Shown in pieces: positions 1-64,000 of a stretch of 64,000 nucleotides of DNA. The stretch is from Verrucomicrobiota bacterium. Its GTDB lineage: Bacteria; Verrucomicrobiota; Verrucomicrobiia; Verrucomicrobiales; Verrucomicrobiaceae. A model generated the notes under the pieces. It did no database searches. It was not told the DNA's origin and worked only from the letters and a program-made list of their open reading frames with translations. Position numbers and translations under genes: made by a program. Position 1 is the first letter of the stretch. Every line of letters begins with the position of its first letter. The stretch is from positions 41,793 through 105,792 of the forward strand of contig JANYCZ010000049.1 in NCBI GenBank assembly GCA_025360015.1, written 5' to 3'.

Positions 1-1555
1 CGAAAAGTTGGAAGGCATTAGCTCCAGAAATGACTGGAGCCCGTTTCAGCACACGACGTCGTGCATTTTCGCCTGATGAGCCAATATCAAAGATGAAGCT
101 ACGCTTCTCAGTGTCAGCGGGTATACTCTTGGAAGGAGGAAGCTCCTTCTGGTGCATTGCTCTGCCTCCTTTGATCGAAATCAATACTTCATTGTAATCG
201 GGCAGATCAAAATCCTCCGGAGTCAACTCACATACGGCCTGATGATTCATCTCATCAAAAATGGCGAGGCCACGATCCAGCGTCCGATTGAACGCCTCTT
301 CCTCCAGCTTCAGCACGCTCTTGATCTGCTCCTTCTTCGTGCGCACTTCAGGGAACACATCGCCCATCTGGGTGGCGAGGGTGTCGACGAGCTTGTAGAA
401 GAAGGGTTCTTTGAATTCGAGGGTGCGGCCGTACTTCACGGCGCGGCGGAGGATACGGCGGAGGGTGTAGTTGCGGTCGGAGTTGCCGGGCTGGATGCCG
501 TCGGCGATTGCGAAGCTGAGGGTGCGCAAATGGTCGGCGATGACGCGGAAGGCGACGTCGATTTTTTCCTGCTCGGTCACGGGGACGACGTGGCCCTGCT
601 CATTGGCCTTGGGCAGGGTGCTGGCGTAGGTTTTGCCGGAGAGCTTGGTGAGCTCGTCGAAGATGGGCTTGAAGACGTCGGTGTCGTAGTTGCTGATCTT
701 GGCGGTCTCGAAGTCGGTAAAGTTTTTGGTGCCCTGGATGATGGAGCAGACGCGCTCAAAGCCCATGCCAGTGTCCACGTGCTGTGCGGGCAGCGGGACG
801 AAGGTGCCATCCGGATTGGCGTTGTATTGAATGAAGACGTTGTTCCAGATCTCGATGCAGCTGGCGTCGCTGCCGTTCACAAGGAGGGCACCGGCGCGCT
901 GGCGGTCTTCGCCGAGGTTCGGAGCGCCGGGGGTGAGGTCGATGTGGATCTCGGTGCAGGGGCCGCAGGGGCCGGTGTCGCCCATCATCCAGAAGTTGTC
1001 CTTCTTGTTGCCGTTGACGATGTGGATGTCGGGATCGAGGCCGATGCTGCGGAACTTCTCGGCCCAGATGTCCCAGGCTTCCTGGTCGCGCTCAGCGGGG
1101 TCGCCTTGGCCGGGCTGGTAGATGGTGGCGAAGACGCGGGTGGGCGGGAACTTCCAGCGCTCGATCACGAGCTCCCAGGCCCAGGAGATGGCTTCTTTTT
1201 TGAAGTAGTCGCCAAAGGACCAGTTGCCCAGCATTTCGAAAAGCGTGTGGTGATAGGTGTCCAGGCCGACGTCTTCGAGGTCGTTGTGCTTGCCACCGGC
1301 GCGGATGCACTTCTGGGTGTCCGCCGCACGGGTGGGCAGGCCTTTGTGCAGCACGCCGGGCCAGGTGTCCACGTCCGCGCTGCGCTCGCCGAGGAAGATG
1401 GGCACGAACTGGTTCATGCCGGCATTGGTGAAAATGCGCGCGCCGTCCCGGCTGGTGTAGCCCACGTTGTCACTGGGGACGATGGTGTGCTGCTTCTCCT
1501 TGAAGAAATCGAGGAAGCTCTGGCGGATCTGGGCGGCGGTGGGGACGGCGGACAT
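1..1555 (-). CDS. alaS: Alanine--tRNA ligase, N-terminal part (runs off the window start)
   Basis: Manual translation from ATG at 1555: [70 protein letters not shown], ending [10 protein letters not shown]. No stop before position 1. Confidence 0.97.
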
Positions 1556-1758
1556 GATTGGCTGGGGAAAAGGGAGCGCGGATGGTAGCGGGAGGACGGC
1601 GAAGGTAAAGGCGGGGTTTTAAGGGCCGGTGGTCCGTGGTGGTCTTTGAGGATGAAGCCAGACCATCCATGGAGGGCGTGCCGCCACCTCGCTTCCGCTC
1701 CGGGCATGGAGAATGCCGCTCGCTGTCAAGATCGGGCCGCCAGACGCGTATCTGACTG

Positions 1759-4700
1759 GTGATCCGCCCCCTCATCACTTTTCTTTTTGTCTCTTCCGCC
1801 TTCGCGGAGCCAGCGCCGCGTCCCATCCAATTCTCCAAGGAGATCCGGCCCATCCTGAGTGAGAACTGCTTTTTCTGCCACGGCCCGGATGAAAAGAAGC
1901 GCGAGGCGGGCCTGCGCCTGGATGAGGAAACCAGTGCCAAAAAGGACCATGACGGCACCATCGCCGTGGTGCCGGGACATCCCGAAAAGAGCGCGCTGCT
2001 GGAGCGCATTGTAACCAAGGACCCCGATGAGGTCATGCCGCCGCCGAAGCAGCACAAGACCATCTCCCCCGCGCAGATCACGCTCCTGACCGAATGGATC
2101 AAGCAGGGCGCGCCCTGGGGAAAACACTGGAGCTATGAGAAGGTCGTCAAACCGGCTGTGCCTGCGGGGACCGCGCAGCCAGTAGATGCATTCTTGATCC
2201 AGCGCCTCAAGCAGGAAGGGCTCAAGTATTCGCCGCAGGCCGATACCGCCACGCTGATCCGCCGTGTCGCGCTTGATCTGACCGGGCTGCCGCCCACTCT
2301 CGAAGAGTTGGAGGCATTGGCGAAGCAGCCCTATGACACAGTGGTAGAGCATTACCTAGCCAGTCCCGCCTACGGCGAGCACTGGGCACGGCAGTGGCTG
2401 GATCTCGCGCGCTATGCGGACAGCTCCGGCTATCCGAGCGACCAGCCACGCGAGATCTGGGCCTACCGCGACTGGGTGGTGCGCGCATTGAATACGAACA
2501 TGCCGTTTGACCAGTTCACCATCGAGCAAAACGCGGGCGATCTGCTGCCCAAGCCGACGGACGACCAGCTCATCGCCACCGCATTCCATCGCAACACGAT
2601 GACGCAAAATGAAGGCGGCACCGATGACGAAGAATTCCGCAACGCCGCCATCATCGACCGCGTAAACACCACCTTCGCCGTGTGGATGGGCACCACGATG
2701 GCCTGCGCGCAGTGCCACACGCACAAGTTTGATCCCATCACGATCAACGAGTACTTCCAGTTCTACGCCTTCCTCAATCAAAGCGCTGACAGCGACAAGA
2801 AAGACGAAGTGCCGCTGCACAGCTTTGACACACCGGAGCTGATCCAGCAGCGCGCGCAGTTGAAAAGGGAGATTGATGAGCTTGAGAAAAAATTCACAGC
2901 CCCTGCTCCGGCATGGCTCGCCGGGCTCGATGTGTGGGACCAGGGCTTTGCCCGTGATCTGGGCTGGCAGACACCCCAGCCCGCCAAAGTGACCACGCAG
3001 TCGAAACAAAACGCCACCATCGCCCCGGGCGGCACGGTTTCGATTCCCAAAAACAGCGATACGGACAGCTACACCGTCGAGCTGCCCGCCACGGGAGACA
3101 AGCTCAGCGCGCTGCGCCTTGAAACGATGCCCGCCGCCGGTTTCGGCAACTTCGTCATCACGGATGTGAAGGCGGAAGTCGTACCACCTGATGGGAAGCA
3201 GGCACCGCAGGCGCGCTATGTGCGCATCGAGCTGCCCGGGGAGAAGAAGATGCTCCAGCTTGCGGAGGTGCAGGTTTTCAACGGCAGTGAAAACATCGCG
3301 CCCGCCGGTGTCGCCACCCAAAGCAGCCTCTACACCAATGCTGCCGCCAAGCGCGCCATTGATGGCAACACCGAAGGCGATTACGCTAAAAGCAGCGTGG
3401 CCCACACCGCTGGCACTGACAACGATCCCTGGTGGGAGGTGGATTTAAAAGCGGCCAAATCGGTGGACCGCGTCGTCGTGTGGAATCGCACAGATGGTGG
3501 CGTGGGCCGTCGTCTCGATGGCTTCCGCGTCGTGCTGCTAGATGACAAACGCCAGACCGTGTGGAAGAGCGACCCGACTCCTGCGCCCGAGAAAGACAAG
3601 ACCTTTGCCATCAGCGGTCCAGTGGCTGTGAGCTTCACCACGGCGCTGGCGGATTTTGAGCAGGACGGTTTCACCGCCGCCTCCGTCTTGAAGCCGAAGA
3701 ACAAAAAGCAGCAGGGCTGGGCTGTCGCCGGTGCCACCGACAAGCCGCATACACTCACCCTGCTGGCCGCTTCGCCGGTGGTGATTCCCGCAGGTGCCAG
3801 ACTGCGCATCACGCTCACGCAAAACAGTGAGCACAAGCAGCACACACTCGGCAGCTTTCGCCTCAGCTACACGGGAGATGCGCGGGTGCAGCAGGTGACC
3901 AAGGTACCGCAGAATGTGGTGGCCGCACTCGCCCAGGCGAAGGACAAACGCACGCCCGCGCAGCAGCAGACCGTGGTGGAGTATTTCGTCCGTAATGTGG
4001 CCAAAGCATCCGCCACGGAACGCACGCGTCTTGCCGCCGCCAGCAAAGAACTCGCCGCCCTCAAGCCGGTCACCGTGCCGATCATGCGTGATCTCGAACC
4101 AAAGCAGCGCCGGGTCACGAAGATCCAACTGCGCGGCAACTGGCAGGCGCTGGGGGATGAAGTCAGCGAAGCCACGCCTGCGGTTTTCAATTCGCTGCCT
4201 GCCGATGCCCCGCGCAACCGCCTCACGATGGCCCGCTGGCTTGTCAGCCGTGACAATCCACTCACCGCACGCGTGACGGTGAACCGCCTGTGGGAGAGCA
4301 TTTTCGGCACCGGCATTGTGCGCAGCAGCGAGGAGTTCGGCAGCCAGGGAGATCTGCCATTTCATCCCGAGCTGCTCGACTGGCTCGCCGCCGAATTGAT
4401 GGACAGCGGCTGGGACATCAAGCACATGCTCAAGCTGCTGCTCACCAGCGCGGCGTATCAGCAGAGCACCAAGACCACGCCGGAACTCAATGAACGCGAT
4501 CCCGACAACCGCCTGCTAGCGCGCGGCCCGCGCTTCCGTCCTACCGGCGAGCTGCTGCGAGATCAGGCACTCGCCGTCAGCGGCCTGCTCAGCGCCAAAA
4601 TGTATGGTGCGCCCGTGCGCCCCATGACGCCGAATCTCGGCCTCACCACCGCCTTTGGCCGCAGCAATGACTGGACCGTGAGCACAGGGGAGGACGGACA

Positions 4701-5154
4701 CCGCCGCAGCCTTTACACCGAAGTGCGCCGCAACAGTCCCTACGCCAGCTTCACCACCTTCGACGCCGGCAACCGCGAAGTCTGCCTGATCCGCCGCAGC
4801 CGCACCAACACGCCGCTGCAGGCCTTCGTGACGCTGAATGATCCCGTCTTCATCGAGACGAATCAAGCCATGGCCCGCCGCCTCGTCACTGAGGCCAAAG
4901 CCACGCCCGAGCGCCTTGCCCTGCTCTTCAAACTCTGCCTCTCCCGCGCACCGAATGCGCATGAAGCATCCTCGCTGACGCAGCTCTACACCGAAACGCT
5001 CACCACCTACCGCGCCGACTCGGCGGATGCCACCAAGATGGCCACCGATCCCCTCGGCCCTGCGCCCAAAGACGCTGACGTCGCCGAACTCGCGGCGTGG
5101 ACGACCATCGCCAATGTGGTGATGAACTTGGATGAGTTTTTGATGCGGAGATGA
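1759..5154 (+). CDS. DUF1549/DUF1553 (PSCyt/PSD1) planctomycete cytochrome c-type protein with inserted F5/8 type C-like domain
   Basis: Signal peptide; two CxxCH motifs (CFFCH, CAQCH); YGEHWARQWLDLARYADS, NPLTARVTVNRLW, RSRTNTPLQA; central discoidin-like segment (AKRAIDGN, WWEVDL). Confidence 0.9.
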   Translation: MIRPLITFLFVSSAFAEPAPRPIQFSKEIRPILSENCFFCHGPDEKKREAGLRLDEETSAKKDHDGTIAVVPGHPEKSALLERIVTKDPDEVMPPPKQHKTISPAQITLLTEWIKQGAPWGKHWSYEKVVKPAVPAGTAQPVDAFLIQRLKQEGLKYSPQADTATLIRRVALDLTGLPPTLEELEALAKQPYDTVVEHYLASPAYGEHWARQWLDLARYADSSGYPSDQPREIWAYRDWVVRALNTNMPFDQFTIEQNAGDLLPKPTDDQLIATAFHRNTMTQNEGGTDDEEFRNAAIIDRVNTTFAVWMGTTMACAQCHTHKFDPITINEYFQFYAFLNQSADSDKKDEVPLHSFDTPELIQQRAQLKREIDELEKKFTAPAPAWLAGLDVWDQGFARDLGWQTPQPAKVTTQSKQNATIAPGGTVSIPKNSDTDSYTVELPATGDKLSALRLETMPAAGFGNFVITDVKAEVVPPDGKQAPQARYVRIELPGEKKMLQLAEVQVFNGSENIAPAGVATQSSLYTNAAAKRAIDGNTEGDYAKSSVAHTAGTDNDPWWEVDLKAAKSVDRVVVWNRTDGGVGRRLDGFRVVLLDDKRQTVWKSDPTPAPEKDKTFAISGPVAVSFTTALADFEQDGFTAASVLKPKNKKQQGWAVAGATDKPHTLTLLAASPVVIPAGARLRITLTQNSEHKQHTLGSFRLSYTGDARVQQVTKVPQNVVAALAQAKDKRTPAQQQTVVEYFVRNVAKASATERTRLAAASKELAALKPVTVPIMRDLEPKQRRVTKIQLRGNWQALGDEVSEATPAVFNSLPADAPRNRLTMARWLVSRDNPLTARVTVNRLWESIFGTGIVRSSEEFGSQGDLPFHPELLDWLAAELMDSGWDIKHMLKLLLTSAAYQQSTKTTPELNERDPDNRLLARGPRFRPTGELLRDQALAVSGLLSAKMYGAPVRPMTPNLGLTTAFGRSNDWTVSTGEDGHRRSLYTEVRRNSPYASFTTFDAGNREVCLIRRSRTNTPLQAFVTLNDPVFIETNQAMARRLVTEAKATPERLALLFKLCLSRAPNAHEASSLTQLYTETLTTYRADSADATKMATDPLGPAPKDADVAELAAWTTIANVVMNLDEFLMRR

Positions 5155-5208
5155 ATCGTCCGGCTAAATCGTCGATTGCTCTTTGTTTGCCAGAGACCAT
5201 GTTTTATT

Positions 5209-5427
5209 ATGACCATCGCACTCGAACAGATCCGGCAGATGCCAGTAGTGCAGCGCATTCAATTGGTGGAGGACATCTGGGACACAATGGTGGCTGAAGA
5301 TGTGGATTTTCCAATGAGCAGCGCACAGCTCACGGAACTGGACGCACGCCGTGCCGCAATGATGGCTGATCCATCCATTGGAATCCCATGGGCGGAAGCG
5401 AAAGCGCGACTCCTGGCTGGAAATTGA
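5209..5427 (+). CDS. Putative addiction module component (antitoxin, TIGR02574-like)
   Basis: 72 aa with RIQLVEDIWD, ELDARRAA and GIPWAEAKARL, directly upstream of a RelE/ParE-like frame. Confidence 0.8.
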   Translation: MTIALEQIRQMPVVQRIQLVEDIWDTMVAEDVDFPMSSAQLTELDARRAAMMADPSIGIPWAEAKARLLAGN

Positions 5428-5430
5428 GCC

Positions 5431-5733
5431 ATGAAGACATCGGTCCTCTCACCCTGCGCGTTAGGTGACGCTGATGATGCGCGGCGTTGGTATGAGAGCT
5501 GTGAGCCAGGCCTGGGCTCAGAGTTTGTTCGCGCTTTGGAGGAGTGCCTGTCCCGAATCGAGGCTGATCCCGAACTCTACCGAATCGTGCTGGCCCCGTA
5601 TCGCTAAGTGCTCATGCGCAGGTTCCCTTTTCAGATCATTTATGAAGTCCGTGAAGACTGTCTTTGGATCCTCGCGGTTTATCACGCGAAACGAGATTCA
5701 GCCCAGTTGCGCAAAAGGATGACCGGACCTTGA
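5431..5733 (+). pseudogene. RelE/ParE-family toxin interrupted by in-frame TAA
   Basis: Reads MKTSVLSPCALGDADDARRWYESCEPGLGSEFV...PYR*VLMRRFPFQIIYEV...ILAVYHAKRD. TAA at 5605-5607 (codon 59), frame continues to TGA at 5731-5733. Confidence 0.82.
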
Positions 5734-5749
5734 ACGTATCTTTCTGCAC

Positions 5750-7201
5750 ATGAACCCCATCACTCACGACACCCTTCAGCTCAAGACGCGCCGTCAGTTC
5801 CTCGGCAACGCGGGGCAGTTCAGCCTTGGGGCCATCGCCATGCAGGCGCTGCAGCAGAAGGCGGGAGCCAGTGCTGCGGCGGACAATCCGCTCGCGCCGA
5901 AGAAGTCGCAGTTTGCACCGAAGGCCAAGCGCGTGATCTACCTGCACATGTCGGGAGCGCCGCCGCATCTCGACCTGTTTGACTACAAACCGGAGCTGGT
6001 GAAGCGCAGCGGGCAGGACTGCCCTGACTCGATCCTCAAAGGCCGCCGCTTTGCCTTCACCACCGGGGTGCCAAAGCTCATGGGCACACCGCGTACCTTT
6101 GCGCGCTATGGCAAAGGCGGGATCACGATGAGCGATGCCTGCCCGAACTTCCACACCATCGCCGATGAGATGTGCATGATCCGCTCGATGAACACAGATC
6201 AGTTCAATCATGCGCCGGCGGAGCTGCTGCTCTTCACCGGGCATGCGCGGCAGGGGCGTCCCTCCATGGGTTCGTGGGCCACGTATGGACTCGGCACGGA
6301 GAATCAGGATCTTCCCGGCTTCGTCGCACTCATCTCCAGCGGCACGCAGCCCAGCGGCGGCCAGGGCTGCTGGGGCAGCGGCTTCATTCCCAGCGTGTAT
6401 CAGGGCGTGCAGTGCCGCAGCAAAGGCGATCCCGTTCTGTTTGTGAGCGATCCCGCCGGCATGAACCGCACCATGCGCCGCAAGACGCTGGATGCGCTGC
6501 AGGATCTCAATCAGCAGCAGGTCGCCGAATTTGGCCATCCCGAGACCGTCACACGCATCGCGCAATATGAACTCGCCTTTCGCATGCAGACCAGCGTGCC
6601 TGAGGTGATGGACATCTCGAAAGAGCCGAAAGAGGTCATTGAAGCCTATGGCGCGAAACCCGGGGAGGCGAGCTTTGCCAACAACTGCCTGCTCGCGCGG
6701 CGGCTCATTGAAAAGGGCGTGCGCTTTGTGAATCTCTTCGACTGGGGCTGGGACTTCCACGGTACCAGTGAAGGCAGCGGCATCACCACAGGCCTCACGA
6801 ACAAAATGGCCGCGACCGACAAGCCCGTGGCCGCGCTCATTAAAGACCTCAGACAGCGCGGCCTGTTGGACGACACCCTCGTCATCTGGGGCGGTGAATT
6901 TGGCCGCACCCCCTTCCGCGAAGGCCGCACCGCCGCCAGCCAGGTGCTCGGTCGCGATCACTACCCCGACTGCTTCTCACTCTTCATGGCCGGCGGTGGA
7001 GTGAAGGGCGGCTTTGAATACGGCAGCACGGACGAGCTCGGTTTCGGCGTCACTGAAAACAAAGTCCACGTGCACGACTTCCAAGCCACGGTGATGCACC
7101 TGCTCGGCTTTGATCACGAGCGTCTGACGTATCGTTTCCAAGGCCGCGACTATCGACTGACGGACATCCACGGGCATGTGGTGAAGGACCTACTGGCGTA
7201 G
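5750..7201 (+). CDS. DUF1501 domain protein (sulfatase-like), Tat-type signal
   Basis: TRRQFL N-terminus; [54 protein letters not shown]. Confidence 0.92.
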   Translation: MNPITHDTLQLKTRRQFLGNAGQFSLGAIAMQALQQKAGASAAADNPLAPKKSQFAPKAKRVIYLHMSGAPPHLDLFDYKPELVKRSGQDCPDSILKGRRFAFTTGVPKLMGTPRTFARYGKGGITMSDACPNFHTIADEMCMIRSMNTDQFNHAPAELLLFTGHARQGRPSMGSWATYGLGTENQDLPGFVALISSGTQPSGGQGCWGSGFIPSVYQGVQCRSKGDPVLFVSDPAGMNRTMRRKTLDALQDLNQQQVAEFGHPETVTRIAQYELAFRMQTSVPEVMDISKEPKEVIEAYGAKPGEASFANNCLLARRLIEKGVRFVNLFDWGWDFHGTSEGSGITTGLTNKMAATDKPVAALIKDLRQRGLLDDTLVIWGGEFGRTPFREGRTAASQVLGRDHYPDCFSLFMAGGGVKGGFEYGSTDELGFGVTENKVHVHDFQATVMHLLGFDHERLTYRFQGRDYRLTDIHGHVVKDLLA

Positions 7202-7226
7202 GCTGGGGTTCGTGCGACTGCCCGGA

Positions 7227-7252
7227 CCGCTCAGCGGACTGAGCGGACCACG
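7227..7252. repeat. REP-like palindrome between convergent genes
   Basis: ccgctcag-cgga-ctgagcgg-accacg; near copies at 25651-25676 and, in reverse complement, 25525-25550. Confidence 0.75.
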
Positions 7253-7258
7253 AGCCGC

Positions 7259-10200
7259 CTACTTCATGGGATGCTGCTTCAGCAGCTCATCCGTGGTGTA
7301 GAGCATCATGCGACCGGGGTTGGCGTCGCGGACGGCTTTGACTTCGGGGGCGGTGATGGGTTCGGCTTTGTTGCCAAAATGGTTGCGGACGAAGGTGAGG
7401 ACGCTGGCGATTTCCTCGTCTTTGAGCATGCCGCCGAAGGGGGTCATGGGGACTTGGCCGTTGTATTCTTTGTCGCCGACTTTGAGGGGGCCCATGAGAC
7501 CGTACATGGCGATCTTGATGAGGCGGTCGCGATCCGTGGTGACCCAGGGGCTGTTGACGATGCTGGGGAAGGCGGGGTCAATACCGGCGCCATTCGGCTG
7601 ATGGCAGGTGACGCAGTGGCCTTCGCGGAAGTAGATTTCCTGACCGAGCTTGAACTGCTTCTTGGCGGCGTCGCTGAGGTGGGCGGGCGGCGGGATGACG
7701 GGATGCTCGGGCTTCACGATTTCTGCGATGCCGGCGAGGCGGTCGGCAGCGGTTTTGATAGCGGCCTTATTCCAGTCGTCCTGCGGGAGCTTAGCAGCGA
7801 TGGCGACGATGTTTTTCGCGGCAGGAATGTTTGGCAGCCAAGAGGCGGCAACGACGGCTTCGAGGCGCACGCGACCGTGTTCGTCAGCGGCGGCTTTTTC
7901 GAGGAGGGCGACGCTGTCGGCGATGCGGTGGGTGTTGTAGCGCAGCACACGCACGGCGGCGGCACGGGCGTGGAAGTCGGGGGAGGCGAGCATCTCGCGC
8001 AGCAGACCTTCATCGGCCTGGTTCAGGCCCCAGGTGACCCAGAGGGCTTCGAGCTTGGCATGCACATCCTTCTGCTCGGCGGCCCAGGTCTTGATGGCGG
8101 GCAGCACTTCTTTGACGTCGCGGCCGTTCAGCTCGCGGCGGGCGCGGTAGCGGGTGCGGAGTTCGGGTTCCTTCAGGTCTTCGAAGAGCGTGGCGAGCGG
8201 AGCCCCGGCGACGGGCACGGGCTTCACCAGCGGACGGCCCGGGTAGGTAATGCGGTAGATGCGGCCATGCACGTGGTCGCGCAAGGGGTCACGGGCGTTG
8301 TGCTGCATGTGGCCGATGAGAACGTTGTGCCAGTCGATGACGTAGAGCGAGCCATCCGGGGCGAATTCGAGATCGACGGGGCGGAAGTTGCCGTCGGTGC
8401 TGACGAGCAGATCCTGCCGGTGCGCGGTCTTCCAGCCGGTGCCGCTGTCTTCGATCTTCACCTGCTTGATGCCGAGGAAACCGATGGCATTGCAGTAAAT
8501 GAGGTCGCCCTGCACTTCGTCGGGGAAGTGGCGGGAGGAGACGATCTCCAGGCCGCTGGTGGGGCGCACTTTGTGGCCGTCCGGCACGAGGTCGGCGGTG
8601 GACGGTGTCTTGCTGCCAAAGGTGGGCTTCACTTCGACAGGCAGGGCCCAGTTCATGGTGGTGCCGGAGGTGTGCAGGAGGAAATCCTGGCCCCACTGGT
8701 CAAAGACGAAGCCCCAAGGATTCGGGATGCTCATTTGGATGGTGCGCTCCAGCATGCCGCGCTGCGGGCTGTAACGGAAGAAGCCGCCATCGACGCAGCG
8801 CACGGGGCCGTAGGGTGTCTCGATATTGGAGTGGAGGAACACGCCCTCGCACATCATGAAGGCACCGCTGGGATCCGCGGCGAAGGCACTGATGGCGTGG
8901 TGGGTGTCGTGCGTGTCAAAGCCGCCGAGGACGATCTCCATGCTGTCGGCGTGGTCGTCGCCATTCGTGTCGCGGATGAGCATGAGGTTGGGCTCCTGGG
9001 TCACATAGACGCCTTCCGGGGCGAATTCGATGCCGATGGGCAGGTGCAGCTTGTCGGCGAAGATGATTTCCTTGTCCGCTTTGCCGTCGTTGTTGGTGTC
9101 TTCGTAGATGAGGATCTTGTCATCCGGCATGGCATCGCCGGGTTTGTAGTGCGGGTAGGTCGGCATGGTGGCGACCCACAGGCGGCCTTTGTTGTCGAAG
9201 GACATCTGCATGGGGTTCGCGAGATTCGGGAACTCTTTTTCCGAGGCAAACATCTCCACCTTGTAGCCTTCTGGCACCTTGAGGGACTTCAGGGCGTCCT
9301 CGCCATACAGGTACGTCTCGCTGCCGTTCTTGACGCTCGGCACGTAGTTCGTCGGCACAGGTGGCAGGGCGTGAGTCTTGCTGTCGTCGACTTTAAGATC
9401 TGTGGTTTTACCGGTGGCGACGGAATGGATCAGGCCATCGCGCAGCGCGGTCATCTCGCGGCTCTTCTGCACTTCATCGGGGTAATTCTGCGGACCGTAG
9501 GGATTGTAGCGGCGGCCGTGGGCATGGACACCGTTGAGGATGTTGTAGTCGGTATTCCAGAACCAGTCCTTCTCCTTCACCGCTTCATGCACCAGCTTGG
9601 GATCGGCCTTCGACTCGCGGCTCGCGTGCCCATACAGGCCGGTGGCGAGCAGCTTGCCAATTTCCTCATAGCCTTTCTCCGTCGGGATGAAGCCACCCGT
9701 GGTGAAGAACTCGCCGCCCTTGGCCTCAAGCTCCTGCGTGGGGGTGAAAAGATCGATGTAGGTCAGGCCGTGCTTTTTGGCGACCTTCTCAATGGAACTC
9801 GCATAGAGCAGCAGGTTCGCGTTCTCGATATCGCCCTTCGGCAGATCGCGTTTCGCGCTTTGGTTTTCGTAGGCGATGGGGCTGACGAGCACGACGCGAG
9901 GTGCGGCCTTGCCGTTGTAAGCTTTGCTCAATGTGTGGACGACCCAGGCATCCAGTTCAGCTTCGAAATTGCCGACCTTGGAGGGGCCGTCGAAGGATTC
10001 GTTGTAACCGAAGAAGCCGACGATGGTGTCCGCCTGCAGATGCGTGAGCCACTGGTCCGGCGTGGCGTAGAAGCCCTGACCGTTGTGGATGGACTTATCA
10101 GGGTGAAACTTGTTCGCGCCGGGGAAGGCCCACTGGGATGCGCGGGAGGGGTGCGGGCGAAAACCGGGGGTGTCGCCCACATGGCCCATGTTGCGGAAAA

Positions 10201-11446
10201 AGAGATCGCGGTCCGGGTAGCGGAGCTGCAGCTCGGTCTCGATGCGGCTGTACCACGTGTCACGCTCGGCAAGGCCATTGCCGATGAGCACGATGTGCTC
10301 GCCCTTGCTTGGCGGTGCCACGGCTTGCGGGCGTGCGGAGGTGGCGGCTGCGGGTTCCACACTCGGTTGATGCGGAGGCTTGGCTTCTTCGGGCTTTTTC
10401 GTGTCGGTCTTGACCGCTGCCTGTTTCGCTTTGTCATCCGGCGTCCCCATGGTCGGGCTGCGGCCGGTGGCAAAGTCGCCGGGCTTCAGATTGCGCTCCT
10501 TGAAGTAGGCCGAGTCTTTGATGAAGCCGAAGGCGGTGGGTTTGTAGGGGTCGATGAAAGCGACATCCGCCTTGGCTGCGACAGGCAGCTTCAGCAGGGA
10601 GTAGGCCGCATTGACGATGAGGCGGCGCAGATTCTCGTCCGTGAAGTCCAGCGAGGCACCCATGGTGGTGCAGAAGGAGCGACCCTTGGTGCTGCCGTCC
10701 GGGGCGGTGTATTCGTGCAGCCAGGCGATGGGCTGCATGGGCTCGTTTTTCGCGCCGGCCACGTTCTTGGATTTCGGATCGAGCGTCTCGGTGACGGCAC
10801 CGCGCAGCAGGATCGTTTCGTTTTCCGGCTTCACATCCGGCGCGCCATAGACATCCGTGGTGCAGAAGATCTCGCCGACACCGCGCAGGATTTCATTCTT
10901 GCCGTTGGCTTCCACGACCACACTGCGGGTGCCTTCCTTTTTGTGCGAGCCGTGGTGGCTGACCCATTTCTCCCCGAGGATTTTCAGGCCAAATTCGCCC
11001 CACTTGAAATCACCCGTTTTGGCATTGCCAGTGAAGGCATGCGTGGCGGTGCGGAAGCCGATCACCGGCTTGCCGGAGTTCAGAAATTTGGCGAAGTGCG
11101 CGAGGCTCTCGTCCGGGAGCTGGCGAAAGCGCGTACCGATGATGAGCAGGTCCGCATCATCCAGCATCTCGGTGCCGCGGATGTTCTTCTGGTTGTTGGG
11201 GTCGATGTAGCCCGCCTTTTCGTCTGTGGAGAACAGCACGATGCAGTTGAAGCCATGCTTCTTGGCCAGGATCTTCGCCAGCATGGGCATGCTCTCTTCC
11301 GTGTGATATTCCTCATCACCCGCCACGAGGACGATCTTTTTGCCGCCACCGGCACCACCCGGATTGGCGGAGATTTCGAGGTATTCCTGCGCGTGCGCAG
11401 ATGCGACCGAGCCAAGCAGGGCGAGGGTGAAAAGAAGATGCTTCAT
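7259..11446 (-). CDS. Multidomain exported protein: ThuA-like + SGNH/GDSL + PVC-type heme-binding sorbosone-dehydrogenase-like propeller + HEAT repeats + cytochrome c
   Basis: Start moved to MKHLLFTLALLG (signal peptide). KKIVLVAGDEEY (ThuA-like), IGNGLAER...GYNES (SGNH), NPMQMSFDNKGRLWV, NFRPVDLEFAPDGSLYVIDW, C-terminal CVTCH. Confidence 0.85.
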   Translation of the reverse strand: MKHLLFTLALLGSVASAHAQEYLEISANPGGAGGGKKIVLVAGDEEYHTEESMPMLAKILAKKHGFNCIVLFSTDEKAGYIDPNNQKNIRGTEMLDDADLLIIGTRFRQLPDESLAHFAKFLNSGKPVIGFRTATHAFTGNAKTGDFKWGEFGLKILGEKWVSHHGSHKKEGTRSVVVEANGKNEILRGVGEIFCTTDVYGAPDVKPENETILLRGAVTETLDPKSKNVAGAKNEPMQPIAWLHEYTAPDGSTKGRSFCTTMGASLDFTDENLRRLIVNAAYSLLKLPVAAKADVAFIDPYKPTAFGFIKDSAYFKERNLKPGDFATGRSPTMGTPDDKAKQAAVKTDTKKPEEAKPPHQPSVEPAAATSARPQAVAPPSKGEHIVLIGNGLAERDTWYSRIETELQLRYPDRDLFFRNMGHVGDTPGFRPHPSRASQWAFPGANKFHPDKSIHNGQGFYATPDQWLTHLQADTIVGFFGYNESFDGPSKVGNFEAELDAWVVHTLSKAYNGKAAPRVVLVSPIAYENQSAKRDLPKGDIENANLLLYASSIEKVAKKHGLTYIDLFTPTQELEAKGGEFFTTGGFIPTEKGYEEIGKLLATGLYGHASRESKADPKLVHEAVKEKDWFWNTDYNILNGVHAHGRRYNPYGPQNYPDEVQKSREMTALRDGLIHSVATGKTTDLKVDDSKTHALPPVPTNYVPSVKNGSETYLYGEDALKSLKVPEGYKVEMFASEKEFPNLANPMQMSFDNKGRLWVATMPTYPHYKPGDAMPDDKILIYEDTNNDGKADKEIIFADKLHLPIGIEFAPEGVYVTQEPNLMLIRDTNGDDHADSMEIVLGGFDTHDTHHAISAFAADPSGAFMMCEGVFLHSNIETPYGPVRCVDGGFFRYSPQRGMLERTIQMSIPNPWGFVFDQWGQDFLLHTSGTTMNWALPVEVKPTFGSKTPSTADLVPDGHKVRPTSGLEIVSSRHFPDEVQGDLIYCNAIGFLGIKQVKIEDSGTGWKTAHRQDLLVSTDGNFRPVDLEFAPDGSLYVIDWHNVLIGHMQHNARDPLRDHVHGRIYRITYPGRPLVKPVPVAGAPLATLFEDLKEPELRTRYRARRELNGRDVKEVLPAIKTWAAEQKDVHAKLEALWVTWGLNQADEGLLREMLASPDFHARAAAVRVLRYNTHRIADSVALLEKAAADEHGRVRLEAVVAASWLPNIPAAKNIVAIAAKLPQDDWNKAAIKTAADRLAGIAEIVKPEHPVIPPPAHLSDAAKKQFKLGQEIYFREGHCVTCHQPNGAGIDPAFPSIVNSPWVTTDRDRLIKIAMYGLMGPLKVGDKEYNGQVPMTPFGGMLKDEEIASVLTFVRNHFGNKAEPITAPEVKAVRDANPGRMMLYTTDELLKQHPMK

Positions 11447-11583
11447 GGGTTGGAAAAAAACAGGCGGGGGATGTTTATACCGCATAGCGCGGTAAAACCG
11501 GACAATAAAAATGTGCGAGAGGACTGAGATGGATTGCTGGGGCAAGTGATATGCCGTGTTCGCCGCGGATCAACGCGATAGCT

Positions 11584-11725
11584 TTGGAGTGCGGTCGCGA
11601 AGATGCACGGCGCAAGCTTGCATCGGAGCTACCGCTTTCGGGGGGTGCAGAACGTTCTTCGTCCTGAACCCGCCATCCGGCCTGCGAAAGCGGCGTCGCG
11701 CCCAGGCTTGCCGCGCGCACTCCAA
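11584..11725. repeat. Nested inverted-repeat (MITE/REP-like) element
   Basis: ttggagtgcg (11584-11593) pairs with cgcactccaa (11716-11725); inner pair ccgctttcg (11632-11640) and cgaaagcgg (11685-11693). Confidence 0.6.
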
Positions 11726-11824
11726 GACGCTGTCGCGCTCGCGTGCATGGGTCAAGCCAGAGCAGCCAATGACTTTGCAGGCTTCAAATGTCGTTCGGAA
11801 GTCTCATGGGGGACGTCCGATTCT

Positions 11825-11904
11825 GCCGCAGAGGAGCGGAGAGGTAGAGGGCACAAAGAATGGATTCAATCTCCGCCACCTCTGCACCTTTGCCCCTCTG
11901 CGGC
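11825..11904. repeat. Inverted repeat
   Basis: gccgcagagg (11825-11834) and cctctgcggc (11895-11904), with purine-rich and pyrimidine-rich arms between. Confidence 0.5.
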
Positions 11905-12032
11905 AAACCGAACACCACCCAGCGCATCCTCGCCGAGCCAGTGCGCTCTGCTCTTCCTCAATTCTATTTTCAGCTTGCCTATCTCAACACTCGCGCAATC
12001 TCCGCCTCGGTCCGCACGTTTCATGAGGTGCC

Positions 12033-13451
12033 ATGACAACCCCCGCCTTCCTCAATGTCTCCCGCCGCCAGTTCTTCCGGCAGTCCGGCCTGGGGCTGAG
12101 CTCGGTCGCGCTGGGGTCGATGCTCGCGCGTGATCTCCCGGCAGCAGCCGGAATAGCAGGGCCACGACCACACTTTGCGCCGAAGGCGAAGCACATTATC
12201 TACCTGCACATGATCGGCGCGCCTTCGCAGCTCGATCTCTTCGACTACAAGCCGCTGCTGCAGAAAATGGACGGCCAGACCTGCCCGGAGGAGCTGACGA
12301 AGGGCAAGCGCTTTGCCTTCATCGGCAGTGAGATGAAGCTGGCGGGCACCGAATTCAAATTCCAGCGCCATGGCCAGAGCGGCTTGGAGCTCAGCGAGCT
12401 GCTGCCGCATCTGGGCACTGTGGCGGATGACATCTGTGTGGTGAAGTCCCTGCACACCAACGAGATCAATCACGCCCCGGCCCAGATGTTTCTGCACACC
12501 GGCTTTGGCCAGGGCGGCCGCCCCAGCCTCGGCGCATGGGTCACCTACGGCCTCGGCACCGAGAACCGCGATCTGCCCGCCTACGTGGTGCTCCAGTCCG
12601 GCCCTCCTGGCGGCGCAGGCTCCACGCTCTGGAGCACCGGCTTCCTGCCCAGCGTGTACCAGGGCATCCCGTTTCGCGGCAGCGGCGAGCCGGTGCTCTT
12701 TCTCGGCAATCCGCCGGGACAGAGCACCACCGACCGCCGCCATGTGCTGGATGCAGTGAAAGCCCTCAATGAGCAGCAGCTCGACGTGGTGGGAGATCCC
12801 GAAATCGCCACGCGCATCAGCCAGTATGAAATGGCTTACCGCATGCAGACCAGCGTGCCGGAGCTGATGGACATCACCCACGAGAACAAGGCCACGCTGG
12901 ACATGTACAGCGCGCAGCCCGGCAAGGCCTCCTTTGCCAACAACTGCCTGCTCGCGCGCCGCCTGATCGAGCGCGGGGTGCGCATGGTGCAGCTGTTTGA
13001 TTCCGACTGGGACCACCACGGTGGCCTCAAGCAGCGCCTCACCGCCAAAGCCAAGGACGTGGACCAGCCCATGGCCGCGCTGGTGCGCGACCTCAAGCAA
13101 CGCGGCCTGCTCGATGAAACCCTCGTGATCTGGGGCGGCGAATTTGGCCGCACCCCGCTGCGCCAGGGCGCCAATCAGGATGGCACCAAGACCTCCCCCG
13201 GACGCGACCACCACAAAGACGCCTACACCATGTGGATGGCCGGCGGCGGCACCAAGCCCGGCACAGTCTATGGCAAGACCGACGACTTCGGTTTCAACAT
13301 CGCCGAAAACGGAGTCCACACCCACGACCTCAACGCCACCGTGCTGAACCTCCTCGGCCTCAACCACGAACGCCTCACCTTCCGCTATCAGGGCCGCGAC
13401 TTCCGACTGACGGACGTGCATGGGGAGCTGGTGCCGGGGATTTTGGGGTGA
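12033..13451 (+). CDS. DUF1501 domain protein (second paralog), Tat-type signal
   Basis: SRRQFF; [48 protein letters not shown]. Confidence 0.92.
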
Positions 13452-13498
13452 ACAACGCCCACAAGACGCGCAGGCCTCGCTGCTTTGCAACAAGCCCC

Positions 13499-13515
13499 CT
13501 TGACCCAGCGTCAAG
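13499..13515. promoter_or_regulatory. Palindromic operator candidate for TA autoregulation
   Basis: CTTGAC-ccagc-GTCAAG, 12 bp before the toxin start codon; contains a -35-like TTGACC. Confidence 0.45.
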
Positions 13516-13527
13516 TTAAGTTTACAC

Positions 13528-13890
13528 GTGAGGCGAACAATCAACCCGCCTGCTTTGCTTCAACCCGGTTCATATGAAGTCCTGATCTTCCGACATTCCT
13601 CGGACCAGAGCCCCTATCTCGACTGGCTGGAAGTGCTGGACTGGAAGATGCAGGAACGCATTTCGGCGCGGGTGGCCCGGATGAAAAAGGGCCAGTTTGG
13701 CGACTGCAAAGCCATCGACCGGAGTTTGTACGAGCTCCGGCTGTTTTTCGGCCCGGGTTATCGAGTTTACTTTGGCGAGCACAAGGGCAAGACCGTCATC
13801 CTCCTCGCCGGAGGAGACAAGTCCACGCAAAGCAAAGACATCAAACGAGCCAGGGAATACTGGAAAACGTATCAGGAGGACCATCCATGA
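13528..13890 (+). CDS. Addiction module killer protein (RelE/HigB-like toxin)
   Basis: GQFGDCK...LYELRLFFGPGYRVYF...VILLAGGDKSTQSKDIKRA; ATGA overlap with the downstream HTH gene. Confidence 0.9.
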   Translation: MRRTINPPALLQPGSYEVLIFRHSSDQSPYLDWLEVLDWKMQERISARVARMKKGQFGDCKAIDRSLYELRLFFGPGYRVYFGEHKGKTVILLAGGDKSTQSKDIKRAREYWKTYQEDHP

Positions 13891-14240
13891 AAGCACCCAA
13901 GAAAAGCAGCACGATCTCTCTCGATGAAGTGAGACTGAAGCACTTGAGCGATCCCAAGCGGGCCCGATATGCCATGAAACTGGCGCTCGAAGAATTCGAG
14001 CAGGACAACGATGTGGACATGCTGCTGGATACCCTGCGCCTCGTCGCCCAGGCCCAGGGCGGGCTGGCCTCGCTGGCTCGCAAGACAGACGTCAGCCGCC
14101 AGGCGCTCCACGAAGCGCTTTCGCCGCAGGGAAATCCCCGCCTGCGCACCTTTCAGAATGTGCTGGGTTCTCTCGGGCTGCGCATGACGGTCAAGCCCGT
14201 GCGTCCAGCAGCGAAGAAAGCAGTCCGGTCTGCCGCTTGA
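13887..14240 (+). CDS. Addiction module antidote protein (HTH antitoxin)
   Basis: LRLVAQAQGGLASLARKTDVSRQALHEALSPQGNPRLRTF. Confidence 0.9.
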   Translation: MKAPKKSSTISLDEVRLKHLSDPKRARYAMKLALEEFEQDNDVDMLLDTLRLVAQAQGGLASLARKTDVSRQALHEALSPQGNPRLRTFQNVLGSLGLRMTVKPVRPAAKKAVRSAA

Positions 14241-14344
14241 GCGGGCCCCGGGGAAGTAGGCGGAGATGAGTTGAAGGCCCCGTGTTCAAATACGCAGCAC
14301 TATTCTTTGAATCTCGAAATCGAGGCCGGAGTTCAATCCATACT

Positions 14345-14830
14345 ATGAAAACTTCATCCATCTCTCTAATTCCCCTGGCCGTGCTGGCGTTTGCCTAGCC
14401 AGCCACGGCCCAGAAGCCGGCGGAAACCATCTTGCCAGCGATCATTCCGTCGAGCCAGACCCACGTAAAAGCTCAGAGTGCCTCCACCACTCCCAGCGCT
14501 GGCGCGCTTTCCACCGTGCGTGCTGCGGGCGTGGTTGTCAATCCCACGCCTACCCGCCCCGCGGTCAGCCCCCCGCACGCCACCGTTTTCTCTGAAAACA
14601 GCAGCCCCAAGCGTGATCAAACCGTGAACTACTACCTCCCGGTCGGAGCCATCTCTCCCCGGTCTGGGCTGCGCACCTACCCTGGCCATACAGCAGCGAC
14701 CATCACGAACGGTGCCACACGGGCCTCCAGCGGCATGCACGCAGGCAGCACGGCGGCCACGCTGGCCGGAAGCAATGGATCGAGAGCGAGCCGGCCCTCG
14801 ACCCGAGCGCCCACGGTACGCACCCGCTAA
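14345..14830 (+). pseudogene. Secreted Ser/Thr/Ala-rich protein with in-frame TAG in its signal peptide
   Basis: MKTSSISLIPLAVLAFA*PATAQKP... TAG at 14396-14398 is in frame with ORF 14432..14830. Confidence 0.6.
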
Positions 14831-14935
14831 GATGATTAGCGGAGCAGTTAAGAAGAAGTTTTGTTGCGGAAATGGCGGTACCACGTGCCTCAAATAAAGG
14901 AGCAGACAGAGCAGCGCTGCTTTTCGACTCTCACG

Positions 14936-15154
14936 TTAACATGAACTGCGGATTGCTCGCAGTTCCCACACCAGCGCGCGGCTGGTGCCTTTGCGTCGGA
15001 TCAGTCCGATCTCCTCTTCCAGCCTGCGCGTCCATTCCGGACAGGGCCGCTCATAGGGCAGGGCGAGGGTTTCGCGCAGTTCAATCCACGTTGCGCCCTG
15101 GCGTTTCCGTTTCAGGTGCTGCTGGATGGCGGCTTTGAACTCGGTGTATTGCAT
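14936..15154 (-). CDS. Hypothetical small basic protein
   Basis: 72-aa ORF with ATG start and a winged-helix-like pattern (TWIELRETL...LVWEL). Confidence 0.65.
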   Translation of the reverse strand: MQYTEFKAAIQQHLKRKRQGATWIELRETLALPYERPCPEWTRRLEEEIGLIRRKGTSRALVWELRAIRSSC

Positions 15155-15256
15155 GGGGGAGTTTGGACGGCTTGAAGCTCAGCCGCTGGGTCAAGCGGCG
15201 CAAGAGGGACTTTGGGAAGCACTATACGTTTGGAATCTTCTGCCGCAGACCACGTG

Positions 15257-15517
15257 TCATCTTGAGAGCCGCTCGAAGCATCCAATAACCAAATAGATAC
15301 ACATGAGGGAAAAGAAGGACTGGGCCGACACCGCAAGCCAATACATCACGGGTCGCTTCTTCTTGGGATATTTTCTGCCGCCAGCAGCATATGCGATGCC
15401 GCTTCTGAGCGCCGAAAAGACGCACCAAGCTAACCACAAGCCGAGGGCGAGAATCAGGAGTGCTGCGAGAAGTGTGGCTGCAATGCTCATGTGGCTAACG
15501 ACCACAAGTTCAGCCAC
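15257..15517 (-). CDS. Hypothetical membrane protein (2 TM)
   Basis: Two hydrophobic stretches; start may be the internal ATG at 15490. Confidence 0.6.
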   Translation of the reverse strand: MAELVVVSHMSIAATLLAALLILALGLWLAWCVFSALRSGIAYAAGGRKYPKKKRPVMYWLAVSAQSFFSLMCIYLVIGCFERLSR

Positions 15518-15589
15518 CGTGCGAACCGGCGCAAGAAAGACCTCTGCCCAGCTCTCACCACGTCCAGAGTGGTTGGTCAGCTGTTGCAG

Positions 15590-15991
15590 TCATTGATGAA
15601 TTGTGTCTGGTACGATTGGAATCTCGCCGGCCATGAACTGATTGAGACCGTGCCATGCAGCGGTGCTAACGGGCAGCAAGAAAGGAAGAAACTCATCGGC
15701 AGAAAGATCGGAATGGCTCCAGATGGTCTGAATGCCCTCCAAGAGGCCGATGGTCGCGAACTCTCGTGTGTCGTGGTCGCCGTCGGTATGAAGGCGCTCG
15801 ATGAACGCCACGATGGTGGGGAACTCGGCGCGCTGTTGGGAGCGATGCAGCGTCAGAACGTATTCCGCGAACGCGCCAGCATGAATGTAAAGCAAGTCAT
15901 CGCCATGGCTGGCGCAGGACTCAATGAAGGCTTGCCTGAACGACGGACAGGCTTCCAGCCAGAGTGCGGCGATGTCAGATTTTGTTATCAC
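15590..15991 (-). CDS. Hypothetical protein (DUF7674-like)
   Basis: FIERLHTDGDHDTREFATIGLLEGIQ pattern; 4-nt overlap with the upstream DUF1330 gene. Confidence 0.65.
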   Translation of the reverse strand: MITKSDIAALWLEACPSFRQAFIESCASHGDDLLYIHAGAFAEYVLTLHRSQQRAEFPTIVAFIERLHTDGDHDTREFATIGLLEGIQTIWSHSDLSADEFLPFLLPVSTAAWHGLNQFMAGEIPIVPDTIHQ

Positions 15992-16281
15992 GGTACGACG
16001 CCATCAATGGCAAAGAACTGCGCCAGAGCAGCTCCTTCGCGCACGCTCTTGGCGTGGCGATACTCGTCAGAATGGAAGAACTGTTTGGCGGCTTCGAAGG
16101 TGGGGAATTCGAGAATGACCACGCGGTGGGTTTCTTCCGGTCCTTCGAGGGTCACGGACTCGCCGCCACGCGCGATGAAACGGCCGCCGTATTGAGCGAT
16201 GATGCCGGGAGTCAGCTTCATGTACTCCGAGTAACGCGGCCAGTCGGTGACCTGCACGCGTCCGATGATGTAGGCTGCCAT
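15988..16281 (-). CDS. DUF1330 domain protein
   Basis: MAAYII...YGGRFIARGG..VTLEG...RVVILEFPTFEAAKQFFHSDEY. Confidence 0.9.
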   Translation of the reverse strand: MAAYIIGRVQVTDWPRYSEYMKLTPGIIAQYGGRFIARGGESVTLEGPEETHRVVILEFPTFEAAKQFFHSDEYRHAKSVREGAALAQFFAIDGVVP

Positions 16282-16449
16282 GGACTCAGATTTCGAGGGT
16301 TCGTGCAAGCGGGCGCTTGCAGCTTGTTATAAAGAGCTCTCAGGCGAGCCAAGTGACAGTGCGCACGAGATGACTGAGGGATTGTAAACTGAAAACTGAG
16401 AATTGAAAATTGGTCGGAGGGGCAGTCAGGAGTGAGTGCCTCCCTTCCA

Positions 16450-17019
16450 TCACACCAAGTCCGCACGCGTAAACGCAGCCACCACCGGGTAGCCTTTGCT
16501 CTCGATGGCTTCACGTCCGCCTTCGGAGCGATCGACGAGGATCAAGGCGAACGCGACTTTGCCGCCTTCTTCTTCGATGGCTTCGATGGCCTTCAAGGTG
16601 GAGCCGCCGGTGGTGATGACGTCATCGACGACGACGACGGGCTGGGTGGTGATGAAGTTGCCTTCGATGCGTTTGCCACGGCCATGGCCTTTGGCTTCCT
16701 TGCGAACGACGAAGGCCTGTACGGGCGGTGTATCGCCAGCGATGCTGGAGCTCATGGCGACGGCGAGCGTGATGGGATCTGCGCCCATGGTCAGCCCACC
16801 GAGGGAGCCGATGCTGAGGCCGCGCTTGGCTTCTTCTTCACGCAGCAGCGCATGCAGCACACGGCCCACGAGCACCGCGCCACGGGAGTCGAGCGTGGTC
16901 ACGCGGCAGTCCACGTAGAGATCGCTCTCCTGGCCGGAGGCGAGGGTGAATTTGCCGGTCTTGACGGATTTGGCTTTGAGAATCTGGAGGAGTTCTTCGC
17001 GGTCTTGCTGGAGGGACAT
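16450..17019 (-). CDS. pyrE: Orotate phosphoribosyltransferase
   Basis: FTLASGQESDLYVDCR, GGLTMGADP, VRKEAKGHG, PRPP motif VVVVDDVITTGGS. Confidence 0.95.
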   Translation of the reverse strand: MSLQQDREELLQILKAKSVKTGKFTLASGQESDLYVDCRVTTLDSRGAVLVGRVLHALLREEEAKRGLSIGSLGGLTMGADPITLAVAMSSSIAGDTPPVQAFVVRKEAKGHGRGKRIEGNFITTQPVVVVDDVITTGGSTLKAIEAIEEEGGKVAFALILVDRSEGGREAIESKGYPVVAAFTRADLV

Positions 17020-17031
17020 GGGTGCGGGAGG

Positions 17032-17838
17032 CTAGTGATTGGAGGTTTCGTGAGTGGATTCAGAGGCGGCGGTGTTGTCTGCGTCGCTGGAGGAAAGGGG
17101 TTCTTCTTCGGGCTCTGGCTCGGCCATCGCATCGTCTGCGTCAGCTTCTTCTTCGTCAGGTTCAAGCTCAGGCTCTACCTCGGCCATCGCTTCATCGGCG
17201 TCAGCTTCTTCGGCGGGTGTTGCATCAGCCGTGGCGGCAGCTTCGGCTTCTTTCGCTGCGTCAGGATCCGGCGCAGGGACGACGCCATCCACGGAGAGCG
17301 TCACGCCCACGGCTTTGGCCGCTGCGGCGGCGGGACCACCGAAGGCGAGAAGGGTGGCGACTTCGTCCTGCATGTCGGCGATTTCGCTGAGCTTCAGTTC
17401 GGGATCACGCACGATGAAGATTTCGCCGGTCTTCCTGTTCTCGTAGAAGAGCATCTTGGCACCGTCGATTTCCTTTTCAGCGGTCTGGTGGAGCTGGCGT
17501 TTCCGCTCCAGCATGAGCGCGAGGATGTAGCGCGCATTCTCGGTGTTTGGATCTCCATCTTCAATGAAGCGCTGCAGCAGGGCCTGGGCGCTTTCCTTTG
17601 GAGTGATCTCGGGCTTGGCCTCGGCGAGGACCCGGCTGTAGATGGTCTTCCACGCAGCGACGGGCTTGCGCTGCTCCACCTCCTGGGCCCAGGCTTCGGC
17701 GCAGATGTCACGCCTCACATAGCCATTTTCCTCGGGGTCGAAGAAGATGGTGGTGTGGAAGCTCTCGCCGTCCTCAAACGAACGACCGGTGACGGCGCAG
17801 GTGTGCGCGCGGCTGCGGATGGACCAGTTTTGCTGCAT
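17032..17838 (-). CDS. Conserved hypothetical protein with acidic low-complexity C-terminus
   Basis: CAVTGRSF...RRDICAEAW, RYILALMLERKR; Glu/Ala/Asp/Pro-rich tail. Confidence 0.8.
   Translation of the reverse strand: MQQNWSIRSRAHTCAVTGRSFEDGESFHTTIFFDPEENGYVRRDICAEAWAQEVEQRKPVAAWKTIYSRVLAEAKPEITPKESAQALLQRFIEDGDPNTENARYILALMLERKRQLHQTAEKEIDGAKMLFYENRKTGEIFIVRDPELKLSEIADMQDEVATLLAFGGPAAAAAKAVGVTLSVDGVVPAPDPDAAKEAEAAATADATPAEEADADEAMAEVEPELEPDEEEADADDAMAEPEPEEEPLSSSDADNTAASESTHETSNH
17111..17211. repeat. 60-bp-period intragenic duplication
   Basis: 17111-17151 and 17171-17211 are near-identical (EEADADEAMAEVEP / EEADADDAMAEPEP). Confidence 0.8.
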
Positions 17839-17870
17839 CGAGCGGTATTTAAAGTTTCAGGTTTGAAGTT

Positions 17871-19589
17871 TCAAGTCGCCGAGGCGTCGGGCAGGGGGGC
17901 GCTGCGGTTGCGTGGGCGGGCGATCTGCGGCTTGCGCTTGGAGAGGCGGAATTTGAAGCTCGGCAGATCACGGTTCTGTGAGCGGTAATGGAACAGGATG
18001 AGCCCGAGGGTACCAAACAGCAGATGCGGCATCCACACCGTGAGCCAGGTGGGCAGATGCCCGCCTTTGCCCAAGTTGAGGAATAGATTGTTCATGAACA
18101 TGAAGATGAAGAAGATGAACACACTGCCGGCAATGCCGCCGACCGAGCCCCGGCGTGAGTAGGCCACGCCGAGCGGAGCGGCCACGAGCACCAGCGCCAT
18201 GGCCTGCCACGGCAGAGCGAAACGCTGCCAGAGGTGCGTGCGAAAGGGCGCGAGCTTGTCATCCGCCGCTTTCGGGTGGGCGCGCAGGTAGGAGACGAGC
18301 TCCGGCACGCTCATGAAATCGGGACGCAGCGCATAGCTGACGAGGCTCCAGGGCGTCTCCTCGATGCCCTTCACTTCCAGGACGCGCTGGCCGTCCTTGC
18401 CCTCGGGAAATTCACGGATGGAGTTGACCTTGCCGTTTAGATAGATCAGCTCTTTGCCGTCATAAAAGCGCCAGCCAACGCGTGCGGACCAGCCCACGGT
18501 GGGTGCGATGATGGTGCGCGTGGGCTGCCCCTGCTTGTCTTCCTCGCGGATCTGCACGCCGTGCATGCGCTCGGCCCCGCTGCGCATGGAGAAGGGGAAA
18601 GTGGCCACGTACCAGGTGCGGCGCGTCTGCTCATCATGAAACATGATGGCGGAGGCCATGATGGAATCCGCCGCGTGCACGCTCATGGCGCGGAAGACGG
18701 CCTCGCGGTTGCCTTCGGCACGCGGTGCCCAGTAGTAGCTGGCCGCCATGTCGAGCATGCAGGCATAGACGCTGCAGATGAAGATCGGGCGCAGCACGCG
18801 GAAGAGGCTCTGCCCGGTGCCCAGCATGGAGATGAGCTCATTCGCCTTTGACATGCGGGTGAGCGCATATAGCACCGCCAGCAGCAGGGCCACCGGCAGG
18901 ATCTGCGTGTAAACAAAGGGGATCATCCCCAGGTAAAAGGTGATGACGCGCACCACGCCGGAGTGGGAGTCCTGGAAGTCCTTCAAGTTGTCCAGCAGAT
19001 CCATGATGATCCACAGGGTGAAGAAGGACACAAAGCAGAACACCAGCGGGTGCAGGAAGGTGCGCAGGGTGTAGCGCTCCAGAATGCCGATGCGCCGGTA
19101 GTAGTGCAGGGCAAACGGCACTGAAAGATACACCAGAGCGATGAAGACGAGCTTGAAGGCAAAGGCCATGGGCACCGGCGGCTCGCCGATTTCCGTCATG
19201 TGCGAATGCGCGATGTAGTCCACCAGATCACTCGCGATGGCCCACACCGCCATGGAGACGGAGGCGACGCTGACCGGAAACATGAGGCGGCGCAGATCTC
19301 CCCAGCGGCGCCAGATGACGATGAGCAGCACCGGCACACCCAGCCGGACCCAAAGATTGAGATAGGGCAGCACTCGCGCGAGGATCAAGATGCCCTGCGG
19401 CACATCCATCTGGGACTGGTGCGCCTGCTGCAGCGCGGCATCCACTGCGTCATCCGGGTGCGTGCGGTGCCAGCCCATCAGCATGGAGATGATGAGCAGG
19501 GTGATGAGCACGGCAAAGGAACTCCGTCCCAAATAGGGGAGTTCACGCGCCTTTTGCCAGGCTTGGATCACACGTTGCTGCCACTTCAT
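17871..19589 (-). CDS. LptF/LptG-family permease with about 165-aa N-terminal membrane extension
   Basis: ILERYTLRTFL, ILPVALLLAVLYALTRMSKANELISMLGTG, RFALPW...LVAAPLG, WLTVWMPHLLF. Confidence 0.88.
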   Translation of the reverse strand: MKWQQRVIQAWQKARELPYLGRSSFAVLITLLIISMLMGWHRTHPDDAVDAALQQAHQSQMDVPQGILILARVLPYLNLWVRLGVPVLLIVIWRRWGDLRRLMFPVSVASVSMAVWAIASDLVDYIAHSHMTEIGEPPVPMAFAFKLVFIALVYLSVPFALHYYRRIGILERYTLRTFLHPLVFCFVSFFTLWIIMDLLDNLKDFQDSHSGVVRVITFYLGMIPFVYTQILPVALLLAVLYALTRMSKANELISMLGTGQSLFRVLRPIFICSVYACMLDMAASYYWAPRAEGNREAVFRAMSVHAADSIMASAIMFHDEQTRRTWYVATFPFSMRSGAERMHGVQIREEDKQGQPTRTIIAPTVGWSARVGWRFYDGKELIYLNGKVNSIREFPEGKDGQRVLEVKGIEETPWSLVSYALRPDFMSVPELVSYLRAHPKAADDKLAPFRTHLWQRFALPWQAMALVLVAAPLGVAYSRRGSVGGIAGSVFIFFIFMFMNNLFLNLGKGGHLPTWLTVWMPHLLFGTLGLILFHYRSQNRDLPSFKFRLSKRKPQIARPRNRSAPLPDASAT

Positions 19590-19654
19590 GCCGGAGGGGG
19601 GGGCTTGAGAGTCGGTTAAAGCGCCCGATGCGTCAAGGCTGCTCGGTTACCGGA

Positions 19655-19885
19655 CAAAAAGAAGCCCGGATCGTGAGGCGTAGGACGGGTGTGGCGACAG
19701 CCCGCCCGTCTGCGAGCGTACGGCAACGCACCATGGCTTACGAACACCCTCGCAGTCGGGAGGTTTGGCGAAGCGTGCGGTGGAGCATCCGAGCACCCTC
19801 GACGCCAAACACACCCAACCTACGATCAAGCTGCGCCCAAGCGGGACGCAGCCTTGGAAGAGATGAGATCAAAAAGAAGCCCGGA
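19655..19885. mobile_element. REPIN/MITE-like 215-bp insertion bounded by a 16-bp direct repeat
   Basis: caaaaagaagcccgga at 19655-19670 and 19870-19885; internal inverted GTAG-type ends at 19679-19693 and 19810-19824. Confidence 0.55.
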
Positions 19886-19904
19886 GGTTTGAGCTCCGGG
19901 CTTC
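19871..19904 (-). terminator. Rho-independent terminator
   Basis: Minus strand: gaagcccggag-ctcaaac-ctccgggcttc followed by ttttt, just after the PQQ-repeat gene. Confidence 0.8.
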
Positions 19905-19931
19905 AAATGGTTAAACTAGTCCTGGATCGGA

Positions 19932-21194
19932 TCAGTTCAAATCCAGGCAGACGCCTTCAGTCGTGCTGCGGGCGAAGATTTTGCCGTTGGCCAGGATCGG
20001 ATAGCTCCAGACCTTGCCTTCCAGCACGTCTTTGCGCGCCACTTCCTTGTACTGGTCCGGCTTGGCTTCCACCACAACGATTTCGCCCTTGTCGCTGGCG
20101 GCGATGATTTTGTCGCCAGCGAGGATAACCTGGCCGGGGCCGAAGCCTTTTTCAGCCCACTTGTCTTCGCCGGTGCGGATGTCCACGCAGGCCAGGGGAC
20201 CGGCACCGTATTCCTTGAAGCTGAACATGCCGTAGAGGTAGCCGTCTTTGACGACCGGGGTGCTCCAGTGATTGAAGCACTGGTTTTCACGCCGCCAGAT
20301 CTGGGTGGCTTCGAGCTTGCCGCCCGCCTTGCTGATCTTGAAGGCACCGGCACCCACGCCATAACCGGCGGAGCAGTACACGATGTCCTGATACACCACG
20401 GGGGAGGCGGCGGTGCTCACTTTGTAGGGGAAGGGCGCGCGCCAGATGACGGTGCCCTTCTGCGGGTTCACCGCGACGAGGCCCGTCTGCGTGAAGAAGA
20501 TGGCCTGGTGCACGCCGAGGATGTCAGCCAGCACGGGGGTGGCGTGGGTCATCTTGTCGTCCTCACCCTTCCACAGGATTTTGCCGGTGTTCTTGTCCAG
20601 GCCGATGAGCCCCTGGCCCTTGCCGCCGCCGGCGAGCAGGAGGACGTTGCCGTCGATGACAGGAGACGCGGCGTTTTCCCACTTGAGCTGCACGCCGTCG
20701 TTGTCCTTCATCACGTCGTGGTTCCAGACGAGTTTGCCGCTTGCGGCATCGAAGCAGAAGACGCCCAGCATGGAGTCGATGGCGTAGACTTTGCCCGCAT
20801 TGACCACCGGGGTGGAGCGGGAGCCGTCGCCGCCTTTGTTGTCGGGCGTGCCGGAGTCGCCGCCGCCGTCGTACTTGGGAATGACGCTGAGAGGCTTGCT
20901 CCACAGCTCTTTGCCGGTCTTTTCATCCAGGCAAGCGAGCATTTCGCCGCTGTTGCCGTCGGTTTCGCCCGTGACGAGGGTGTACACCTTGCCGCCTGCC
21001 ACCGCAAAGGAGCTGAAGCCGAGGTGAGTGGGCGATTTCCAGACCTGCTTGAGGCTCCATTTGGCATTGGCCACCGCCGGAACGATGCCGTTGCCGGCAG
21101 GACCACGGAAGGTGCCCCAGTCGGTAGGGTCGGCAGAAAAGGCGGTCGTGGCCATGGCCAGACCGAGAACGGTGGTGAGATGGGTGCGAGTCAT
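19932..21194 (-). CDS. PQQ-binding-like beta-propeller repeat protein, exported
   Basis: Signal peptide, DWGTFRGPAGNG, repeated CLDxKTGKxLW and STPVV motifs. Confidence 0.9.
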   Translation of the reverse strand: MTRTHLTTVLGLAMATTAFSADPTDWGTFRGPAGNGIVPAVANAKWSLKQVWKSPTHLGFSSFAVAGGKVYTLVTGETDGNSGEMLACLDEKTGKELWSKPLSVIPKYDGGGDSGTPDNKGGDGSRSTPVVNAGKVYAIDSMLGVFCFDAASGKLVWNHDVMKDNDGVQLKWENAASPVIDGNVLLLAGGGKGQGLIGLDKNTGKILWKGEDDKMTHATPVLADILGVHQAIFFTQTGLVAVNPQKGTVIWRAPFPYKVSTAASPVVYQDIVYCSAGYGVGAGAFKISKAGGKLEATQIWRRENQCFNHWSTPVVKDGYLYGMFSFKEYGAGPLACVDIRTGEDKWAEKGFGPGQVILAGDKIIAASDKGEIVVVEAKPDQYKEVARKDVLEGKVWSYPILANGKIFARSTTEGVCLDLN

Positions 21195-21274
21195 GATGAG
21201 AAAAGGGAACGAACGTCGCCGGGAGGCTCTTTCGATTCAACGGTCCGCACCGCACGACAAGGCGGCTGGCGGAG

Positions 21275-21856
21275 TTACTCCGTGGGCCGGCGGGAGCGGG
21301 GCTCACGCGTCACGGTATCGCCAATGCCAGCGTTGGTGACGAAGGGGCCGTCCGCCATCGGCGCGGTCTTGGTGAAGCCGACGTCAGGCATGTCGCTAGG
21401 CTTGCCTTCGAGCGGGAAGTCTTTGCGCAGCGGGAAGTAGGGGTAACCTTCCCACATGAGTATGCGGCGCAGGTCAGGGTGACCGCTGAATTTGATGCCC
21501 ATCATGTCGTACACCTCGCGCTCATGCCAGTCGGCGGTGGGCCAGATGTCGCTGACGGTGGGGACTTCCACATCCTCGGCCACAGCGGCGCGCACACGCA
21601 GATGCTGCAAATGACCGTAGCCATAGAGATGATACACCATCTCGAAACGCGGCTCTTTGCCCATGTAGTCGAGGCTGCAAACATCGACGAGGTAGTCGAA
21701 ATTCAGCTCATCGCGGCAGTACTTGAGCAGCGGCTTGGCGCTGGCGAGCTTGACGATGAGGGTCTGTTCCCCGCGAAACTCCTTCGTTTCCAGCACGGCA
21801 TCGCTGAATTTCTGCTTCAGGGCGTCAACCATTTGGGCGGCAGTCATGGTCGTCAA
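21275..21856 (-). CDS. nuoC: NADH-quinone oxidoreductase subunit C
   Basis: FDYLVDVCSLDY, RFEMVYHL, ADWHEREVYDMMGIKFSGHPDLRRILM. Confidence 0.95.
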   Translation of the reverse strand: MTTMTAAQMVDALKQKFSDAVLETKEFRGEQTLIVKLASAKPLLKYCRDELNFDYLVDVCSLDYMGKEPRFEMVYHLYGYGHLQHLRVRAAVAEDVEVPTVSDIWPTADWHEREVYDMMGIKFSGHPDLRRILMWEGYPYFPLRKDFPLEGKPSDMPDVGFTKTAPMADGPFVTNAGIGDTVTREPRSRRPTE

Positions 21857-21860
21857 AAAA

Positions 21861-22397
21861 TTAAGCGGTGAGTTCGGCGATCAGTTCCTTCTTCTGGTCG
21901 GTGAAGGAGTGCTCGGTTTCGATCTTGCGCTGCAGGCGCATCATGCCTTCGAGCAGCGCTTCAGGGCGCGGCGGGCAGCCGGAAATGTAAACGTCCACCG
22001 GGATGATCTGGTCCACACCCTGGAGCACCGCGTAGCTGCGGTACATGCCGCCGCTGGAGGCGCAGGCACCCATGGCGATGCACCACTTCGGCTCCGGCAT
22101 CTGGTCCCACACGCGCTTCACCGCGAGGGCCATCTTGTAAGTCACCGTGCCGGCCACGATCATCACGTCCGCCTGACGGGGCGAGAAACGCATCACCTCC
22201 GCACCGAAGCGGCTCAGGTCGTAGCGGCTGCAAGCAGCGGCCATCATTTCAATGGCGCAGCAGGCCAGGCCCATCGGCATCGGCCACATGGAGTTCTTGC
22301 GCATCCAGTTGATGGCGGCGTCCATCTTGGTGAAGATGATATTGCCTTCAACTTTCGAGTCGTAAGCAGCAATGGTGGAATCAGCGGAGGCGACCAT
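21861..22397 (-). CDS. nuoB: NADH-quinone oxidoreductase subunit B
   Basis: [47 protein letters not shown]. Confidence 0.97.
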
Positions 22398-22458
22398 GGG
22401 TATCGGGGGATTAGTGGACAGTGAGATTTACGCCCCCTGCGCAGGAGCGGCAATCGGA

Positions 22459-22476
22459 TTGTGAAACTTTTCACAA
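22459..22476. promoter_or_regulatory. Rex operator candidate
   Basis: TTGTGAA-actt-TTCACAA, an exact match to the Rex consensus TTGTGAANNNNTTCACAA, 61 bp upstream of nuoB. Confidence 0.75.
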
Positions 22477-22498
22477 GCGAGACTGCGCATGAATCATG

Positions 22499-22504
22499 AT
22501 TATA
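22499..22504 (-). promoter_or_regulatory. -10 box candidate for nuoBC
   Basis: TATAAT on the minus strand just upstream of the Rex site; no convincing -35. Confidence 0.45.
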
Positions 22505-22571
22505 AGCAAATTTGAGCGCCCCGAATGACAAAATTCTTGCCCTCAGGCACGGGGAACGCCTCTGTGCGGAC

Positions 22572-22775
22572 ATGTCCGACTCATTCCTTCGCTACACCGA
22601 TCTCGCCGCAGCGATTCAGTTGGCCAAGTCGCATGGGATGAATACAGAACAGATCATCCGGGCGCTAACTGGCAGCATGGTTTATAAAGATGCGCTTCGC
22701 CTCGCCAAGAGGGCCGCACCGCTCATGGACCTTTCGGTTCAGGAGTTCATGCACCTCCGTAAAAATCAGCTTTGA
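22572..22775 (+). CDS. Hypothetical small protein (67 aa)
   Basis: MSDSFLRYTDLAAAIQLAK...; ATG chosen inside ORF 22512..22775; divergent from nuoB. Confidence 0.6.
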   Translation: MSDSFLRYTDLAAAIQLAKSHGMNTEQIIRALTGSMVYKDALRLAKRAAPLMDLSVQEFMHLRKNQL

Positions 22776-22961
22776 TCAAGCCTCTTCCACTTTGGCAATG
22801 AATCGCTCGCTGTAGCCCTCTTTGAGGAGCTGATCCCGTTTCACAGGCTTGCCCTTCGCAGCCGCGTGCTGCTTGACAGCCAGGAGCAACTGCGAAATGC
22901 CTTGATCAAGCAACTGGTCTTCGCTCTTGATCTTTTTTGAGGCGCTGGCGGTTTTTGGCAT
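22776..22961 (-). CDS. Hypothetical small basic protein (61 aa), probably leaderless
   Basis: ATG lies 6 nt downstream of a well-spaced sigma70-like promoter. Confidence 0.7.
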   Translation of the reverse strand: MPKTASASKKIKSEDQLLDQGISQLLLAVKQHAAAKGKPVKRDQLLKEGYSERFIAKVEEA

Positions 22962-22967
22962 GAGGAA

Positions 22968-22996
22968 ATAATAAGCTCAATGACCATCTGCGACAA
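22968..22996 (-). promoter_or_regulatory. Sigma70-like promoter
   Basis: Minus strand TTGTCG-N17-TATTAT, then 6 nt to the ATG at 22961. Confidence 0.55.
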
Positions 22997-23037
22997 TCAC
23001 AAAGTTGGCTTGTCCCGTTAAACGCTTCATCCCGTCC

Positions 23038-23088
23038 AACTGCGCCAAGTGCCAGCGCAGTTGTGCCACATTTGACACTTTGGCACAA
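23038..23088. promoter_or_regulatory. Two adjacent dyad-symmetry sites upstream of dnaK
   Basis: AACTGCGC-N9-GCGCAGTT (23038-23062) and TTGTGCCA-N12-TGGCACAA (23061-23088). Confidence 0.45.
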
Positions 23089-23166
23089 ACCTTGACCTCC
23101 CATGAGTTGATGCCTGTTCGTTTTACTTCGCTCATAATCAATGTGTTGAGTTTATAAAAGCCCACC

Positions 23167-25199
<2,033 letters not shown>

Positions 25200-25302
25200 T
25201 TCAACTCCTCGAGTCCTCTCCTGAGTTCCTATGGCTGGTGCTAATACATTGATCTCGAAAATCCTTCCAGGATTGCCGCAAAACGGCGTCCTGGAAGGAC
25301 GC

Positions 25303-25505
25303 GAGATATTAGCCGGTGGTGCAACCACCGGTTCGTATCGCATGCCCTCGGTTCTCTCCCGTGGCGCGCCGGTAGGTGCGCGAGAAGCGTCCGCAGTCGG
25401 CACGTCGCCGGTTGGCGGGTGCTTCTCGCGCCCCTCCAGGGCGCTGCCTTCTTCCACGAGGGGAAATCGCGTGGGTCCGGTGGTTTCACCACCGGCTAAT
25501 ATCTC
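25303..25505. repeat. Inverted pair of 29-bp self-palindromic REP units
   Basis: gagatattagccggtggtgcaaccaccgg (25303-25331) and ccggtggtttcaccaccggctaatatctc (25477-25505); 1 mismatch as reverse complements. Confidence 0.8.
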
Positions 25506-25524
25506 CCGTGCCTCCGGCACGAAA

Positions 25525-25676
25525 AGTGGCCCGCACAGTCCTCTGTGCGGTGCTCCGCGCACGAATGGCCGTTCCTTCACTGCTCTTTCGCTTGGTCCGC
25601 AGGACTTCGGCGCTCAATTATCAAACGCTAACGCTCCGGCCTTCGGCGCGCCGCACAGCGGACTGTGCGGACCACT
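25525..25676. repeat. Inverted pair of 26-bp self-palindromic REP units
   Basis: agtggcccgcacagtcctctgtgcgg (25525-25550) and ccgcacagcggactgtgcggaccact (25651-25676); 2 mismatches as reverse complements. Confidence 0.8.
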
Positions 25677-25700
25677 TTCCAACCCCACCCCGCTGCCACG

Positions 25701-26285
25701 ATGAGTCTAGAGGCGCTCAAGGAACTGTCTGCACTCGACGGGGAGGCCAAAGGCCTCCTTGCGAGGCATGATGAGCTCTTGCTGAAGATGCGCCGCACTT
25801 TTCTCAACAAGATCGTGGAATGCTTCACTGGGCTGACTGAAGCCGAGGGCTTCCGCACCACGCGTGATCCGATGGGGGCAACCGCCCGGCTCTCTGAGAC
25901 GGAACTGATGATCAGCTGCACGGACCCCTCCCACACACTGGTGGATTCCCAGGCGAAATATTCGGTGACCTGCTCGCTGGCCCTGAACCGCGCCTACGGC
26001 ATCCTGCTATGCCGCCAGCCCCTGGTGCAGTTCACCAATCAAAGCGCTGACACGAACGACCAGATCACGAACAAAAAGCTGGAGATCGAGTACCTGAAGT
26101 CGCTGATCGAAAACCAGGGCGGTGATCAATGGTTCGTCATGGGCCGCCTGGAAAACACCGCCGACATGCGTGGTTTTACCGGCATGCTGGGCGCGCCCTA
26201 TGAGTACTTCCAGGCCTTCGATCAGGCCATGAAAACCGCGCTGAGTGAAATCTCCAACGCAGCCATCGCCCCCCGCGCCGCATGA
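25701..26285 (+). CDS. Hypothetical protein
   Basis: MSLEALKELSALDG..., host-like codon usage, ATGA overlap with the next gene. Confidence 0.75.
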   Translation: MSLEALKELSALDGEAKGLLARHDELLLKMRRTFLNKIVECFTGLTEAEGFRTTRDPMGATARLSETELMISCTDPSHTLVDSQAKYSVTCSLALNRAYGILLCRQPLVQFTNQSADTNDQITNKKLEIEYLKSLIENQGGDQWFVMGRLENTADMRGFTGMLGAPYEYFQAFDQAMKTALSEISNAAIAPRAA

Positions 26286-26896
26286 AGACGAACACCCTTC
26301 TCCTCATGACGGCACTGGTCCTCGCCTCCTGCGGCAAATCGCCCGAGGCTGCCAAGACCACCCCTTCACCAGCAGCGCCGAAGGCGGCGGCTGTTTCAGA
26401 CTCCCTCATCGACGCTGAAATCTCCAGCGCGCTCAGCACGCCTGCACCGGCCGTTTCCGCCGCCGACGAAGCTTTGAAGAGCGAAGCCGACAGCATAATG
26501 GCGAATTACCCCGGCAAGACCGCCACCGAGCTGCTCAACACGCCGGAAGTGAAGAGCAAGCTGGACGTGGCGATGGACAAACTCGGCAAGGATCCCGTGC
26601 TGCTGAAGCGCGTGAACTCCACCGTGGAGCTCGCCGCGCAAATCAAAGGTCTCGAAGGTGCGGCGAAGCTTGACCTGGACATGAAAGGCTACGATCAGGC
26701 ACGCACCTCACGCATGCTGCAGTCCGTGCTTTCCGAAGAGCCGCAGCGCATCGTGGATTTTCTCGTCAGTGAGATCGGCGAGGCCGCTCCTGATCTCAGC
26801 TATGGCGGCCTGGAGCGTGCGCCGAATGGCGTCGCCATCGTCCCCAACACAATTCCCGCGCCAGCCGCTGCGGCACCGCCCACCGACCCCGAATAA
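26282..26896 (+). CDS. Hypothetical lipoprotein
   Basis: Lipobox VLASC followed by an Ala/Pro-rich linker. Confidence 0.8.
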   Translation: MKTNTLLLMTALVLASCGKSPEAAKTTPSPAAPKAAAVSDSLIDAEISSALSTPAPAVSAADEALKSEADSIMANYPGKTATELLNTPEVKSKLDVAMDKLGKDPVLLKRVNSTVELAAQIKGLEGAAKLDLDMKGYDQARTSRMLQSVLSEEPQRIVDFLVSEIGEAAPDLSYGGLERAPNGVAIVPNTIPAPAAAAPPTDPE

Positions 26897-27004
26897 ATTT
26901 CCGCCCGGCCAGCCGGCACACCCAACCCGTGTGACAGCAGGCCGGGCAGACAACCCGAACCAAACTAGAACCCAAAAGCTCTAAAAGCACAAACCAGACC
27001 AACT

Positions 27005-28973
<1,969 letters not shown>

Positions 28974-29032
28974 TTCATTGACCGCTGCGCGACCCAACCC
29001 GCGTGGCGACTCAAAGACCCAAATCCCCCCAG

Positions 29033-29064
29033 GCGGCCCGGAAGCAATTCCGGGCCGCTTTTTT
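29033..29064 (+). terminator. Rho-independent terminator after groEL
   Basis: gcggcccggaa-gcaa-ttccgggccgc followed by tttttt. Confidence 0.88.
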
Positions 29065-29107
29065 GTACTCGTCTTGGAACAAGAGTTTCGTAACATCGCA
29101 CTCTCTC

Positions 29108-29617
29108 ATGAACATCCCCACCGCTCTCCGTCACCTCTCCGCCCTCACTCTTGCTCTGGCACTCTCCAGCTGCGCCACCAGCACGCCGAATGCCGTCATT
29201 GTCGCGCCTCTCACGGCGGTCATCTGCCAGGGGGATGCGGTCAATACCACGGTGATCACCTCAGATTCCCGCATGTCCGAAGAGGAATGCCAGATGCTCG
29301 GCAGCCAGATCACCCAAAATGTGCAGTCGATGGGGCAGTCTCCTTCCGGCGCCCCGAACAGCTACGAACTCGCGGTGAACATCACCCGTTATTCCCGAGG
29401 CAATGGCATGGTGCGTACCGTGCTCCCGGGCATGGGGCAGATCCGTCTGTATGGAACGGTGACGGTTTATCAGATGCCGAAGCGCATTCCGGTCGGTGAG
29501 TTCATGATCAACAAGAGCTTCATGATCGGCGGCCTGTATGGAGTGTCCGTGAGCATGAACACCATCGCCAACACCTACGCCCAGGCGGTCGCGAAGACGG
29601 TGTGTCAGGTGCGGTAG
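29108..29617 (+). CDS. Lipoprotein, DUF4410-like
   Basis: Lipobox ALSSC; ITRYSRGNGMVRTVLPGMGQIRL. Confidence 0.7.
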   Translation: MNIPTALRHLSALTLALALSSCATSTPNAVIVAPLTAVICQGDAVNTTVITSDSRMSEEECQMLGSQITQNVQSMGQSPSGAPNSYELAVNITRYSRGNGMVRTVLPGMGQIRLYGTVTVYQMPKRIPVGEFMINKSFMIGGLYGVSVSMNTIANTYAQAVAKTVCQVR

Positions 29618-29671
29618 TTTCCCGCAAGATTGGCGTCAAGAACATGGCGGCAGCGGCGTTCCCATCGTCCC

Positions 29672-31036
29672 ATGTTCCGACCCATCGCCCTGCTTCTTTT
29701 GGCCTGCGCACTTTCTGCCAGCGCCGCCAGCCAGCCCAACCTCGTTTTCATTCTCAGCGATGACCTCGCGCAGGGGGACCTGGGCTGCTACGGCCAGAAG
29801 CTGATCCAGACACCGAACCTCGACCGGATGGCGCAAGAGGGCACGCGCTACCTGCAGGGCTACTCCGGCACCAGCGTCTGCGCGCCTTCGCGTTCCTGCC
29901 TGCTGACCGGTTTGCACACAGGCCACTGCCCGATCCGGGCGAATCGCGAGATCGGCGCAGAAGGCCAGAAACCCCTGCCTGCCGGCACCATCACTGTGGC
30001 GCAAATTTTGCATGATGCGGGCTACGCGACCGCCTGCATGGGCAAGTGGGGCATGGGCATGTTCGACACCACCGGCAGTCCGCTGAAGCTCGGCTTTGAC
30101 CACTTCTACGGCTACAACTGCCAGCGCCACGCGCACAGCTACTTCCCCACCTACCTCTACAACAACGACCAGCGCTTCGACCTGCCCGGCAACACCGGTA
30201 AAGGGGTGGGCAAAACCTACGCCCAGCAGCTCATCTCCGACGAGGTCCTGCGCTGGGTGCGTGAGCACAAGGCTGGGCCGTTCTTCATGTACTTCGCCAT
30301 CACCCTGCCGCACGGCGACTTCGAGATCGACAGCCAGGGCATCTACCAGGACAAGCCGTGGACCGAAAAGCAGAAGAACTACGCCGCCATGGTCACCCGT
30401 CTGGACAGCGACGTGGGCCGCCTGCTCGACACGCTCAAGGACTGCGGCATTGATGACAACACGCTCGTTATGACCGCAGGCGACAACGGTTCGTCCTTTG
30501 CTCCCGACTCTGAGATGGGAAAGCTCTTTGATCAGGCCTCCAATGGCCTGCGCGGCTACAAGCGCAGCCTGTATGAGGGCGGCTTGCGGCAGGCGGCTCT
30601 CGCCCGCTGGCCCGGCCAGGTGCCTGCGGGCCGTGTGACGGATGAGCCCTGGGCGTTCTGGGACTTCCTGCCCACCGCCGCCGAACTCGCGGGCGCAAAG
30701 ATCCCCACCGCCTGCAAGACCGACGGCCTCTCGCTGGTGTCCTTCCTCAAAGGCGGTCCCGCACCCAAGCGCGACCACTTTTACTGGGAACTCCACGAAG
30801 CGGCCTCCCTGCAAGCGGTGCGCTTTGGCGACTGGAAAGCCGTGCGCAACGGCCCGGAGACTCCCATCGAACTCTATGACCTCAAAACGGACGCGGCCGA
30901 GGCGCATGACCTTGCCAACGAGAAGCCCGAGCTCGTGGCCAAGGCGGGAGCCCTGATGCAGTCCTCCCGCACCGCCGATCCCGATTGGCCGCTGGTGCAG
31001 AAGCGGGCAGGGCAGGGAAGAAGCCCTAAACCTTGA
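29672..31036 (+). CDS. Arylsulfatase (formylglycine-dependent)
   Basis: [24 protein letters not shown] motif, [18 protein letters not shown]. Confidence 0.95.
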
Positions 31037-31156
31037 TTCACAGTGGGGTAGTACTAAAAATTAAAGGGGCTAAAGTGCTATTATTTTGAAATTCCATGAA
31101 ATTGAGAGTGAAGAAAGCTTGATTATTTATGGAAATTTTAATAGATTTGAATCCGC

Positions 31157-31603
31157 ATGAGCTTCCAACCTCCCAACGCCATTCTACCGCCTCCCGGTTT
31201 GCCTGCTCGTTCTGGAGATCTTTTTGCCCATGAGTTGTCTGCCCTGGTGCAGGACATCCAGCGCACCCGGGAGTGGTTTAACAGCCAGCTCGATGCCCAG
31301 CTCGCCTGCCTGCATCGTCTTTGTGCCACTACGCCTGTGGCAGAGCCGCAATGCAGTCTTTCGATGGCCACGCTGTTTGAAGCTCCGCGTCCGGTCTCCA
31401 CCCCTCAGCCACCGCCCGTCGTGGAAATCGCAGCACCCGCCGAGGTGACCAAGGTTTCCTCGGTCCATCAGGCCATCATCCTGCCACCGACTTTGACGGC
31501 CACGCTCGATCCCCAGCTTGAACAGGCCACGCTGCATGAACTGAACAACGCCTTGACACGTGCGTTTTCAGAAATCTCCTCCCGCGGCGGGATGATTGGC
31601 TGA
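31157..31603 (+). CDS. Hypothetical protein
   Basis: 148-aa ORF with two helical segments around a Pro-rich linker, after an AT-rich upstream region. Confidence 0.65.
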   Translation: MSFQPPNAILPPPGLPARSGDLFAHELSALVQDIQRTREWFNSQLDAQLACLHRLCATTPVAEPQCSLSMATLFEAPRPVSTPQPPPVVEIAAPAEVTKVSSVHQAIILPPTLTATLDPQLEQATLHELNNALTRAFSEISSRGGMIG

Positions 31604-31681
31604 ATTCAGCCGCGCATCGTCATCTATGACGATTTCTCTCGGCAAGCTCCGTGCGTTCAGTTACGTACATGAGCGCTCCTC

Positions 31682-33193
31682 ATGAATACCATCACCGACC
31701 CCGCCACCGCGTCGCGACGCGAATTTCTCAAAACCACCACCAAGACGGCCGCCGGTCTGTCCGTGCTCTCCGGCATCAGCATCCCTTATGTGCATGCCGC
31801 CGGCAGTGATGAAATCCGCACCGCTTTGATCGGCTGCGGTGGCCGTGGCACCGGTGCCGCGAGCAATGCCATGGGCGTCCAGAAGCGTGTGACCCGCCTC
31901 GTGGCGATGGCGGACGTTTCCGAAAAGCGTCTCAAGGGCAGCTTCGAAGCGCTGAGCGCCAAACACCCCGACCGCATGTCCGTGTCTGACGACGCGAAGT
32001 TCATCGGCTTTGACGCTTACAAAAACGCCATCGACTCGCTACGCAAAGGTGACGTGGCCATCTTCACCACCCCGGTGGCCTTCCGCTGGGTGCATTTCAA
32101 GTACGCCATCGAAAAAGGCGTGAACATCTTCATGGAAAAGCCGATCTGCACCGACGGCCCCACCGCACGCCGTCTGCTGGCGCTGAATGAAGAGGCCAAG
32201 AAAAAGAACCTCAAAGTCGGCGTGGGCCTCATGTGCCGCCACTGCCGCGTCCGTGGTGAACTCTTCAACCGCATTCAGGATGGCGAGATCGGTGATCTGC
32301 TCATGATGCGCGCCTACCGCCTGCAAGGGCCGATCGGCTCCGCCTTCACGCTGCCGCGTGATCCGAAAGTGGACACCAGCGAACTGCAGTGGCAGATCCA
32401 GCGCTTCCACAGCTTCCTCTGGGCCAGCGGCGGCGGCTTCAGCGATTTCAACATCCACAACATCGACGAAGCCTGCTGGATGAAGAACGACTGGCCGGTG
32501 GAAGTGCAGGCCAGCGGTGGCCGCAGCGACCGTGGTGATTACATCGACCAGAACTTCGACCACTACAGCTGTGAGTACACCTTCAAAGACGGCGCGAAGC
32601 TCTTCCTCGAAGGCCGCACGGCCATCGGCACGCACAACCAGTTTGCCACCCAGGTGCACGGCACGAAGGGCAGCGCCATCGTCTCCACCGCCGGTCACTT
32701 CCCCTCCAAGGCGATGACCTTCAACAGCCAGAAGATGCAGCGCTCCAACATCATCTGGCGCGGCAAGCAGCCGGAGCCAAACCCCTATGACCTTGAGTGG
32801 CAGGACCTCATCGACGCCATCGTTGCCGACAAGCCCTACAACGAAGTGGAGCGCGGCATCAAGTCCAGCGTCACCACCGCCATGGGCCGCGCCGCCGCGC
32901 ACACCGGCCAGGTCATCCGCTACGATGACTACATCAACAGCCCCTTCGAGTTCGCCCCCGGTGTGGACAAGCTGACGCTCGACGGCCCTGCGCCGCTCAT
33001 CGCCGACGCGAACGGCAAGTATCCTGTGCCACAGCCTGGTATCCTCAAAGACCGCGAGTACGCCATGGAGCCGCAGGCCAATCCCTTCCCGCTGATCCCT
33101 GTGCCCCCCGCACCCGTCGAGGAGATGCTGTCTCCGCCAGAACGGCCAAAACCCGCCGCGAAGAAGAAAGAGGAGAAGAAGGGCAAAGTGTAG
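31682..33193 (+). CDS. Gfo/Idh/MocA oxidoreductase with Tat signal
   Basis: SRREFLK, ALIGCGGRGTG, FMEKP, IHNID. Confidence 0.92.
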   Translation: MNTITDPATASRREFLKTTTKTAAGLSVLSGISIPYVHAAGSDEIRTALIGCGGRGTGAASNAMGVQKRVTRLVAMADVSEKRLKGSFEALSAKHPDRMSVSDDAKFIGFDAYKNAIDSLRKGDVAIFTTPVAFRWVHFKYAIEKGVNIFMEKPICTDGPTARRLLALNEEAKKKNLKVGVGLMCRHCRVRGELFNRIQDGEIGDLLMMRAYRLQGPIGSAFTLPRDPKVDTSELQWQIQRFHSFLWASGGGFSDFNIHNIDEACWMKNDWPVEVQASGGRSDRGDYIDQNFDHYSCEYTFKDGAKLFLEGRTAIGTHNQFATQVHGTKGSAIVSTAGHFPSKAMTFNSQKMQRSNIIWRGKQPEPNPYDLEWQDLIDAIVADKPYNEVERGIKSSVTTAMGRAAAHTGQVIRYDDYINSPFEFAPGVDKLTLDGPAPLIADANGKYPVPQPGILKDREYAMEPQANPFPLIPVPPAPVEEMLSPPERPKPAAKKKEEKKGKV

Positions 33194-33237
33194 AGATTCG
33201 CGGGCATCCGATCTGCCCTGATTCTTGTCTCCGATTT

Positions 33238-33273
33238 AAACCGCTGCCTAGCCTCAGGCAGCGGTTTTCTTTT
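33238..33273 (+). terminator. Rho-independent terminator
   Basis: ccgctgcct-agcctc-aggcagcgg followed by ttttctttt. Confidence 0.8.
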
Positions 33274-33351
33274 AAGCTTCTAAGACAGCTCCGAGGACAA
33301 TCTAAAGAGTGATTTAGAAGCCAAACTCAGACTCGGCCTATATCTTTTCCT

Positions 33352-33933
33352 GTGGACGATCGAGAGGCTGACACCCCCATACCGGAATCTCTGAGCGACA
33401 CGCCCGAAGCTGAATGTGTGCGGCTGTTGGACGGGCGCAGACGCTGGTTGAAACTGGGTATGTGGGGTGCCCTCGGTACGATTGGAGGAGGTGTGAGCTA
33501 TATCATGGCACCTCCTGCAATCGTGCCGCTCTACTTCAATGGGCTCTATGCTTTCGCGCATGAAAGCCACCCTCTCGTGGTTCATCAACTGGTGGCTGCA
33601 GCCAATGAACTCGTGAACAAACCCTACAAGTGGGGCGGCGGTCACCACCTTCTGTTCGACAATGGCTTCGACTGCTCGGGCTCCGTCTCCCATGTGCTCT
33701 ACCGTGCGAAGTTGCTGGATCGCCCGCTCAGCTCCGCCGCTTTTGCAAATTACGCCTGGGCTGGACCGGGAAGCTATGTCACGCTTTTCGTCAATCCTGG
33801 GCACCACGTTTTCATGCAGATCTGCGGCCTGCGTTTTGACACCTCGGGCACGCTGACCGGGGAGGGCCCGCGCTGGCGCCTCGCCAGCCGTTCCTACGAC
33901 GGCTTCTACCCGCGTCATCCCGCCTGGCTCTGA
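33352..33933 (+). CDS. NlpC/P60-like peptidoglycan endopeptidase
   Basis: KPYKWGGGH, GFDCSGSVS, GHHVFM. Confidence 0.82.
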   Translation: MDDREADTPIPESLSDTPEAECVRLLDGRRRWLKLGMWGALGTIGGGVSYIMAPPAIVPLYFNGLYAFAHESHPLVVHQLVAAANELVNKPYKWGGGHHLLFDNGFDCSGSVSHVLYRAKLLDRPLSSAAFANYAWAGPGSYVTLFVNPGHHVFMQICGLRFDTSGTLTGEGPRWRLASRSYDGFYPRHPAWL

Positions 33934-34015
33934 AAGATCGCGCGGCGGTCATTGAGTCGTCGTTCCGTGCAAAAACGGCAACCCTCGTCTGTGGGCGGAG
34001 TTTTATGCACCCACC

Positions 34016-34933
34016 ATGAGAACGCACTCCCTCGCTGTCACCTGCCTGCTGCTCCTTGCCACGCAGCTCCCCGCCCAGAACGGCGCGCCTCAGCAGCGCC
34101 GGCAAATGGCGAAGCCTGAATGGGTGGACCCCAACCATGAGGCCCCCAATGGCACGCTCTACAAGACCTTTGCCAGCAAGGTCATCAGTCGTGACGTGAA
34201 CTACCTCATCTACCTTCCGCCGGGTTATGACAAGGACACGCAGCAGCGCTACCCCGTCATCTACTGGCTGCATGGCATGGGTGGCAACATCCGCGCTGGC
34301 GCGATGATGTTTGTGCCGGCGCTCGATGCCGCGATCAAGGACGGCAGCATGCCGCCCGCCATCGTGGTGCTGCCCAACGGCATGGTGAACTCCTTTTACT
34401 GCGACACCGTGGAAGGCCCACATCCAGTGGAGAGCGTCATCATCAAGGACCTGATCCCGCACATTGATGAAACCTACCGCACGCTCCCCGAGCGCGAGGC
34501 ACGCATCATCCAGGGCTTTTCCATGGGTGGCTACGGCGCGGCTCATCTGGGATTCAAGTATCCCGAGCTCTTCGCCACCGTCATTGTGAACTCTGGGGCG
34601 CTGCTGGATCCTGCAGCCGCCCTGGGCACCGGCCCCATGGTGCATGTCTTTGGCAATGACAACGCCCGCCGCAAGGCCGAGCACCCACGTGAACTCGCCC
34701 AAAAGAACGCCGCGCAGTTGCGCGGCCACACGCACATCAGCATCGGCTGCGGCTCCATCGACAGCCTGCTGCCGGTCAACCAAGATCTCGACAAGGTGCT
34801 CACCAGCCTGAACATCGAACACCACTACGAGACGGTACCCGATGTGCCGCACAATGCAGCGCTCTACTACAAGAAGCTCGGCGCACGCATGTTTGAGTTC
34901 CACCAGCTGGCGCTGGCCGGGCTGAAGCCCTGA
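34016..34933 (+). CDS. Exported alpha/beta-hydrolase esterase
   Basis: Signal peptide, YLIYLPPGY, YPVIYWLHG, GFSMGG nucleophile elbow. Confidence 0.9.
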   Translation: MRTHSLAVTCLLLLATQLPAQNGAPQQRRQMAKPEWVDPNHEAPNGTLYKTFASKVISRDVNYLIYLPPGYDKDTQQRYPVIYWLHGMGGNIRAGAMMFVPALDAAIKDGSMPPAIVVLPNGMVNSFYCDTVEGPHPVESVIIKDLIPHIDETYRTLPEREARIIQGFSMGGYGAAHLGFKYPELFATVIVNSGALLDPAAALGTGPMVHVFGNDNARRKAEHPRELAQKNAAQLRGHTHISIGCGSIDSLLPVNQDLDKVLTSLNIEHHYETVPDVPHNAALYYKKLGARMFEFHQLALAGLKP

Positions 34934-34998
34934 ATTCCGCAGGGCTGAATGGGGGGACCCGGGCTTGTGATTCCTTCCATCCGCATGGATGCTCCCTC

Positions 34999-35292
34999 AT
35001 GAACACCCCCGCTCGTTTCCTCCTCCTGCTGCTGGCCTCAGGGCTGACGGCCTGCCATAAAAATTCCCCCGCCCAGGAGGACATGGATGCTGAGGCCCGG
35101 CAGAAGGCCATCGAAGTCAGGGCGACCGCCGACAAAGAAGTCGCTGCCTTGAAGGAAGCCGCCGCCATGAGAGAAGCGGCGCGCAAGGAAGCCGCGGCCA
35201 AGGAAGCACTCTCACCGGGATCGACCATCCCCGCCTCCACGCTGCCAGCATCCGTGTCCGTGCCTGCTACAGTCGCTGCGCCGCCGAAGTAA
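34999..35292 (+). CDS. Small hypothetical lipoprotein
   Basis: Lipobox LTAC, helical Ala/Glu/Lys-rich body. Confidence 0.7.
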   Translation: MNTPARFLLLLLASGLTACHKNSPAQEDMDAEARQKAIEVRATADKEVAALKEAAAMREAARKEAAAKEALSPGSTIPASTLPASVSVPATVAAPPK

Positions 35293-35375
35293 AGAAAGGG
35301 GTGCCTGAATCCACTCATTCAAGATAGGAGATATGCCAATTGACAGCGCCGCATCTCCACGGGCAAACTGCGCCG

Positions 35376-35897
35376 ATGAATGACTCCTCCCCGACGATCC
35401 TGTGTCTCCTTCAACGCTGGCGGACATGGGTCGGGAGTGTGGGCGTCCTGCTGCTGGTGACCTCCTGCGCTGCTCCCATCATCGGCAATGACGGGCTCTC
35501 CGGCACCGCCAAGCCCAATGTGCACGGCATTTACCAGGGCTCCTACACCTATGGCGCCGCCTATCAGAAGCTGGCCGGGCAGTCGGTCACCTTTGAGATC
35601 TCCCTGCGTCAGATGCGCGGCTCCAACAAGATCTCCGGCGTCATCAAGGACACCTACACCGGCTCCGGCACGTTAACGGACGGCTTTGTGTGGTCGGACA
35701 TCCACGGCACTTGCGAGAGTGAGAACGGCTTCACCCACCTGAAATTCCGCAAAACCTACCGGCACTCCAAGGACCCGGCGGCGATCTATCAGGGCTCCCT
35801 CCCCCCGGGTTCGAGCCTGCTCTCGGGCACCTGGTACCTGGAATCGAAAACGAGTGACAGCGGCATGTTTCAGATCAGCAACATCCATGTGCAATGA
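35376..35897 (+). CDS. Hypothetical lipoprotein
   Basis: LLLVTSC lipobox; beta-rich body; ATGA overlap with the pcp-like gene. Confidence 0.7.
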   Translation: MNDSSPTILCLLQRWRTWVGSVGVLLLVTSCAAPIIGNDGLSGTAKPNVHGIYQGSYTYGAAYQKLAGQSVTFEISLRQMRGSNKISGVIKDTYTGSGTLTDGFVWSDIHGTCESENGFTHLKFRKTYRHSKDPAAIYQGSLPPGSSLLSGTWYLESKTSDSGMFQISNIHVQ

Positions 35898-36631
35898 ACT
35901 CCACCACACCTGCTCTTGTCCTGCTCACGGCATTCAGCCTGGCAGGTTCCATCCTGCCTGCGCAAACCGCCCCCGCCGCGCCGCCGCCTGACATTGTGGT
36001 GAGTGGCTTTGAAGCCTTCGGCGGTCGTTCCGAAAACGCCTCCTGGGTTCTGGCGGAAGAAATCGCCAAGGCGTTTCCCAAGGAAGTGCGCGCCGTGCAA
36101 GTGCCCGTGGTCTGGGGCGCGCCGCAGACCGCCATCGACGGCACCAAACCGCTGCCGCAGGTGTGGATCGCCTTTGGTGAAGGCACCTCGGAGCTTCAAA
36201 TCGAAACTCTCGCCCACAACGTGCGCGGCCGGTATCCGGACAATCATGGCACCAAACCCGCCACGCCCGACATCGTCAAAGACTCTGCGGCGGAGCTGCA
36301 TCAGACGGCGAAAGTGGAAGGCCTGGCCGAGGCGCTGACGCAGGCGGGATTTCCCACGCACGTCTCCCAGAACGCCGGGCGCTACATCTGCGAGGAGATG
36401 CTGTACTCCCTGCTGCATGCGCAGAAGCAGCACCCCGATGCGCTGCGGCTGGTGCTCTTCATTCACGTCCCGCCCCTCACGCCTGCTGTCAAGGGAACCG
36501 CAGCAAAAGGCGGAGCCACCGCCACCAAGCCCAAGGTGGACGCCGCATGGTTGCAGGCCTTTGGCAGGCAGCTCTTCACCTCCCTGCGCCAGCAGGGCCT
36601 GCTGGCGGAAGCATCGGATCGCAAGCGATAG
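35894..36631 (+). CDS. pcp: Pyroglutamyl-peptidase I family protein with signal peptide
   Basis: VSGFEAFGGRSENAS, IETLAHN, SQNAGRYICE, FIHVP. Confidence 0.85.
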   Translation: MNSTTPALVLLTAFSLAGSILPAQTAPAAPPPDIVVSGFEAFGGRSENASWVLAEEIAKAFPKEVRAVQVPVVWGAPQTAIDGTKPLPQVWIAFGEGTSELQIETLAHNVRGRYPDNHGTKPATPDIVKDSAAELHQTAKVEGLAEALTQAGFPTHVSQNAGRYICEEMLYSLLHAQKQHPDALRLVLFIHVPPLTPAVKGTAAKGGATATKPKVDAAWLQAFGRQLFTSLRQQGLLAEASDRKR

Positions 36632-36666
36632 CGGCGGCTGATTCCAACCGCCAGGCGAGGTGCACC

Positions 36667-37140
36667 TTAGTGGTGATGACCGCCGCCACCATGACTCACA
36701 TGCCCGCCACCCCCGTGACTGACATGGCCACCCCCATGAAACACCGGGCCGCTGCTGTGACCAAAGCTGCCCCCATGGCCTGCATGCCCGAAGCTGCCCA
36801 CATGACCGTGATACGGATTCACATAGGTTGGCCGCACATACGTGGGCCGATAGTTATAACTGCGGTAGCCGTTCCCGCCGTAGCCGTAGCTCCCGTAACC
36901 GTAGCCGCCGTAGTGAGGCCGTACATACACCGAACTGGTGGGCTGCGTGACCCACTGGTAAATGGGATAGCCCATGGCGTCATAACCTACGATCTGGTAC
37001 ACGGCATACACCGGCGCACCATTGGTCAGGTAATTCACGATCTGGCGCTGACCGGGAAACGGTAGCGGCATCGCGTTCGCCGATGGAGCTGCGAGGCCTA
37101 ACACAGTGACCACAGCAAGGAGGCTTAGAAGTGTTTTCAT
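36667..37140 (-). CDS. Secreted Gly/His/Tyr-rich low-complexity protein
   Basis: MKTLLSLLAVVTVLG...ANA signal, IVGYDAMGYPIYQWVT, HVSHGGG repeats. Confidence 0.8.
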   Translation of the reverse strand: MKTLLSLLAVVTVLGLAAPSANAMPLPFPGQRQIVNYLTNGAPVYAVYQIVGYDAMGYPIYQWVTQPTSSVYVRPHYGGYGYGSYGYGGNGYRSYNYRPTYVRPTYVNPYHGHVGSFGHAGHGGSFGHSSGPVFHGGGHVSHGGGGHVSHGGGGHHH

Positions 37141-37200
37141 AAGGTTGGTGGAGAGTTGCTCCACAGGGTTAAACGACGGCCAGCTCGGCTTATTCAATTC
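37141..37200 (-). promoter_or_regulatory. Conserved upstream element, copy 1
   Basis: TTGAAT...GTCGT...GTGGAGCAACTCTCC...ATG aligns without gaps to 37551-37610. Confidence 0.6.
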
Positions 37201-37301
37201 AGCGAGGTCAAGTAAACGCTGCCTGCGGGCAGTGGCACTTGCTTTGGCAGTTCAGCAAACGTGCCGCCGCCCAAGCCCACCGCCCGGCAGGTCTTTCCCG
37301 C

Positions 37302-37550
37302 TTAATGTTTGTACCAGCCCCTGTGGAGCCCATGATCATGCCCAAAGTGGCCATGGTTCCAGTGGCCGGGAGGTCCATAGGGCCGCCCATACACGGGGCC
37401 TGCGGGGACCGTTACCCATTGATAAATGGGAAATCCCATGGGGTTGTACCCCACGATACGGCGCTCGTGGAGAAACCGGTGAGCGGCATTTGCGGGGACT
37501 GCGATGCCAAACACGGTGACCGCAGCGAGAATGCTGAGAAGTGTTTTCAT
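37302..37550 (-). CDS. Secreted Gly/His-rich peptide, paralog of 36667..37140
   Basis: MKTLLSILAAVTVFG...ANA signal, IVGYNPMGFPIYQWVT. Confidence 0.8.
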   Translation of the reverse strand: MKTLLSILAAVTVFGIAVPANAAHRFLHERRIVGYNPMGFPIYQWVTVPAGPVYGRPYGPPGHWNHGHFGHDHGLHRGWYKH

Positions 37551-37610
37551 AGAGTTAGGGGAGTGTTGCTCCACCTTCTTTGACGACTTCTCGCCATGCT
37601 CATTCAAATT
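37551..37610 (-). promoter_or_regulatory. Conserved upstream element, copy 2
   Basis: TTGAAT...GTCGT...GTGGAGCAACACTCC...ATG with the same spacings as copy 1. Confidence 0.6.
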
Positions 37611-37686
37611 CAGCTGAGCACGGCTGTGCCATTGGGCTCCTTCTCGGCCATCGACAAAATCCGCACGCTGCGCATGCTCCGCCTTC

Positions 37687-38061
37687 ATGGCTGCCCGTGT
37701 CAAATCCGTCGCCTTTGCCCGCATTCGTGCGGAGGTCGTTCGTCTGGTCGGCTTGATCCCGGCGGGCAGGTTCACCACCTATGGCAGCATCGCCATTCAC
37801 ATGAACGTCATCGCCCGGCATGTGGCCACAACGCTGAGCCATCTCACACCGGAAGAATCCGCCACGCTGCCCTGGCACCGCGTGGTCTCCGCCAATGCCC
37901 GCCTCAGTCCGAATATGGACCCCACTCTCTCACGCAAGCAGCGCCGCCTGCTCAAGGCCGAAGGCCTGCGCATCGACCCCGAAGGCTTCATCCAGGAGGC
38001 CGACACTCACTTCCACAATGTGGGCGTGCGGCGGGACATCCGCTGGAGCGAGGAGGGCTGA
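37687..38061 (+). CDS. Alkyltransferase-like (MGMT/ATL) protein
   Basis: IPAGRFTTYGSIA and PWHRVV (Trp in place of the PCHR catalytic Cys). Confidence 0.88.
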   Translation: MAARVKSVAFARIRAEVVRLVGLIPAGRFTTYGSIAIHMNVIARHVATTLSHLTPEESATLPWHRVVSANARLSPNMDPTLSRKQRRLLKAEGLRIDPEGFIQEADTHFHNVGVRRDIRWSEEG

Positions 38062-38088
38062 CGCATTGGCATCTTCGTGAGAACAGAG

Positions 38089-38478
38089 TTACTTCTCGCG
38101 CACGTATTTCGTCTCAGGGGCAAACCTCGCCCTGTCCTTATTTTTCGTCACCAGCGAGTCTCCGGCGATGCGGATCTGATACTCCTGGCTCACGCCTGGC
38201 TTCCCTTTTTCGATGAAGGTCAGACGCAGCACGGTGTCAGTGAGGAGCCGGTAGATTCCAGACCTCGTTCCTTCGGTGAAAGTCCCGTCTTTGCGGAACT
38301 CGGCAACGAGGTTCTTCTCGCCTTGAGCGGTTTTGAAGGTGGTGGATCCATGGCGGGCTTCAAGAAGCTCCCATCGTCCCAGGATTTCCTGGGCACTATC
38401 CGCGTACACACGGCCTGCCCAAACGAGGGCGATAAACATCCAGAGAACTGGCGCGGAGCGGGGCAGGGCGGTTTTCAT
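38089..38478 (-). CDS. Exported hypothetical protein (lipocalin-like)
   Basis: Signal peptide, ILGRWELL, beta-rich body. Confidence 0.65.
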   Translation of the reverse strand: MKTALPRSAPVLWMFIALVWAGRVYADSAQEILGRWELLEARHGSTTFKTAQGEKNLVAEFRKDGTFTEGTRSGIYRLLTDTVLRLTFIEKGKPGVSQEYQIRIAGDSLVTKNKDRARFAPETKYVREK

Positions 38479-38555
38479 AAGGAGAGAGGGACGATGACCA
38501 ATCGATGTCCCCAGACCTCATTCAAGCGGCTGCTGCCAGCGCTAGAATGACCGCC

Positions 38556-38900
38556 TCAGGGAGGAGTCACCACCGCCTGCACAGCAGACACCGACTGCAA
38601 CGTCTGAGCATCCGCCGAACTTAATTCCTTCAGAACATTTTCGATTTTTTGCAGCCGGTAGGCCACCAGCGCTGGCTGCCAGCGCGGCTGGCTGTCGCTG
38701 ATTTTTTGAATCAGCGTCTGCGCTGCCTTCAGCTTGCCCACCGCCGCCTCGCGGTGGCCCGCCTCCAGCGCTTTCATGCCATCCTGGCAGAGCACCGACG
38801 CACTGCGGTAGCTGTCCGCCGGCTCTGCTGCAGGTGCCCATGCCGCAGACCCGAGTAGAACGGTGACAACCAAGGCTTGGACGAATGCGGCGCTTTTCAT
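38556..38900 (-). CDS. Exported hypothetical protein (TPR-like helical)
   Basis: Signal peptide; QPRWQPALVAYRL. Confidence 0.65.
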   Translation of the reverse strand: MKSAAFVQALVVTVLLGSAAWAPAAEPADSYRSASVLCQDGMKALEAGHREAAVGKLKAAQTLIQKISDSQPRWQPALVAYRLQKIENVLKELSSADAQTLQSVSAVQAVVTPP

Positions 38901-39061
38901 GACAGATGTTTTCCTGATTTCTTGATGGAACAACACGATCATTCATAAACCGGCCCGATTGTCAGTACAATTCGTGGCCTCAAGGTCGGGCAGGACGGTT
39001 TGACGCCGCTCAAACCGGCGCTTCGGACACAAAACGCCCCATCATCCCTGCGGCGGCAGTC

Positions 39062-39298
39062 TCACTGGCCGTACACATCGATCCAGTGCAGCCCGCTTTT
39101 CGAGCCGGGCGGCGTGAAGTAGCGACGGCCGAGGTAGGTGCCCTTCACGGCATGCATCGGGCCCCCTGCGGGGTGACTGGCACGGGTGAGGACCGGGCGG
39201 CCGTTGTGGGTGCCGTTTTCATCGGGCACCGTGCTGCAGGAGGCCGACAGCAGCAGGGACAGACCAAGAACAATGGAGGCGGGGTTGGGGCGCTTCAT
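39062..39298 (-). CDS. Small hypothetical lipoprotein
   Basis: MKRPNP...LLSASC lipobox-like sequence. Confidence 0.65.
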   Translation of the reverse strand: MKRPNPASIVLGLSLLLSASCSTVPDENGTHNGRPVLTRASHPAGGPMHAVKGTYLGRRYFTPPGSKSGLHWIDVYGQ

Positions 39299-39444
39299 GG
39301 ACCGTAATGAACGTTTTAGCGTTGGCTGTTGATTCAACCATGTATCGCGTTGCGATGCTTTTTATTCTGGCTGCATCAGGCCTCCCAGTCTCCAGGCTTG
39401 CCTTCCACGGCACACTCCGCTTTCATCCGACAAACGCCGCAGCC

Positions 39445-40758
39445 ATGCACCGATCTCCCTTCCTCTTTCCCCGGCTGGCTGTCCTGGCTGGAGCCTTGCT
39501 GCTTCAAACCGTGGGCGCTCTGGCCGCAGAAACCAACACCCTCACGCCACAGGAACAGGCCGCAGGTTGGAAGCTGCTCTTTGATGGCCGTAGCACCGCC
39601 GGCTGGCACACCTACGGCAAGAAGTCCGTGACAGCCGGGTCGTGGAAGATTCATGATGGCTGCCTCGTCCTCCCTCCAGGCAATGGCCGCCCGAACGGCA
39701 CCGGCGGCGATCTCGTGACCAACACCCTGTTCACGAACTTCGACTTCCAGTTCGAGTGGCGCGTCGGCCCCGTGGGCAACAGCGGCGTGGAATACCTCTT
39801 CACCGAAGGCGAGAAACGCACCGCCTTGTTTTATCCCGGCGACACCGGCGACAGCCCCATGGGCTTCGAATACCAGGTGCTCGATGACGCCCCGCACATC
39901 AAGAACGCCGCGGACCGCCTCGCCGCCTCCATCTACTCGCTCGTCACCGCCACAGGCAAAACGCTGCGCCCCGTGGGCGAATTCAATCAAGGCCGCATCG
40001 TGGTGGATGGCAACCATGTGGAGCACTGGCTCAACGGCCGCAAGGTGGCCGAATGCGAGCTCGGCAGCCCGGCGCTGCAGCGCATCATCGCCAGCAGCAA
40101 GTACAAGTACTACCCTGGCGTCGGCGTGAAGCGCGCCACCGCCATCGCCTTGCAGGATCACGGTGCCGAGGTGGCCTATCGCAACCTCAAGCTCCGCGAG
40201 CTGCGCCCCTCAGCCGCCAATACCGCTCCCGTCGCAGTCGCGCCAGCACCTGCCGCCCCGCCTTCATCTCCCATGACCGCCCGCAAGATCCCCATGCAGG
40301 CCGCCGACTGGTCTGTCTGGTGCTGGTCCAAAGCCGACAACCGCTGGACCGAGCACCCGCTGGACAAGATGACCGTGCAGATCCAGGACGGCGTGCTCAC
40401 CGCCCGCAACACCACCAACAGCAACTGGCCCCGCGCCATCCTCGTCTATCGCGGCACCCTGCTGGACGGCGACTTCCTCGTCTCCGCCGACTACCGCGGC
40501 CAGCTCGAATCCTTCGACCTCCAGTCTGCCGACGGCACCAACCAGCGCGTCTCCTGCCTGAATCCCCCACAGGACAACCAGTGGCACACCCTCCTCCTCA
40601 GCCGCAAGCAAACCCAGTACACCGCCCGCATCGAAGAAGCCCCCGTCCCCGTGGTCGATGGCAAAGCACCCGCTGGTATGAAAGGCTATTTCTGCTTCAA
40701 GCTCAGGCCTGGAGAGGCGGTGGAGGTGAGGGGTTTGGTGGTGCAGGTGGGGAGGTGA
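39445..40758 (+). CDS. DUF1080 (3-keto-disaccharide hydrolase-like) protein with extra C-terminal domain
   Basis: GWKLLFDGRS, FTNFDFQFEW, GNSGV, GFEYQVLD, GEFNQGRIVV, IALQDHG. Confidence 0.88.
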   Translation: MHRSPFLFPRLAVLAGALLLQTVGALAAETNTLTPQEQAAGWKLLFDGRSTAGWHTYGKKSVTAGSWKIHDGCLVLPPGNGRPNGTGGDLVTNTLFTNFDFQFEWRVGPVGNSGVEYLFTEGEKRTALFYPGDTGDSPMGFEYQVLDDAPHIKNAADRLAASIYSLVTATGKTLRPVGEFNQGRIVVDGNHVEHWLNGRKVAECELGSPALQRIIASSKYKYYPGVGVKRATAIALQDHGAEVAYRNLKLRELRPSAANTAPVAVAPAPAAPPSSPMTARKIPMQAADWSVWCWSKADNRWTEHPLDKMTVQIQDGVLTARNTTNSNWPRAILVYRGTLLDGDFLVSADYRGQLESFDLQSADGTNQRVSCLNPPQDNQWHTLLLSRKQTQYTARIEEAPVPVVDGKAPAGMKGYFCFKLRPGEAVEVRGLVVQVGR

Positions 40759-40773
40759 GCCTGCATCGGAGCG

Positions 40774-40787
40774 CGGAATTTATTCCG
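40774..40787. repeat. Short REP-like palindrome between convergent genes
   Basis: cggaat-tt-attccg. Confidence 0.4.
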
Positions 40788-40864
40788 TAGCACTCCGCAG
40801 ACACGCCAAGCGCCGAATTTAACCCACCACTTTTCCTGATACCGAAGGCCCTACGCGACAAGCC

Positions 40865-41599
40865 TTAAAACTTCCCCTTCAACAACTCACTCACCGCCGC
40901 ATAGCCCTTCGGGCTGAAGTGGGTGCCGTCTTCGACGAAGAAGTCGGTGCGGGGCTGGCCTTGGCCATCGAGGAAGGCGGGGAAGAGGTCGATGAACTCG
41001 ACGTTCTTTTCGCTGCTCGCGAGTTCGGCGAGAAGCGTGTTCAATGAACGAATGACCGCGAGAACTTCGGGCGAGCTGCTGGAGCGCCGCACGGGCGGCA
41101 CGCCAAGGCAGTAAATGCGGGTCTCGGGCAGAATGGTGTGGACCTTGGTGATGAAGACGCGCGCGGCGTCGCGGATCTGCTCGGGCGATTTGCCTGCAGC
41201 GAGGTCGTTGCCGCCGGCGTTGACCAGGATCATCTTCGGCGCATAGGGCAGCACGATGCGGTCGGTGTAGCGCAGCACATCCGTTAGCTGCGCGCCGCCG
41301 AAGCCGCGATTGATGACCTGGTGCTGGGGAAAGTACGTGCCCACATCCGTCCAGCGCCGCGCGTTCGATCCACCGACGAGCAGCACCGCCCCCTTCGGCG
41401 GCGCCGTGGCAGCATCGGCTGCTTCGAATTTCTTGATCGTCTCCTCCCACCGCGCGGGATCGCCTGCTCCTTTGGCCCCCTTGTTCGCTTTGCCATTTTT
41501 CGCGGGAGCTTCAGCGCCGGGTAGGACGCTGAGCGTCAGAGAACCGAGGATGAGGGTGATGACCGTGAGAGAACGCATGAAGGAGAAGGCATGAGTCAT
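40865..41599 (-). CDS. SGNH/GDSL hydrolase
   Basis: LLVGGSN, NRGFGG, NAGGND, DGTHFS. Confidence 0.9.
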   Translation of the reverse strand: MTHAFSFMRSLTVITLILGSLTLSVLPGAEAPAKNGKANKGAKGAGDPARWEETIKKFEAADAATAPPKGAVLLVGGSNARRWTDVGTYFPQHQVINRGFGGAQLTDVLRYTDRIVLPYAPKMILVNAGGNDLAAGKSPEQIRDAARVFITKVHTILPETRIYCLGVPPVRRSSSSPEVLAVIRSLNTLLAELASSEKNVEFIDLFPAFLDGQGQPRTDFFVEDGTHFSPKGYAAVSELLKGKF

Positions 41600-41641
41600 G
41601 TGTATGTGAGATGGATTCCGCATTGAGGCATGGATTCAGCA

Positions 41642-42316
41642 TTATTTTTTCGTGGACTTGGTTTTGTGAATCACGCCTGCCAGCAAGTCAGCCTCTTGAT
41701 CAAACACCTTCAATGCCTGCTCATACTGAGCGTCAGTAGTGAACTCGTTCCTGGCCACTCGTCCTACGGCCAGCGTGGCTATGATGGCTGAATGCGGTTT
41801 GCGCAAATCAAAGAGGTAGTGAGTGCGGAAAGCTCCCGTACCCGACCACTCCAAGGTCGCGACGTAGCCAAAGGCCACATCTCTGCCACTCACGAACTGG
41901 CCGCGATAAAGCTCAGGCTGGGCCGCGAAGAATGGCGAGAACCATTCCGAACCAGGCGCGGTTTCGATGGCGAGAAGAATGGTCCCAATGGTCTTGCCAA
42001 AACTTCCCTCCTCAGGATAAACGATCTGAATGACTTTGCGGCGTTCGACCGTGGCCAAGGTGGTGATGACCGGTGCCTTTTAACGAGCAATCCATGTGAG
42101 CGCCTTCTCTGTCGGCTCGAAAAATTGATCGTCAACGTAGGGCATTTGCAAATTCAGCAGCGCCAGCCGGAACTCCGTCGAAACTTTGGCGATCCAGTGG
42201 GGCCCCTTGCCCCATGAATAGAGATAGCAGTCTTTGGGAGCGCCGGTGCGAAGGTTGTCCTCCCCATTCACAATCGAGGTAATCGCTGCGAGCAAGACGA
42301 GGAAGAACGTACGCAT
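41642..42316 (-). pseudogene. Exported hypothetical protein split by a single in-frame TAA
   Basis: MRTFFLVLLAA...TWIAR*KAPVITTLATVERRK... The stop at 42080-42082 joins ORFs 42080..42358 and 41642..42058 in one frame. Confidence 0.7.
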
Positions 42317-42362
42317 GGGGAGTAGGGAACAGGGGTAGAGCATGAACAGTTCCGCCAAACGG

Positions 42363-42527
42363 CTACCATTCTCCGCACATGGAGGACAGCAGCAGTACTG
42401 CGGTGACGGCCCAAAGCCAGAACCAGATCAGGCCGGCGAAAAACAACAGGGCCAGGTTGATGCCGAGACCGACCAGACCATAGACGAGCCTCTCACGACC
42501 CGTTGTTTCAGTGAACCATTCAAGCAT
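42363..42527 (-). CDS. Small membrane protein (54 aa, below the ORF-track cutoff)
   Basis: MLEWFTETTGRERLVYGLVGLGINLALLFFAGLIWFWLWAVTAVLLLSSMCGEW*. Confidence 0.6.
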   Translation of the reverse strand: MLEWFTETTGRERLVYGLVGLGINLALLFFAGLIWFWLWAVTAVLLLSSMCGEW

Positions 42528-42549
42528 AGGATATGAGGGGTGAGTGCTG

Positions 42550-43005
42550 CTAACATGCCCGGGCCATCAATTCTCGCAAGGTCGCCATCATGGGATGCTC
42601 CTTGAAACTCGGAAACCGCGCAGGTGGAATGAAGGTCACGGAGGAGCCGATGGCCGTCGGCTCGGAGAGGTCCAGGGTGATCGTCTCGGGGTTCAGGCCC
42701 GTTCTGCTCCAGATGGCGGCAATGGAGGAGACCGGAATGGAGACCACCTGGCCGTGGCACCCGACGAGCAAAAAACCGTTGTCATAGACCAACGACTCGG
42801 CAGCAGGAGATACCAGAGTCTGGTAGATCAGATAGTACACCAGGCCGGCCAGAAGCTGGATGGCGGCTGCAATGACGATCACCTTGAGCGGTGCCGCCCG
42901 TGGGATGAGCAGGCTGAGAAACACGCCGGCATTGAGGGCGATCATGAACGCGGGAGCAAACCGCCGCTGCATCACTGTCTGAAAGGAGGAGTGAAGTTGC
43001 GTCAT
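42550..43005 (-). CDS. Hypothetical membrane protein
   Basis: Two TM segments followed by a PH-like beta region. Confidence 0.65.
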   Translation of the reverse strand: MTQLHSSFQTVMQRRFAPAFMIALNAGVFLSLLIPRAAPLKVIVIAAAIQLLAGLVYYLIYQTLVSPAAESLVYDNGFLLVGCHGQVVSIPVSSIAAIWSRTGLNPETITLDLSEPTAIGSSVTFIPPARFPSFKEHPMMATLRELMARAC

Positions 43006-43155
43006 GGCTGGGGCAGGGAACTTGGGACATTGACGCACACTTTTTCAAAAGGACGTGGGTAAAAGGAATACGTTCTCAGAGCCAAAGGAACTCCGTCCAT
43101 TTCGATCAGGCGTGCTCCTGCGATGCATTGATCCGTGAAACTCGCCGACGCCGCA

Positions 43156-43560
43156 TCAGGCATTGCGTCCGGCATCGAACAACACGCCTGTTTCGGCGCG
43201 CTGCTCCTGAATCCTGCGGGCGTGTTCGCGGACGATCTGAAAGGCTGAGATGGCGGACGCTGCAAGGAGGGCCCAGATCAAGAGGCCGATGACTGACTTC
43301 CAGAGAAGGCCAGCCCGACCGTGTTTACGAATACCGCACAGGGCAAAAAAGCCCGACCCGATGCCTGCGAGCGGAATCGCGCTTGAGATCATCACACCGG
43401 CCAGTGCTTCTTCCCGGCTATGAGCGGGAGTCTGCGGCATGACCATGTTGACGACAACCGCGATCAACGGAGACCAAAGGCAAAAGCTGGCTGCCCTATG
43501 GAAGAGGGTCTTCTTGGGCGTCGGCTCAGACGGTCGGGGTGGGTTGGAGGAGTCATTCAT
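43156..43560 (-). CDS. Hypothetical membrane protein (3 TM)
   Basis: Three hydrophobic segments, ATG start. Confidence 0.7.
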   Translation of the reverse strand: MNDSSNPPRPSEPTPKKTLFHRAASFCLWSPLIAVVVNMVMPQTPAHSREEALAGVMISSAIPLAGIGSGFFALCGIRKHGRAGLLWKSVIGLLIWALLAASAISAFQIVREHARRIQEQRAETGVLFDAGRNA

Positions 43561-43770
43561 AGGTGGCTAGAAAGCGAAAAGGATTGCGCTGCTGAACGCC
43601 ACGGATCAAGCAGCGATGCGATGGCACATGCCATTTTTTGCCAGAGACCTGCATCTGTTACAGCATTTCCAAACTCCTTTCCAAACTGAGGTCAGGCCGT
43701 CCGATGGACCTGGAGGACCGAGCGCTCTGCTTGCTGATTGTCATTGGCAGCTCACTGGACCTCAAATAGC

Positions 43771-44619
43771 ATGCAGTCCAAATTCATTCATCAACTGCCC
43801 ATGCCCGCACTCTCCACCCGAGCAAAGATTTTGGTACTATCAGTCGTTTTCTGGGCCCAGTTTGAAACCGTTCTGGCAAAGACATTGGACGGAAAAACGA
43901 TGACATTAACGATTCCTGATGAGGCTGTGGTCACCAACGAGGTGAACGACACACCCCATAAATTGGACGCTTATGGTTGGGAGTTTTTGCGCGCCGATGG
44001 TGGAGGAATGTTCGGTTTGAGACCTCTCGAAACTCATGGGCTACCAAAAGAAAAATTGCTGCTGCTGGCGCAGGAGCAATTAGCCCGGGAAAAAAAACAA
44101 TACGCATCCATCGGCTTCGATAAGGGAAGAACTTGGTCGCCGATCACGCCCGTTTCATTTAGCAATCGTGGCTGGACAGGCCTGGCCTATCATGTGGATT
44201 CTGTCCTCGTTCTTAAAACTCGGAGCATCAAAAGCACCGAATACCGAATGGTCTTGTGGGGCGGGGGAAAGGCTTGGTTTTGCAGCTGCATTTCTGACGA
44301 CAAGGGACACGCCAGATTCATAAAGGTGCTGGAAAGCGCCGCCTTCAAGGCCATACCCGCAGGAACGACCGACACAGAGCTGGAGATTCAACTGCCGCCT
44401 CAGGAAGTCCGCACTTGGACAAATGCCCTCGGCAGAACCTTTGAAGGCAAGCTTGTTTCTGCCCCAAGTGGTGGACTGTATGTCTGCTTTGAGCGCGAGG
44501 GGCATGTTTTTGCCCCCATGCCGCTCAGCATGCTTTCCAAGGAAGATCAAAAATACCTGCGTACTCTGATCGAGGCATCGACGAAAGAGGTGCCCGTAGA
44601 TAAGAAAAAAACTCCTTAA
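43771..44619 (+). CDS. Hypothetical protein with C-terminal SHD1-like domain
   Basis: VRTWTNALGRTFEGKLVS...LSMLSKEDQKYL; lower GC than its neighbours. Confidence 0.7.
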   Translation: MQSKFIHQLPMPALSTRAKILVLSVVFWAQFETVLAKTLDGKTMTLTIPDEAVVTNEVNDTPHKLDAYGWEFLRADGGGMFGLRPLETHGLPKEKLLLLAQEQLAREKKQYASIGFDKGRTWSPITPVSFSNRGWTGLAYHVDSVLVLKTRSIKSTEYRMVLWGGGKAWFCSCISDDKGHARFIKVLESAAFKAIPAGTTDTELEIQLPPQEVRTWTNALGRTFEGKLVSAPSGGLYVCFEREGHVFAPMPLSMLSKEDQKYLRTLIEASTKEVPVDKKKTP

Positions 44620-44667
44620 CCGCAGCTCTCATTTGAGAGCAAGTTACTCAAAGGAACGAGAAGAGAG

Positions 44668-46611
44668 CTACGCCTCAATTTCCGCTGCCTCAGTCTCCTT
44701 GCTGCCACGCTTCAGCATCACTGCCAGCAGCGCAATGTCCGCCGGATTCACACCTTGGGCTCTCGCGGCTTGGCCGAGGGTGGCGGGGCGGAGGGCGGTG
44801 AGTCGGTGTTTGGCTTCGGTTTTCAGGCCGGGGATGGCGTGGTAATCGAAGTCGGCGGGGATCATTTTCTCCTCCATGCGCGAGGTCTTGGCGACCGTGT
44901 CTTCCTGCCGGGTGATGTAGCCGGCGTATTTAACGTCGTTTTCGACGAGGCTCCAGACTTCGGGAGTGAACTGGGAGTAGATGTCGGCAGGGAGCTGAGA
45001 AGGGATGCTTTCGGGACGACGCAGCCATTTTTCCAGGGTGACGCCGTCCAACCGGGCCTCCTGCAGGAGGATGCGAGCAGCGGCGAGGGCGGTGGATTTG
45101 CCCTCGGTATGACGGATACGGAAAGGGGAGGCGAGGCCGATGGCGGCGGCGAGAGGCGTGAGACGGAGGTCGCAGTTGTCCTGACGGAGGAGGAGGCGGT
45201 ACTCAGCGCGCGAGGTGAAGAGCCGGTAGGGCTCGGTGGTGCCTTTGGTGACGAGGTCGTCGATCATTACGGCCAGGTAAGCCTGGCTCCGCTGGAGCAA
45301 GAAAGGGGGACGACCTTGGGCTTTAAGCGCGGCATTGACCCCGGCGATGAGACCTTGTCCGGCTGCCTCCTCGTAGCCGGAGGTGCCATTGATCTGACCA
45401 GCGAAATAGAGACCGGAAATGCGCTTGGTTTCCAAGGTCGGGTGGAGTTGGGTGGGGGGGCAATAATCATACTCCACCGCGTAACCGGGGCGCACGATCT
45501 CGGCCTTTTCGAGGCCCGGGATGGAGCGGATGAAGTCATACTGGACCTCGAAGGGCAGGGAGGTGGAGACACCATTCACGTAGAATTCGCGGGTGTGGCG
45601 GCCCTCCGGTTCGAGGAAGATCTGGTGCCGTTCCTTGTCCGCAAAGCGCACCACCTTGTCTTCCACCGAGGGGCAGTAGCGCGGCCCGACCCCCTCGATC
45701 CGGCCGGAATACATGGCTGACTTGTGGATATTGGCCCGGATGATGTCGTGCGTTTGGGGGGTCGTGTAGGTGATCCAGCAGGGATTTTGTTCCACGTGGA
45801 ACTTTTCCGGGGTCCAGGAGTTCAGGGTGAACTGGTTAGGACCGGTGCCAGGAAGAGTGTTCGAGCCCTCGATTGGGACCTCCCGGTCGTCCTCCGGAAG
45901 GGTGCCGGAGAGGTAGCTGAACTGCGGAGCTGGCTCATCCCCTGGCTGAATTTCGCACTTGGAGAAGTCGATGCTGCGGCTGTTGAGGCGGCAGGGGGTG
46001 CCGGTCTTGAAGCGCTGGACGTCGAAGCCGAGCTCGCGAAGGCTGTCGGAAAGGGTGGAAATGCTATCCCCCATGCGCCCGCCAGCCTGGTTCTGCTGCC
46101 CCACATGGAGCAGTCCGCGCATGAAAGTGCCGGAGGAAATGATCACCGTCTTGGCGCGGTAGATCATCCCGAGGCTGGTGCGGATGCCGGTAATGGCGTC
46201 GTTTTCCACCAAGATCTCGGCGGCATTGCCCTGATGGAGGTCGAGGTTGGGCTGGTTTTCGATCAGCCATTTCATGCGAAACTGGTAGGCCTTCTTGTCG
46301 CACTGCGCCCGCGGAGCCTGCACACTGGGCCCCTTGCGGGCATTCAGCATGCGAAACTGGATGCCCGTGGCGTCCGTGTTCCGGCCCATGACCCCGCCGA
46401 GAGCATCGATCTCGCGCACCACATGCCCCTTGGCCAAGCCCCCAATGGCCGGATTACACGACATCTGGGAGATGGTATCAAGGTTCTGGGTGAGGATCGC
46501 CGTCTGGCAACCCATCCTCGCAGCCGCCATCGCCGCCTCCACCCCGGCATGACCGGCTCCGCAAACGATGACGTCATAGTGCTTGGGGAAGGTGTAGAGG
46601 CTCGTAGACAT
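44668..46611 (-). CDS. mnmG: tRNA uridine-5-carboxymethylaminomethyl(34) synthesis enzyme
   Basis: [44 protein letters not shown]. Confidence 0.98.
45788..45803. promoter_or_regulatory. parS-like site inside mnmG
   Basis: TGTTCCACGTGGAACT, 15/16 match to TGTTCCACGTGGAACA. Confidence 0.75.
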
Positions 46612-46643
46612 GGGGACGGCGAGAGTAGCACGAGGCAACGAAT

Positions 46644-46659
46644 TGTTCCATGTGGAACA
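46644..46659. promoter_or_regulatory. parS-like site upstream of mnmG
   Basis: TGTTCCATGTGGAACA; the dyad extends by one more T/A pair. Confidence 0.75.
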
Positions 46660-47124
46660 AAACGGAATCGCAGACAGCCCGCCGGGGAAGGGGAAATGTC
46701 CCGCCCAGCGCGTCCCAACCCTCCGCAGAAGCGAAGGGTCAAGCCAGACGGGCATGAGCAAGAATCACTTTCGCTGGCCCATCGCGGAGCAACTGATCAG
46801 GCGGTGGGATCGTGGAATGGAGGGTAAAAAAGGGGAGGTTGGGGAGCCTCTCGGACGAACTAAGCTTCCAGATTCCGGCTAAAGGCCGTACTACAAAACG
46901 TACGCTGGCTGGTTTCAGATCTGGAATGATGCGGGGGGCCTCCAGAACGGATACGATCCAGAACTACGTACTCAGAAGGGCCGGGAGAGTAATTTGGGAG
47001 AGCCGGAGATGCAGAGGTAGCAGAAGGAATTCGGAATTACTCTGCGTTAAAGCGAACGTCCCTATGGCTCGCCATACACGAGTGGAGTTTTGCTGACGTC
47101 CAAAACGCCTTGGGCTCCGACGAC

Positions 47125-47151
47125 GGCTGGCTGAGGACAGCCAGCCCTACC
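47125..47151 (-). repeat. GTAG-type REP palindrome
   Basis: Minus strand GGTAG-GGCTGGCTG-tcct-CAGCCAGCC. Confidence 0.6.
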
Positions 47152-47321
47152 TCGAGCGGCGTGCGCGACTGCTTGTTGCATCCCAATTCACCAGACGGTC
47201 AACGCATCCCGCCAACACACCTACCTTTCAATCACCTGGCCAAGGGACCCCATATGTCCCGTCTGCCAGTGTAATACCCCGCTTGCTTCCGCCCCTCATC
47301 CAGCTAGTATCGCCCTACCTC

Positions 47322-48407
47322 ATGGCCACCGCAAAAGCCCCCTCAAACGCCCTGGCGAAACACGCCTCCGACCCCATCAATCAAAAGCTCACTGCTGCCG
47401 ACAAGGTGAGGCTTTACCGTGAGATGGTCCGCATCCGCTGCTTCGAGCAGGTGTCCCTCCAGCATTACCAAGCCGGCAAAATGGGCGGCTTCCTCCACCT
47501 CTACATCGGCCAGGAATCCGTGGCCGTGGGCACCGTTTCGGTGATGGGTGAAAACGATCACGTCATCACCGCTTATCGCGATCACGCTCACGCTTTGGCC
47601 GTGGGCATGGGCATGAACGAGTGCATGGCCGAACTCTTTGGCAAGGCCACCGGTTGCTCCCGCGGCAAGGGCGGTTCGATGCACTACTTCGCTCCGGAGA
47701 AAAACTACTGGGGCGGTCACGGCATCGTGGCCGGTCAGACCCCGCTGGGTCTCGGCCTCGCCTACGGCCTGAAATATCGCGGCCTCAAAGGTGCCGCGCT
47801 CTGCTTCCTCGGCGATGGCGCGGTGAACCAAGGCGCCTTCCATGAGTCCCTGAACCTCGCGGAACTCTGGGATCTGCCGGTGATCTACGTCATCGAAAAC
47901 AACGGCTACTCCATGGGCACCAGCCAGCAACGCTCGTCCGCCTACACCGACTTCCTCGCCAAGCGCGCCGAAGGTTACGGCATGGCTTGGGAGCAGTTCA
48001 ACGGTGCCGACATCTATGAAGTCCGCGCCGGAGTCAGCAAGGCCATCGAGCGCGCTCACACTCTCTCAAAGCCAAGCATCATCGAAATCGCCACCTACCG
48101 CTGGGAAGGCCATTCCGTTGCCGACGCCAACAAGTTCAAGTATCGCACCAAGGAAGAAGTCGAGAAGTTCCAAAGCGAGCACGACCCGATTCAAGTCTGG
48201 AAGCGCAATCTCCTCGAAGAAGGTGTCGCCACCGAAGAGGAGCTGAAAAAGATCGGCAAGGAAGCCCAGAAGGAAGCCGAAGACTCCGCCGAATTTGCCA
48301 AGGTCAGTCCTTATCCAGAACCCGAATCCATCTTCGAAGATGTGTACTGGGAAGTGGACAACAAGACCGAAGCCGGCCAGACCGGACGGCACTTCTTCAA
48401 CGACTAA
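47322..48407 (+). CDS. pdhA: Pyruvate dehydrogenase E1 alpha subunit
   Basis: GFLHLYIGQE, CSRGKGGSMH, GDGAVNQG...ENNGYSMGT, TYRWEGHS. Confidence 0.95.
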   Translation: MATAKAPSNALAKHASDPINQKLTAADKVRLYREMVRIRCFEQVSLQHYQAGKMGGFLHLYIGQESVAVGTVSVMGENDHVITAYRDHAHALAVGMGMNECMAELFGKATGCSRGKGGSMHYFAPEKNYWGGHGIVAGQTPLGLGLAYGLKYRGLKGAALCFLGDGAVNQGAFHESLNLAELWDLPVIYVIENNGYSMGTSQQRSSAYTDFLAKRAEGYGMAWEQFNGADIYEVRAGVSKAIERAHTLSKPSIIEIATYRWEGHSVADANKFKYRTKEEVEKFQSEHDPIQVWKRNLLEEGVATEEELKKIGKEAQKEAEDSAEFAKVSPYPEPESIFEDVYWEVDNKTEAGQTGRHFFND

Positions 48408-48576
48408 GCGGCCCGAGGAGGATAGGGCTAAGGCCTGTCGGATGGATCAGGGCTTCTTGCCTTGGATCCAGAGCCGAACTGAGGCGAGACGCCCCAAGCC
48501 GTTGTCAGGCCGGAGGCCTAACCTCCAGATTGGCAGAGCGTTCTAACTCGTTTATTTCCAATTACTTGCGTCGATT

Positions 48577-49149
48577 CTACTTCGTACCCACCGTCGAAGT
48601 GATGGTATCCGCCTGACTGCTGAGGATGACGACATGCTTGTCATAAGTCGCCTTGGCCCCGACAAGCTGGGTCACATAGTTCAGCGCCTCGCTCAGAGGT
48701 ACGTTGGAAAGAGACAGGCTGAGCTTCCGCTGCGCCAGCTCCTCGCCCTTCACGATCACGTTGGGCGTCACCTTGCCACCACTGGCATTTTTGGACAGGG
48801 AGCGCAGACCCTCGATGGCTTCCGTCAGTGTCACATCGGCCATCTCCACCTTGGGAAGGGTGACAGCGGCATACTGGGTTTTCAGCGACTCATCCTTTGG
48901 CTGATAGTTCGCGCGAATGTATGCCAGCATGCTCGCCGTCTCCGCATGCTTCGGATTGGCCGCCGCCACCCGGGAGAGCAGCTTATAGGCCGTGTCCAGA
49001 TCACCCTTGTAATAGGCCGCACGCCCCTGCTGAAAGACGGCATTGAGATCCTCCGCCTTGGCCGAGAAGCTGGCGGCAGACATAAAAAAGGCAGTCGTCA
49101 GAAGCGCGACCGCCGTGGAAACCTTGGAACCAAACAGTGATGTTTTCAT
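48577..49149 (-). CDS. Exported protein with TPR-like and STN-like segments
   Basis: Signal peptide; FQQGRAAYYKGD; LPKVEMADVTLTEAI...VPLSEALNYV. Confidence 0.7.
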   Translation of the reverse strand: MKTSLFGSKVSTAVALLTTAFFMSAASFSAKAEDLNAVFQQGRAAYYKGDLDTAYKLLSRVAAANPKHAETASMLAYIRANYQPKDESLKTQYAAVTLPKVEMADVTLTEAIEGLRSLSKNASGGKVTPNVIVKGEELAQRKLSLSLSNVPLSEALNYVTQLVGAKATYDKHVVILSSQADTITSTVGTK

Positions 49150-49257
49150 AAGGGTGGCTGAATTTGAAATCATTTCACCAAATCGCTGAAAGAATGTCAA
49201 GATCGCACACGCACCGACAAGCTTGATGCCGCGTGCATCCTGCTCCATCGGTGAAGC

Positions 49258-50382
49258 ATGCCGCCGCCAAAAAAAACCGCTGCCAGCCAGGTCAATGTCT
49301 TCATTGGCAGCGATGAAGCGCGCGTGAAGGAAGCCGCGCTCATCCTCGTGCGCACCCTCACGCCACCCGACGCCGGAGACTTTAGCAACGACATCATCGA
49401 CGGCACCGCCGACAACTCCGAGCACGCTGGTACCATCTGCTCAAACGTCTGCATGGCGCTGCAAACACTGCCTTTCTTCGGCGGCACGAAAGTCGTGTGG
49501 CTCAAGAACGCCAACTTCCTCGGCGACTCCGGTGCCGGCAAAGGGCAGGCGGCGGTGGGCGGATTCGAGCGCATCCTCGATGTGATCGAAGGCGGTCTCG
49601 GCAGCGATGTGAGCTTCGTCATCAGCGCCACCGGCATCGACAAACGCCGCAACACTTACAAGCGCATCTCGAAGATCGCCGCCTTCGAAGTCTTCGACAA
49701 GCCCGACACCTCGCGCTCCGGATGGGAGGGCCCAGTGCTCGCCATGGCCTCACGCAAGGCCAAGGAACTCGGCATCACCTTTGAAAGCGGTGCCCTGGAG
49801 CTGCTCGTGCAGATGGCCGGCGATGACACGCGGCAGATGGAGAACGAGCTCGAAAAGATCGACCTCTACCTCGGCGAGCGCCGCCGTGCCGGACTCAAGA
49901 CCGTGCAGCACCTCGTCTCCATGAGCCGCGCTGGCGTGCTGTGGGATCTCGGCAACGCCATCGGCAAACGCGATCTGCCTCGCGCTTTGGAGCTGCTCGG
50001 CACGCTCATGTATCAGGGGCAAAACGCCATCGGCCTGCTGCTCGCCGCCATCGTCCCGCGCGTGCGCAGCCTGCTCCTCATCAAGGACCTCGGCTCGCGC
50101 CACAAGCTCAACAAGTTCAACTACGCCGGCTTCTGCTCCTCGCTTGAGGGCCTGCCCTCCACGGCCACCTCGCATCTGCCGCGCAAAAAAGACGGCACCG
50201 GCTTCAACGCCTACCCCATGTTTCTCGCCATTCCCGAGACCGGCAATTTCTCCCTGGAAGAACTCCACGCCGGATTCAAAGCCTGCCTCGTCGCGAATTC
50301 CAAACTCGTCACTTCCTCGCTCGATTCCAAGCTCGTGCTTGAGCGTCTGCTCGTCGGCCTGCTTGCCAGACAATCCCGCTGA
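49258..50382 (+). CDS. holA: DNA polymerase III delta subunit
   Basis: LQTLPFFGGTKVVWLK, ENELEKIDLY, WDLGNAIGKRD. Confidence 0.9.
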   Translation: MPPPKKTAASQVNVFIGSDEARVKEAALILVRTLTPPDAGDFSNDIIDGTADNSEHAGTICSNVCMALQTLPFFGGTKVVWLKNANFLGDSGAGKGQAAVGGFERILDVIEGGLGSDVSFVISATGIDKRRNTYKRISKIAAFEVFDKPDTSRSGWEGPVLAMASRKAKELGITFESGALELLVQMAGDDTRQMENELEKIDLYLGERRRAGLKTVQHLVSMSRAGVLWDLGNAIGKRDLPRALELLGTLMYQGQNAIGLLLAAIVPRVRSLLLIKDLGSRHKLNKFNYAGFCSSLEGLPSTATSHLPRKKDGTGFNAYPMFLAIPETGNFSLEELHAGFKACLVANSKLVTSSLDSKLVLERLLVGLLARQSR

Positions 50383-50388
50383 ATCCTC

Positions 50389-50760
50389 ATGTCCACTGCC
50401 ACCATTCTCACCTGTCTCGCCATCGGCATTGTCAGCGGCGTGGTTGCGGCCTTGTGTGGCGTCGGCGGCGGTGTCGTCATGGTTCCCGCCTTCGTGCTCT
50501 TCCTCAAGCTGCCGCATAAAACCGCCGTCGCCACCTCGCTCGCCATCATCATTCCCACCGCCCTGATGGCCACCACGCAGAATGCAAAGCATGGCTTTGT
50601 GGAATGGAAAGTCGCCGCCATCACCGCCGTGTCCGCCTCCATCTTCGCCTACTTCGGTGCCGGCTGGATGAAGACCCTCAGCAGTGAAACCCTCACCCGC
50701 ATCTTCGGCTTCATCCTCGTCACCTTCGGCGCGCGCATGCTGCTGTATGGCAAGGCTTGA
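50389..50760 (+). CDS. Half-size TauE/SafE sulfite-exporter family protein
   Basis: GVGGGVVMVP, AVATSL; 123 aa. Confidence 0.8.
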   Translation: MSTATILTCLAIGIVSGVVAALCGVGGGVVMVPAFVLFLKLPHKTAVATSLAIIIPTALMATTQNAKHGFVEWKVAAITAVSASIFAYFGAGWMKTLSSETLTRIFGFILVTFGARMLLYGKA

Positions 50761-50908
50761 GAAACGGAAACGCTCCAATCAGAGTTGGTCGAAGGAAAGG
50801 AAAGAGGTGGAAAAAATCGTATGCCGATGCTGTGCCTTTTTCTCTTCTTTCCTTTTTTCGGCCATCTGTTTGGAACACGATTCCATCAGCCAATCTCTAG
50901 ATGCCTAG

Positions 50909-51457
50909 CTACCACACCAGCGCATCCAGAAAGAACGTCGCCACCATGCCCAGCGCCACGATCAGGCGCAGCACCAGACCCACGCCCGTGCCCAGCAGCG
51001 ATCCCCACGCCGATTTCGCCGCAGGCTGCAGCCGCTTTTTGGCAAAGATCAGCTCAAAAGAAATGCCACCGATCAGTGGCCCCAGCACCAGGCCAAAGGG
51101 CATGAAGAACATGCCCACGATCCCGCCGATGAACACCCCCGCGATGCCCCAGCGACTCGCGCCAAACCACCGCGCGCCCATCGCACCGCTCACGAAATCG
51201 ACCACATAAGACAGCACCAGCCCTAGCGATAAAACCACGAAGCCCCAGGTACTCATGCCAGACTCAGGACGCAGCACCGTATGAATAATCCCAGCCGCAA
51301 AAATGAGCAGCGGCCCCGGTAAAAACGGCACCACCGAACCGATGATGCCCACGATCAAGAGGCAGATCGTCAGCGTCCACACGCCCCACATCTGCCACGG
51401 CATCGTGGTAAAAAAATGCGCCGTCGCATGCCAGGCATGGGTGAACCACTCAGTCAT
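50909..51457 (-). CDS. DUF456 membrane protein
   Basis: GSVVPFLPG, GAMGARWFGAS, GPLIGG. Confidence 0.85.
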   Translation of the reverse strand: MTEWFTHAWHATAHFFTTMPWQMWGVWTLTICLLIVGIIGSVVPFLPGPLLIFAAGIIHTVLRPESGMSTWGFVVLSLGLVLSYVVDFVSGAMGARWFGASRWGIAGVFIGGIVGMFFMPFGLVLGPLIGGISFELIFAKKRLQPAAKSAWGSLLGTGVGLVLRLIVALGMVATFFLDALVW

Positions 51458-52052
51458 CGCACCAGATCGTTTTGGATTCCACCGGCTGCCGTACACTCCT
51501 CGGCCATTTCAATCCCTCGCGCGGCCAGCCAAGATAAATCAGACCCACGCAGCGATCTTCCGCACCGATGTGCAGCCACTCCGCAAACTCCCGCGTGCCC
51601 AGCAGCGGTGGCGAAGACCAGTAGCAGCCCAGCCCGGCCGCCGTGGCAGAGAGCTGCAGGTTTTGCAGCGCACACGCCACCGCCTCGATCTCTTCCACCT
51701 CAGGAATCTTCGCCCCACCACGTCGCTCCATCACGCAGGCGATCACCACCGGCGAGAGCAGCGGGTTCTCACTCATCTTCTTCATCTTGTCCTCGCGAAA
51801 CTCCTGCGCCGGCGTCGTCTCGCGATACACGCGCTGCATTGCCTCCGCGAGCCGCTGCCGCGCCGCGCCTTGATGCACCACAAACTTCCACGGCTCCGTC
51901 AGTCCATGCGTCGGCGCCCACGTCGCATCTTCCAGCACCTGCGTCAGCAGCGCACGTTCCACACCCCGCGTCGCATCCATGTCCACCGGCTTGATGGAAC
52001 GACGGCGGCGGATGAGCGCGCTGAGCTGGGAATGGGTGGCTATGTCAGACAT
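51450..52052 (-). CDS. Nitroreductase family protein
   Basis: IRRRRSIK, APTHGLTEPWKF, LQNLQLSATAAGLG..W. Confidence 0.9.
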   Translation of the reverse strand: MSDIATHSQLSALIRRRRSIKPVDMDATRGVERALLTQVLEDATWAPTHGLTEPWKFVVHQGAARQRLAEAMQRVYRETTPAQEFREDKMKKMSENPLLSPVVIACVMERRGGAKIPEVEEIEAVACALQNLQLSATAAGLGCYWSSPPLLGTREFAEWLHIGAEDRCVGLIYLGWPREGLKWPRSVRQPVESKTIWCDD

Positions 52053-52205
52053 GAGCACGCGATCTTTACACCATCGGCAGCCACTTGCTCAAGCTTTGAG
52101 AAGCGGGTTTGTTGCGACGAACTGGCAGCCATGAGCGATTCGCTCATGGCTGAGCAAGGTGCACCATGAGTGCTTGTGGAAAACTCGATCACCGCCGGTT
52201 GGATT

Positions 52206-52622
52206 TCAGTCAAGCCAGTTCTCAACCTGCAGCTCCGGCACTTTGGAAAAGTCCACCAAGTTACGCGTGAGCAAAAGCGCGGCGTGAGATCGTGCGATGC
52301 CAGCAATCTTTAAATCCATCGTCCCCGCCCGCAGGCCACGCAATCGCTGAAACTCATCGGCGGCCTCGTCGTCAAACGGCAGAATGGTGATGTCGGCAAA
52401 ATCGTGGATCGCATTCTGAAACTGCCCGTACGCATGCACCTGCTCAGGCCCTGCTGTCTTGCGATTGATCTCCGCTGCCCAGCCCTGCGTAATTTCCTGC
52501 ACGGTCACCACCGTGATGAAGGCGTCCGCCACTGAGTCCATCAGCCGTTGTCTGAGCCGCTGGCCCGCCTCTGACTCATGCAAGAATTCACGATAATGAT
52601 TCGTGTCGAGGATGACGAACAT
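52206..52622 (-). CDS. VapC/PIN-domain toxin
   Basis: ILDTNH, TVVTVQEI, ILPFD, GTMDLKIA, LLTRNLVDF. Confidence 0.9.
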   Translation of the reverse strand: MFVILDTNHYREFLHESEAGQRLRQRLMDSVADAFITVVTVQEITQGWAAEINRKTAGPEQVHAYGQFQNAIHDFADITILPFDDEAADEFQRLRGLRAGTMDLKIAGIARSHAALLLTRNLVDFSKVPELQVENWLD

Positions 52623-52624
52623 GC

Positions 52625-52813
52625 TCAACGCCCTTCACGATTCATACGGTCCCGCCACTCGGCCCCGAGCTGATAGGCATCTGGGGAAAGATCATCATTT
52701 CTGGCCCTGCCAAAAAGTTTCATCCATGATCCTTTCGGCTTCGGGATATAACGCGGCTTCGGCTGCGTGGCAGCGTCAGCAACTTTGGTCACGCTTTCAG
52801 TGCGACTTGTCAT
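52625..52813 (-). CDS. Putative antitoxin (62 aa)
   Basis: MTSRTESV...WMKLFGRARNDDLSPDAYQLGAEWRDRMNREGR, abutting the PIN gene. Confidence 0.7.
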   Translation of the reverse strand: MTSRTESVTKVADAATQPKPRYIPKPKGSWMKLFGRARNDDLSPDAYQLGAEWRDRMNREGR

Positions 52814-52940
52814 AAGACTAAAATGCACCACCGGCGGGCTTGTGGCAATCACGAAGCTGGCCCCGCTGAGATATAGACCGTCAGCGCCTCCAGCCATTCG
52901 ACAGTGGACTTCCCGCCTGACTCCGCTTCTTTCCCCGCGC

Positions 52941-55325
52941 ATGAGGAAACCTGCCGCGCTTCGTTTGTTCTTTGTTCTGCTCGTCATCGTGGCGGGGGTG
53001 TTTGGCATATCGCGTCTGGATTTCGATGTCGATCCACTGAGCCTGCTGCCACAGGAACTGCCGGGCTTGCAGGGCACGCGCCTGCTGCGCGAGCAGAAGC
53101 GCAATGTGCTCCTCATCGCCGTGCAGGCGGACGATCCGGCGCTGGTCGAAGTCACCGCAGATGCCCTCGCCGAGCACCTGGCCGCAAAGCCGGAGCTGTG
53201 TGCCAGCGTGCGCAGCAAATCGCTGCTGCAGTCGGATCCCGCGATCATCGCTGAAGTCGTCGCGTATCTGTGGCTGAACGCGCCGCCGCAGGAAGTGGCG
53301 AAACTCATCGCCTCACTCGATCCCGCAGTTATCACGGCCCTTCTGGCGAAATCCAAGGAGGCTGCGGGTTCTTCGCTCGATCTGCAAAACGCCACGCTCA
53401 GCGGTTATGATCCTCTCGGTCTCGCACGCGGTGCCTTGTCGCTCATGAGCGGCGGTGGCGACATGAGCAGCCTGATGAGCGATGAATTCACCAGCGCCGA
53501 TGGCACACTGCGCCTGCTGTTTGTCACACCTCCGGGCAAAGCGCTGGCAGATTATCGCGCGGCCAATGCCTGGCTCACGCAGATCAAGAAAGACGTGCGC
53601 GAGCAGTGGCTGCCGCAGCAAAAAGAACTCACGACCGTGAGGATCGGCTTCACCGGCGATCCCGCGTTTCAGGCGGAAATCGCCACCGGCATGGAAGGGG
53701 ACATGCGGCAGTCGATTGGGGCCGTCACCTTCATCGTCGGCTTCCTCTTCTGGCTCCTGCACCGCAGCGTGAAGCCGTTGCTCTGGCTGCTGCTCGCCAT
53801 CCTCTGCGCCAACCTGCTCACCCTCGGCACCGCAGGCGCGATCTACGGTTCTCTCAATGTCATGTCGATGGGTTTCGCCGCGATCCTCACCGGCTTGATC
53901 GAAGACTTTGGCGTCGTCGGTTTGCATGTCGCACGCGAGCACCCAGGGGAAGGCTTTGGCCGCATCTGCCGGCGTGCGCTGCCCAGTGTCACGTGGTCCG
54001 CCGTCAGCATCGCTGGCATCTTTGCCATGCTGGGCCTCAGTCAGCTTCCCGGCGTCGCGCAGCTTGGGGTGTTGTCCGCGCTTGGCGTGATGATCGGTGC
54101 CGCCGTCATGATCTTCGGCTTTCTGCCGCTGGGCATGACCACAGGCAAACTGGAGGAGCATCACGGCACCACGCGCTTCGCCATGCGGATGCAGGGCATC
54201 ATGGTGTGGTTCGTCTTGGCCGCACTGATCGCTGCCACCGCAGTGATGGGCTTGAAGGGTCTGCCAAAGATGGACTTCGGCTCCGCCGTGCTGCGTCCTG
54301 ACAAAAGCGAAGCCTTCGATGTCTTCGACAGCGTCGAGCAGCGCATGCTAAACTCCACCAGCGAGCCTGGCCGCAACGTACCACTCGTCTTCGCCGCCCA
54401 GGACGCCACCGCCCTGCGCCAAAGCATCATCGCCACGCAAAAGACGCTGAAGAGCGATCAAGTCGAAGCCCAACTGCTACCACTCGCACTGGTGCCCGAT
54501 GCCGATGCGCAAAAGGCGAATCTCGCCGCACTGCAATCCCTCGCCACCCGCGAGGACGCCCTCAAGCAAGCCATCGATACAGCAGGATTCACCGATGCCG
54601 CCTCCGCGCTGACGCAAAATATCTTCAAGCAATGGCGCGAATGGTCCGCCGCCCACACAGCGCTGCCGCTGTGGCCCAAGCCCATCGTCCTCGAAAATCT
54701 CGGCGGCATTGTTTCCCAGCATGCCAAGCACGGCTTGATGGCCATCGGCTCCGTGCGCCTCGCTCCTGGGTGCACCTTGGAAAATGCGCCCGTGCTGCAT
54801 GCGGTGGAAAAGATTCCCGGCGCGCACCCGGCAGGCTGGGCCTTTCTGCGCACGTCGTTGGAGCCTTTGCTGAAGCGCGAGATCCTGCGCGTCTGCGTGC
54901 CCACCGTCGCCATCGCCTGCATCCTGTTTCTGCTGGTGTTTCACGGCTGGCGCGAGCGCGTGTTCGCCTTCTTCACCCTCGCGGCCAGCGGCTGGATTTT
55001 GCTCGGCGGCATGTCGGCTTGGGGTTTGACCTGGAACCTCATGAGCGTCGGCGCCATCCCGCTCTGCCTCGGTCTGGGTCTCGATTTCACCATTCATGTG
55101 ATGCATTCGCTGCGTGAGCCCGGCATGACTCGCGAACGCGTCGCATCGCTGGGTCGTTCGCTCGCCTACTGCGGACTCAGCACCGGACTGGGCTTCGGGG
55201 CGCTCGCCGTCGGCAGCAATCGCGGCCTTATTACCCTTGGCATGACCGCCATGATCGGCGTGCTCACCGTGCTCATCACCGCCGCCTTTGCGCTGCCATG
55301 GGTTTGGTTCCGGCGGCAGCGGTAA
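52941..55325 (+). CDS. MMPL/RND-family membrane transporter
   Basis: Two TM bundles, each preceded by a large loop; GFTGDP, GLGLDFTIH. Confidence 0.85.
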   Translation: MRKPAALRLFFVLLVIVAGVFGISRLDFDVDPLSLLPQELPGLQGTRLLREQKRNVLLIAVQADDPALVEVTADALAEHLAAKPELCASVRSKSLLQSDPAIIAEVVAYLWLNAPPQEVAKLIASLDPAVITALLAKSKEAAGSSLDLQNATLSGYDPLGLARGALSLMSGGGDMSSLMSDEFTSADGTLRLLFVTPPGKALADYRAANAWLTQIKKDVREQWLPQQKELTTVRIGFTGDPAFQAEIATGMEGDMRQSIGAVTFIVGFLFWLLHRSVKPLLWLLLAILCANLLTLGTAGAIYGSLNVMSMGFAAILTGLIEDFGVVGLHVAREHPGEGFGRICRRALPSVTWSAVSIAGIFAMLGLSQLPGVAQLGVLSALGVMIGAAVMIFGFLPLGMTTGKLEEHHGTTRFAMRMQGIMVWFVLAALIAATAVMGLKGLPKMDFGSAVLRPDKSEAFDVFDSVEQRMLNSTSEPGRNVPLVFAAQDATALRQSIIATQKTLKSDQVEAQLLPLALVPDADAQKANLAALQSLATREDALKQAIDTAGFTDAASALTQNIFKQWREWSAAHTALPLWPKPIVLENLGGIVSQHAKHGLMAIGSVRLAPGCTLENAPVLHAVEKIPGAHPAGWAFLRTSLEPLLKREILRVCVPTVAIACILFLLVFHGWRERVFAFFTLAASGWILLGGMSAWGLTWNLMSVGAIPLCLGLGLDFTIHVMHSLREPGMTRERVASLGRSLAYCGLSTGLGFGALAVGSNRGLITLGMTAMIGVLTVLITAAFALPWVWFRRQR

Positions 55326-55328
55326 ACC

Positions 55329-55538
55329 TCACTGCCAGGGATATTCACCCGGCCTGCGCTTGCGGGTCCAGGGCCCAAACGCAGCCATTCCCGCCACAGT
55401 GACCGCCAGCATGATCCCCACGAACAGCATTTCCAGACCCCAGAGGTCGAGCAGCGGCTTCTTGAGCTCCGTAAAAAACGAACCGATGGCCGAGAAGAAA
55501 TTCAGTATCGCAGTAAAAATCCGAATGAGCGTTTCCAT
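55329..55538 (-). CDS. Small membrane protein
   Basis: METLIRIF..., hydrophobic helix with a basic tail. Confidence 0.6.
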   Translation of the reverse strand: METLIRIFTAILNFFSAIGSFFTELKKPLLDLWGLEMLFVGIMLAVTVAGMAAFGPWTRKRRPGEYPWQ

Positions 55539-55595
55539 GGCTCCAGCATGGGTGGCAGCAGCCCAGCACTCAAAAACTGTGCAGTGACACTTCAC

Positions 55596-55644
55596 TCACT
55601 GTCTTTTTGGTCACTGTCATTTCCGTCACTGTCTTTTTGGTCAC
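55596..55644. repeat. 15-bp tandem repeat (about 3.3 units)
   Basis: tcactgtctttttgg / tcactgtcatttccg / tcactgtctttttgg / tcac. Confidence 0.8.
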
Positions 55645-55736
55645 AATAGGGCCCGGCGGCAGCCCGCGCCCGTCCCCTGATTTTTCGCTGGCGCAACCGC
55701 CACTCCCGCGTACTATGCTCGACTCTCGGTAGAGAT

Positions 55737-55812
55737 GGTGGCCGTAGTTCAACGGTAGAGCCCCAGATTGTGATTCTGGTTGTTGCGGGTTCGAGTCCCG
55801 TCGGTCACCCCA
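55737..55812 (+). tRNA. tRNA-His (GTG)
   Basis: G-1 plus acceptor stem GTGGCCG/CGGTCAC, C73, encoded CCA; anticodon arm ccaga-ttGTGat-tctgg; T-loop GTTCGAG. Confidence 0.97.
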
Positions 55813-55857
55813 CTTTTTCATGGAGTGCTGCCGTACTTCCGGCTACAACAAGCACAC

Positions 55858-56589
55858 ATGCATCCGCTGGAACAAGTCATTGGCCACACCTTTCGCGATC
55901 CCGCGTTACTCCAGCTCGCGCTCACGCACGGCAGCGTCGGTTACGAAAACCAGCGCGCCCACTCCGACAATCAGCGCCTCGAATTCCTCGGCGATGCCGT
56001 ATTGCAGCTCGCTCTCTCGCATCTCCTCTTTGTACGTTTCACCCAGGCGGATGAGGGCGTGCTCACCCAGGCACGCGCCCAGCTCGTCTCCACCAAGGCG
56101 CTCGCCCGCATCGCCCGCCGCATTTCACTCGGCGCACACCTGCATCTGGGACGGGGGGAAGAGGCCAACGGCGGCCGTGACCGCGAATCCACCCTGGCCG
56201 ATACCCTCGAAGCCGTCGCAGGTGCCGTTCATCTCGACTCCGGCACCGAGGCAGCCCATCAATTTGCCGCACGCCTCTTCGCCGAAGATCTCGAAGCACT
56301 AAATCGCGGTCCCCTGGATGCCAACCCCAAGGGACAGCTCCAGGAACTCATTCAATCCGTGGGCATCGAGCCACCGCTCTATGGCATCGCCGGTGCCGAG
56401 GGGCCGGATCACGCCAAGAATTTCGTCGCCACCGTCTCCTGGCAGGGCACCGAGCTTGGACGGGGTACAGGCCGCAGCAAAAAAGACGCCGAAGTGCAGG
56501 CCGCACAGGCCGCTCTCGACAATCCAGCGCTTCGTGAACTGCTGCGAACAACCCGTGCACAACCTGACGAACAAAACCGCCGGTCATGA
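55858..56589 (+). CDS. rnc: Ribonuclease III
   Basis: NQRLEFLGDAVL, LADTLEAVAG, dsRBD NPKGQLQEL...GPDHAK...GRSKKDAE. Confidence 0.96.
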   Translation: MHPLEQVIGHTFRDPALLQLALTHGSVGYENQRAHSDNQRLEFLGDAVLQLALSHLLFVRFTQADEGVLTQARAQLVSTKALARIARRISLGAHLHLGRGEEANGGRDRESTLADTLEAVAGAVHLDSGTEAAHQFAARLFAEDLEALNRGPLDANPKGQLQELIQSVGIEPPLYGIAGAEGPDHAKNFVATVSWQGTELGRGTGRSKKDAEVQAAQAALDNPALRELLRTTRAQPDEQNRRS

Positions 56590-56794
56590 GAGCAACCCTG
56601 AACACTGACAGTTGTTCCAGTCGCTCACAATTCCTGCCGGATCCGTTCACAGGCCAGTTGCCCGTGGAACCCCTGTATATCCAAAGCGGAACCCACTTGT
56701 TGCGCTTGTTCTCACTGCTTACGGATATGAGTAATTTAACAACCTAGCTAACCCCAATCATAAGAGATGGGAACAAGTCAGCTTTTGATGCCTT

Positions 56795-58222
56795 ATGGAC
56801 CCTTCAAACATCCAGAAAGTTTTCGAGGCTCAGCGTCAAAATCGCTGGCACATCGCGCAGAGCAGGGCGGAGCAGCGCATCGCAAAGCTCAAGCGCCTCA
56901 GGGCGGCACTCATGACACGGCGGCATGAGATCGTTGTCGCGATGCAAAAAGATTTTGGCAAATGCCAGGCCGAGGTGGCCATCTCCGAGATCGCTCCGGT
57001 CACAGATGAGATCGCGTTTGTCAGTGCGCGCTTGAAACGCTGGATGAAGCCCAGGCGCGTGCCTGCTCATCTCTTCACGCTGGGCTCACGCAGCGAGGTG
57101 CGCTATGAACCCAAAGGCCAGGTGCTCATCCTCGCGCCGTGGAATTATCCCGTGCATCTCTTCCTGCTCCCACTCGTTGGTGCCATCGCTGCGGGCAACG
57201 TGGTGATGATGTCCGCCTCAGATCGCACGCCACACACCGAGGTGGTGCTGACGCAGCTCATCAATGAAACCTTCCCTTCGAATGAAGTCGCTGCGTTCAG
57301 CGGCGGCGTGCCTGCGGCGGAGGCCTTGATGGAATGTCCCTTCGATCATGTGTTCTTCACGGGCAGCCCGGCAGTGGGTAAAAAGATCATGGCCAAAGCC
57401 GCGCAGCATCTCGCCACCGTCACGCTGGAGCTCGGTGGCAAATCACCCGCAGTGCTGCATGCGACCACGGACATTGCCAAAGCGGCGCTCGCCATCGCGT
57501 TTGGCAAATTCCTCAACGCCGGACAAACCTGCATCTGTCCCGATCACGTCTGGGTGCCGCGTACTTTGGTTGCTGAGTTCGTGTCTGCCATCAGCAAGTT
57601 GATCCGCGAGTTTTATGGGGACACACCCGAGCAGCGTCGTGCCTCGCCCGACTTTGCACGGATCGTGGATGCGCGTGGCTGGCAGCGCATGAAGCATTTG
57701 CTGGACACCTCCATCGCCGCAGGCGCGCAGGCCGTCATCGGTGGTGAAACCGACGAAGCCACGCGCTACGTGGCTCCTACGGTGCTTGGCGGCATCAGCA
57801 CGGCCATGCCCATCATGCAGGAGGAAATCTTTGGCCCCGTGCTTCCCGTGCTCGTCTATGATTCGCTCGATGAAGTCCTCGCCTTCATCCATTCCGGGGG
57901 CAAACCGCTCGCATTGTATGCCTTCGGCCATGATGAGGCCTTCATTCAACGCATGCTGCGCGAAACCAGCGCCGGCGGCACCGTCATCAACAACACCCTG
58001 CTGCACATCGTGAACTCGCATCTGCCCTTCGGTGGCAGCGGCCAGAGCGGTCAGGGCAGCTACCACGGTCACCACAGCTTCCGCACCTTTTCCCATGAGC
58101 GCGCCGTCGTGCATCAGGGCGGCCTCATAGCATCCTTGGTGCCTCTGCCGCATCCTCCATATTCAAAGATGAAGGCCATTGAGAAAATCGTGCTGAAGCA
58201 GAAGACGGGGCTGGGGCCATAG
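56795..58222 (+). CDS. Aldehyde dehydrogenase (class 3-like)
   Basis: APWNYP, FTGSPAVG, TLELGGKSP, NAGQTCICPD, QEEIFGPVLP. Confidence 0.95.
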   Translation: MDPSNIQKVFEAQRQNRWHIAQSRAEQRIAKLKRLRAALMTRRHEIVVAMQKDFGKCQAEVAISEIAPVTDEIAFVSARLKRWMKPRRVPAHLFTLGSRSEVRYEPKGQVLILAPWNYPVHLFLLPLVGAIAAGNVVMMSASDRTPHTEVVLTQLINETFPSNEVAAFSGGVPAAEALMECPFDHVFFTGSPAVGKKIMAKAAQHLATVTLELGGKSPAVLHATTDIAKAALAIAFGKFLNAGQTCICPDHVWVPRTLVAEFVSAISKLIREFYGDTPEQRRASPDFARIVDARGWQRMKHLLDTSIAAGAQAVIGGETDEATRYVAPTVLGGISTAMPIMQEEIFGPVLPVLVYDSLDEVLAFIHSGGKPLALYAFGHDEAFIQRMLRETSAGGTVINNTLLHIVNSHLPFGGSGQSGQGSYHGHHSFRTFSHERAVVHQGGLIASLVPLPHPPYSKMKAIEKIVLKQKTGLGP

Positions 58223-58432
58223 AGCCTTTCAAATCATTTTGTGTCCGATAAATCCAGGGCAGTCAAAGCGACTCTCCCTCTCCCCGCCCATGCCACACGC
58301 CAACAACAAATTTTTCTTCGTGGAGATGGCCGGGGTGAGGGGATAGCTCTAGGTTTGTGTGAGATCGTCCGTGGACACAGGCTTAGAGACGGCCGGTCTT
58401 CCGTCACACCCATCTACGACCAACCGCCATCG

Positions 58433-60196
58433 CTACTTCAGCGGCCAAAACACCGGCACCATGGCCAGGATGACGATCAGCATCACAAGAGTCAGACCAC
58501 CGCCGACTTTGATGAAGTCCGCGAAGCGGTATTTGCCGGGGCCATAGACGAGGATGCAGCTCGGCTCAAACGGCGTGAGCATGGACGCGGACGCGCTGAG
58601 CATGACGCCGATCGCAAAGGCGCGCTGATTGGCACCCATGGTAGCGGCGGCCTGCAGCGCCACGGGCAGTACCACGAGCGCTGCGGCGGCGTTCGACATC
58701 GGCTGCGTGAGCAGGATCGTCAGCAGGCAGAAGCCCGTGAAGACCGCAAAGACGCCCCAGGGCTGCAGCCAGCCGGTGATGAAGTTGGCAATCATGCTCG
58801 ACGCACCCGAAACCTGCATCGCTTCGCCAAAGGCCATCATGCCGCCGATCAGGATCAGCAGCCGCCAGTCGATGTTGGCGTAGGCGTTCTCCAGTTTGAT
58901 GCACTTCGTCAGGACTGCCATGATGGCGACCATCACAAACACCACCGTGTCAGGGACCCAGTCGAAACTGCTGGCGATCACAGCGAGTACAAAAGCCAGC
59001 AGCAGTCGGAGACCACGCCTGCGCGCCTCCGCACTGAACTGATGCTGCGTGATGACGATCATGTCGTTGCCTTCCTCGAAGACGCGGAAGCGATCACTCG
59101 GCCCCTGCAGCAGCAGCACATCGCCCGCGCGCAATTTTTCATCCGCCATGTGGTGCATCAGCGCACGATCTCCACGCATAAGCGCTAGCACAGAGAGGCC
59201 GGTGCGTTGACGAAAGTTGTTGTCGCGCAAAGAGCGGCCTACAAAGCCGGAGCGCGGCGTGAGGACGACTTCAGCGACCTGCGCATCGCGCATGTCGATG
59301 CCGGAGCTGCGCAGCGTCACGTCTTCGAGAATATCGAGGCCTTCAATTTTCTTCACCCGGATCAGATTCTCCACCTTGCCGGCCACCAGTACGACATCGC
59401 CTTCTTCAAAGCGGAGATTGGGTCCGGCATCCAGCGGCTGGTCCGCCCGGCGGATCTTGATGACTTGAAAGTCCATCGCGGAAAAATCCGAGTTGAAGGC
59501 GGTTTGACCGACGATCGGTGAACCGGGCAGCACCACAACCTCCGCAAGGTAGTCGCGCATCGCATCTCCAGCAATGACGGCAGCCCGGTCGCGCTCCGGC
59601 ACCAGACGGCTGCCAATGAAGACCATGTAGAGAATGCCCGTGAGCGTGAGGACGATGCCGATCCCTGTGAACTCAAACATGCGCAGCGGCTGCAAACCCA
59701 GCTTCGTGATGGCACCACTCACAGCGATGTTGGTGGAGGTGCCGATCAGCGTGCACGTGCCGCCCATCAGCGAGGCAAAGGCCAGCGGCATCAGAAGGCG
59801 TGAGGGAGGGATGCGCAGCTTGCGTGACAGGCCCATGACCGGCCCCACAAACACGGCGGTGACGGTGGTGTTGTTCATGAAGGCGGACACACCGCCCACC
59901 ACGGCCATCATGAAGCCCATGAGCCGCTTGGGCTGGGTGCCGAAGGTCTGCGCCAGCACACCGCCCATCATGTCCAGCACACCCGTCTCGCGCAGCGCCG
60001 CGCCGATCACAAAGATCGCCGCCAGCAGGATGATCACACGATCTCCAAATCCGGCAAAGGCGCGGTCTGCCTTCAAGATGCCGCACATGACCAGCACGCA
60101 CAGCATCGACAAAGTGACGAGGTCCACGGAGATTTTCTCAGTGGCAAAGGCGATGACGGCGATGACGAGCAGTCCGATGACGATCCAGGCTTCCAT
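58433..60196 (-). CDS. SLC13/CitMHS-family permease with TrkA-C domains
   Basis: SAFMNNT, GGTCTLIGTSTN, QPMSNAAA; two cytoplasmic TrkA-C-like repeats. Confidence 0.9.
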   Translation of the reverse strand: MEAWIVIGLLVIAVIAFATEKISVDLVTLSMLCVLVMCGILKADRAFAGFGDRVIILLAAIFVIGAALRETGVLDMMGGVLAQTFGTQPKRLMGFMMAVVGGVSAFMNNTTVTAVFVGPVMGLSRKLRIPPSRLLMPLAFASLMGGTCTLIGTSTNIAVSGAITKLGLQPLRMFEFTGIGIVLTLTGILYMVFIGSRLVPERDRAAVIAGDAMRDYLAEVVVLPGSPIVGQTAFNSDFSAMDFQVIKIRRADQPLDAGPNLRFEEGDVVLVAGKVENLIRVKKIEGLDILEDVTLRSSGIDMRDAQVAEVVLTPRSGFVGRSLRDNNFRQRTGLSVLALMRGDRALMHHMADEKLRAGDVLLLQGPSDRFRVFEEGNDMIVITQHQFSAEARRRGLRLLLAFVLAVIASSFDWVPDTVVFVMVAIMAVLTKCIKLENAYANIDWRLLILIGGMMAFGEAMQVSGASSMIANFITGWLQPWGVFAVFTGFCLLTILLTQPMSNAAAALVVLPVALQAAATMGANQRAFAIGVMLSASASMLTPFEPSCILVYGPGKYRFADFIKVGGGLTLVMLIVILAMVPVFWPLK

Positions 60197-60317
60197 ATTG
60201 GCCGCATCAGTGGCGCAGGGAAATACACTGCTCAAGGAGCAAGCCGGGCAAACCGCAGGTGAGTGCCGTTTTGTGGAAGCAATCCGCCCCCGCCTGCGTT
60301 AGATCGCGCTCACCGCC

Positions 60318-61229
60318 ATGCGTCCCACCCTCACCCTTCTTGCCGCCCTTGCGTTCAGCCTTCAGACCTTTGCCGCGCCCCGTGCGGAGCATGTCTTCAT
60401 CATCAGCATCGACGGTGGCAAGCCCGCAGTCATTGCGGAGAGCGAGGCGCCGACGCTGAAAAAAATCGCCGCAGAAGGCGCGGTGACGTGGCAGGCCAGC
60501 ACGATTTTTCCCTCCATCACCCTGCCCTCCCATACCTCCATGCTTACGGGCGTCGGTCCAGACAAGCACCAGATCCTGTGGAACGCCTTCACTCCGATCA
60601 AAGGCCTGGTAAAAGTGCCCACGGTCTTTTCACTCCTCAAAGCCGCTGACCCAACGGCGGTGGACGGCATGTTTGTCGGCAAGGTCAAATTCCGCCACCT
60701 GTGGCTGAAGGATTCCGTGGACGTGTTCGACTTCGGCGGCCCGCAGTCGGACGCGCCAGTGGCAGGCACCCAGGAAATCGAGAAAGACAAAAAGCCCTCC
60801 CAAATGGTGGCCAAGCAGGCGGCGGCATGGATCAAAGAGAATAAACCACGCCTCACCTTCATCCACTTCCCAGACGTGGACACCGCCGGTCACAAGGACG
60901 GCTGGGGCTCCCCTCAGCAGAAAGAAGCGCTCAAAGTGACCGATCAGGCGCTGTGGCAGGTCTGGCAGGCCATCAAGGACGCAGGCATCGCCGACACCAG
61001 CGTCATAATCATCAGCGCCGACCACGGCGGCCACGACAAAACCCACGGCCTCAACATTCCCGACGACATGCTCATCCCCTGGGTCGCCTGGGGCAAAGGC
61101 GTGAAGAAAAACTACACCATCACCGCACCCGTCACCACCTACGACACCGCCGCCACGGCCCTCTGGCTGCTCGATGTCCCACTGCCTGCCGAGTTTGACG
61201 GCAAGCCGGTGACCAGCGCCTTTGAGTGA
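60318..61229 (+). CDS. Alkaline phosphatase / nucleotide pyrophosphatase family protein
   Basis: ISIDG, SITLPSHTSMLTG, DTAGH, SADHGG. Confidence 0.9.
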   Translation: MRPTLTLLAALAFSLQTFAAPRAEHVFIISIDGGKPAVIAESEAPTLKKIAAEGAVTWQASTIFPSITLPSHTSMLTGVGPDKHQILWNAFTPIKGLVKVPTVFSLLKAADPTAVDGMFVGKVKFRHLWLKDSVDVFDFGGPQSDAPVAGTQEIEKDKKPSQMVAKQAAAWIKENKPRLTFIHFPDVDTAGHKDGWGSPQQKEALKVTDQALWQVWQAIKDAGIADTSVIIISADHGGHDKTHGLNIPDDMLIPWVAWGKGVKKNYTITAPVTTYDTAATALWLLDVPLPAEFDGKPVTSAFE

Positions 61230-61787
61230 TCAGACAGCAGGGCCTTTGAGGCGCAGAATCTTGACGGCCGAGACCAGAATCGTCCCGCAGAACACCAGAC
61301 GAATGGCGCTGAAGACAAACCCCTTGCTGAGTACGGCCTCACCCCGCAGCACATCCAGCAGATAGCCGCCGATGTGAAACGTGGCGGCAAGGCTGGCGAG
61401 GATCAGCAAAGGACAGGCGATCTTGAGCGCCCGGGCACCGCCGACAAGGTAGCCACCGCCCGCAAAACTCGCCGCGCAAAGCACGGCGCTGGCGAGTTCC
61501 AGCCTCCCCTCCCCGTATTTCAGCCAGACGGGCAGCACCAGGGAAACTCCGAAAAGGCACCACAGCGTCATCAGAATGGCCGGAATCAGCAGCCGGGTTT
61601 GCCACACCCCCAGTTCCGCCTGCCAGCGTTTTCTGTCCTGCACCGCAGCCAGTTGCGTCTTGCACGTGGCGATTTGTTCGCCCGTCAGCACTTTGCCCTT
61701 GGTCCTGTGGCTCCAGCAGGAGGTGCAGAAGTCCTCGTGAAAATCCACGTTTTCCCCGCAGTGGGCGCATTTTTGTCGTGGCTTCAT
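61230..61787 (-). CDS. Membrane protein with N-terminal zinc ribbon
   Basis: CAHC...CTSC followed by four hydrophobic segments. Confidence 0.7.
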   Translation of the reverse strand: MKPRQKCAHCGENVDFHEDFCTSCWSHRTKGKVLTGEQIATCKTQLAAVQDRKRWQAELGVWQTRLLIPAILMTLWCLFGVSLVLPVWLKYGEGRLELASAVLCAASFAGGGYLVGGARALKIACPLLILASLAATFHIGGYLLDVLRGEAVLSKGFVFSAIRLVFCGTILVSAVKILRLKGPAV

Positions 61788-61921
61788 CAATCGTTTTCCA
61801 AGGTTCTGCCTCAACAGTCAAGCCATGCTCGGGTATCCGCTGCGGAAAACGCAGGCATTTTCATCTCCGTTGCTTTCCACCCTTGCCATCCTGCGTCTGT
61901 CTCCATACTCTCGCGCCCACT

Positions 61922-62230
61922 ATGAGCGAAAAATCACCTGTGAACTGGGAAAAGCTGGAGGCCAAGCCGGAATTCCGCGCACTGCTCGCCCGCAAATCGC
62001 GCTTCATCATCCCGGCCACGATCTTCTTCCTGATCTACTACCTCGCCCTGCCCATCCTGGTGGGCTACTGCCCCGAGTTGATGAAGAAGAAAGTCTGGGG
62101 CGAAGTCAATATCGCCTACGTCTTCGCTCTGTCACAGTTCTTCATGGCTTGGATCATGGCCTTCCTCTACGTGCGCGTCGCCTCGAAGTGGGACAAAGCC
62201 GCCGCCGCCGTCATTCACGGTCAGGAGTAA
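61922..62230 (+). CDS. DUF485 (YjcH-like) inner membrane protein
   Basis: EFRALLARKSRF, SQFFMAWIMAFLYVRVA; directly upstream of actP. Confidence 0.88.
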   Translation: MSEKSPVNWEKLEAKPEFRALLARKSRFIIPATIFFLIYYLALPILVGYCPELMKKKVWGEVNIAYVFALSQFFMAWIMAFLYVRVASKWDKAAAAVIHGQE

Positions 62231-62286
62231 GCAAGCCCGAGCGCCACCACAGCATCTTCCCCTTCAATTCGTCTCCCTCCTTTTCG

Positions 62287-63861
62287 ATGAACATTCCTCT
62301 GATCATGTTTCTGGCCTTTGTCGGCCTCACGCTCGTCATCACCTTCTGGGCAGCCAAGAAGAACACCGGTGCCAGCGCCTACTTCGCCGCTGGTCGCAGC
62401 ATCACCGGCTGGCAGAACGGCCTCGCCGTCGCCGGCGACTACATGAGCGCCGCCTCCTTCCTCGGCATCTCCGGCATGATCTGCTTCTACGGTTACGATG
62501 GCTTCATGTACTCCGTCGGCTTCCTGGTCGCCTACATCACCGTGCTCCTCGTCGTGGCTGAGCCCCTGCGCAACGCTGGCAAATACACCATGGCCGATCT
62601 GCTCGCCTATCGCCTCAAGCCCCGTCCGGTGCGTGCGCTCGCTTCCCTCAGCACGCTGACCGTTTCCACCTTCTACATGATCGCGCAGATGGTCGGTGCG
62701 GGCGTCATCATCCAGCGTCTCATCGGTCTCGACTTCGCACCTGCGGTCATTGGTGTGGGCGTGCTGATGCTCGTCTATGTCGTCTTCGGTGGCATGCTGG
62801 CCACCACCTGGGTGCAGATCATCAAGGCCCTGCTGCTCATCGCCGGTGCCATGCTGCTCAGCTATCTGGTCCTGCAGTATCACCACTTCAGCTTCAACGA
62901 ATTCTTCAACGCCGTTTCCAAAGCGGACTACGCCGGAACCACAGCGCCGAAAAACCTCATGGAGCCCGGCCTCAAGTTCGGCGTCGCCGTGGCAGGCCCG
63001 TGGGGTCCGCTGGATCTCATCTCACTCGGCCTCGGCCTCGTGCTCGGCACCGCCGGTCTGCCGCACATCTTGGTGCGCTTCTACACCGTGCCAGATGCCA
63101 AGACCGCCCGCGCCAGCGTCGTCTGGGCCATGGCCATCATCGGCCTGTTCTACATTATGACGACCTTCTTCGGCTTCGGTGCCGCCACCATCCTCAAGCA
63201 GTCGCTCATCACCACCGCCGCAGGCAAACCGGACACCAACATGGTCGCGCCGATCCTCGCCCAGGTGCTCGGCGGGGAGTTCTTCTTCGCCTTCATCAGC
63301 GCCGTCGCCTTCGCCACCATCCTCGCCGTCGTTGCCGGTCTCACCATGAGCGCCAGCGCCAGCTTTGCGCACGACTTCTATTCCAACGTCATCCATCACG
63401 GCGAAGAAAACCGCCCGGGCATGGAAGTGAAAGTCGCACGCATCACCGCTTTCTGTGTCGGTGCCATCAGTATCAGCATCGCCATCTATCTCGGCCCCAG
63501 TGTCAACGCCGCCTTCCTTGTCGGCCTCGCCTTCGCCGTCGCCGCCAGCGCGAATCTGCCCGTCATCATCTTCAGTGTCTTTTGGAAGCGCTTCAACACC
63601 TCGGGAGCCGTGGCCGGACTCAGCATCGGACTCATCTCCTCCATCGTTCTGATCATGCTTAGCCCGAACGGCATTTTCGGCAAAGCCGGTGCCATCTTCC
63701 CTCTCGAAAACCCCGGCATCGTCAGCATCCCCATGGGTTTCATCGCCGCCTGGCTTGGCACCATTCTCACCGCACGTGATCCTGAAGCCGAAGCCAAGTT
63801 CGCCGAACTCACCGTCCGCGCCCACACCGGCCTTGGCGCTGAGAAGGCGACCTCGCATTGA
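62287..63861 (+). CDS. actP: Cation/acetate symporter (solute:sodium symporter family)
   Basis: GWQNGLAVAGDYMSAASFLG, AEPLRNAGKYTMAD, GTAGLPHILVRFYTVPDA. Confidence 0.92.
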   Translation: MNIPLIMFLAFVGLTLVITFWAAKKNTGASAYFAAGRSITGWQNGLAVAGDYMSAASFLGISGMICFYGYDGFMYSVGFLVAYITVLLVVAEPLRNAGKYTMADLLAYRLKPRPVRALASLSTLTVSTFYMIAQMVGAGVIIQRLIGLDFAPAVIGVGVLMLVYVVFGGMLATTWVQIIKALLLIAGAMLLSYLVLQYHHFSFNEFFNAVSKADYAGTTAPKNLMEPGLKFGVAVAGPWGPLDLISLGLGLVLGTAGLPHILVRFYTVPDAKTARASVVWAMAIIGLFYIMTTFFGFGAATILKQSLITTAAGKPDTNMVAPILAQVLGGEFFFAFISAVAFATILAVVAGLTMSASASFAHDFYSNVIHHGEENRPGMEVKVARITAFCVGAISISIAIYLGPSVNAAFLVGLAFAVAASANLPVIIFSVFWKRFNTSGAVAGLSIGLISSIVLIMLSPNGIFGKAGAIFPLENPGIVSIPMGFIAAWLGTILTARDPEAEAKFAELTVRAHTGLGAEKATSH

Positions 63862-63873
63862 TGCTTCGTCGCA

Positions 63874-64000
63874 TCACAGTCCCGGACTGCTCTGCATGAT
63901 GCCGCCATCCGCGAAAACGGTGGTGGCTGTCAGGTAGCTGGCACCGTCGCCAGCCAAAAAGGCAACGAGGTTGGCAATCTCCTCTGGTCTTGCCACGCGC
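63874..64000 (-). CDS. SDR oxidoreductase C-terminus (partial)
   Basis: RVARPEEIANLVAFLAGDGASYLTATTVFADGGIMQSSPGL*. Confidence 0.85.
   Translation of the reverse strand, partial: RVARPEEIANLVAFLAGDGASYLTATTVFADGGIMQSSPGL

What the first reader, a model, noticed from the sequence alone, without database searches (positions are those of the whole stretch)
36667..37610. Tandem secreted Gly/His/Tyr-rich peptides with a duplicated promoter-leader module
Seen: both genes have MKTLLS...ANA signals, a shared core IVGY(D/N)xMG(Y/F)PIYQWVT and divergent His/Gly-rich tails. Their upstream 60 bp align without gaps: TTGAAT-N14-GTCGT-N32-ATG, including GTGGAGCAACwCTCC. Inference: an alternative (ECF-like) sigma promoter drives a family of small exported metal-binding, amyloid-like or matrix peptides. 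I recognise no family for them, which makes this the best candidate for an undescribed system.
Basis: partly seen in the sequence, partly recalled or inferred. Interest (0 to 1): 0.62.

Follow-up and report, generated by a model that had tools for sequence, protein, structure and literature searches.

The report
Stress-sigma regulon of small exported proteins
Two neighbouring genes of a Prosthecobacter-like bacterium encode small exported proteins (a tiny beta-sheet core plus a floppy glycine/tyrosine/histidine-rich tail), and each sits behind an envelope-stress-type (RpoE-like ECF sigma) promoter that also fronts the sigma gene itself and several glycine/tyrosine/histidine-rich lipoprotein genes across the whole bacterial family; what the proteins do is still untested.

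Summary
Two minus-strand genes (157 aa, 36667-37140; 82 aa, 37302-37550) have Sec-type signal peptides, a shared IVGYxxMGxPIYQWVT core and divergent His/Gly/Tyr tails. Their 65 upstream bases align without gaps (39/65; 0 of 20,000 shuffles reach this).

The duplication is old and kept by selection. The protein family occurs in 129 of 145 genomes of the same GTDB family and in none of 300 other genomes of the phylum.

All 29 orthologous or paralogous loci carry TGAAT(A/G)-N15/16-CGT(C/T). The boxes are 94% identical and the spacers 44%.

By the Rhodius definition this is the E. coli sigma-E layout (GGAACTT-N16-TCAAA).

The promoter followed by an MK(T/S) start occurs about 190 times in 86 of 145 family genomes, against 2 for a reversed control. 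All 30 genes examined downstream look exported, many of them Gly/Tyr/His-rich lipoproteins.

A single-copy RpoE-like ECF sigma with an adjacent anti-sigma carries the same motif in 30 of 30 orthologous loci. It is the likely cognate sigma.

AlphaFold gives a confident three-stranded beta meander and a disordered tail. No Pfam, NCBIfam or PDB relative was found.

No transcript data were available. Metal binding or a matrix role remains inference.

The parts
36667..37140 (-). Gene A, 157-aa exported protein. Signal peptide residues 1-23 (37072-37140). Two-hairpin beta core residues 31-66 (36943-37050). Disordered Gly/Tyr then Gly/His tail residues 67-157, ending HGGGGHHH.
   Evidence: Translation. 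Orthologues P0013 and the L006 151-aa and L009 119-aa proteins. AlphaFold: pLDDT block means 89-93 for residues 31-60 (81 for 61-70), strands 32-37, 43-53, 59-65; tail pLDDT about 40. Composition G20 Y11 H9 %.
37148..37164 (-). Gene A leader hairpin GTGGAG-CAACT-CTCCAC, at the predicted 5' end of the mRNA (predicted start about 37162-37164).
   Evidence: MFE -7.7 kcal/mol, z -2.8. Helix kept in 46 leaders: 75.7% paired against 33-51% for slid controls; covariation score 0.170 against 0.118, reached by 0/500 shuffles.
37169..37196 (-). Gene A promoter: -35 TGAATA (37191-37196), 15-nt spacer, -10 CGTTTAA (37169-37175).
   Evidence: Same boxes in 29/29 related loci. Sigma-E-type geometry (PMC1312014).
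37209..37291 (-). Long GC-rich hairpin between the two genes, ending CTGCC-CGCA-GGCAG + CGTTTACTT. Terminator-like, so gene B and gene A are probably separate transcription units.
   Evidence: Terminator-like site at 37232-37219. The intergenic region folds at -50.6 kcal/mol, z -2.7.
37302..37550 (-). Gene B, 82-aa exported protein. Signal peptide residues 1-22 (37485-37550). Single hairpin core residues 31-47 (37410-37460). Conserved His-rich tail PPGHWNHGHFGHDHGLHRGWYKH.
   Evidence: Translation. Orthologues P0003-P0009 at 54-89% identity keep the tail motif GHDxGLH(K/R)GW(Y/F)KH.
37558..37575 (-). Gene B leader hairpin GG(T)GGAG-CAACA-CTCC(C)C, at the predicted 5' end of the mRNA (predicted start about 37572-37574).
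   Evidence: MFE -8.3 kcal/mol. Helix statistics.
37579..37606 (-). Gene B promoter: -35 TGAATG (37601-37606), 15-nt spacer, -10 CGTCAAA (37579-37585). Counted as in Rhodius et al. this is a 7-mer, then N16, then TCAAA.
   Evidence: E. coli sigma-E -10 is (T/C)GGTCAAAA with a preferred 16-nt spacer (PMC1312014).

Best explanation
The two genes are independent transcription units of a regulon driven by a conserved RpoE-like ECF sigma factor. That sigma is encoded elsewhere in the genome (contig C39:2559-3167, minus strand), with an anti-sigma gene immediately downstream.

When the sigma is released, presumably by an envelope signal, it reads TGAAT(A/G)-N15/16-CGTC promoters. Transcription would start 5-6 nt after the -10, directly at a short stem-loop that probably protects the 5' end of a roughly 24-nt leader with no Shine-Dalgarno sequence.

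The products are exported through Sec and cleaved after ANA. Each consists of a very small beta-hairpin module (three strands in A, one hairpin in B), too small to be a stand-alone globular domain. It is therefore likely to be a docking or oligomerisation piece. It carries an intrinsically disordered Gly/Tyr/His tail.

Gene A's tail shares its design with lipoproteins of the same regulon (YGYGGYG..., RPxY..., GGGGHxSH repeats, terminal HHH). I therefore read the set as stress-induced envelope proteins whose His-rich tails bind divalent metal ions and/or knit an envelope matrix.

Shown here by comparative sequence evidence: the genes are real, the proteins look exported, the promoter is conserved, the regulon exists, and the sigma gene carries the same motif.

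Inferred only: the start site, induction by stress, the role of the hairpin, and metal binding or a matrix function.
For: Genes are real.
- The family is found in 129/145 genomes and 13/15 genera of the GTDB family.
- A library-wide profile search gives 184 hits, mostly 80-130 aa.
- AlphaFold predicts a confident beta core.

Promoter.
- 27/29 related loci match GAAT[AG]-N15-CGT, and the other two have N16.
- The boxes are 94% identical against 44% for the spacers.
- The geometry equals E. coli sigma-E: GGAACTT-N16-TCAAA, -10 GGTCAAAA, A/T-rich UP element (PMC1312014). The conserved central AA of the -35 is as in group IV sigmas (PMC1540707).

Regulon.
- In the window's own genome the motif also precedes the third paralogue and five Gly/Tyr-rich lipoprotein genes, one of which was not in the training set. 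It also precedes a LolA_like gene.
- The pattern TGAATA-N15/16-CGTY-N6-36-ATGAARWC hits 86/145 family genomes, up to 7 per genome, against 2 reversed-control hits in total.
- All 30 downstream genes examined begin with signal-peptide-like N-termini.

Sigma.
- The RpoE-like ECF (best NCBIfam match TIGR02939, 158.9 bits) has an adjacent anti-sigma.
- It is single-copy in 60/61 genomes and 15/15 genera.
- TGAAT(A/T/G)-N16-CGTC lies about 22 nt upstream of the ATG in 30/30 orthologous loci, with unrelated spacers.

Hairpin.
Against:
- The sigma's own promoter has a spacer one base longer (N16) than most targets (N15). In this genome its -35 is TGAATT, so my first matrix scan missed it.
- Another of the 28 ECF sigmas could share this specificity.
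- RNAalifold predicted no consensus hairpin. One stem position is mostly unpaired. A symmetric DNA operator would give similar covariation.
- The matrix scan was partly trained on own-genome sites, and the composite pattern preselects MK(T/S) starts.
- His content (9-11%) is suggestive only. No known metal-handling gene was found among the regulon members examined, and no canonical sigma-E targets (protease, BAM) appeared among the top hits.
Confidence: 0.7

Rival explanations
1. The shared upstream module is only the neutral remnant of a recent tandem duplication and has no regulatory meaning.
For: The two genes are adjacent and also share 50/69 bases in the signal-peptide coding part. The same tandem pair is seen in only one other genome examined (L006).
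Against: Both gene types have separate orthologues in other species. The boxes are kept while the spacers diverge to 44% identity. The same motif precedes unrelated genes and the sigma gene in many genera.
Confidence: 0.02
2. The conserved boxes are binding sites of a classical transcription factor working with the housekeeping sigma. Alternatively, the leader inverted repeat is a repressor operator rather than an RNA hairpin.
For: The inverted repeat GTGGAG-N5-CTCCAC lies at about +1 to +17, a typical operator position. Symmetric changes in both arms fit a co-evolving dimeric repressor as well as an RNA stem. Cys-type loci have an extra A/T palindrome GAAAAATATTTTC just upstream of the -35.
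Against: No sigma-70-like -35/-10 is present in the region (0 sites). The two boxes are not repeats of each other. Their sequence and spacing fit group IV sigma promoters. The same boxes precede an ECF sigma gene in 30/30 loci. G-U pairs occur in the stem (6 at one pair, 3 at another), which favours RNA. Regulon members without the hairpin still have the boxes.
Confidence: 0.08
3. The promoter is ECF-type, but the proteins are periplasmic metal buffers or chaperones of a metal-stress response (in the manner of CnrH, CorE or SigAb), not general envelope-stress or structural proteins.
For: His-rich tails are conserved as a theme: GHDHGLHRGWYKH in B-type orthologues, (G)GGGHVSH repeats and terminal HHH in A-type proteins and in the lipoproteins. 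Other regulon members end in polyHis or are Cys/His-rich (L039, L044, L060, L063). ECF sigmas that respond to copper are documented (PMC3107203; PMC12153292).
Against: No efflux pump, P-type ATPase or multicopper oxidase carried the motif among the own-genome top hits. The sigma is closest to RpoE/SigW and has no CorE-like Cys-rich extension. The anti-sigma's periplasmic part shows no metal-ligand motif. Gly/Tyr-rich segments and a LolA_like target point to the envelope more broadly.
Confidence: 0.3
4. The proteins are secreted antimicrobial or bacteriocin-like Gly/His-rich peptides.
For: They are small, exported and Gly/His-rich, and copy number varies between genomes.
Against: They have an ordinary Sec signal, not a double-glycine leader. 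No immunity, modification or dedicated export genes lie nearby: the neighbours are a C15 peptidase-like and an MGMT-like gene in conserved synteny. One conserved copy in nearly every genome of the family is not the pattern expected of bacteriocins.
Confidence: 0.03

Closest known systems
E. coli RpoE (sigma-E) envelope-stress regulon and its promoters (Rhodius et al. 2006, PMC1312014; Lane & Darst 2006, PMC1540707)
   Same: Two-box promoter with a central AA in the -35, a -10 of (C)GTCAAA type, a 16-nt spacer by the same counting, and an A/T-rich stretch upstream in some members. The sigma gene is followed by an anti-sigma gene and carries its own promoter motif. Targets encode exported envelope proteins, including a LolA-like protein.
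   Different: The -35 is TGAATA rather than GGAACTT. The sigma scores below the RpoE equivalog cut-off (158.9 against 236 bits). The predicted targets are dominated by small low-complexity Gly/Tyr/His-rich proteins and lipoproteins, not proteases, chaperones or BAM/LPT components. No start-site or induction data exist.
RHS/YD beta-hairpin repeats (Pfam PF05593)
   Same: The motif xVGYDxxGxPI resembles YDxxGRL hairpin units. Multi-repeat proteins found with the family profile score weakly on PF05593 (P0089 22.5 bits, P0110 30.3 bits). Another regulon member (L041) is a genuine small RHS-repeat protein.
   Different: The window proteins do not match PF05593 at E<=1. Profile comparison with an RHS-repeat protein gives 0.9% probability. 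There are only one or two hairpins, with no shell-forming array and no toxin domain.
His-rich metal-binding proteins such as Helicobacter pylori Hpn/Hpn-like and periplasmic ZraP (from general knowledge, not tested)
   Same: Small size and clustered His/Gly residues that could chelate Ni, Zn or Cu.
   Different: There is no sequence relationship. These proteins are Sec-exported, carry a beta-hairpin core and Tyr/Gly-rich segments, and are under an ECF promoter.
ECF-driven exported disordered His/Tyr-rich proteins noted earlier in this scan (e1-1320464 Omnitrophota, e1-755602, e1-1430070); AI notes, not independent evidence
   Same: The theme is the same: a stress-type sigma promoter in front of small Sec-exported, Tyr/His-rich, largely disordered proteins, sometimes with glycine-zipper lipoproteins.
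   Different: Different phyla and unrelated sequences. Here the regulon is dispersed over the genome, not a single operon, and a candidate sigma is identified through its own promoter.

Membership tests
Group IV (ECF, sigma-E-type) promoter | -35 with a conserved AA core (GGAAC/TGAAC type) and a -10 of CGT/GTC type, about 16-17 nt apart | tested here: met
   TGAAT(A/G)-N15-CGT(C/T)nnA. Counted as in PMC1312014 this is a 7-mer, then N16, then TCAAA for gene B.
Group IV (ECF, sigma-E-type) promoter | Boxes conserved in position across orthologues while spacer and flanks drift | tested here: met
   29/29 loci. Boxes 94% identical against 44% for spacers.
Group IV (ECF, sigma-E-type) promoter | The same motif stands in front of the cognate sigma gene (autoregulation) | tested here: met
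   The RpoE-like ECF at C39 has TGAAT(A/T/G)-N16-CGTC about 22 nt before the ATG in 30/30 orthologous loci. The spacer is one base longer than in most targets.
Group IV (ECF, sigma-E-type) promoter | Transcription starts 5-6 nt after the -10 and depends on the sigma | not testable with these tools
This needs 5' RACE or dRNA-seq and a sigma or anti-sigma mutant.
Sec-exported protein (signal peptidase I substrate) | Basic N-terminus, hydrophobic core, AxA cleavage motif, no lipobox Cys | tested here: met
   MK + TLLSLLAVVTVLGLAAPS + ANA|M in A, and ...VPANA|A in B. This is conserved in all family members. It was judged by eye; no predictor was available.
RHS/YD repeat (PF05593) | Significant match to the family HMM | tested here: not met
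   No hit at E<=1 for either protein. hhalign against an RHS-repeat protein gives 0.9% probability.
Curli-type functional amyloid | CsgA-like repeat domain and dedicated csgG/E/F-type secretion genes | tested here: not met
   No Pfam match. The neighbours are a C15 peptidase-like and an MGMT-like gene. Amyloid formation itself was not testable.
His-rich metal-binding proteins (functional class) | Measured binding of Ni, Zn or Cu | not testable with these tools
   Only composition (His 9-11%) and the conserved motif GHDxGLH(K/R)GW(Y/F)KH are known.

The most novel reading that the evidence does not exclude
The core RpoE-like sigma of this verrucomicrobial family may be devoted largely to exporting a battery of intrinsically disordered Gly/Tyr/His-rich proteins. 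These include the beta-hairpin-anchored ones in this window and lipoproteins with FUS-like Q/G/Y/S or GGGGHxSH repeats. They would assemble through His-metal bridges and Tyr contacts into an inducible gel or coat in the periplasm or on the outer surface. That would be a bacterial counterpart of metal-hardened His/Gly-rich structural proteins, and an envelope-repair strategy distinct from the protease/chaperone/BAM response of Proteobacteria.
Probability: 0.15. Interest if true: 0.8.

Novelty: new variant of a known kind. Interest (0 to 1): 0.55.

Why it matters
Almost nothing is known about transcription signals or stress regulons in Verrucomicrobiota.

This finding gives a precise promoter motif that can be tested. 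It also gives a candidate cognate sigma/anti-sigma pair and a first predicted regulon.

That regulon consists mainly of an undescribed family of very small beta-hairpin proteins and low-complexity Gly/Tyr/His-rich lipoproteins, not the textbook sigma-E targets. If confirmed, the envelope-stress response in this lineage uses a different set of effector proteins. It would also provide a defined set of exported disordered proteins for work on metal handling or envelope material properties.

A sparser set of the same promoter in front of small Tyr/Pro/Trp-rich exported proteins elsewhere in the phylum suggests the sigma and its theme are older than this family.

Tried and rejected
- Rfam: only a sub-threshold chance hit.
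- RNAalifold on 46 leaders: no consensus structure. I therefore tested a manually defined helix instead.
- Pfam, NCBIfam and PDB sequence searches on the two proteins: no hits.
- Foldseek against PDB: nothing below E 0.7.
- RHS-repeat membership: rejected.
- First attempt to find an autoregulated sigma with a matrix scan of 30 Sigma70_r2 loci: failed. The own-genome site is TGAATT with N16.
- The ECF at C52 (GGAATA-N15-CGTA, with a FecR-like anti-sigma and a DUF1549-type neighbour): considered and set aside as a paralogue with its own specificity.
- CorE-like Cys-rich sigma: none found.
- A regulator between the clustered lipoprotein genes on C21: none, only unrelated enzymes and a TonB-dependent receptor.
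- Earlier scan notes on this place: nothing.

Full report
**What is there**

On the minus strand lie two short genes.
- Gene A (36667-37140) encodes 157 aa.
- Gene B (37302-37550) encodes 82 aa.

Both proteins begin MKTLLS..., have a hydrophobic stretch and end the signal with ANA. Neither has a lipobox cysteine.

They share the core IVGY(D/N)xMG(Y/F)PIYQWVT and then diverge.
- A continues with a Tyr/Gly-rich stretch, RPxY motifs, and then GHxGSFGH...HGGGHVSHGGGGHVSHGGGGHHH.
- B ends PPGHWNHGHFGHDHGLHRGWYKH.

The 65 bases before each ATG align without gaps at 39/65. None of 20,000 shuffles exceeds 30 matches. The next 135 bases match at 25%, which is random.

**The proteins are a real, lineage-restricted family**

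Neither protein matches Pfam, NCBIfam or any PDB sequence. Homologues are named only 'hypothetical protein [Prosthecobacter sp.]', which also suggests the organism.

A third paralogue lies on another contig.

A profile of the family finds a match in 129 of 145 genomes and 13 of 15 genera of the same GTDB family, usually one copy per genome. It finds none in 300 other genomes spread over the phylum. A library-wide profile search gives 184 hits, mostly proteins of 80-130 aa.

There are two subtypes.
- The Cys-less type, as in the window. Gene A-like and gene B-like tails each have their own orthologues.
- A more widespread Cys-containing type, ending RSGISFSFGFGR or HHHGFRR.

The Cys-less genes sit in conserved synteny between a C15 pyroglutamyl-peptidase-like gene and an MGMT-like gene. 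The tandem pair recurs in one other genome, G085. The duplication is therefore old, and both copies have been kept.

**Fold**

The core is an internal repeat (QIVNYLTNGAPVYAVYQ / QIVGYDAMGYPIYQWVT). Gene B and its closest relatives have lost the first unit.

AlphaFold2 with a 30-sequence alignment gives the following.
- pLDDT block means of 89-93 for residues 31-60 and 81 for residues 61-70.
- A three-stranded antiparallel meander (strands 32-37, 43-53, 59-65).
- pLDDT of about 40 for residues 72-157.

The protein is thus a tiny beta module with a disordered tail. Foldseek finds nothing similar in the PDB.

The motif resembles RHS/YD hairpins. The profile also picks up multi-repeat proteins, including an LPXTG protein and a 6650-aa eukaryote-like protein with 33 copies of VVGYDxxGxPI. 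Membership in PF05593 nevertheless fails.

**The upstream module is a conserved ECF-type promoter**

I chose related loci only by protein similarity. Of these, 27 of 29 carry GAAT[AG]-N15-CGT at a fixed distance from the ATG, and the other two have N16.

The consensus is cTGAATAg-N15-CGTC-nn-A. The boxes are 94% identical between loci and the spacers 44%.

Counted as in Rhodius et al. (GGAACTT to TCAAA), gene B reads TGAATGA-N16-TCAAA. That matches the preferred spacing of E. coli sigma-E, whose -10 is (T/C)GGTCAAAA (PMC1312014). The central AA of the -35 is the feature common to group IV sigmas (PMC1540707).

No sigma-70-like promoter is present in the region. Cys-type loci add an A/T-rich palindrome just upstream of the -35, where sigma-E promoters have UP-like sequence.

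**It defines a regulon**

A regular expression derived only from the family found the motif in the window's own genome before four Gly/Tyr-rich lipoprotein genes. A matrix scan added three more:
- a fifth lipoprotein that was not in the training set (a FUS-like Q/G/Y/S protein with a glycine zipper);
- a LolA_like gene;
- an 876-aa lipoprotein.

The lipoproteins share gene A's tail design: YGYGGYG..., RPxY, GGGGHSF or GGGFGGGG repeats, and a terminal HHH.

I then searched the 145 family genomes with the composite pattern TGAATA-N15/16-CGTY-N6-36-ATGAARWC. It occurs about 190 times in 86 genomes, up to 7 per genome, against 2 hits for the reversed control.

All 30 downstream genes inspected begin with signal-peptide-like N-termini. 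They comprise:
- YD-type proteins;
- Gly/Tyr/His lipoproteins with polyHis ends;
- Cys/His-rich peptides;
- DUF6600 proteins;
- small RHS-repeat proteins.

Elsewhere in the phylum the pattern is sparser but still above control: 35 of about 299 genomes against 7 control hits. There it precedes small Tyr/Pro/Trp-rich exported proteins and an apparently LpoB-like lipoprotein, judged by eye.

**Candidate sigma**

The genome has 30 Sigma70_r2 matches. My first scan found no convincing autoregulated sigma.

A closer look at an RpoE-like ECF on contig C39 (203 aa) changed that. Its best NCBIfam match is TIGR02939 RpoE at 158.9 bits, below the 236-bit cut-off. It is followed by a single-pass anti-sigma with a weak zf-HC2 match. 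About 21 nt before its ATG lies CTGAATT-N16-CGTC.

The orthologue is single-copy in 60 of 61 genomes and all 15 genera. All 30 orthologous loci fetched carry TGAAT(A/T/G)-N16-CGTC at the same place, with unrelated spacers.

Autoregulation is a hallmark of ECF sigmas (PMC12153292). This is the likely cognate sigma; I put that at about 0.7.

**Leader hairpin**

Immediately after the predicted start both window genes have GTGGAG-CAACn-CTCC(A/C)C, with MFE of -7.7 and -8.3 kcal/mol.

Other lineages have GGAA/TTCC, GGAT/ATCC or GAAC/GTTC stems at the same place, with A/C-rich loops.

On a MAFFT alignment of 46 leaders I tested a manually defined 6-bp helix.
- It is paired in 75.7% of cells, against 33-51% when the partner columns are slid.
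- Five of six pairs show double changes.
- The covariation score is 0.170 against 0.118, reached by 0/500 shuffles.

RNAalifold itself called nothing, so support is moderate.

A 5'-terminal stem-loop that stabilises the mRNA is the simplest reading; this rests on general knowledge of 5'-end-dependent decay. A DNA operator is the rival, and the G-U pairs argue weakly against it.

A strong hairpin with a T-run separates gene B from gene A's promoter. The two genes are therefore probably separate units.

**What remains open**

No expression or start-site data could be obtained. The inducing signal and the biochemical role are inferred from composition and from the company the genes keep.

Metal binding by the His-rich tails and a matrix or coat role of the Gly/Tyr segments are both plausible. 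They do not exclude each other.

Earlier notes of this scan describe similar ECF-fronted exported His/Tyr-rich disordered proteins in other phyla. I treat them as leads only. They do suggest the theme is wider than this family.

**Verdict**

It also extends well beyond the window: the genes belong to a family-wide, RpoE-like ECF regulon whose predicted targets are mainly small exported low-complexity proteins. That makes it a new variant of a known kind of system. The protein family is undescribed, and the experiments needed to test it are concrete.

Noticed in passing
Own genome contig C37:38063-38700, about 3.7 kb left of the window start (outside the window): A 200-aa lipoprotein gene (MKTKLILL...LSSC, Gly 31%, Tyr 11%, His 8%). 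It has five GGGGHSF repeats and a terminal GGGHHH, behind the same TGAATA-N15-CGTC promoter and a very short leader.
   Followed up: partly
window 35894-36631 (+): A pyroglutamyl-peptidase (Peptidase_C15) homologue with what looks like an N-terminal signal peptide, convergent with gene A. Its adjacency to the Cys-less genes is conserved in three other genomes. An exported C15 peptidase is unusual. Any link to the small proteins is unknown.
   Followed up: partly
window 35340-35897 (+): A 185-aa ORF with no Pfam match, conserved (63-69% identity) next to the locus in related genomes.
   Followed up: no
Loci L014, L016, L019-L024, L028-L035, L047, L056-L059; proteins P0060, P0150: A C-terminal motif, RSG(I/V/L)SFSFGFGR and variants (SGFSITFTR, SGFYFSFGR, SSGFYFGIGR), ends several otherwise different exported proteins of the regulon. 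It may be a sorting or anchoring signal.
   Followed up: no
Own genome C17, minus strand (promoter TCGAATAG-N-CGTCAGA), 176-aa lipoprotein: A lipoprotein with a glycine-zipper segment followed by a FUS-like low-complexity tail (QQGYAQQGYGQQGYGQGYGQGYSQQ...). The matrix scan found it although it was not in the training set.
   Followed up: partly
Loci L002, L010-L035 (Cys-type genes), just upstream of the -35: A conserved A/T palindrome GAAAAA(A)TATTTTC lies directly after the stop codon of an oligopeptide ABC permease gene and abuts the -35. It could be an UP-like element or a regulator site. It is absent from the window genes.
   Followed up: no
Proteins P0016 (6650 aa) and P0086 (507 aa) from the profile search: The hairpin unit (I/V)(V/I)GY(D/E)xxGxPI(I/V/Y) occurs 33 times in a giant Q/N-rich eukaryote-like protein, and many times in an LPXTG-anchored protein (IVGYENGEPIYGEA). 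No Pfam family covers it.
   Followed up: partly
Own genome C39, directly downstream of the anti-sigma gene: A 167-aa exported or lipoprotein-like ORF (MKIVLPALFLISCTALACAQ...) with no Pfam or NCBIfam match, in the sigma/anti-sigma operon position where RseB-like partners sit in Proteobacteria.
   Followed up: no
window 37197-37205 and 37607-37614 (-): Both promoters have a second, overlapping CTGAAT immediately upstream of the TGAAT(A/G) box (GCTGAATTGAATA / GCTGAATTTGAATG). Whether this matters is unknown.
   Followed up: no

Follow-up and report, generated by a model that had tools for sequence, protein, structure and literature searches.

The mnmG (gidA) gene of a Prosthecobacter-like member of the Verrucomicrobiaceae carries two copies of a parS-like palindrome, one upstream of its start codon and one within its reading frame. 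This raises the question of whether the two are chromosomal centromere sites and, if so, how one of them comes to be translated. In bacteria, ParB dimers load onto the parS palindrome and then spread or slide over the neighbouring DNA; the resulting partition complex is segregated by ParA and recruits SMC. The window (the whole stretch of DNA that was analysed, 64 kb) contains the 16-mers TGTTCCACGTGGAACT and TGTTCCATGTGGAACA (Table 1), each one mismatch away from the perfect palindrome TGTTCCACGTGGAACA and both matching the parS-type palindrome tGTTNCACGTGNAACa; in the upstream copy the mismatch is central (CACATG). A sequence-only reading of this DNA had placed two parS-like sites at exactly these positions, the upstream one 32 nt before the ATG, and was correct on both. 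The window holds no further TGTTCCACGTGGAACA-like site with up to three mismatches, and at one mismatch or fewer its two sites compare with none in 100 dinucleotide shuffles, so that the pair exists far beyond chance expectation.

Table 1. Features of the mnmG locus (positions are those of the window).
Feature	Position	Strand	Remarks
mnmG (gidA), tRNA uridine-5-carboxymethylaminomethyl synthesis enzyme	44668..46611	-	647 aa; Pfam GIDA E=4.6e-166
Internal parS-like site	45788..45803	.	Plus strand TGTTCCACGTGGAACT, minus strand AGTTCCACGTGGAACA; inside mnmG
Lineage-specific MnmG insertion loop	45802..45906	-	Residues 236-270, LSGTLPEDD...WTPEK; ends at the internal parS-like site
Divergent intergenic region, mnmG (-) / E1 dehydrogenase (+)	46612..47282	.	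671 bp; holds the upstream parS-like site
Upstream parS-like site TGTTCCATGTGGAACA	46644..46659	.	Ends 32 nt 5′ of the mnmG ATG
E1 dehydrogenase gene	47283-48407	+	Divergent neighbour of mnmG

The gene product is identified as MnmG/GidA by its FAD-binding and C-terminal helical domains and by full-length similarity to solved structures. The Pfam domains are GIDA (PF01134, matched in two stretches), SAM_GIDA_C and GIDA_C_1st (identifiers also PF21680 and PF13932), a GAGHAG dinucleotide-binding motif is present, and matches to MnmG structures in the PDB range from E=1e-199 to 1e-168 (1e-199 to 1e-191 for 2ZXH, 3CES and 3CP2). The upstream site falls in the divergent intergenic region shared with the E1 dehydrogenase gene, and a promoter scan gave no sigma-70-like match upstream of mnmG. 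Public sequencing runs with this locus come from rock, sediment and other environmental metagenomes; they are typed as DNA or unknown, and none is marked as RNA.

The internal site lies at the edge of a segment that E. coli MnmG lacks. In the 3CES/3CP2 alignment, residues 236-271 stand opposite only four E. coli residues, and the alignment restarts at HVEQNPCW (HPQQVPCY in E. coli), so that the H and Q of FHVEQ have E. coli counterparts. The extra segment of about 35 aa proposed in the sequence-only reading is thus real, but FHVEQ, which had been taken as the end of the insertion, is better described as the junction between the loop and the canonical fold. Among orthologs, the segment from FS(Y/F) to FHVEQ varies from 29 to 94 aa, and AlphaFold2 assigns pLDDT values below 50 to residues 223-275, with structure resuming at the strand 279-282. 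On the mnmG strand the site reads A-G/TTC/CAC/GTG/GAA/CA-A, taking in bases 2-3 of K270, the whole of codons F271 to E274 (F-H-V-E) and bases 1-2 of Q275.

The conservation of the pair was examined in 80 GTDB species representatives of the Verrucomicrobiales, including Prosthecobacter, Brevifollis, Luteolibacter and Akkermansiaceae, with MnmG identities of 63-96%. None of the 80 lacks the upstream site, and 79 have the internal one as NGTTCCACGTGGAACA; many of the species have a perfect palindrome at the orthologous positions, and most have only the mnmG pair within about 14 kb. The upstream site forms an island of conservation (1.85 bit per position, versus 0.13-0.29 bit in its flanks) and is retained even where the upstream neighbour gene is a different one. 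Across these loci and the window it precedes the start codon by 15-215 nt, or by about 590 nt in one locus. In the Akkermansiaceae, further copies are found beside glmM and other unrelated genes.

If the internal site is maintained as DNA, then synonymous variation might be expected to be suppressed at FHVEQ, a check that the earlier reading had itself set. Suppression was found at exactly five codons. Among 323 conserved degenerate codon columns of mnmG in the 80 species, only five show at least 98% use of a single codon, and these are the consecutive TTC-CAC-GTG-GAA-CAA of F271-Q275; the other 318 vary. Two of the five are minority codons, GAA and CAA making up about 42% and about 20% of the codons at conserved E and Q columns, respectively, when the column of the site itself is left out. 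At codon 270 the residue varies (K, T, M, L, S, E or A) while the third base is G in 80/80. The single species without the internal site (L077) has the peptide FQVKQ at this position, and two loci (L066 and L067) encode FHMEQ, which corresponds to the CACATG variant that is also used upstream. The five frozen codons, together with the FQVKQ of the species lacking the site, show that the DNA is conserved rather than the peptide, and only a core of 14-15 bp is fixed, since the internal site varies at its outermost base. The DNA motif itself is under purifying selection: the constraint is on nucleotides, not on protein, and the conservation of both sites extends over a whole bacterial order.

In the sister class Kiritimatiellia the same MnmG loop carries one to six parS copies, mostly perfect 16-mers, and these are translated in all three frames, as FHVEQ/H, CSTWN or VPRGT. 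Such parS-encoded pentapeptides occur 46 times in 150 MnmG cluster representatives and not once in the reversed sequences; most other MnmG representatives have, at the aligned position, a pentapeptide unrelated to FHVEQ. All of the best 120 relatives of one protein (P0210) carry between one and six, and in the 118 for which both loop anchors could be located, every pentapeptide (428/428) falls inside the loop and none outside it. Inspection of the DNA confirmed six sites within 420 bp of mnmG in L083, six perfect sites inside mnmG in L090 and, in L089, four perfect sites covering all three frames within the single mnmG gene; no parS site was found outside mnmG in up to 22 kb of these three loci. 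The arrays are built of 93-96 bp tandem units. The gene order is mnmG-dnaA-dnaN, with the parS-bearing mnmG directly upstream of dnaA (and dnaN where the contig reaches it). In another lineage, the parS-bearing mnmG of locus L087 stands in the order dnaN-mnmE-mnmG. The motif is therefore conserved independently of reading frame or peptide.

Pfam scans of ORFs found neither parB nor parA in the 64 kb window, and a regular expression for the ParB motif matched neither the window nor any of the 80 flanks, which extend up to 6 kb. In the Kiritimatiellia loci, the ParB family was likewise absent from the precomputed Pfam hits of the called genes within 10 kb. No dnaA or dnaN was detected in the window (Pfam ORF scans and tblastn), and tblastn searches for dnaA, dnaN and mnmE returned nothing near mnmG in Verrucomicrobiales; neither the window nor any of the 80 Verrucomicrobiales loci has mnmG beside rsmG, parAB, dnaA or dnaN. 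The window contains 7 DnaA boxes (4.9 expected), with no cluster in the window as a whole or in the mnmG intergenic region. Its GC skew appears to follow gene orientation, coding strands being C-rich, and is uninformative for the origin. The genome search reached the 64 kb window, so the presence of ParB in the source organism is taken from the literature on its relatives: in a consortium of 12 genomes, among them the verrucomicrobium Akkermansia muciniphila, all 12 are reported to have ParABS homologues and clustered parS at the origin defined by Hi-C (PMC10197239). A literature search on the ParB of Akkermansia gave nothing useful.

Chromosomal parS sites of the TGTTNCACGTGNAACA type, as in Bacillus subtilis, Pseudomonas aeruginosa (parS1-4) and Caulobacter, are the same 16-bp palindrome. 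Like them, the sites described here are few and clustered, and adjoin dnaA-dnaN in the Kiritimatiellia relatives. Unlike them, a translated site (an array in the relatives) is held in one loop of a housekeeping enzyme order- or class-wide, and there is no adjacent parAB here. Intragenic parS sites are familiar, for example inside spo0J (parB) of B. subtilis, and are numerous in Streptomyces and Pseudomonas; as in those cases, a ParB-type site overlaps coding sequence and the DNA codes twice. We know of no report of an order-wide synonymous freeze, of one loop reused by several lineages or of three-frame tandem parS arrays, and a literature search returned no description of a parS in the mnmG loop, of the freeze or of such arrays. 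The setting also recalls the origin neighbourhoods linked to gidA, such as that of E. coli, where oriC lies beside the gene: mnmG is a classic origin-region gene tied to segregation and replication elements, but here the cis-element is inside the ORF and not beside it. P. aeruginosa has a gidAB-parAB operon, and oriCII overlaps gidA (PMC13438810). P. aeruginosa parS1-4, which ParB binds in ChIP-seq, have the same GTTCCAC/GTGGAAC arms as the sites described here; GTTCCAT was also enriched in that experiment, and intragenic parS half-sites are described in the same species (PMC5961200).

We consider it highly probable that both 16-mers are chromosomal parS sites, and that one of them is dual-coding in the MnmG loop. 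One parS would lie in the leader or promoter region of mnmG, and the other would be part of the coding sequence, where a disordered surface loop of variable length reaches its C-terminal end. MnmG would tolerate almost any sequence in this loop and, because of this tolerance, selection on the DNA site could dictate FHVEQ and every synonymous position. From their identity in sequence to parS sites defined by experiment we infer that ParB binds the two, which together would act as a centromere and a place for SMC loading; mnmG transcription may in addition be modulated when ParB occupies them. Weighing against this reading are the lack of a parB or parA hit in the window and of a ParB hit in the flanks searched, the lack of an origin signature in the window, the unfixed outermost base of the internal site and the central CACATG mismatch of the upstream one, which may affect its affinity for ParB. 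The idea of a dual-coding site in a tolerated loop, put forward in the sequence-only reading, is strongly supported by the five-codon freeze, the invariant G of codon 270, the FQVKQ peptide that accompanies loss and the three-frame arrays of the sister class. Nothing observed contradicts its further suggestions that the window is probably origin-proximal and that ParB may influence mnmG expression.

It is unlikely that the palindromes are instead operators for a non-canonical binder that mainly controls the expression of mnmG and, in Kiritimatiellia, of dnaA; such a binder could be a paralogue resembling ParB, of the Noc or KorB type, or an unrelated HTH regulator. An operator would account for the presence in every species of one site 15-215 nt ahead of the mnmG start, for the limit of two sites (in about 14 kb in most species and 64 kb in the window) and for the fact that parB was not located in the window or flanks. 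However, ParB sites defined by experiment have the identical sequence (PMC5961200), and the distance to the ATG is more variable than that of a typical operator. The tandem arrays beside dnaA-dnaN, with as many as six copies, look like centromere clusters and not like operators, and the additional Akkermansiaceae copies, next to glmM and other unrelated genes, also speak against this role.

A constraint acting on the mRNA, in which a hairpin formed by the palindrome would influence mnmG translation, stability or pausing, is very improbable. The 16-mer does give a stem of 5-6 bp closed by a 4-nt loop in all of the loop sequences that were folded, and RNA structure also predicts synonymous constraint, but compensatory changes would then be allowed and none occurs in the 80 species. 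Nor would a transcript structure be expected to recur as the same exact sequence upstream of the gene at variable distance, to form tandem arrays in three frames or to equal a known DNA-binding site.

There is similarly little probability that the loop is simply a permissive sink, in which the parS copies are selfish or neutral passengers comparable to the heptamer-repeat hairpins. In many Prosthecobacter relatives the long loops do consist of in-frame, hairpin-forming inverted repeats, upstream intergenic regions hold members of these repeat types, long hairpins occur at many points of the loci, and the 93-96 bp units of Kiritimatiellia are tandem repeats. Yet these hairpin inserts are variable and patchy, whereas the parS core is invariant in 79/80 species over at least 37% protein divergence; neutral passengers would decay, and the Kiritimatiellia copies are mostly perfect. 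A specific tie between hairpin repeats and parS was considered separately and rejected, long hairpins being only about 2.2-fold enriched within 250 bp of parS and present throughout the loci.

That FHVEQ is kept for MnmG function, its likeness to parS being a by-product, is barely credible: E. coli HPQQ matches the H and Q, Aquifex KEQ matches E-Q at the aligned positions and the peptide abuts the conserved PCW strand, but protein-level constraint is already contradicted by the codon evidence (five monomorphic codons against 318 variable ones, and an invariant third base in the variable codon 270), by loss (FQVKQ in L077), by frame (the same DNA read as CSTWN or VPRGT elsewhere), by the unrelated pentapeptides of most other MnmG representatives and by the identical motif in upstream non-coding DNA.

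The parS reading can tentatively be carried further, to a proposal that we put at slightly under even chances when all of its parts are taken jointly. Across Verrucomicrobiota, the disordered MnmG loop would be the main centromere cassette of the chromosome, with the principal parS or parS array being translated, in Verrucomicrobiales, in Kiritimatiellia and in at least one further lineage. The array would grow and shrink by tandem duplication, would use the CC/GG variant of parS, which is free of stop codons in any frame, and would anchor the partition complex to a gene that is not easily lost. For Prosthecobacter-like genomes this would make the mnmG pair the chief, and perhaps the sole, point of ParB loading, despite the move of mnmG away from dnaA.

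ParS/ParB centromeres and intragenic parS sites are known; what is unusual here is that a putative centromere element has kept a fixed place in one protein loop across very distantly related lineages. Selection has left a clean footprint, with five frozen codons among 323 and a peptide that drifts once the site is lost, and the sister class has made an array of the same loop, with up to six perfect sites in any frame beside dnaA. The locus is a textbook-quality natural case of DNA-level selection overriding both codon and amino-acid choice, and offers a testable setting in which to ask how ParB can load and slide on DNA that is also transcribed and translated. It also cautions that what look like 'insertions' in a conserved enzyme may serve as cis-acting DNA elements and not as protein features. 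For the poorly studied PVC genomes and MAGs, FHVEQ, CSTWN or VPRGT in MnmG would provide a simple in-silico marker of the centromere, and probably of the origin region as well.

Two parS-like 16-mers (parS being the palindrome bound by ParB in chromosome segregation) are present at mnmG, at the positions where the sequence-only reading had placed them, one upstream of the start codon and one inside the gene. They are the sole parS-like sites within the 64-kb window: there are no further matches to TGTTCCACGTGGAACA even when 3 mismatches are allowed, and 100 dinucleotide-preserving shuffles of the window gave no match with up to one mismatch. The internal site reads A-G TTC CAC GTG GAA CA-A on the coding strand, giving K270 followed by F271-H-V-E-Q275. 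The closest MnmG orthologs (96% identity) belong to Prosthecobacter and Verrucomicrobiaceae MAGs, the source of the window is a Prosthecobacter-like member of the Verrucomicrobiaceae, and the mnmG locus is present in public rock and sediment metagenome runs. Two independent Logan assemblies of one organism (L081 and L082) both break off exactly 540 nt ahead of the mnmG start, corresponding to about position 47150 of the window, within the intergenic region between mnmG and the E1 dehydrogenase gene; the shared break hints at a repeat or strain heterogeneity in this region.

Features of the window, and parS-like sites at mnmG loci from other genomes (L-numbers)
Feature	Sequence	Position	Remarks
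Internal parS-like site, TGTTCCACGTGGAACT	window	45788-45803	inside mnmG
Upstream parS-like site, TGTTCCATGTGGAACA	window	46644-46659	ends 32 nt before mnmG ATG
mnmG	window	44668-46611	minus strand; 647 aa; Pfam GIDA E=4.6e-166, match in two stretches
E1 dehydrogenase gene	window	47283-48407	divergent from mnmG
holA	window	49258-50382	beyond E1 dehydrogenase gene
PSCyt1/PSCyt2/PSD1 with DUF1501	window	1759-7201 and 12033-13451	typical PVC gene pairs
PIN-domain protein	window	52206-52628	
tRNA-His(GTG)	window	55738-55812	
Sites in mnmG	L083	10812-11233	6 sites, 420 bp: 4 perfect, 1 canonical TGTTTCACGTGAAACA, 1 one-mismatch; FHVEH then VPRGT-type; mnmG-dnaA-dnaN
Sites in mnmG	L085		3 sites; FHVEH then VPRGT-type; mnmG-dnaA-dnaN
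Sites in mnmG	L089	1884-2068	4 perfect sites, 170 bp; three frames: MFHVEH, CSTWN x2, VPRGT; mnmG-dnaA
Sites in mnmG	L090	1162-1489	6 perfect sites, 312 bp; FHVEQ; mnmG-dnaA-dnaN
Sites in mnmG	L088		4 sites; CSTWN
Sites at mnmG	L087		1 perfect loop site and 1 three nt past stop; FHVEQ; dnaN-mnmE-mnmG
parS sites	L074 (Akkermansiaceae)	155, 199, 1699, 2836, 3720	five sites in 3.7 kb
parS sites	L077 (Akkermansiaceae MAG)	2924, 4381, 7717	internal mnmG site lost
Additional palindrome, GGTTCCACGTGGAACG	L073 (Verrucomicrobiales)	4547	parS-like, elsewhere within mnmG
Additional palindrome, AGTTCCACGTGGAACT	L068 (Verrucomicrobiales)	7592	parS-like, elsewhere within mnmG

The segment ending at the internal site had been described as extra relative to canonical MnmG, and alignment to solved MnmG structures bears this out. 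Residues 236-271 of the window protein lie opposite four E. coli residues, after which the alignment restarts at HVEQNPCW (HPQQVPCY in E. coli), so the insertion is real and FHVEQ sits at its C-terminal end, where it meets the canonical fold. The loop from KTGTP to CW.T is 76 aa long, versus 44 aa in E. coli. In an AlphaFold2 model (mean pLDDT 69, pTM 0.74) pLDDT is below 50 at residues 223-275, with confident structure again from the strand at 279-282, and the low confidence at 223-275 fits a flexible surface loop. In many Prosthecobacter relatives (L007, L013, L016, L025, L031, L036, L048 and L060) the long loops are in-frame, hairpin-forming inverted repeats, about 700-950 nt into mnmG, built of tandem heptamers (GAATGAC...GTCATTC, GGAATGC...GCATTCC, GAGAAGT...ACTTCTC, GCATGGA...TCCATGC) and encoding peptides such as NDECRMTNDE...IRHSSFVIRHSS. 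The same repeat types are also represented in the upstream intergenic regions of these relatives; the loop encoded in the window (45802-45906) has nothing comparable. Long hairpins of all kinds are dispersed across these loci, with only about 2.2-fold enrichment near parS.

Conservation was followed in 80 loci from a scan of GTDB species representatives, covering Prosthecobacter, Brevifollis, Luteolibacter, Akkermansiaceae and further Verrucomicrobiales (MnmG identity 63-96%). All 80 carry a parS-like site upstream of mnmG, and 79 carry the internal site NGTTCCACGTGGAACA; the evidence here is a match in every locus against a chance of about 1e-4 per locus. The upstream site is an island of conservation (1.85 bit/position vs 0.13-0.29 bit in the flanks), a figure that is partly by construction because the sites were found by pattern. 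It lies 15-215 nt from the ATG (about 590 nt in one locus), and is retained in the 24 loci that have something other than the E1 dehydrogenase gene as upstream neighbour. The Akkermansiaceae loci have further parS sites around mnmG and glmM, forming a denser cluster in which sites flank the neighbouring glmM.

Suppressed synonymous variation at FHVEQ, as predicted from the sequence, was found when 80 orthologs, from the window and 79 loci, were aligned by codon. Among 323 columns with an amino acid at least 95% conserved and degenerate codons, five use a single codon in at least 98% of species, and these are the consecutive codons F271-Q275 (TTC 80/80, CAC 79/80, GTG 78/78, GAA 80/80 and CAA 79/80); the runner-up column reaches 97%. 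The frozen codons are not simply the preferred ones, since GAA makes up about 42% at other conserved E columns and CAA about 20% at other conserved Q columns (the site's own column removed). At codon 270 the amino acid varies (K, T, M, L, S, E, A) and the third base is G in 80/80. The sole locus without the internal site, L077, encodes FQVKQ, and thus H-to-Q and E-to-K changes are tolerated here by MnmG. L066 and L067 encode FHMEQ, the CACATG variant typical of upstream sites. The constraint at F271-Q275 acts on DNA.

Depending on frame, the palindrome is translated as FHVE(Q/H), CSTWN or VPRGT. In 150 MnmG cluster representatives (50% identity clusters; HMMER search) there were 46 such pentapeptides in 23 proteins and none in reversed sequences; 14 of the 23 carry them in this same loop, the maximum being five copies. 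One of these 23 proteins (P0210) served as the seed of a further search; its best 120 relatives all have 1-6 copies, and 118 of them, those in which both anchors of the loop were located, hold 428 copies, every one within the loop. Copy number is correlated with loop length (51-200 aa, KTGTP to CW.T; r=0.63). The L085 contig has DnaA and UvrB in 90%-identity clusters with named members labelled Kiritimatiellae or Kiritimatiellia, and its DnaA is 96% identical to that of L083; neither locus has parS sites outside mnmG in the 22 kb. The first array copy in Kiritimatiellia mnmG is nearly always FHVEH, 29 residues past KTGTP. All the arrays from L083 to L090 are translated, as the ORF is open and in frame throughout. 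The arrays of L083, L089 and L090 consist of tandem units; sites in L083 are 93-96 bp apart (TRF tandem period 96, 83% identity), and such tandem units suggest expansion and contraction via unequal recombination or slippage.

Read from the sequence, TGTTCCACGTGGAACA is stop-free in every frame and, being a palindrome, on both strands, and canonical parS has TGA in one frame. The stop-free CC/GG variant may for this reason suit coding-embedded sites and arrays. The sole canonical copy in the L083 array sits in a stop-free frame.

In MnmG proteins of other lineages (45-51% identity), parS-encoded peptides occur at the extreme N-terminus (residues 2-6 in P0135, P0137, P0158 and P0243), which probably reflects ORF calls that run through a parS upstream of the gene, or near the mnmG 3' end (VSRET at residue 615 in P0229 and P0253; residues 524-541 in P0165, P0158 and P0251). 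The association of parS with mnmG therefore recurs well beyond Verrucomicrobiota.

No parA, parB, rsmG, mnmE, dnaA or dnaN was found among the larger ORFs across the window by Pfam scans, nor dnaA, dnaN or mnmE by tblastn; DnaA boxes are not enriched (7 vs 4.9 expected), and GC skew appears to track gene orientation. No parB was found in the window or in up to 6 kb of flanking sequence at the 80 loci, nor among called genes within 10 kb in the Kiritimatiellia loci. The mnmG gene lies apart from dnaA-dnaN in Verrucomicrobiales and adjoins them in Kiritimatiellia.

The simplest reading is that the two 16-mers and the loop arrays are putative ParB-binding parS sites. The GTTCCAC arm is ParB-bound at parS1-4 of P. 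aeruginosa in ChIP-seq, where GTTCCAT, the half-site variant present upstream of mnmG in the window, shows enrichment as well (PMC5961200). ParABS homologues, with parS clustered at the Hi-C-defined origin, were reported in 12/12 consortium genomes, including the verrucomicrobium Akkermansia muciniphila (PMC10197239). This arm match, the consortium ParABS systems and the additional Akkermansiaceae sites at mnmG and glmM support this reading. A binder other than ParB is less likely, given that the sequence is exactly that of parS, that its distance from the ATG varies and that arrays are built up beside dnaA. An mRNA hairpin is an unlikely source of the constraint, as compensatory changes are absent and the identical sequence also occurs in non-coding upstream DNA and in tandem arrays. 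Protein-level constraint on FHVEQ is excluded by the synonymous freeze, the FQVKQ of L077 and the three-frame arrays. The invariance of the sites while the protein has diverged by at least 37% contradicts a neutral palindromic passenger.

Both parS and intragenic parS are already known, an example being the site within B. subtilis spo0J; the literature searched gave no account of parS being conserved in the MnmG loop, nor of parS arrays that are translated. The proposal of a dual-coding parS in the loop is upheld by the synonymous freeze and extends to other lineages. The MnmG loop would provide a permissive place that lets parS sites live within a gene.
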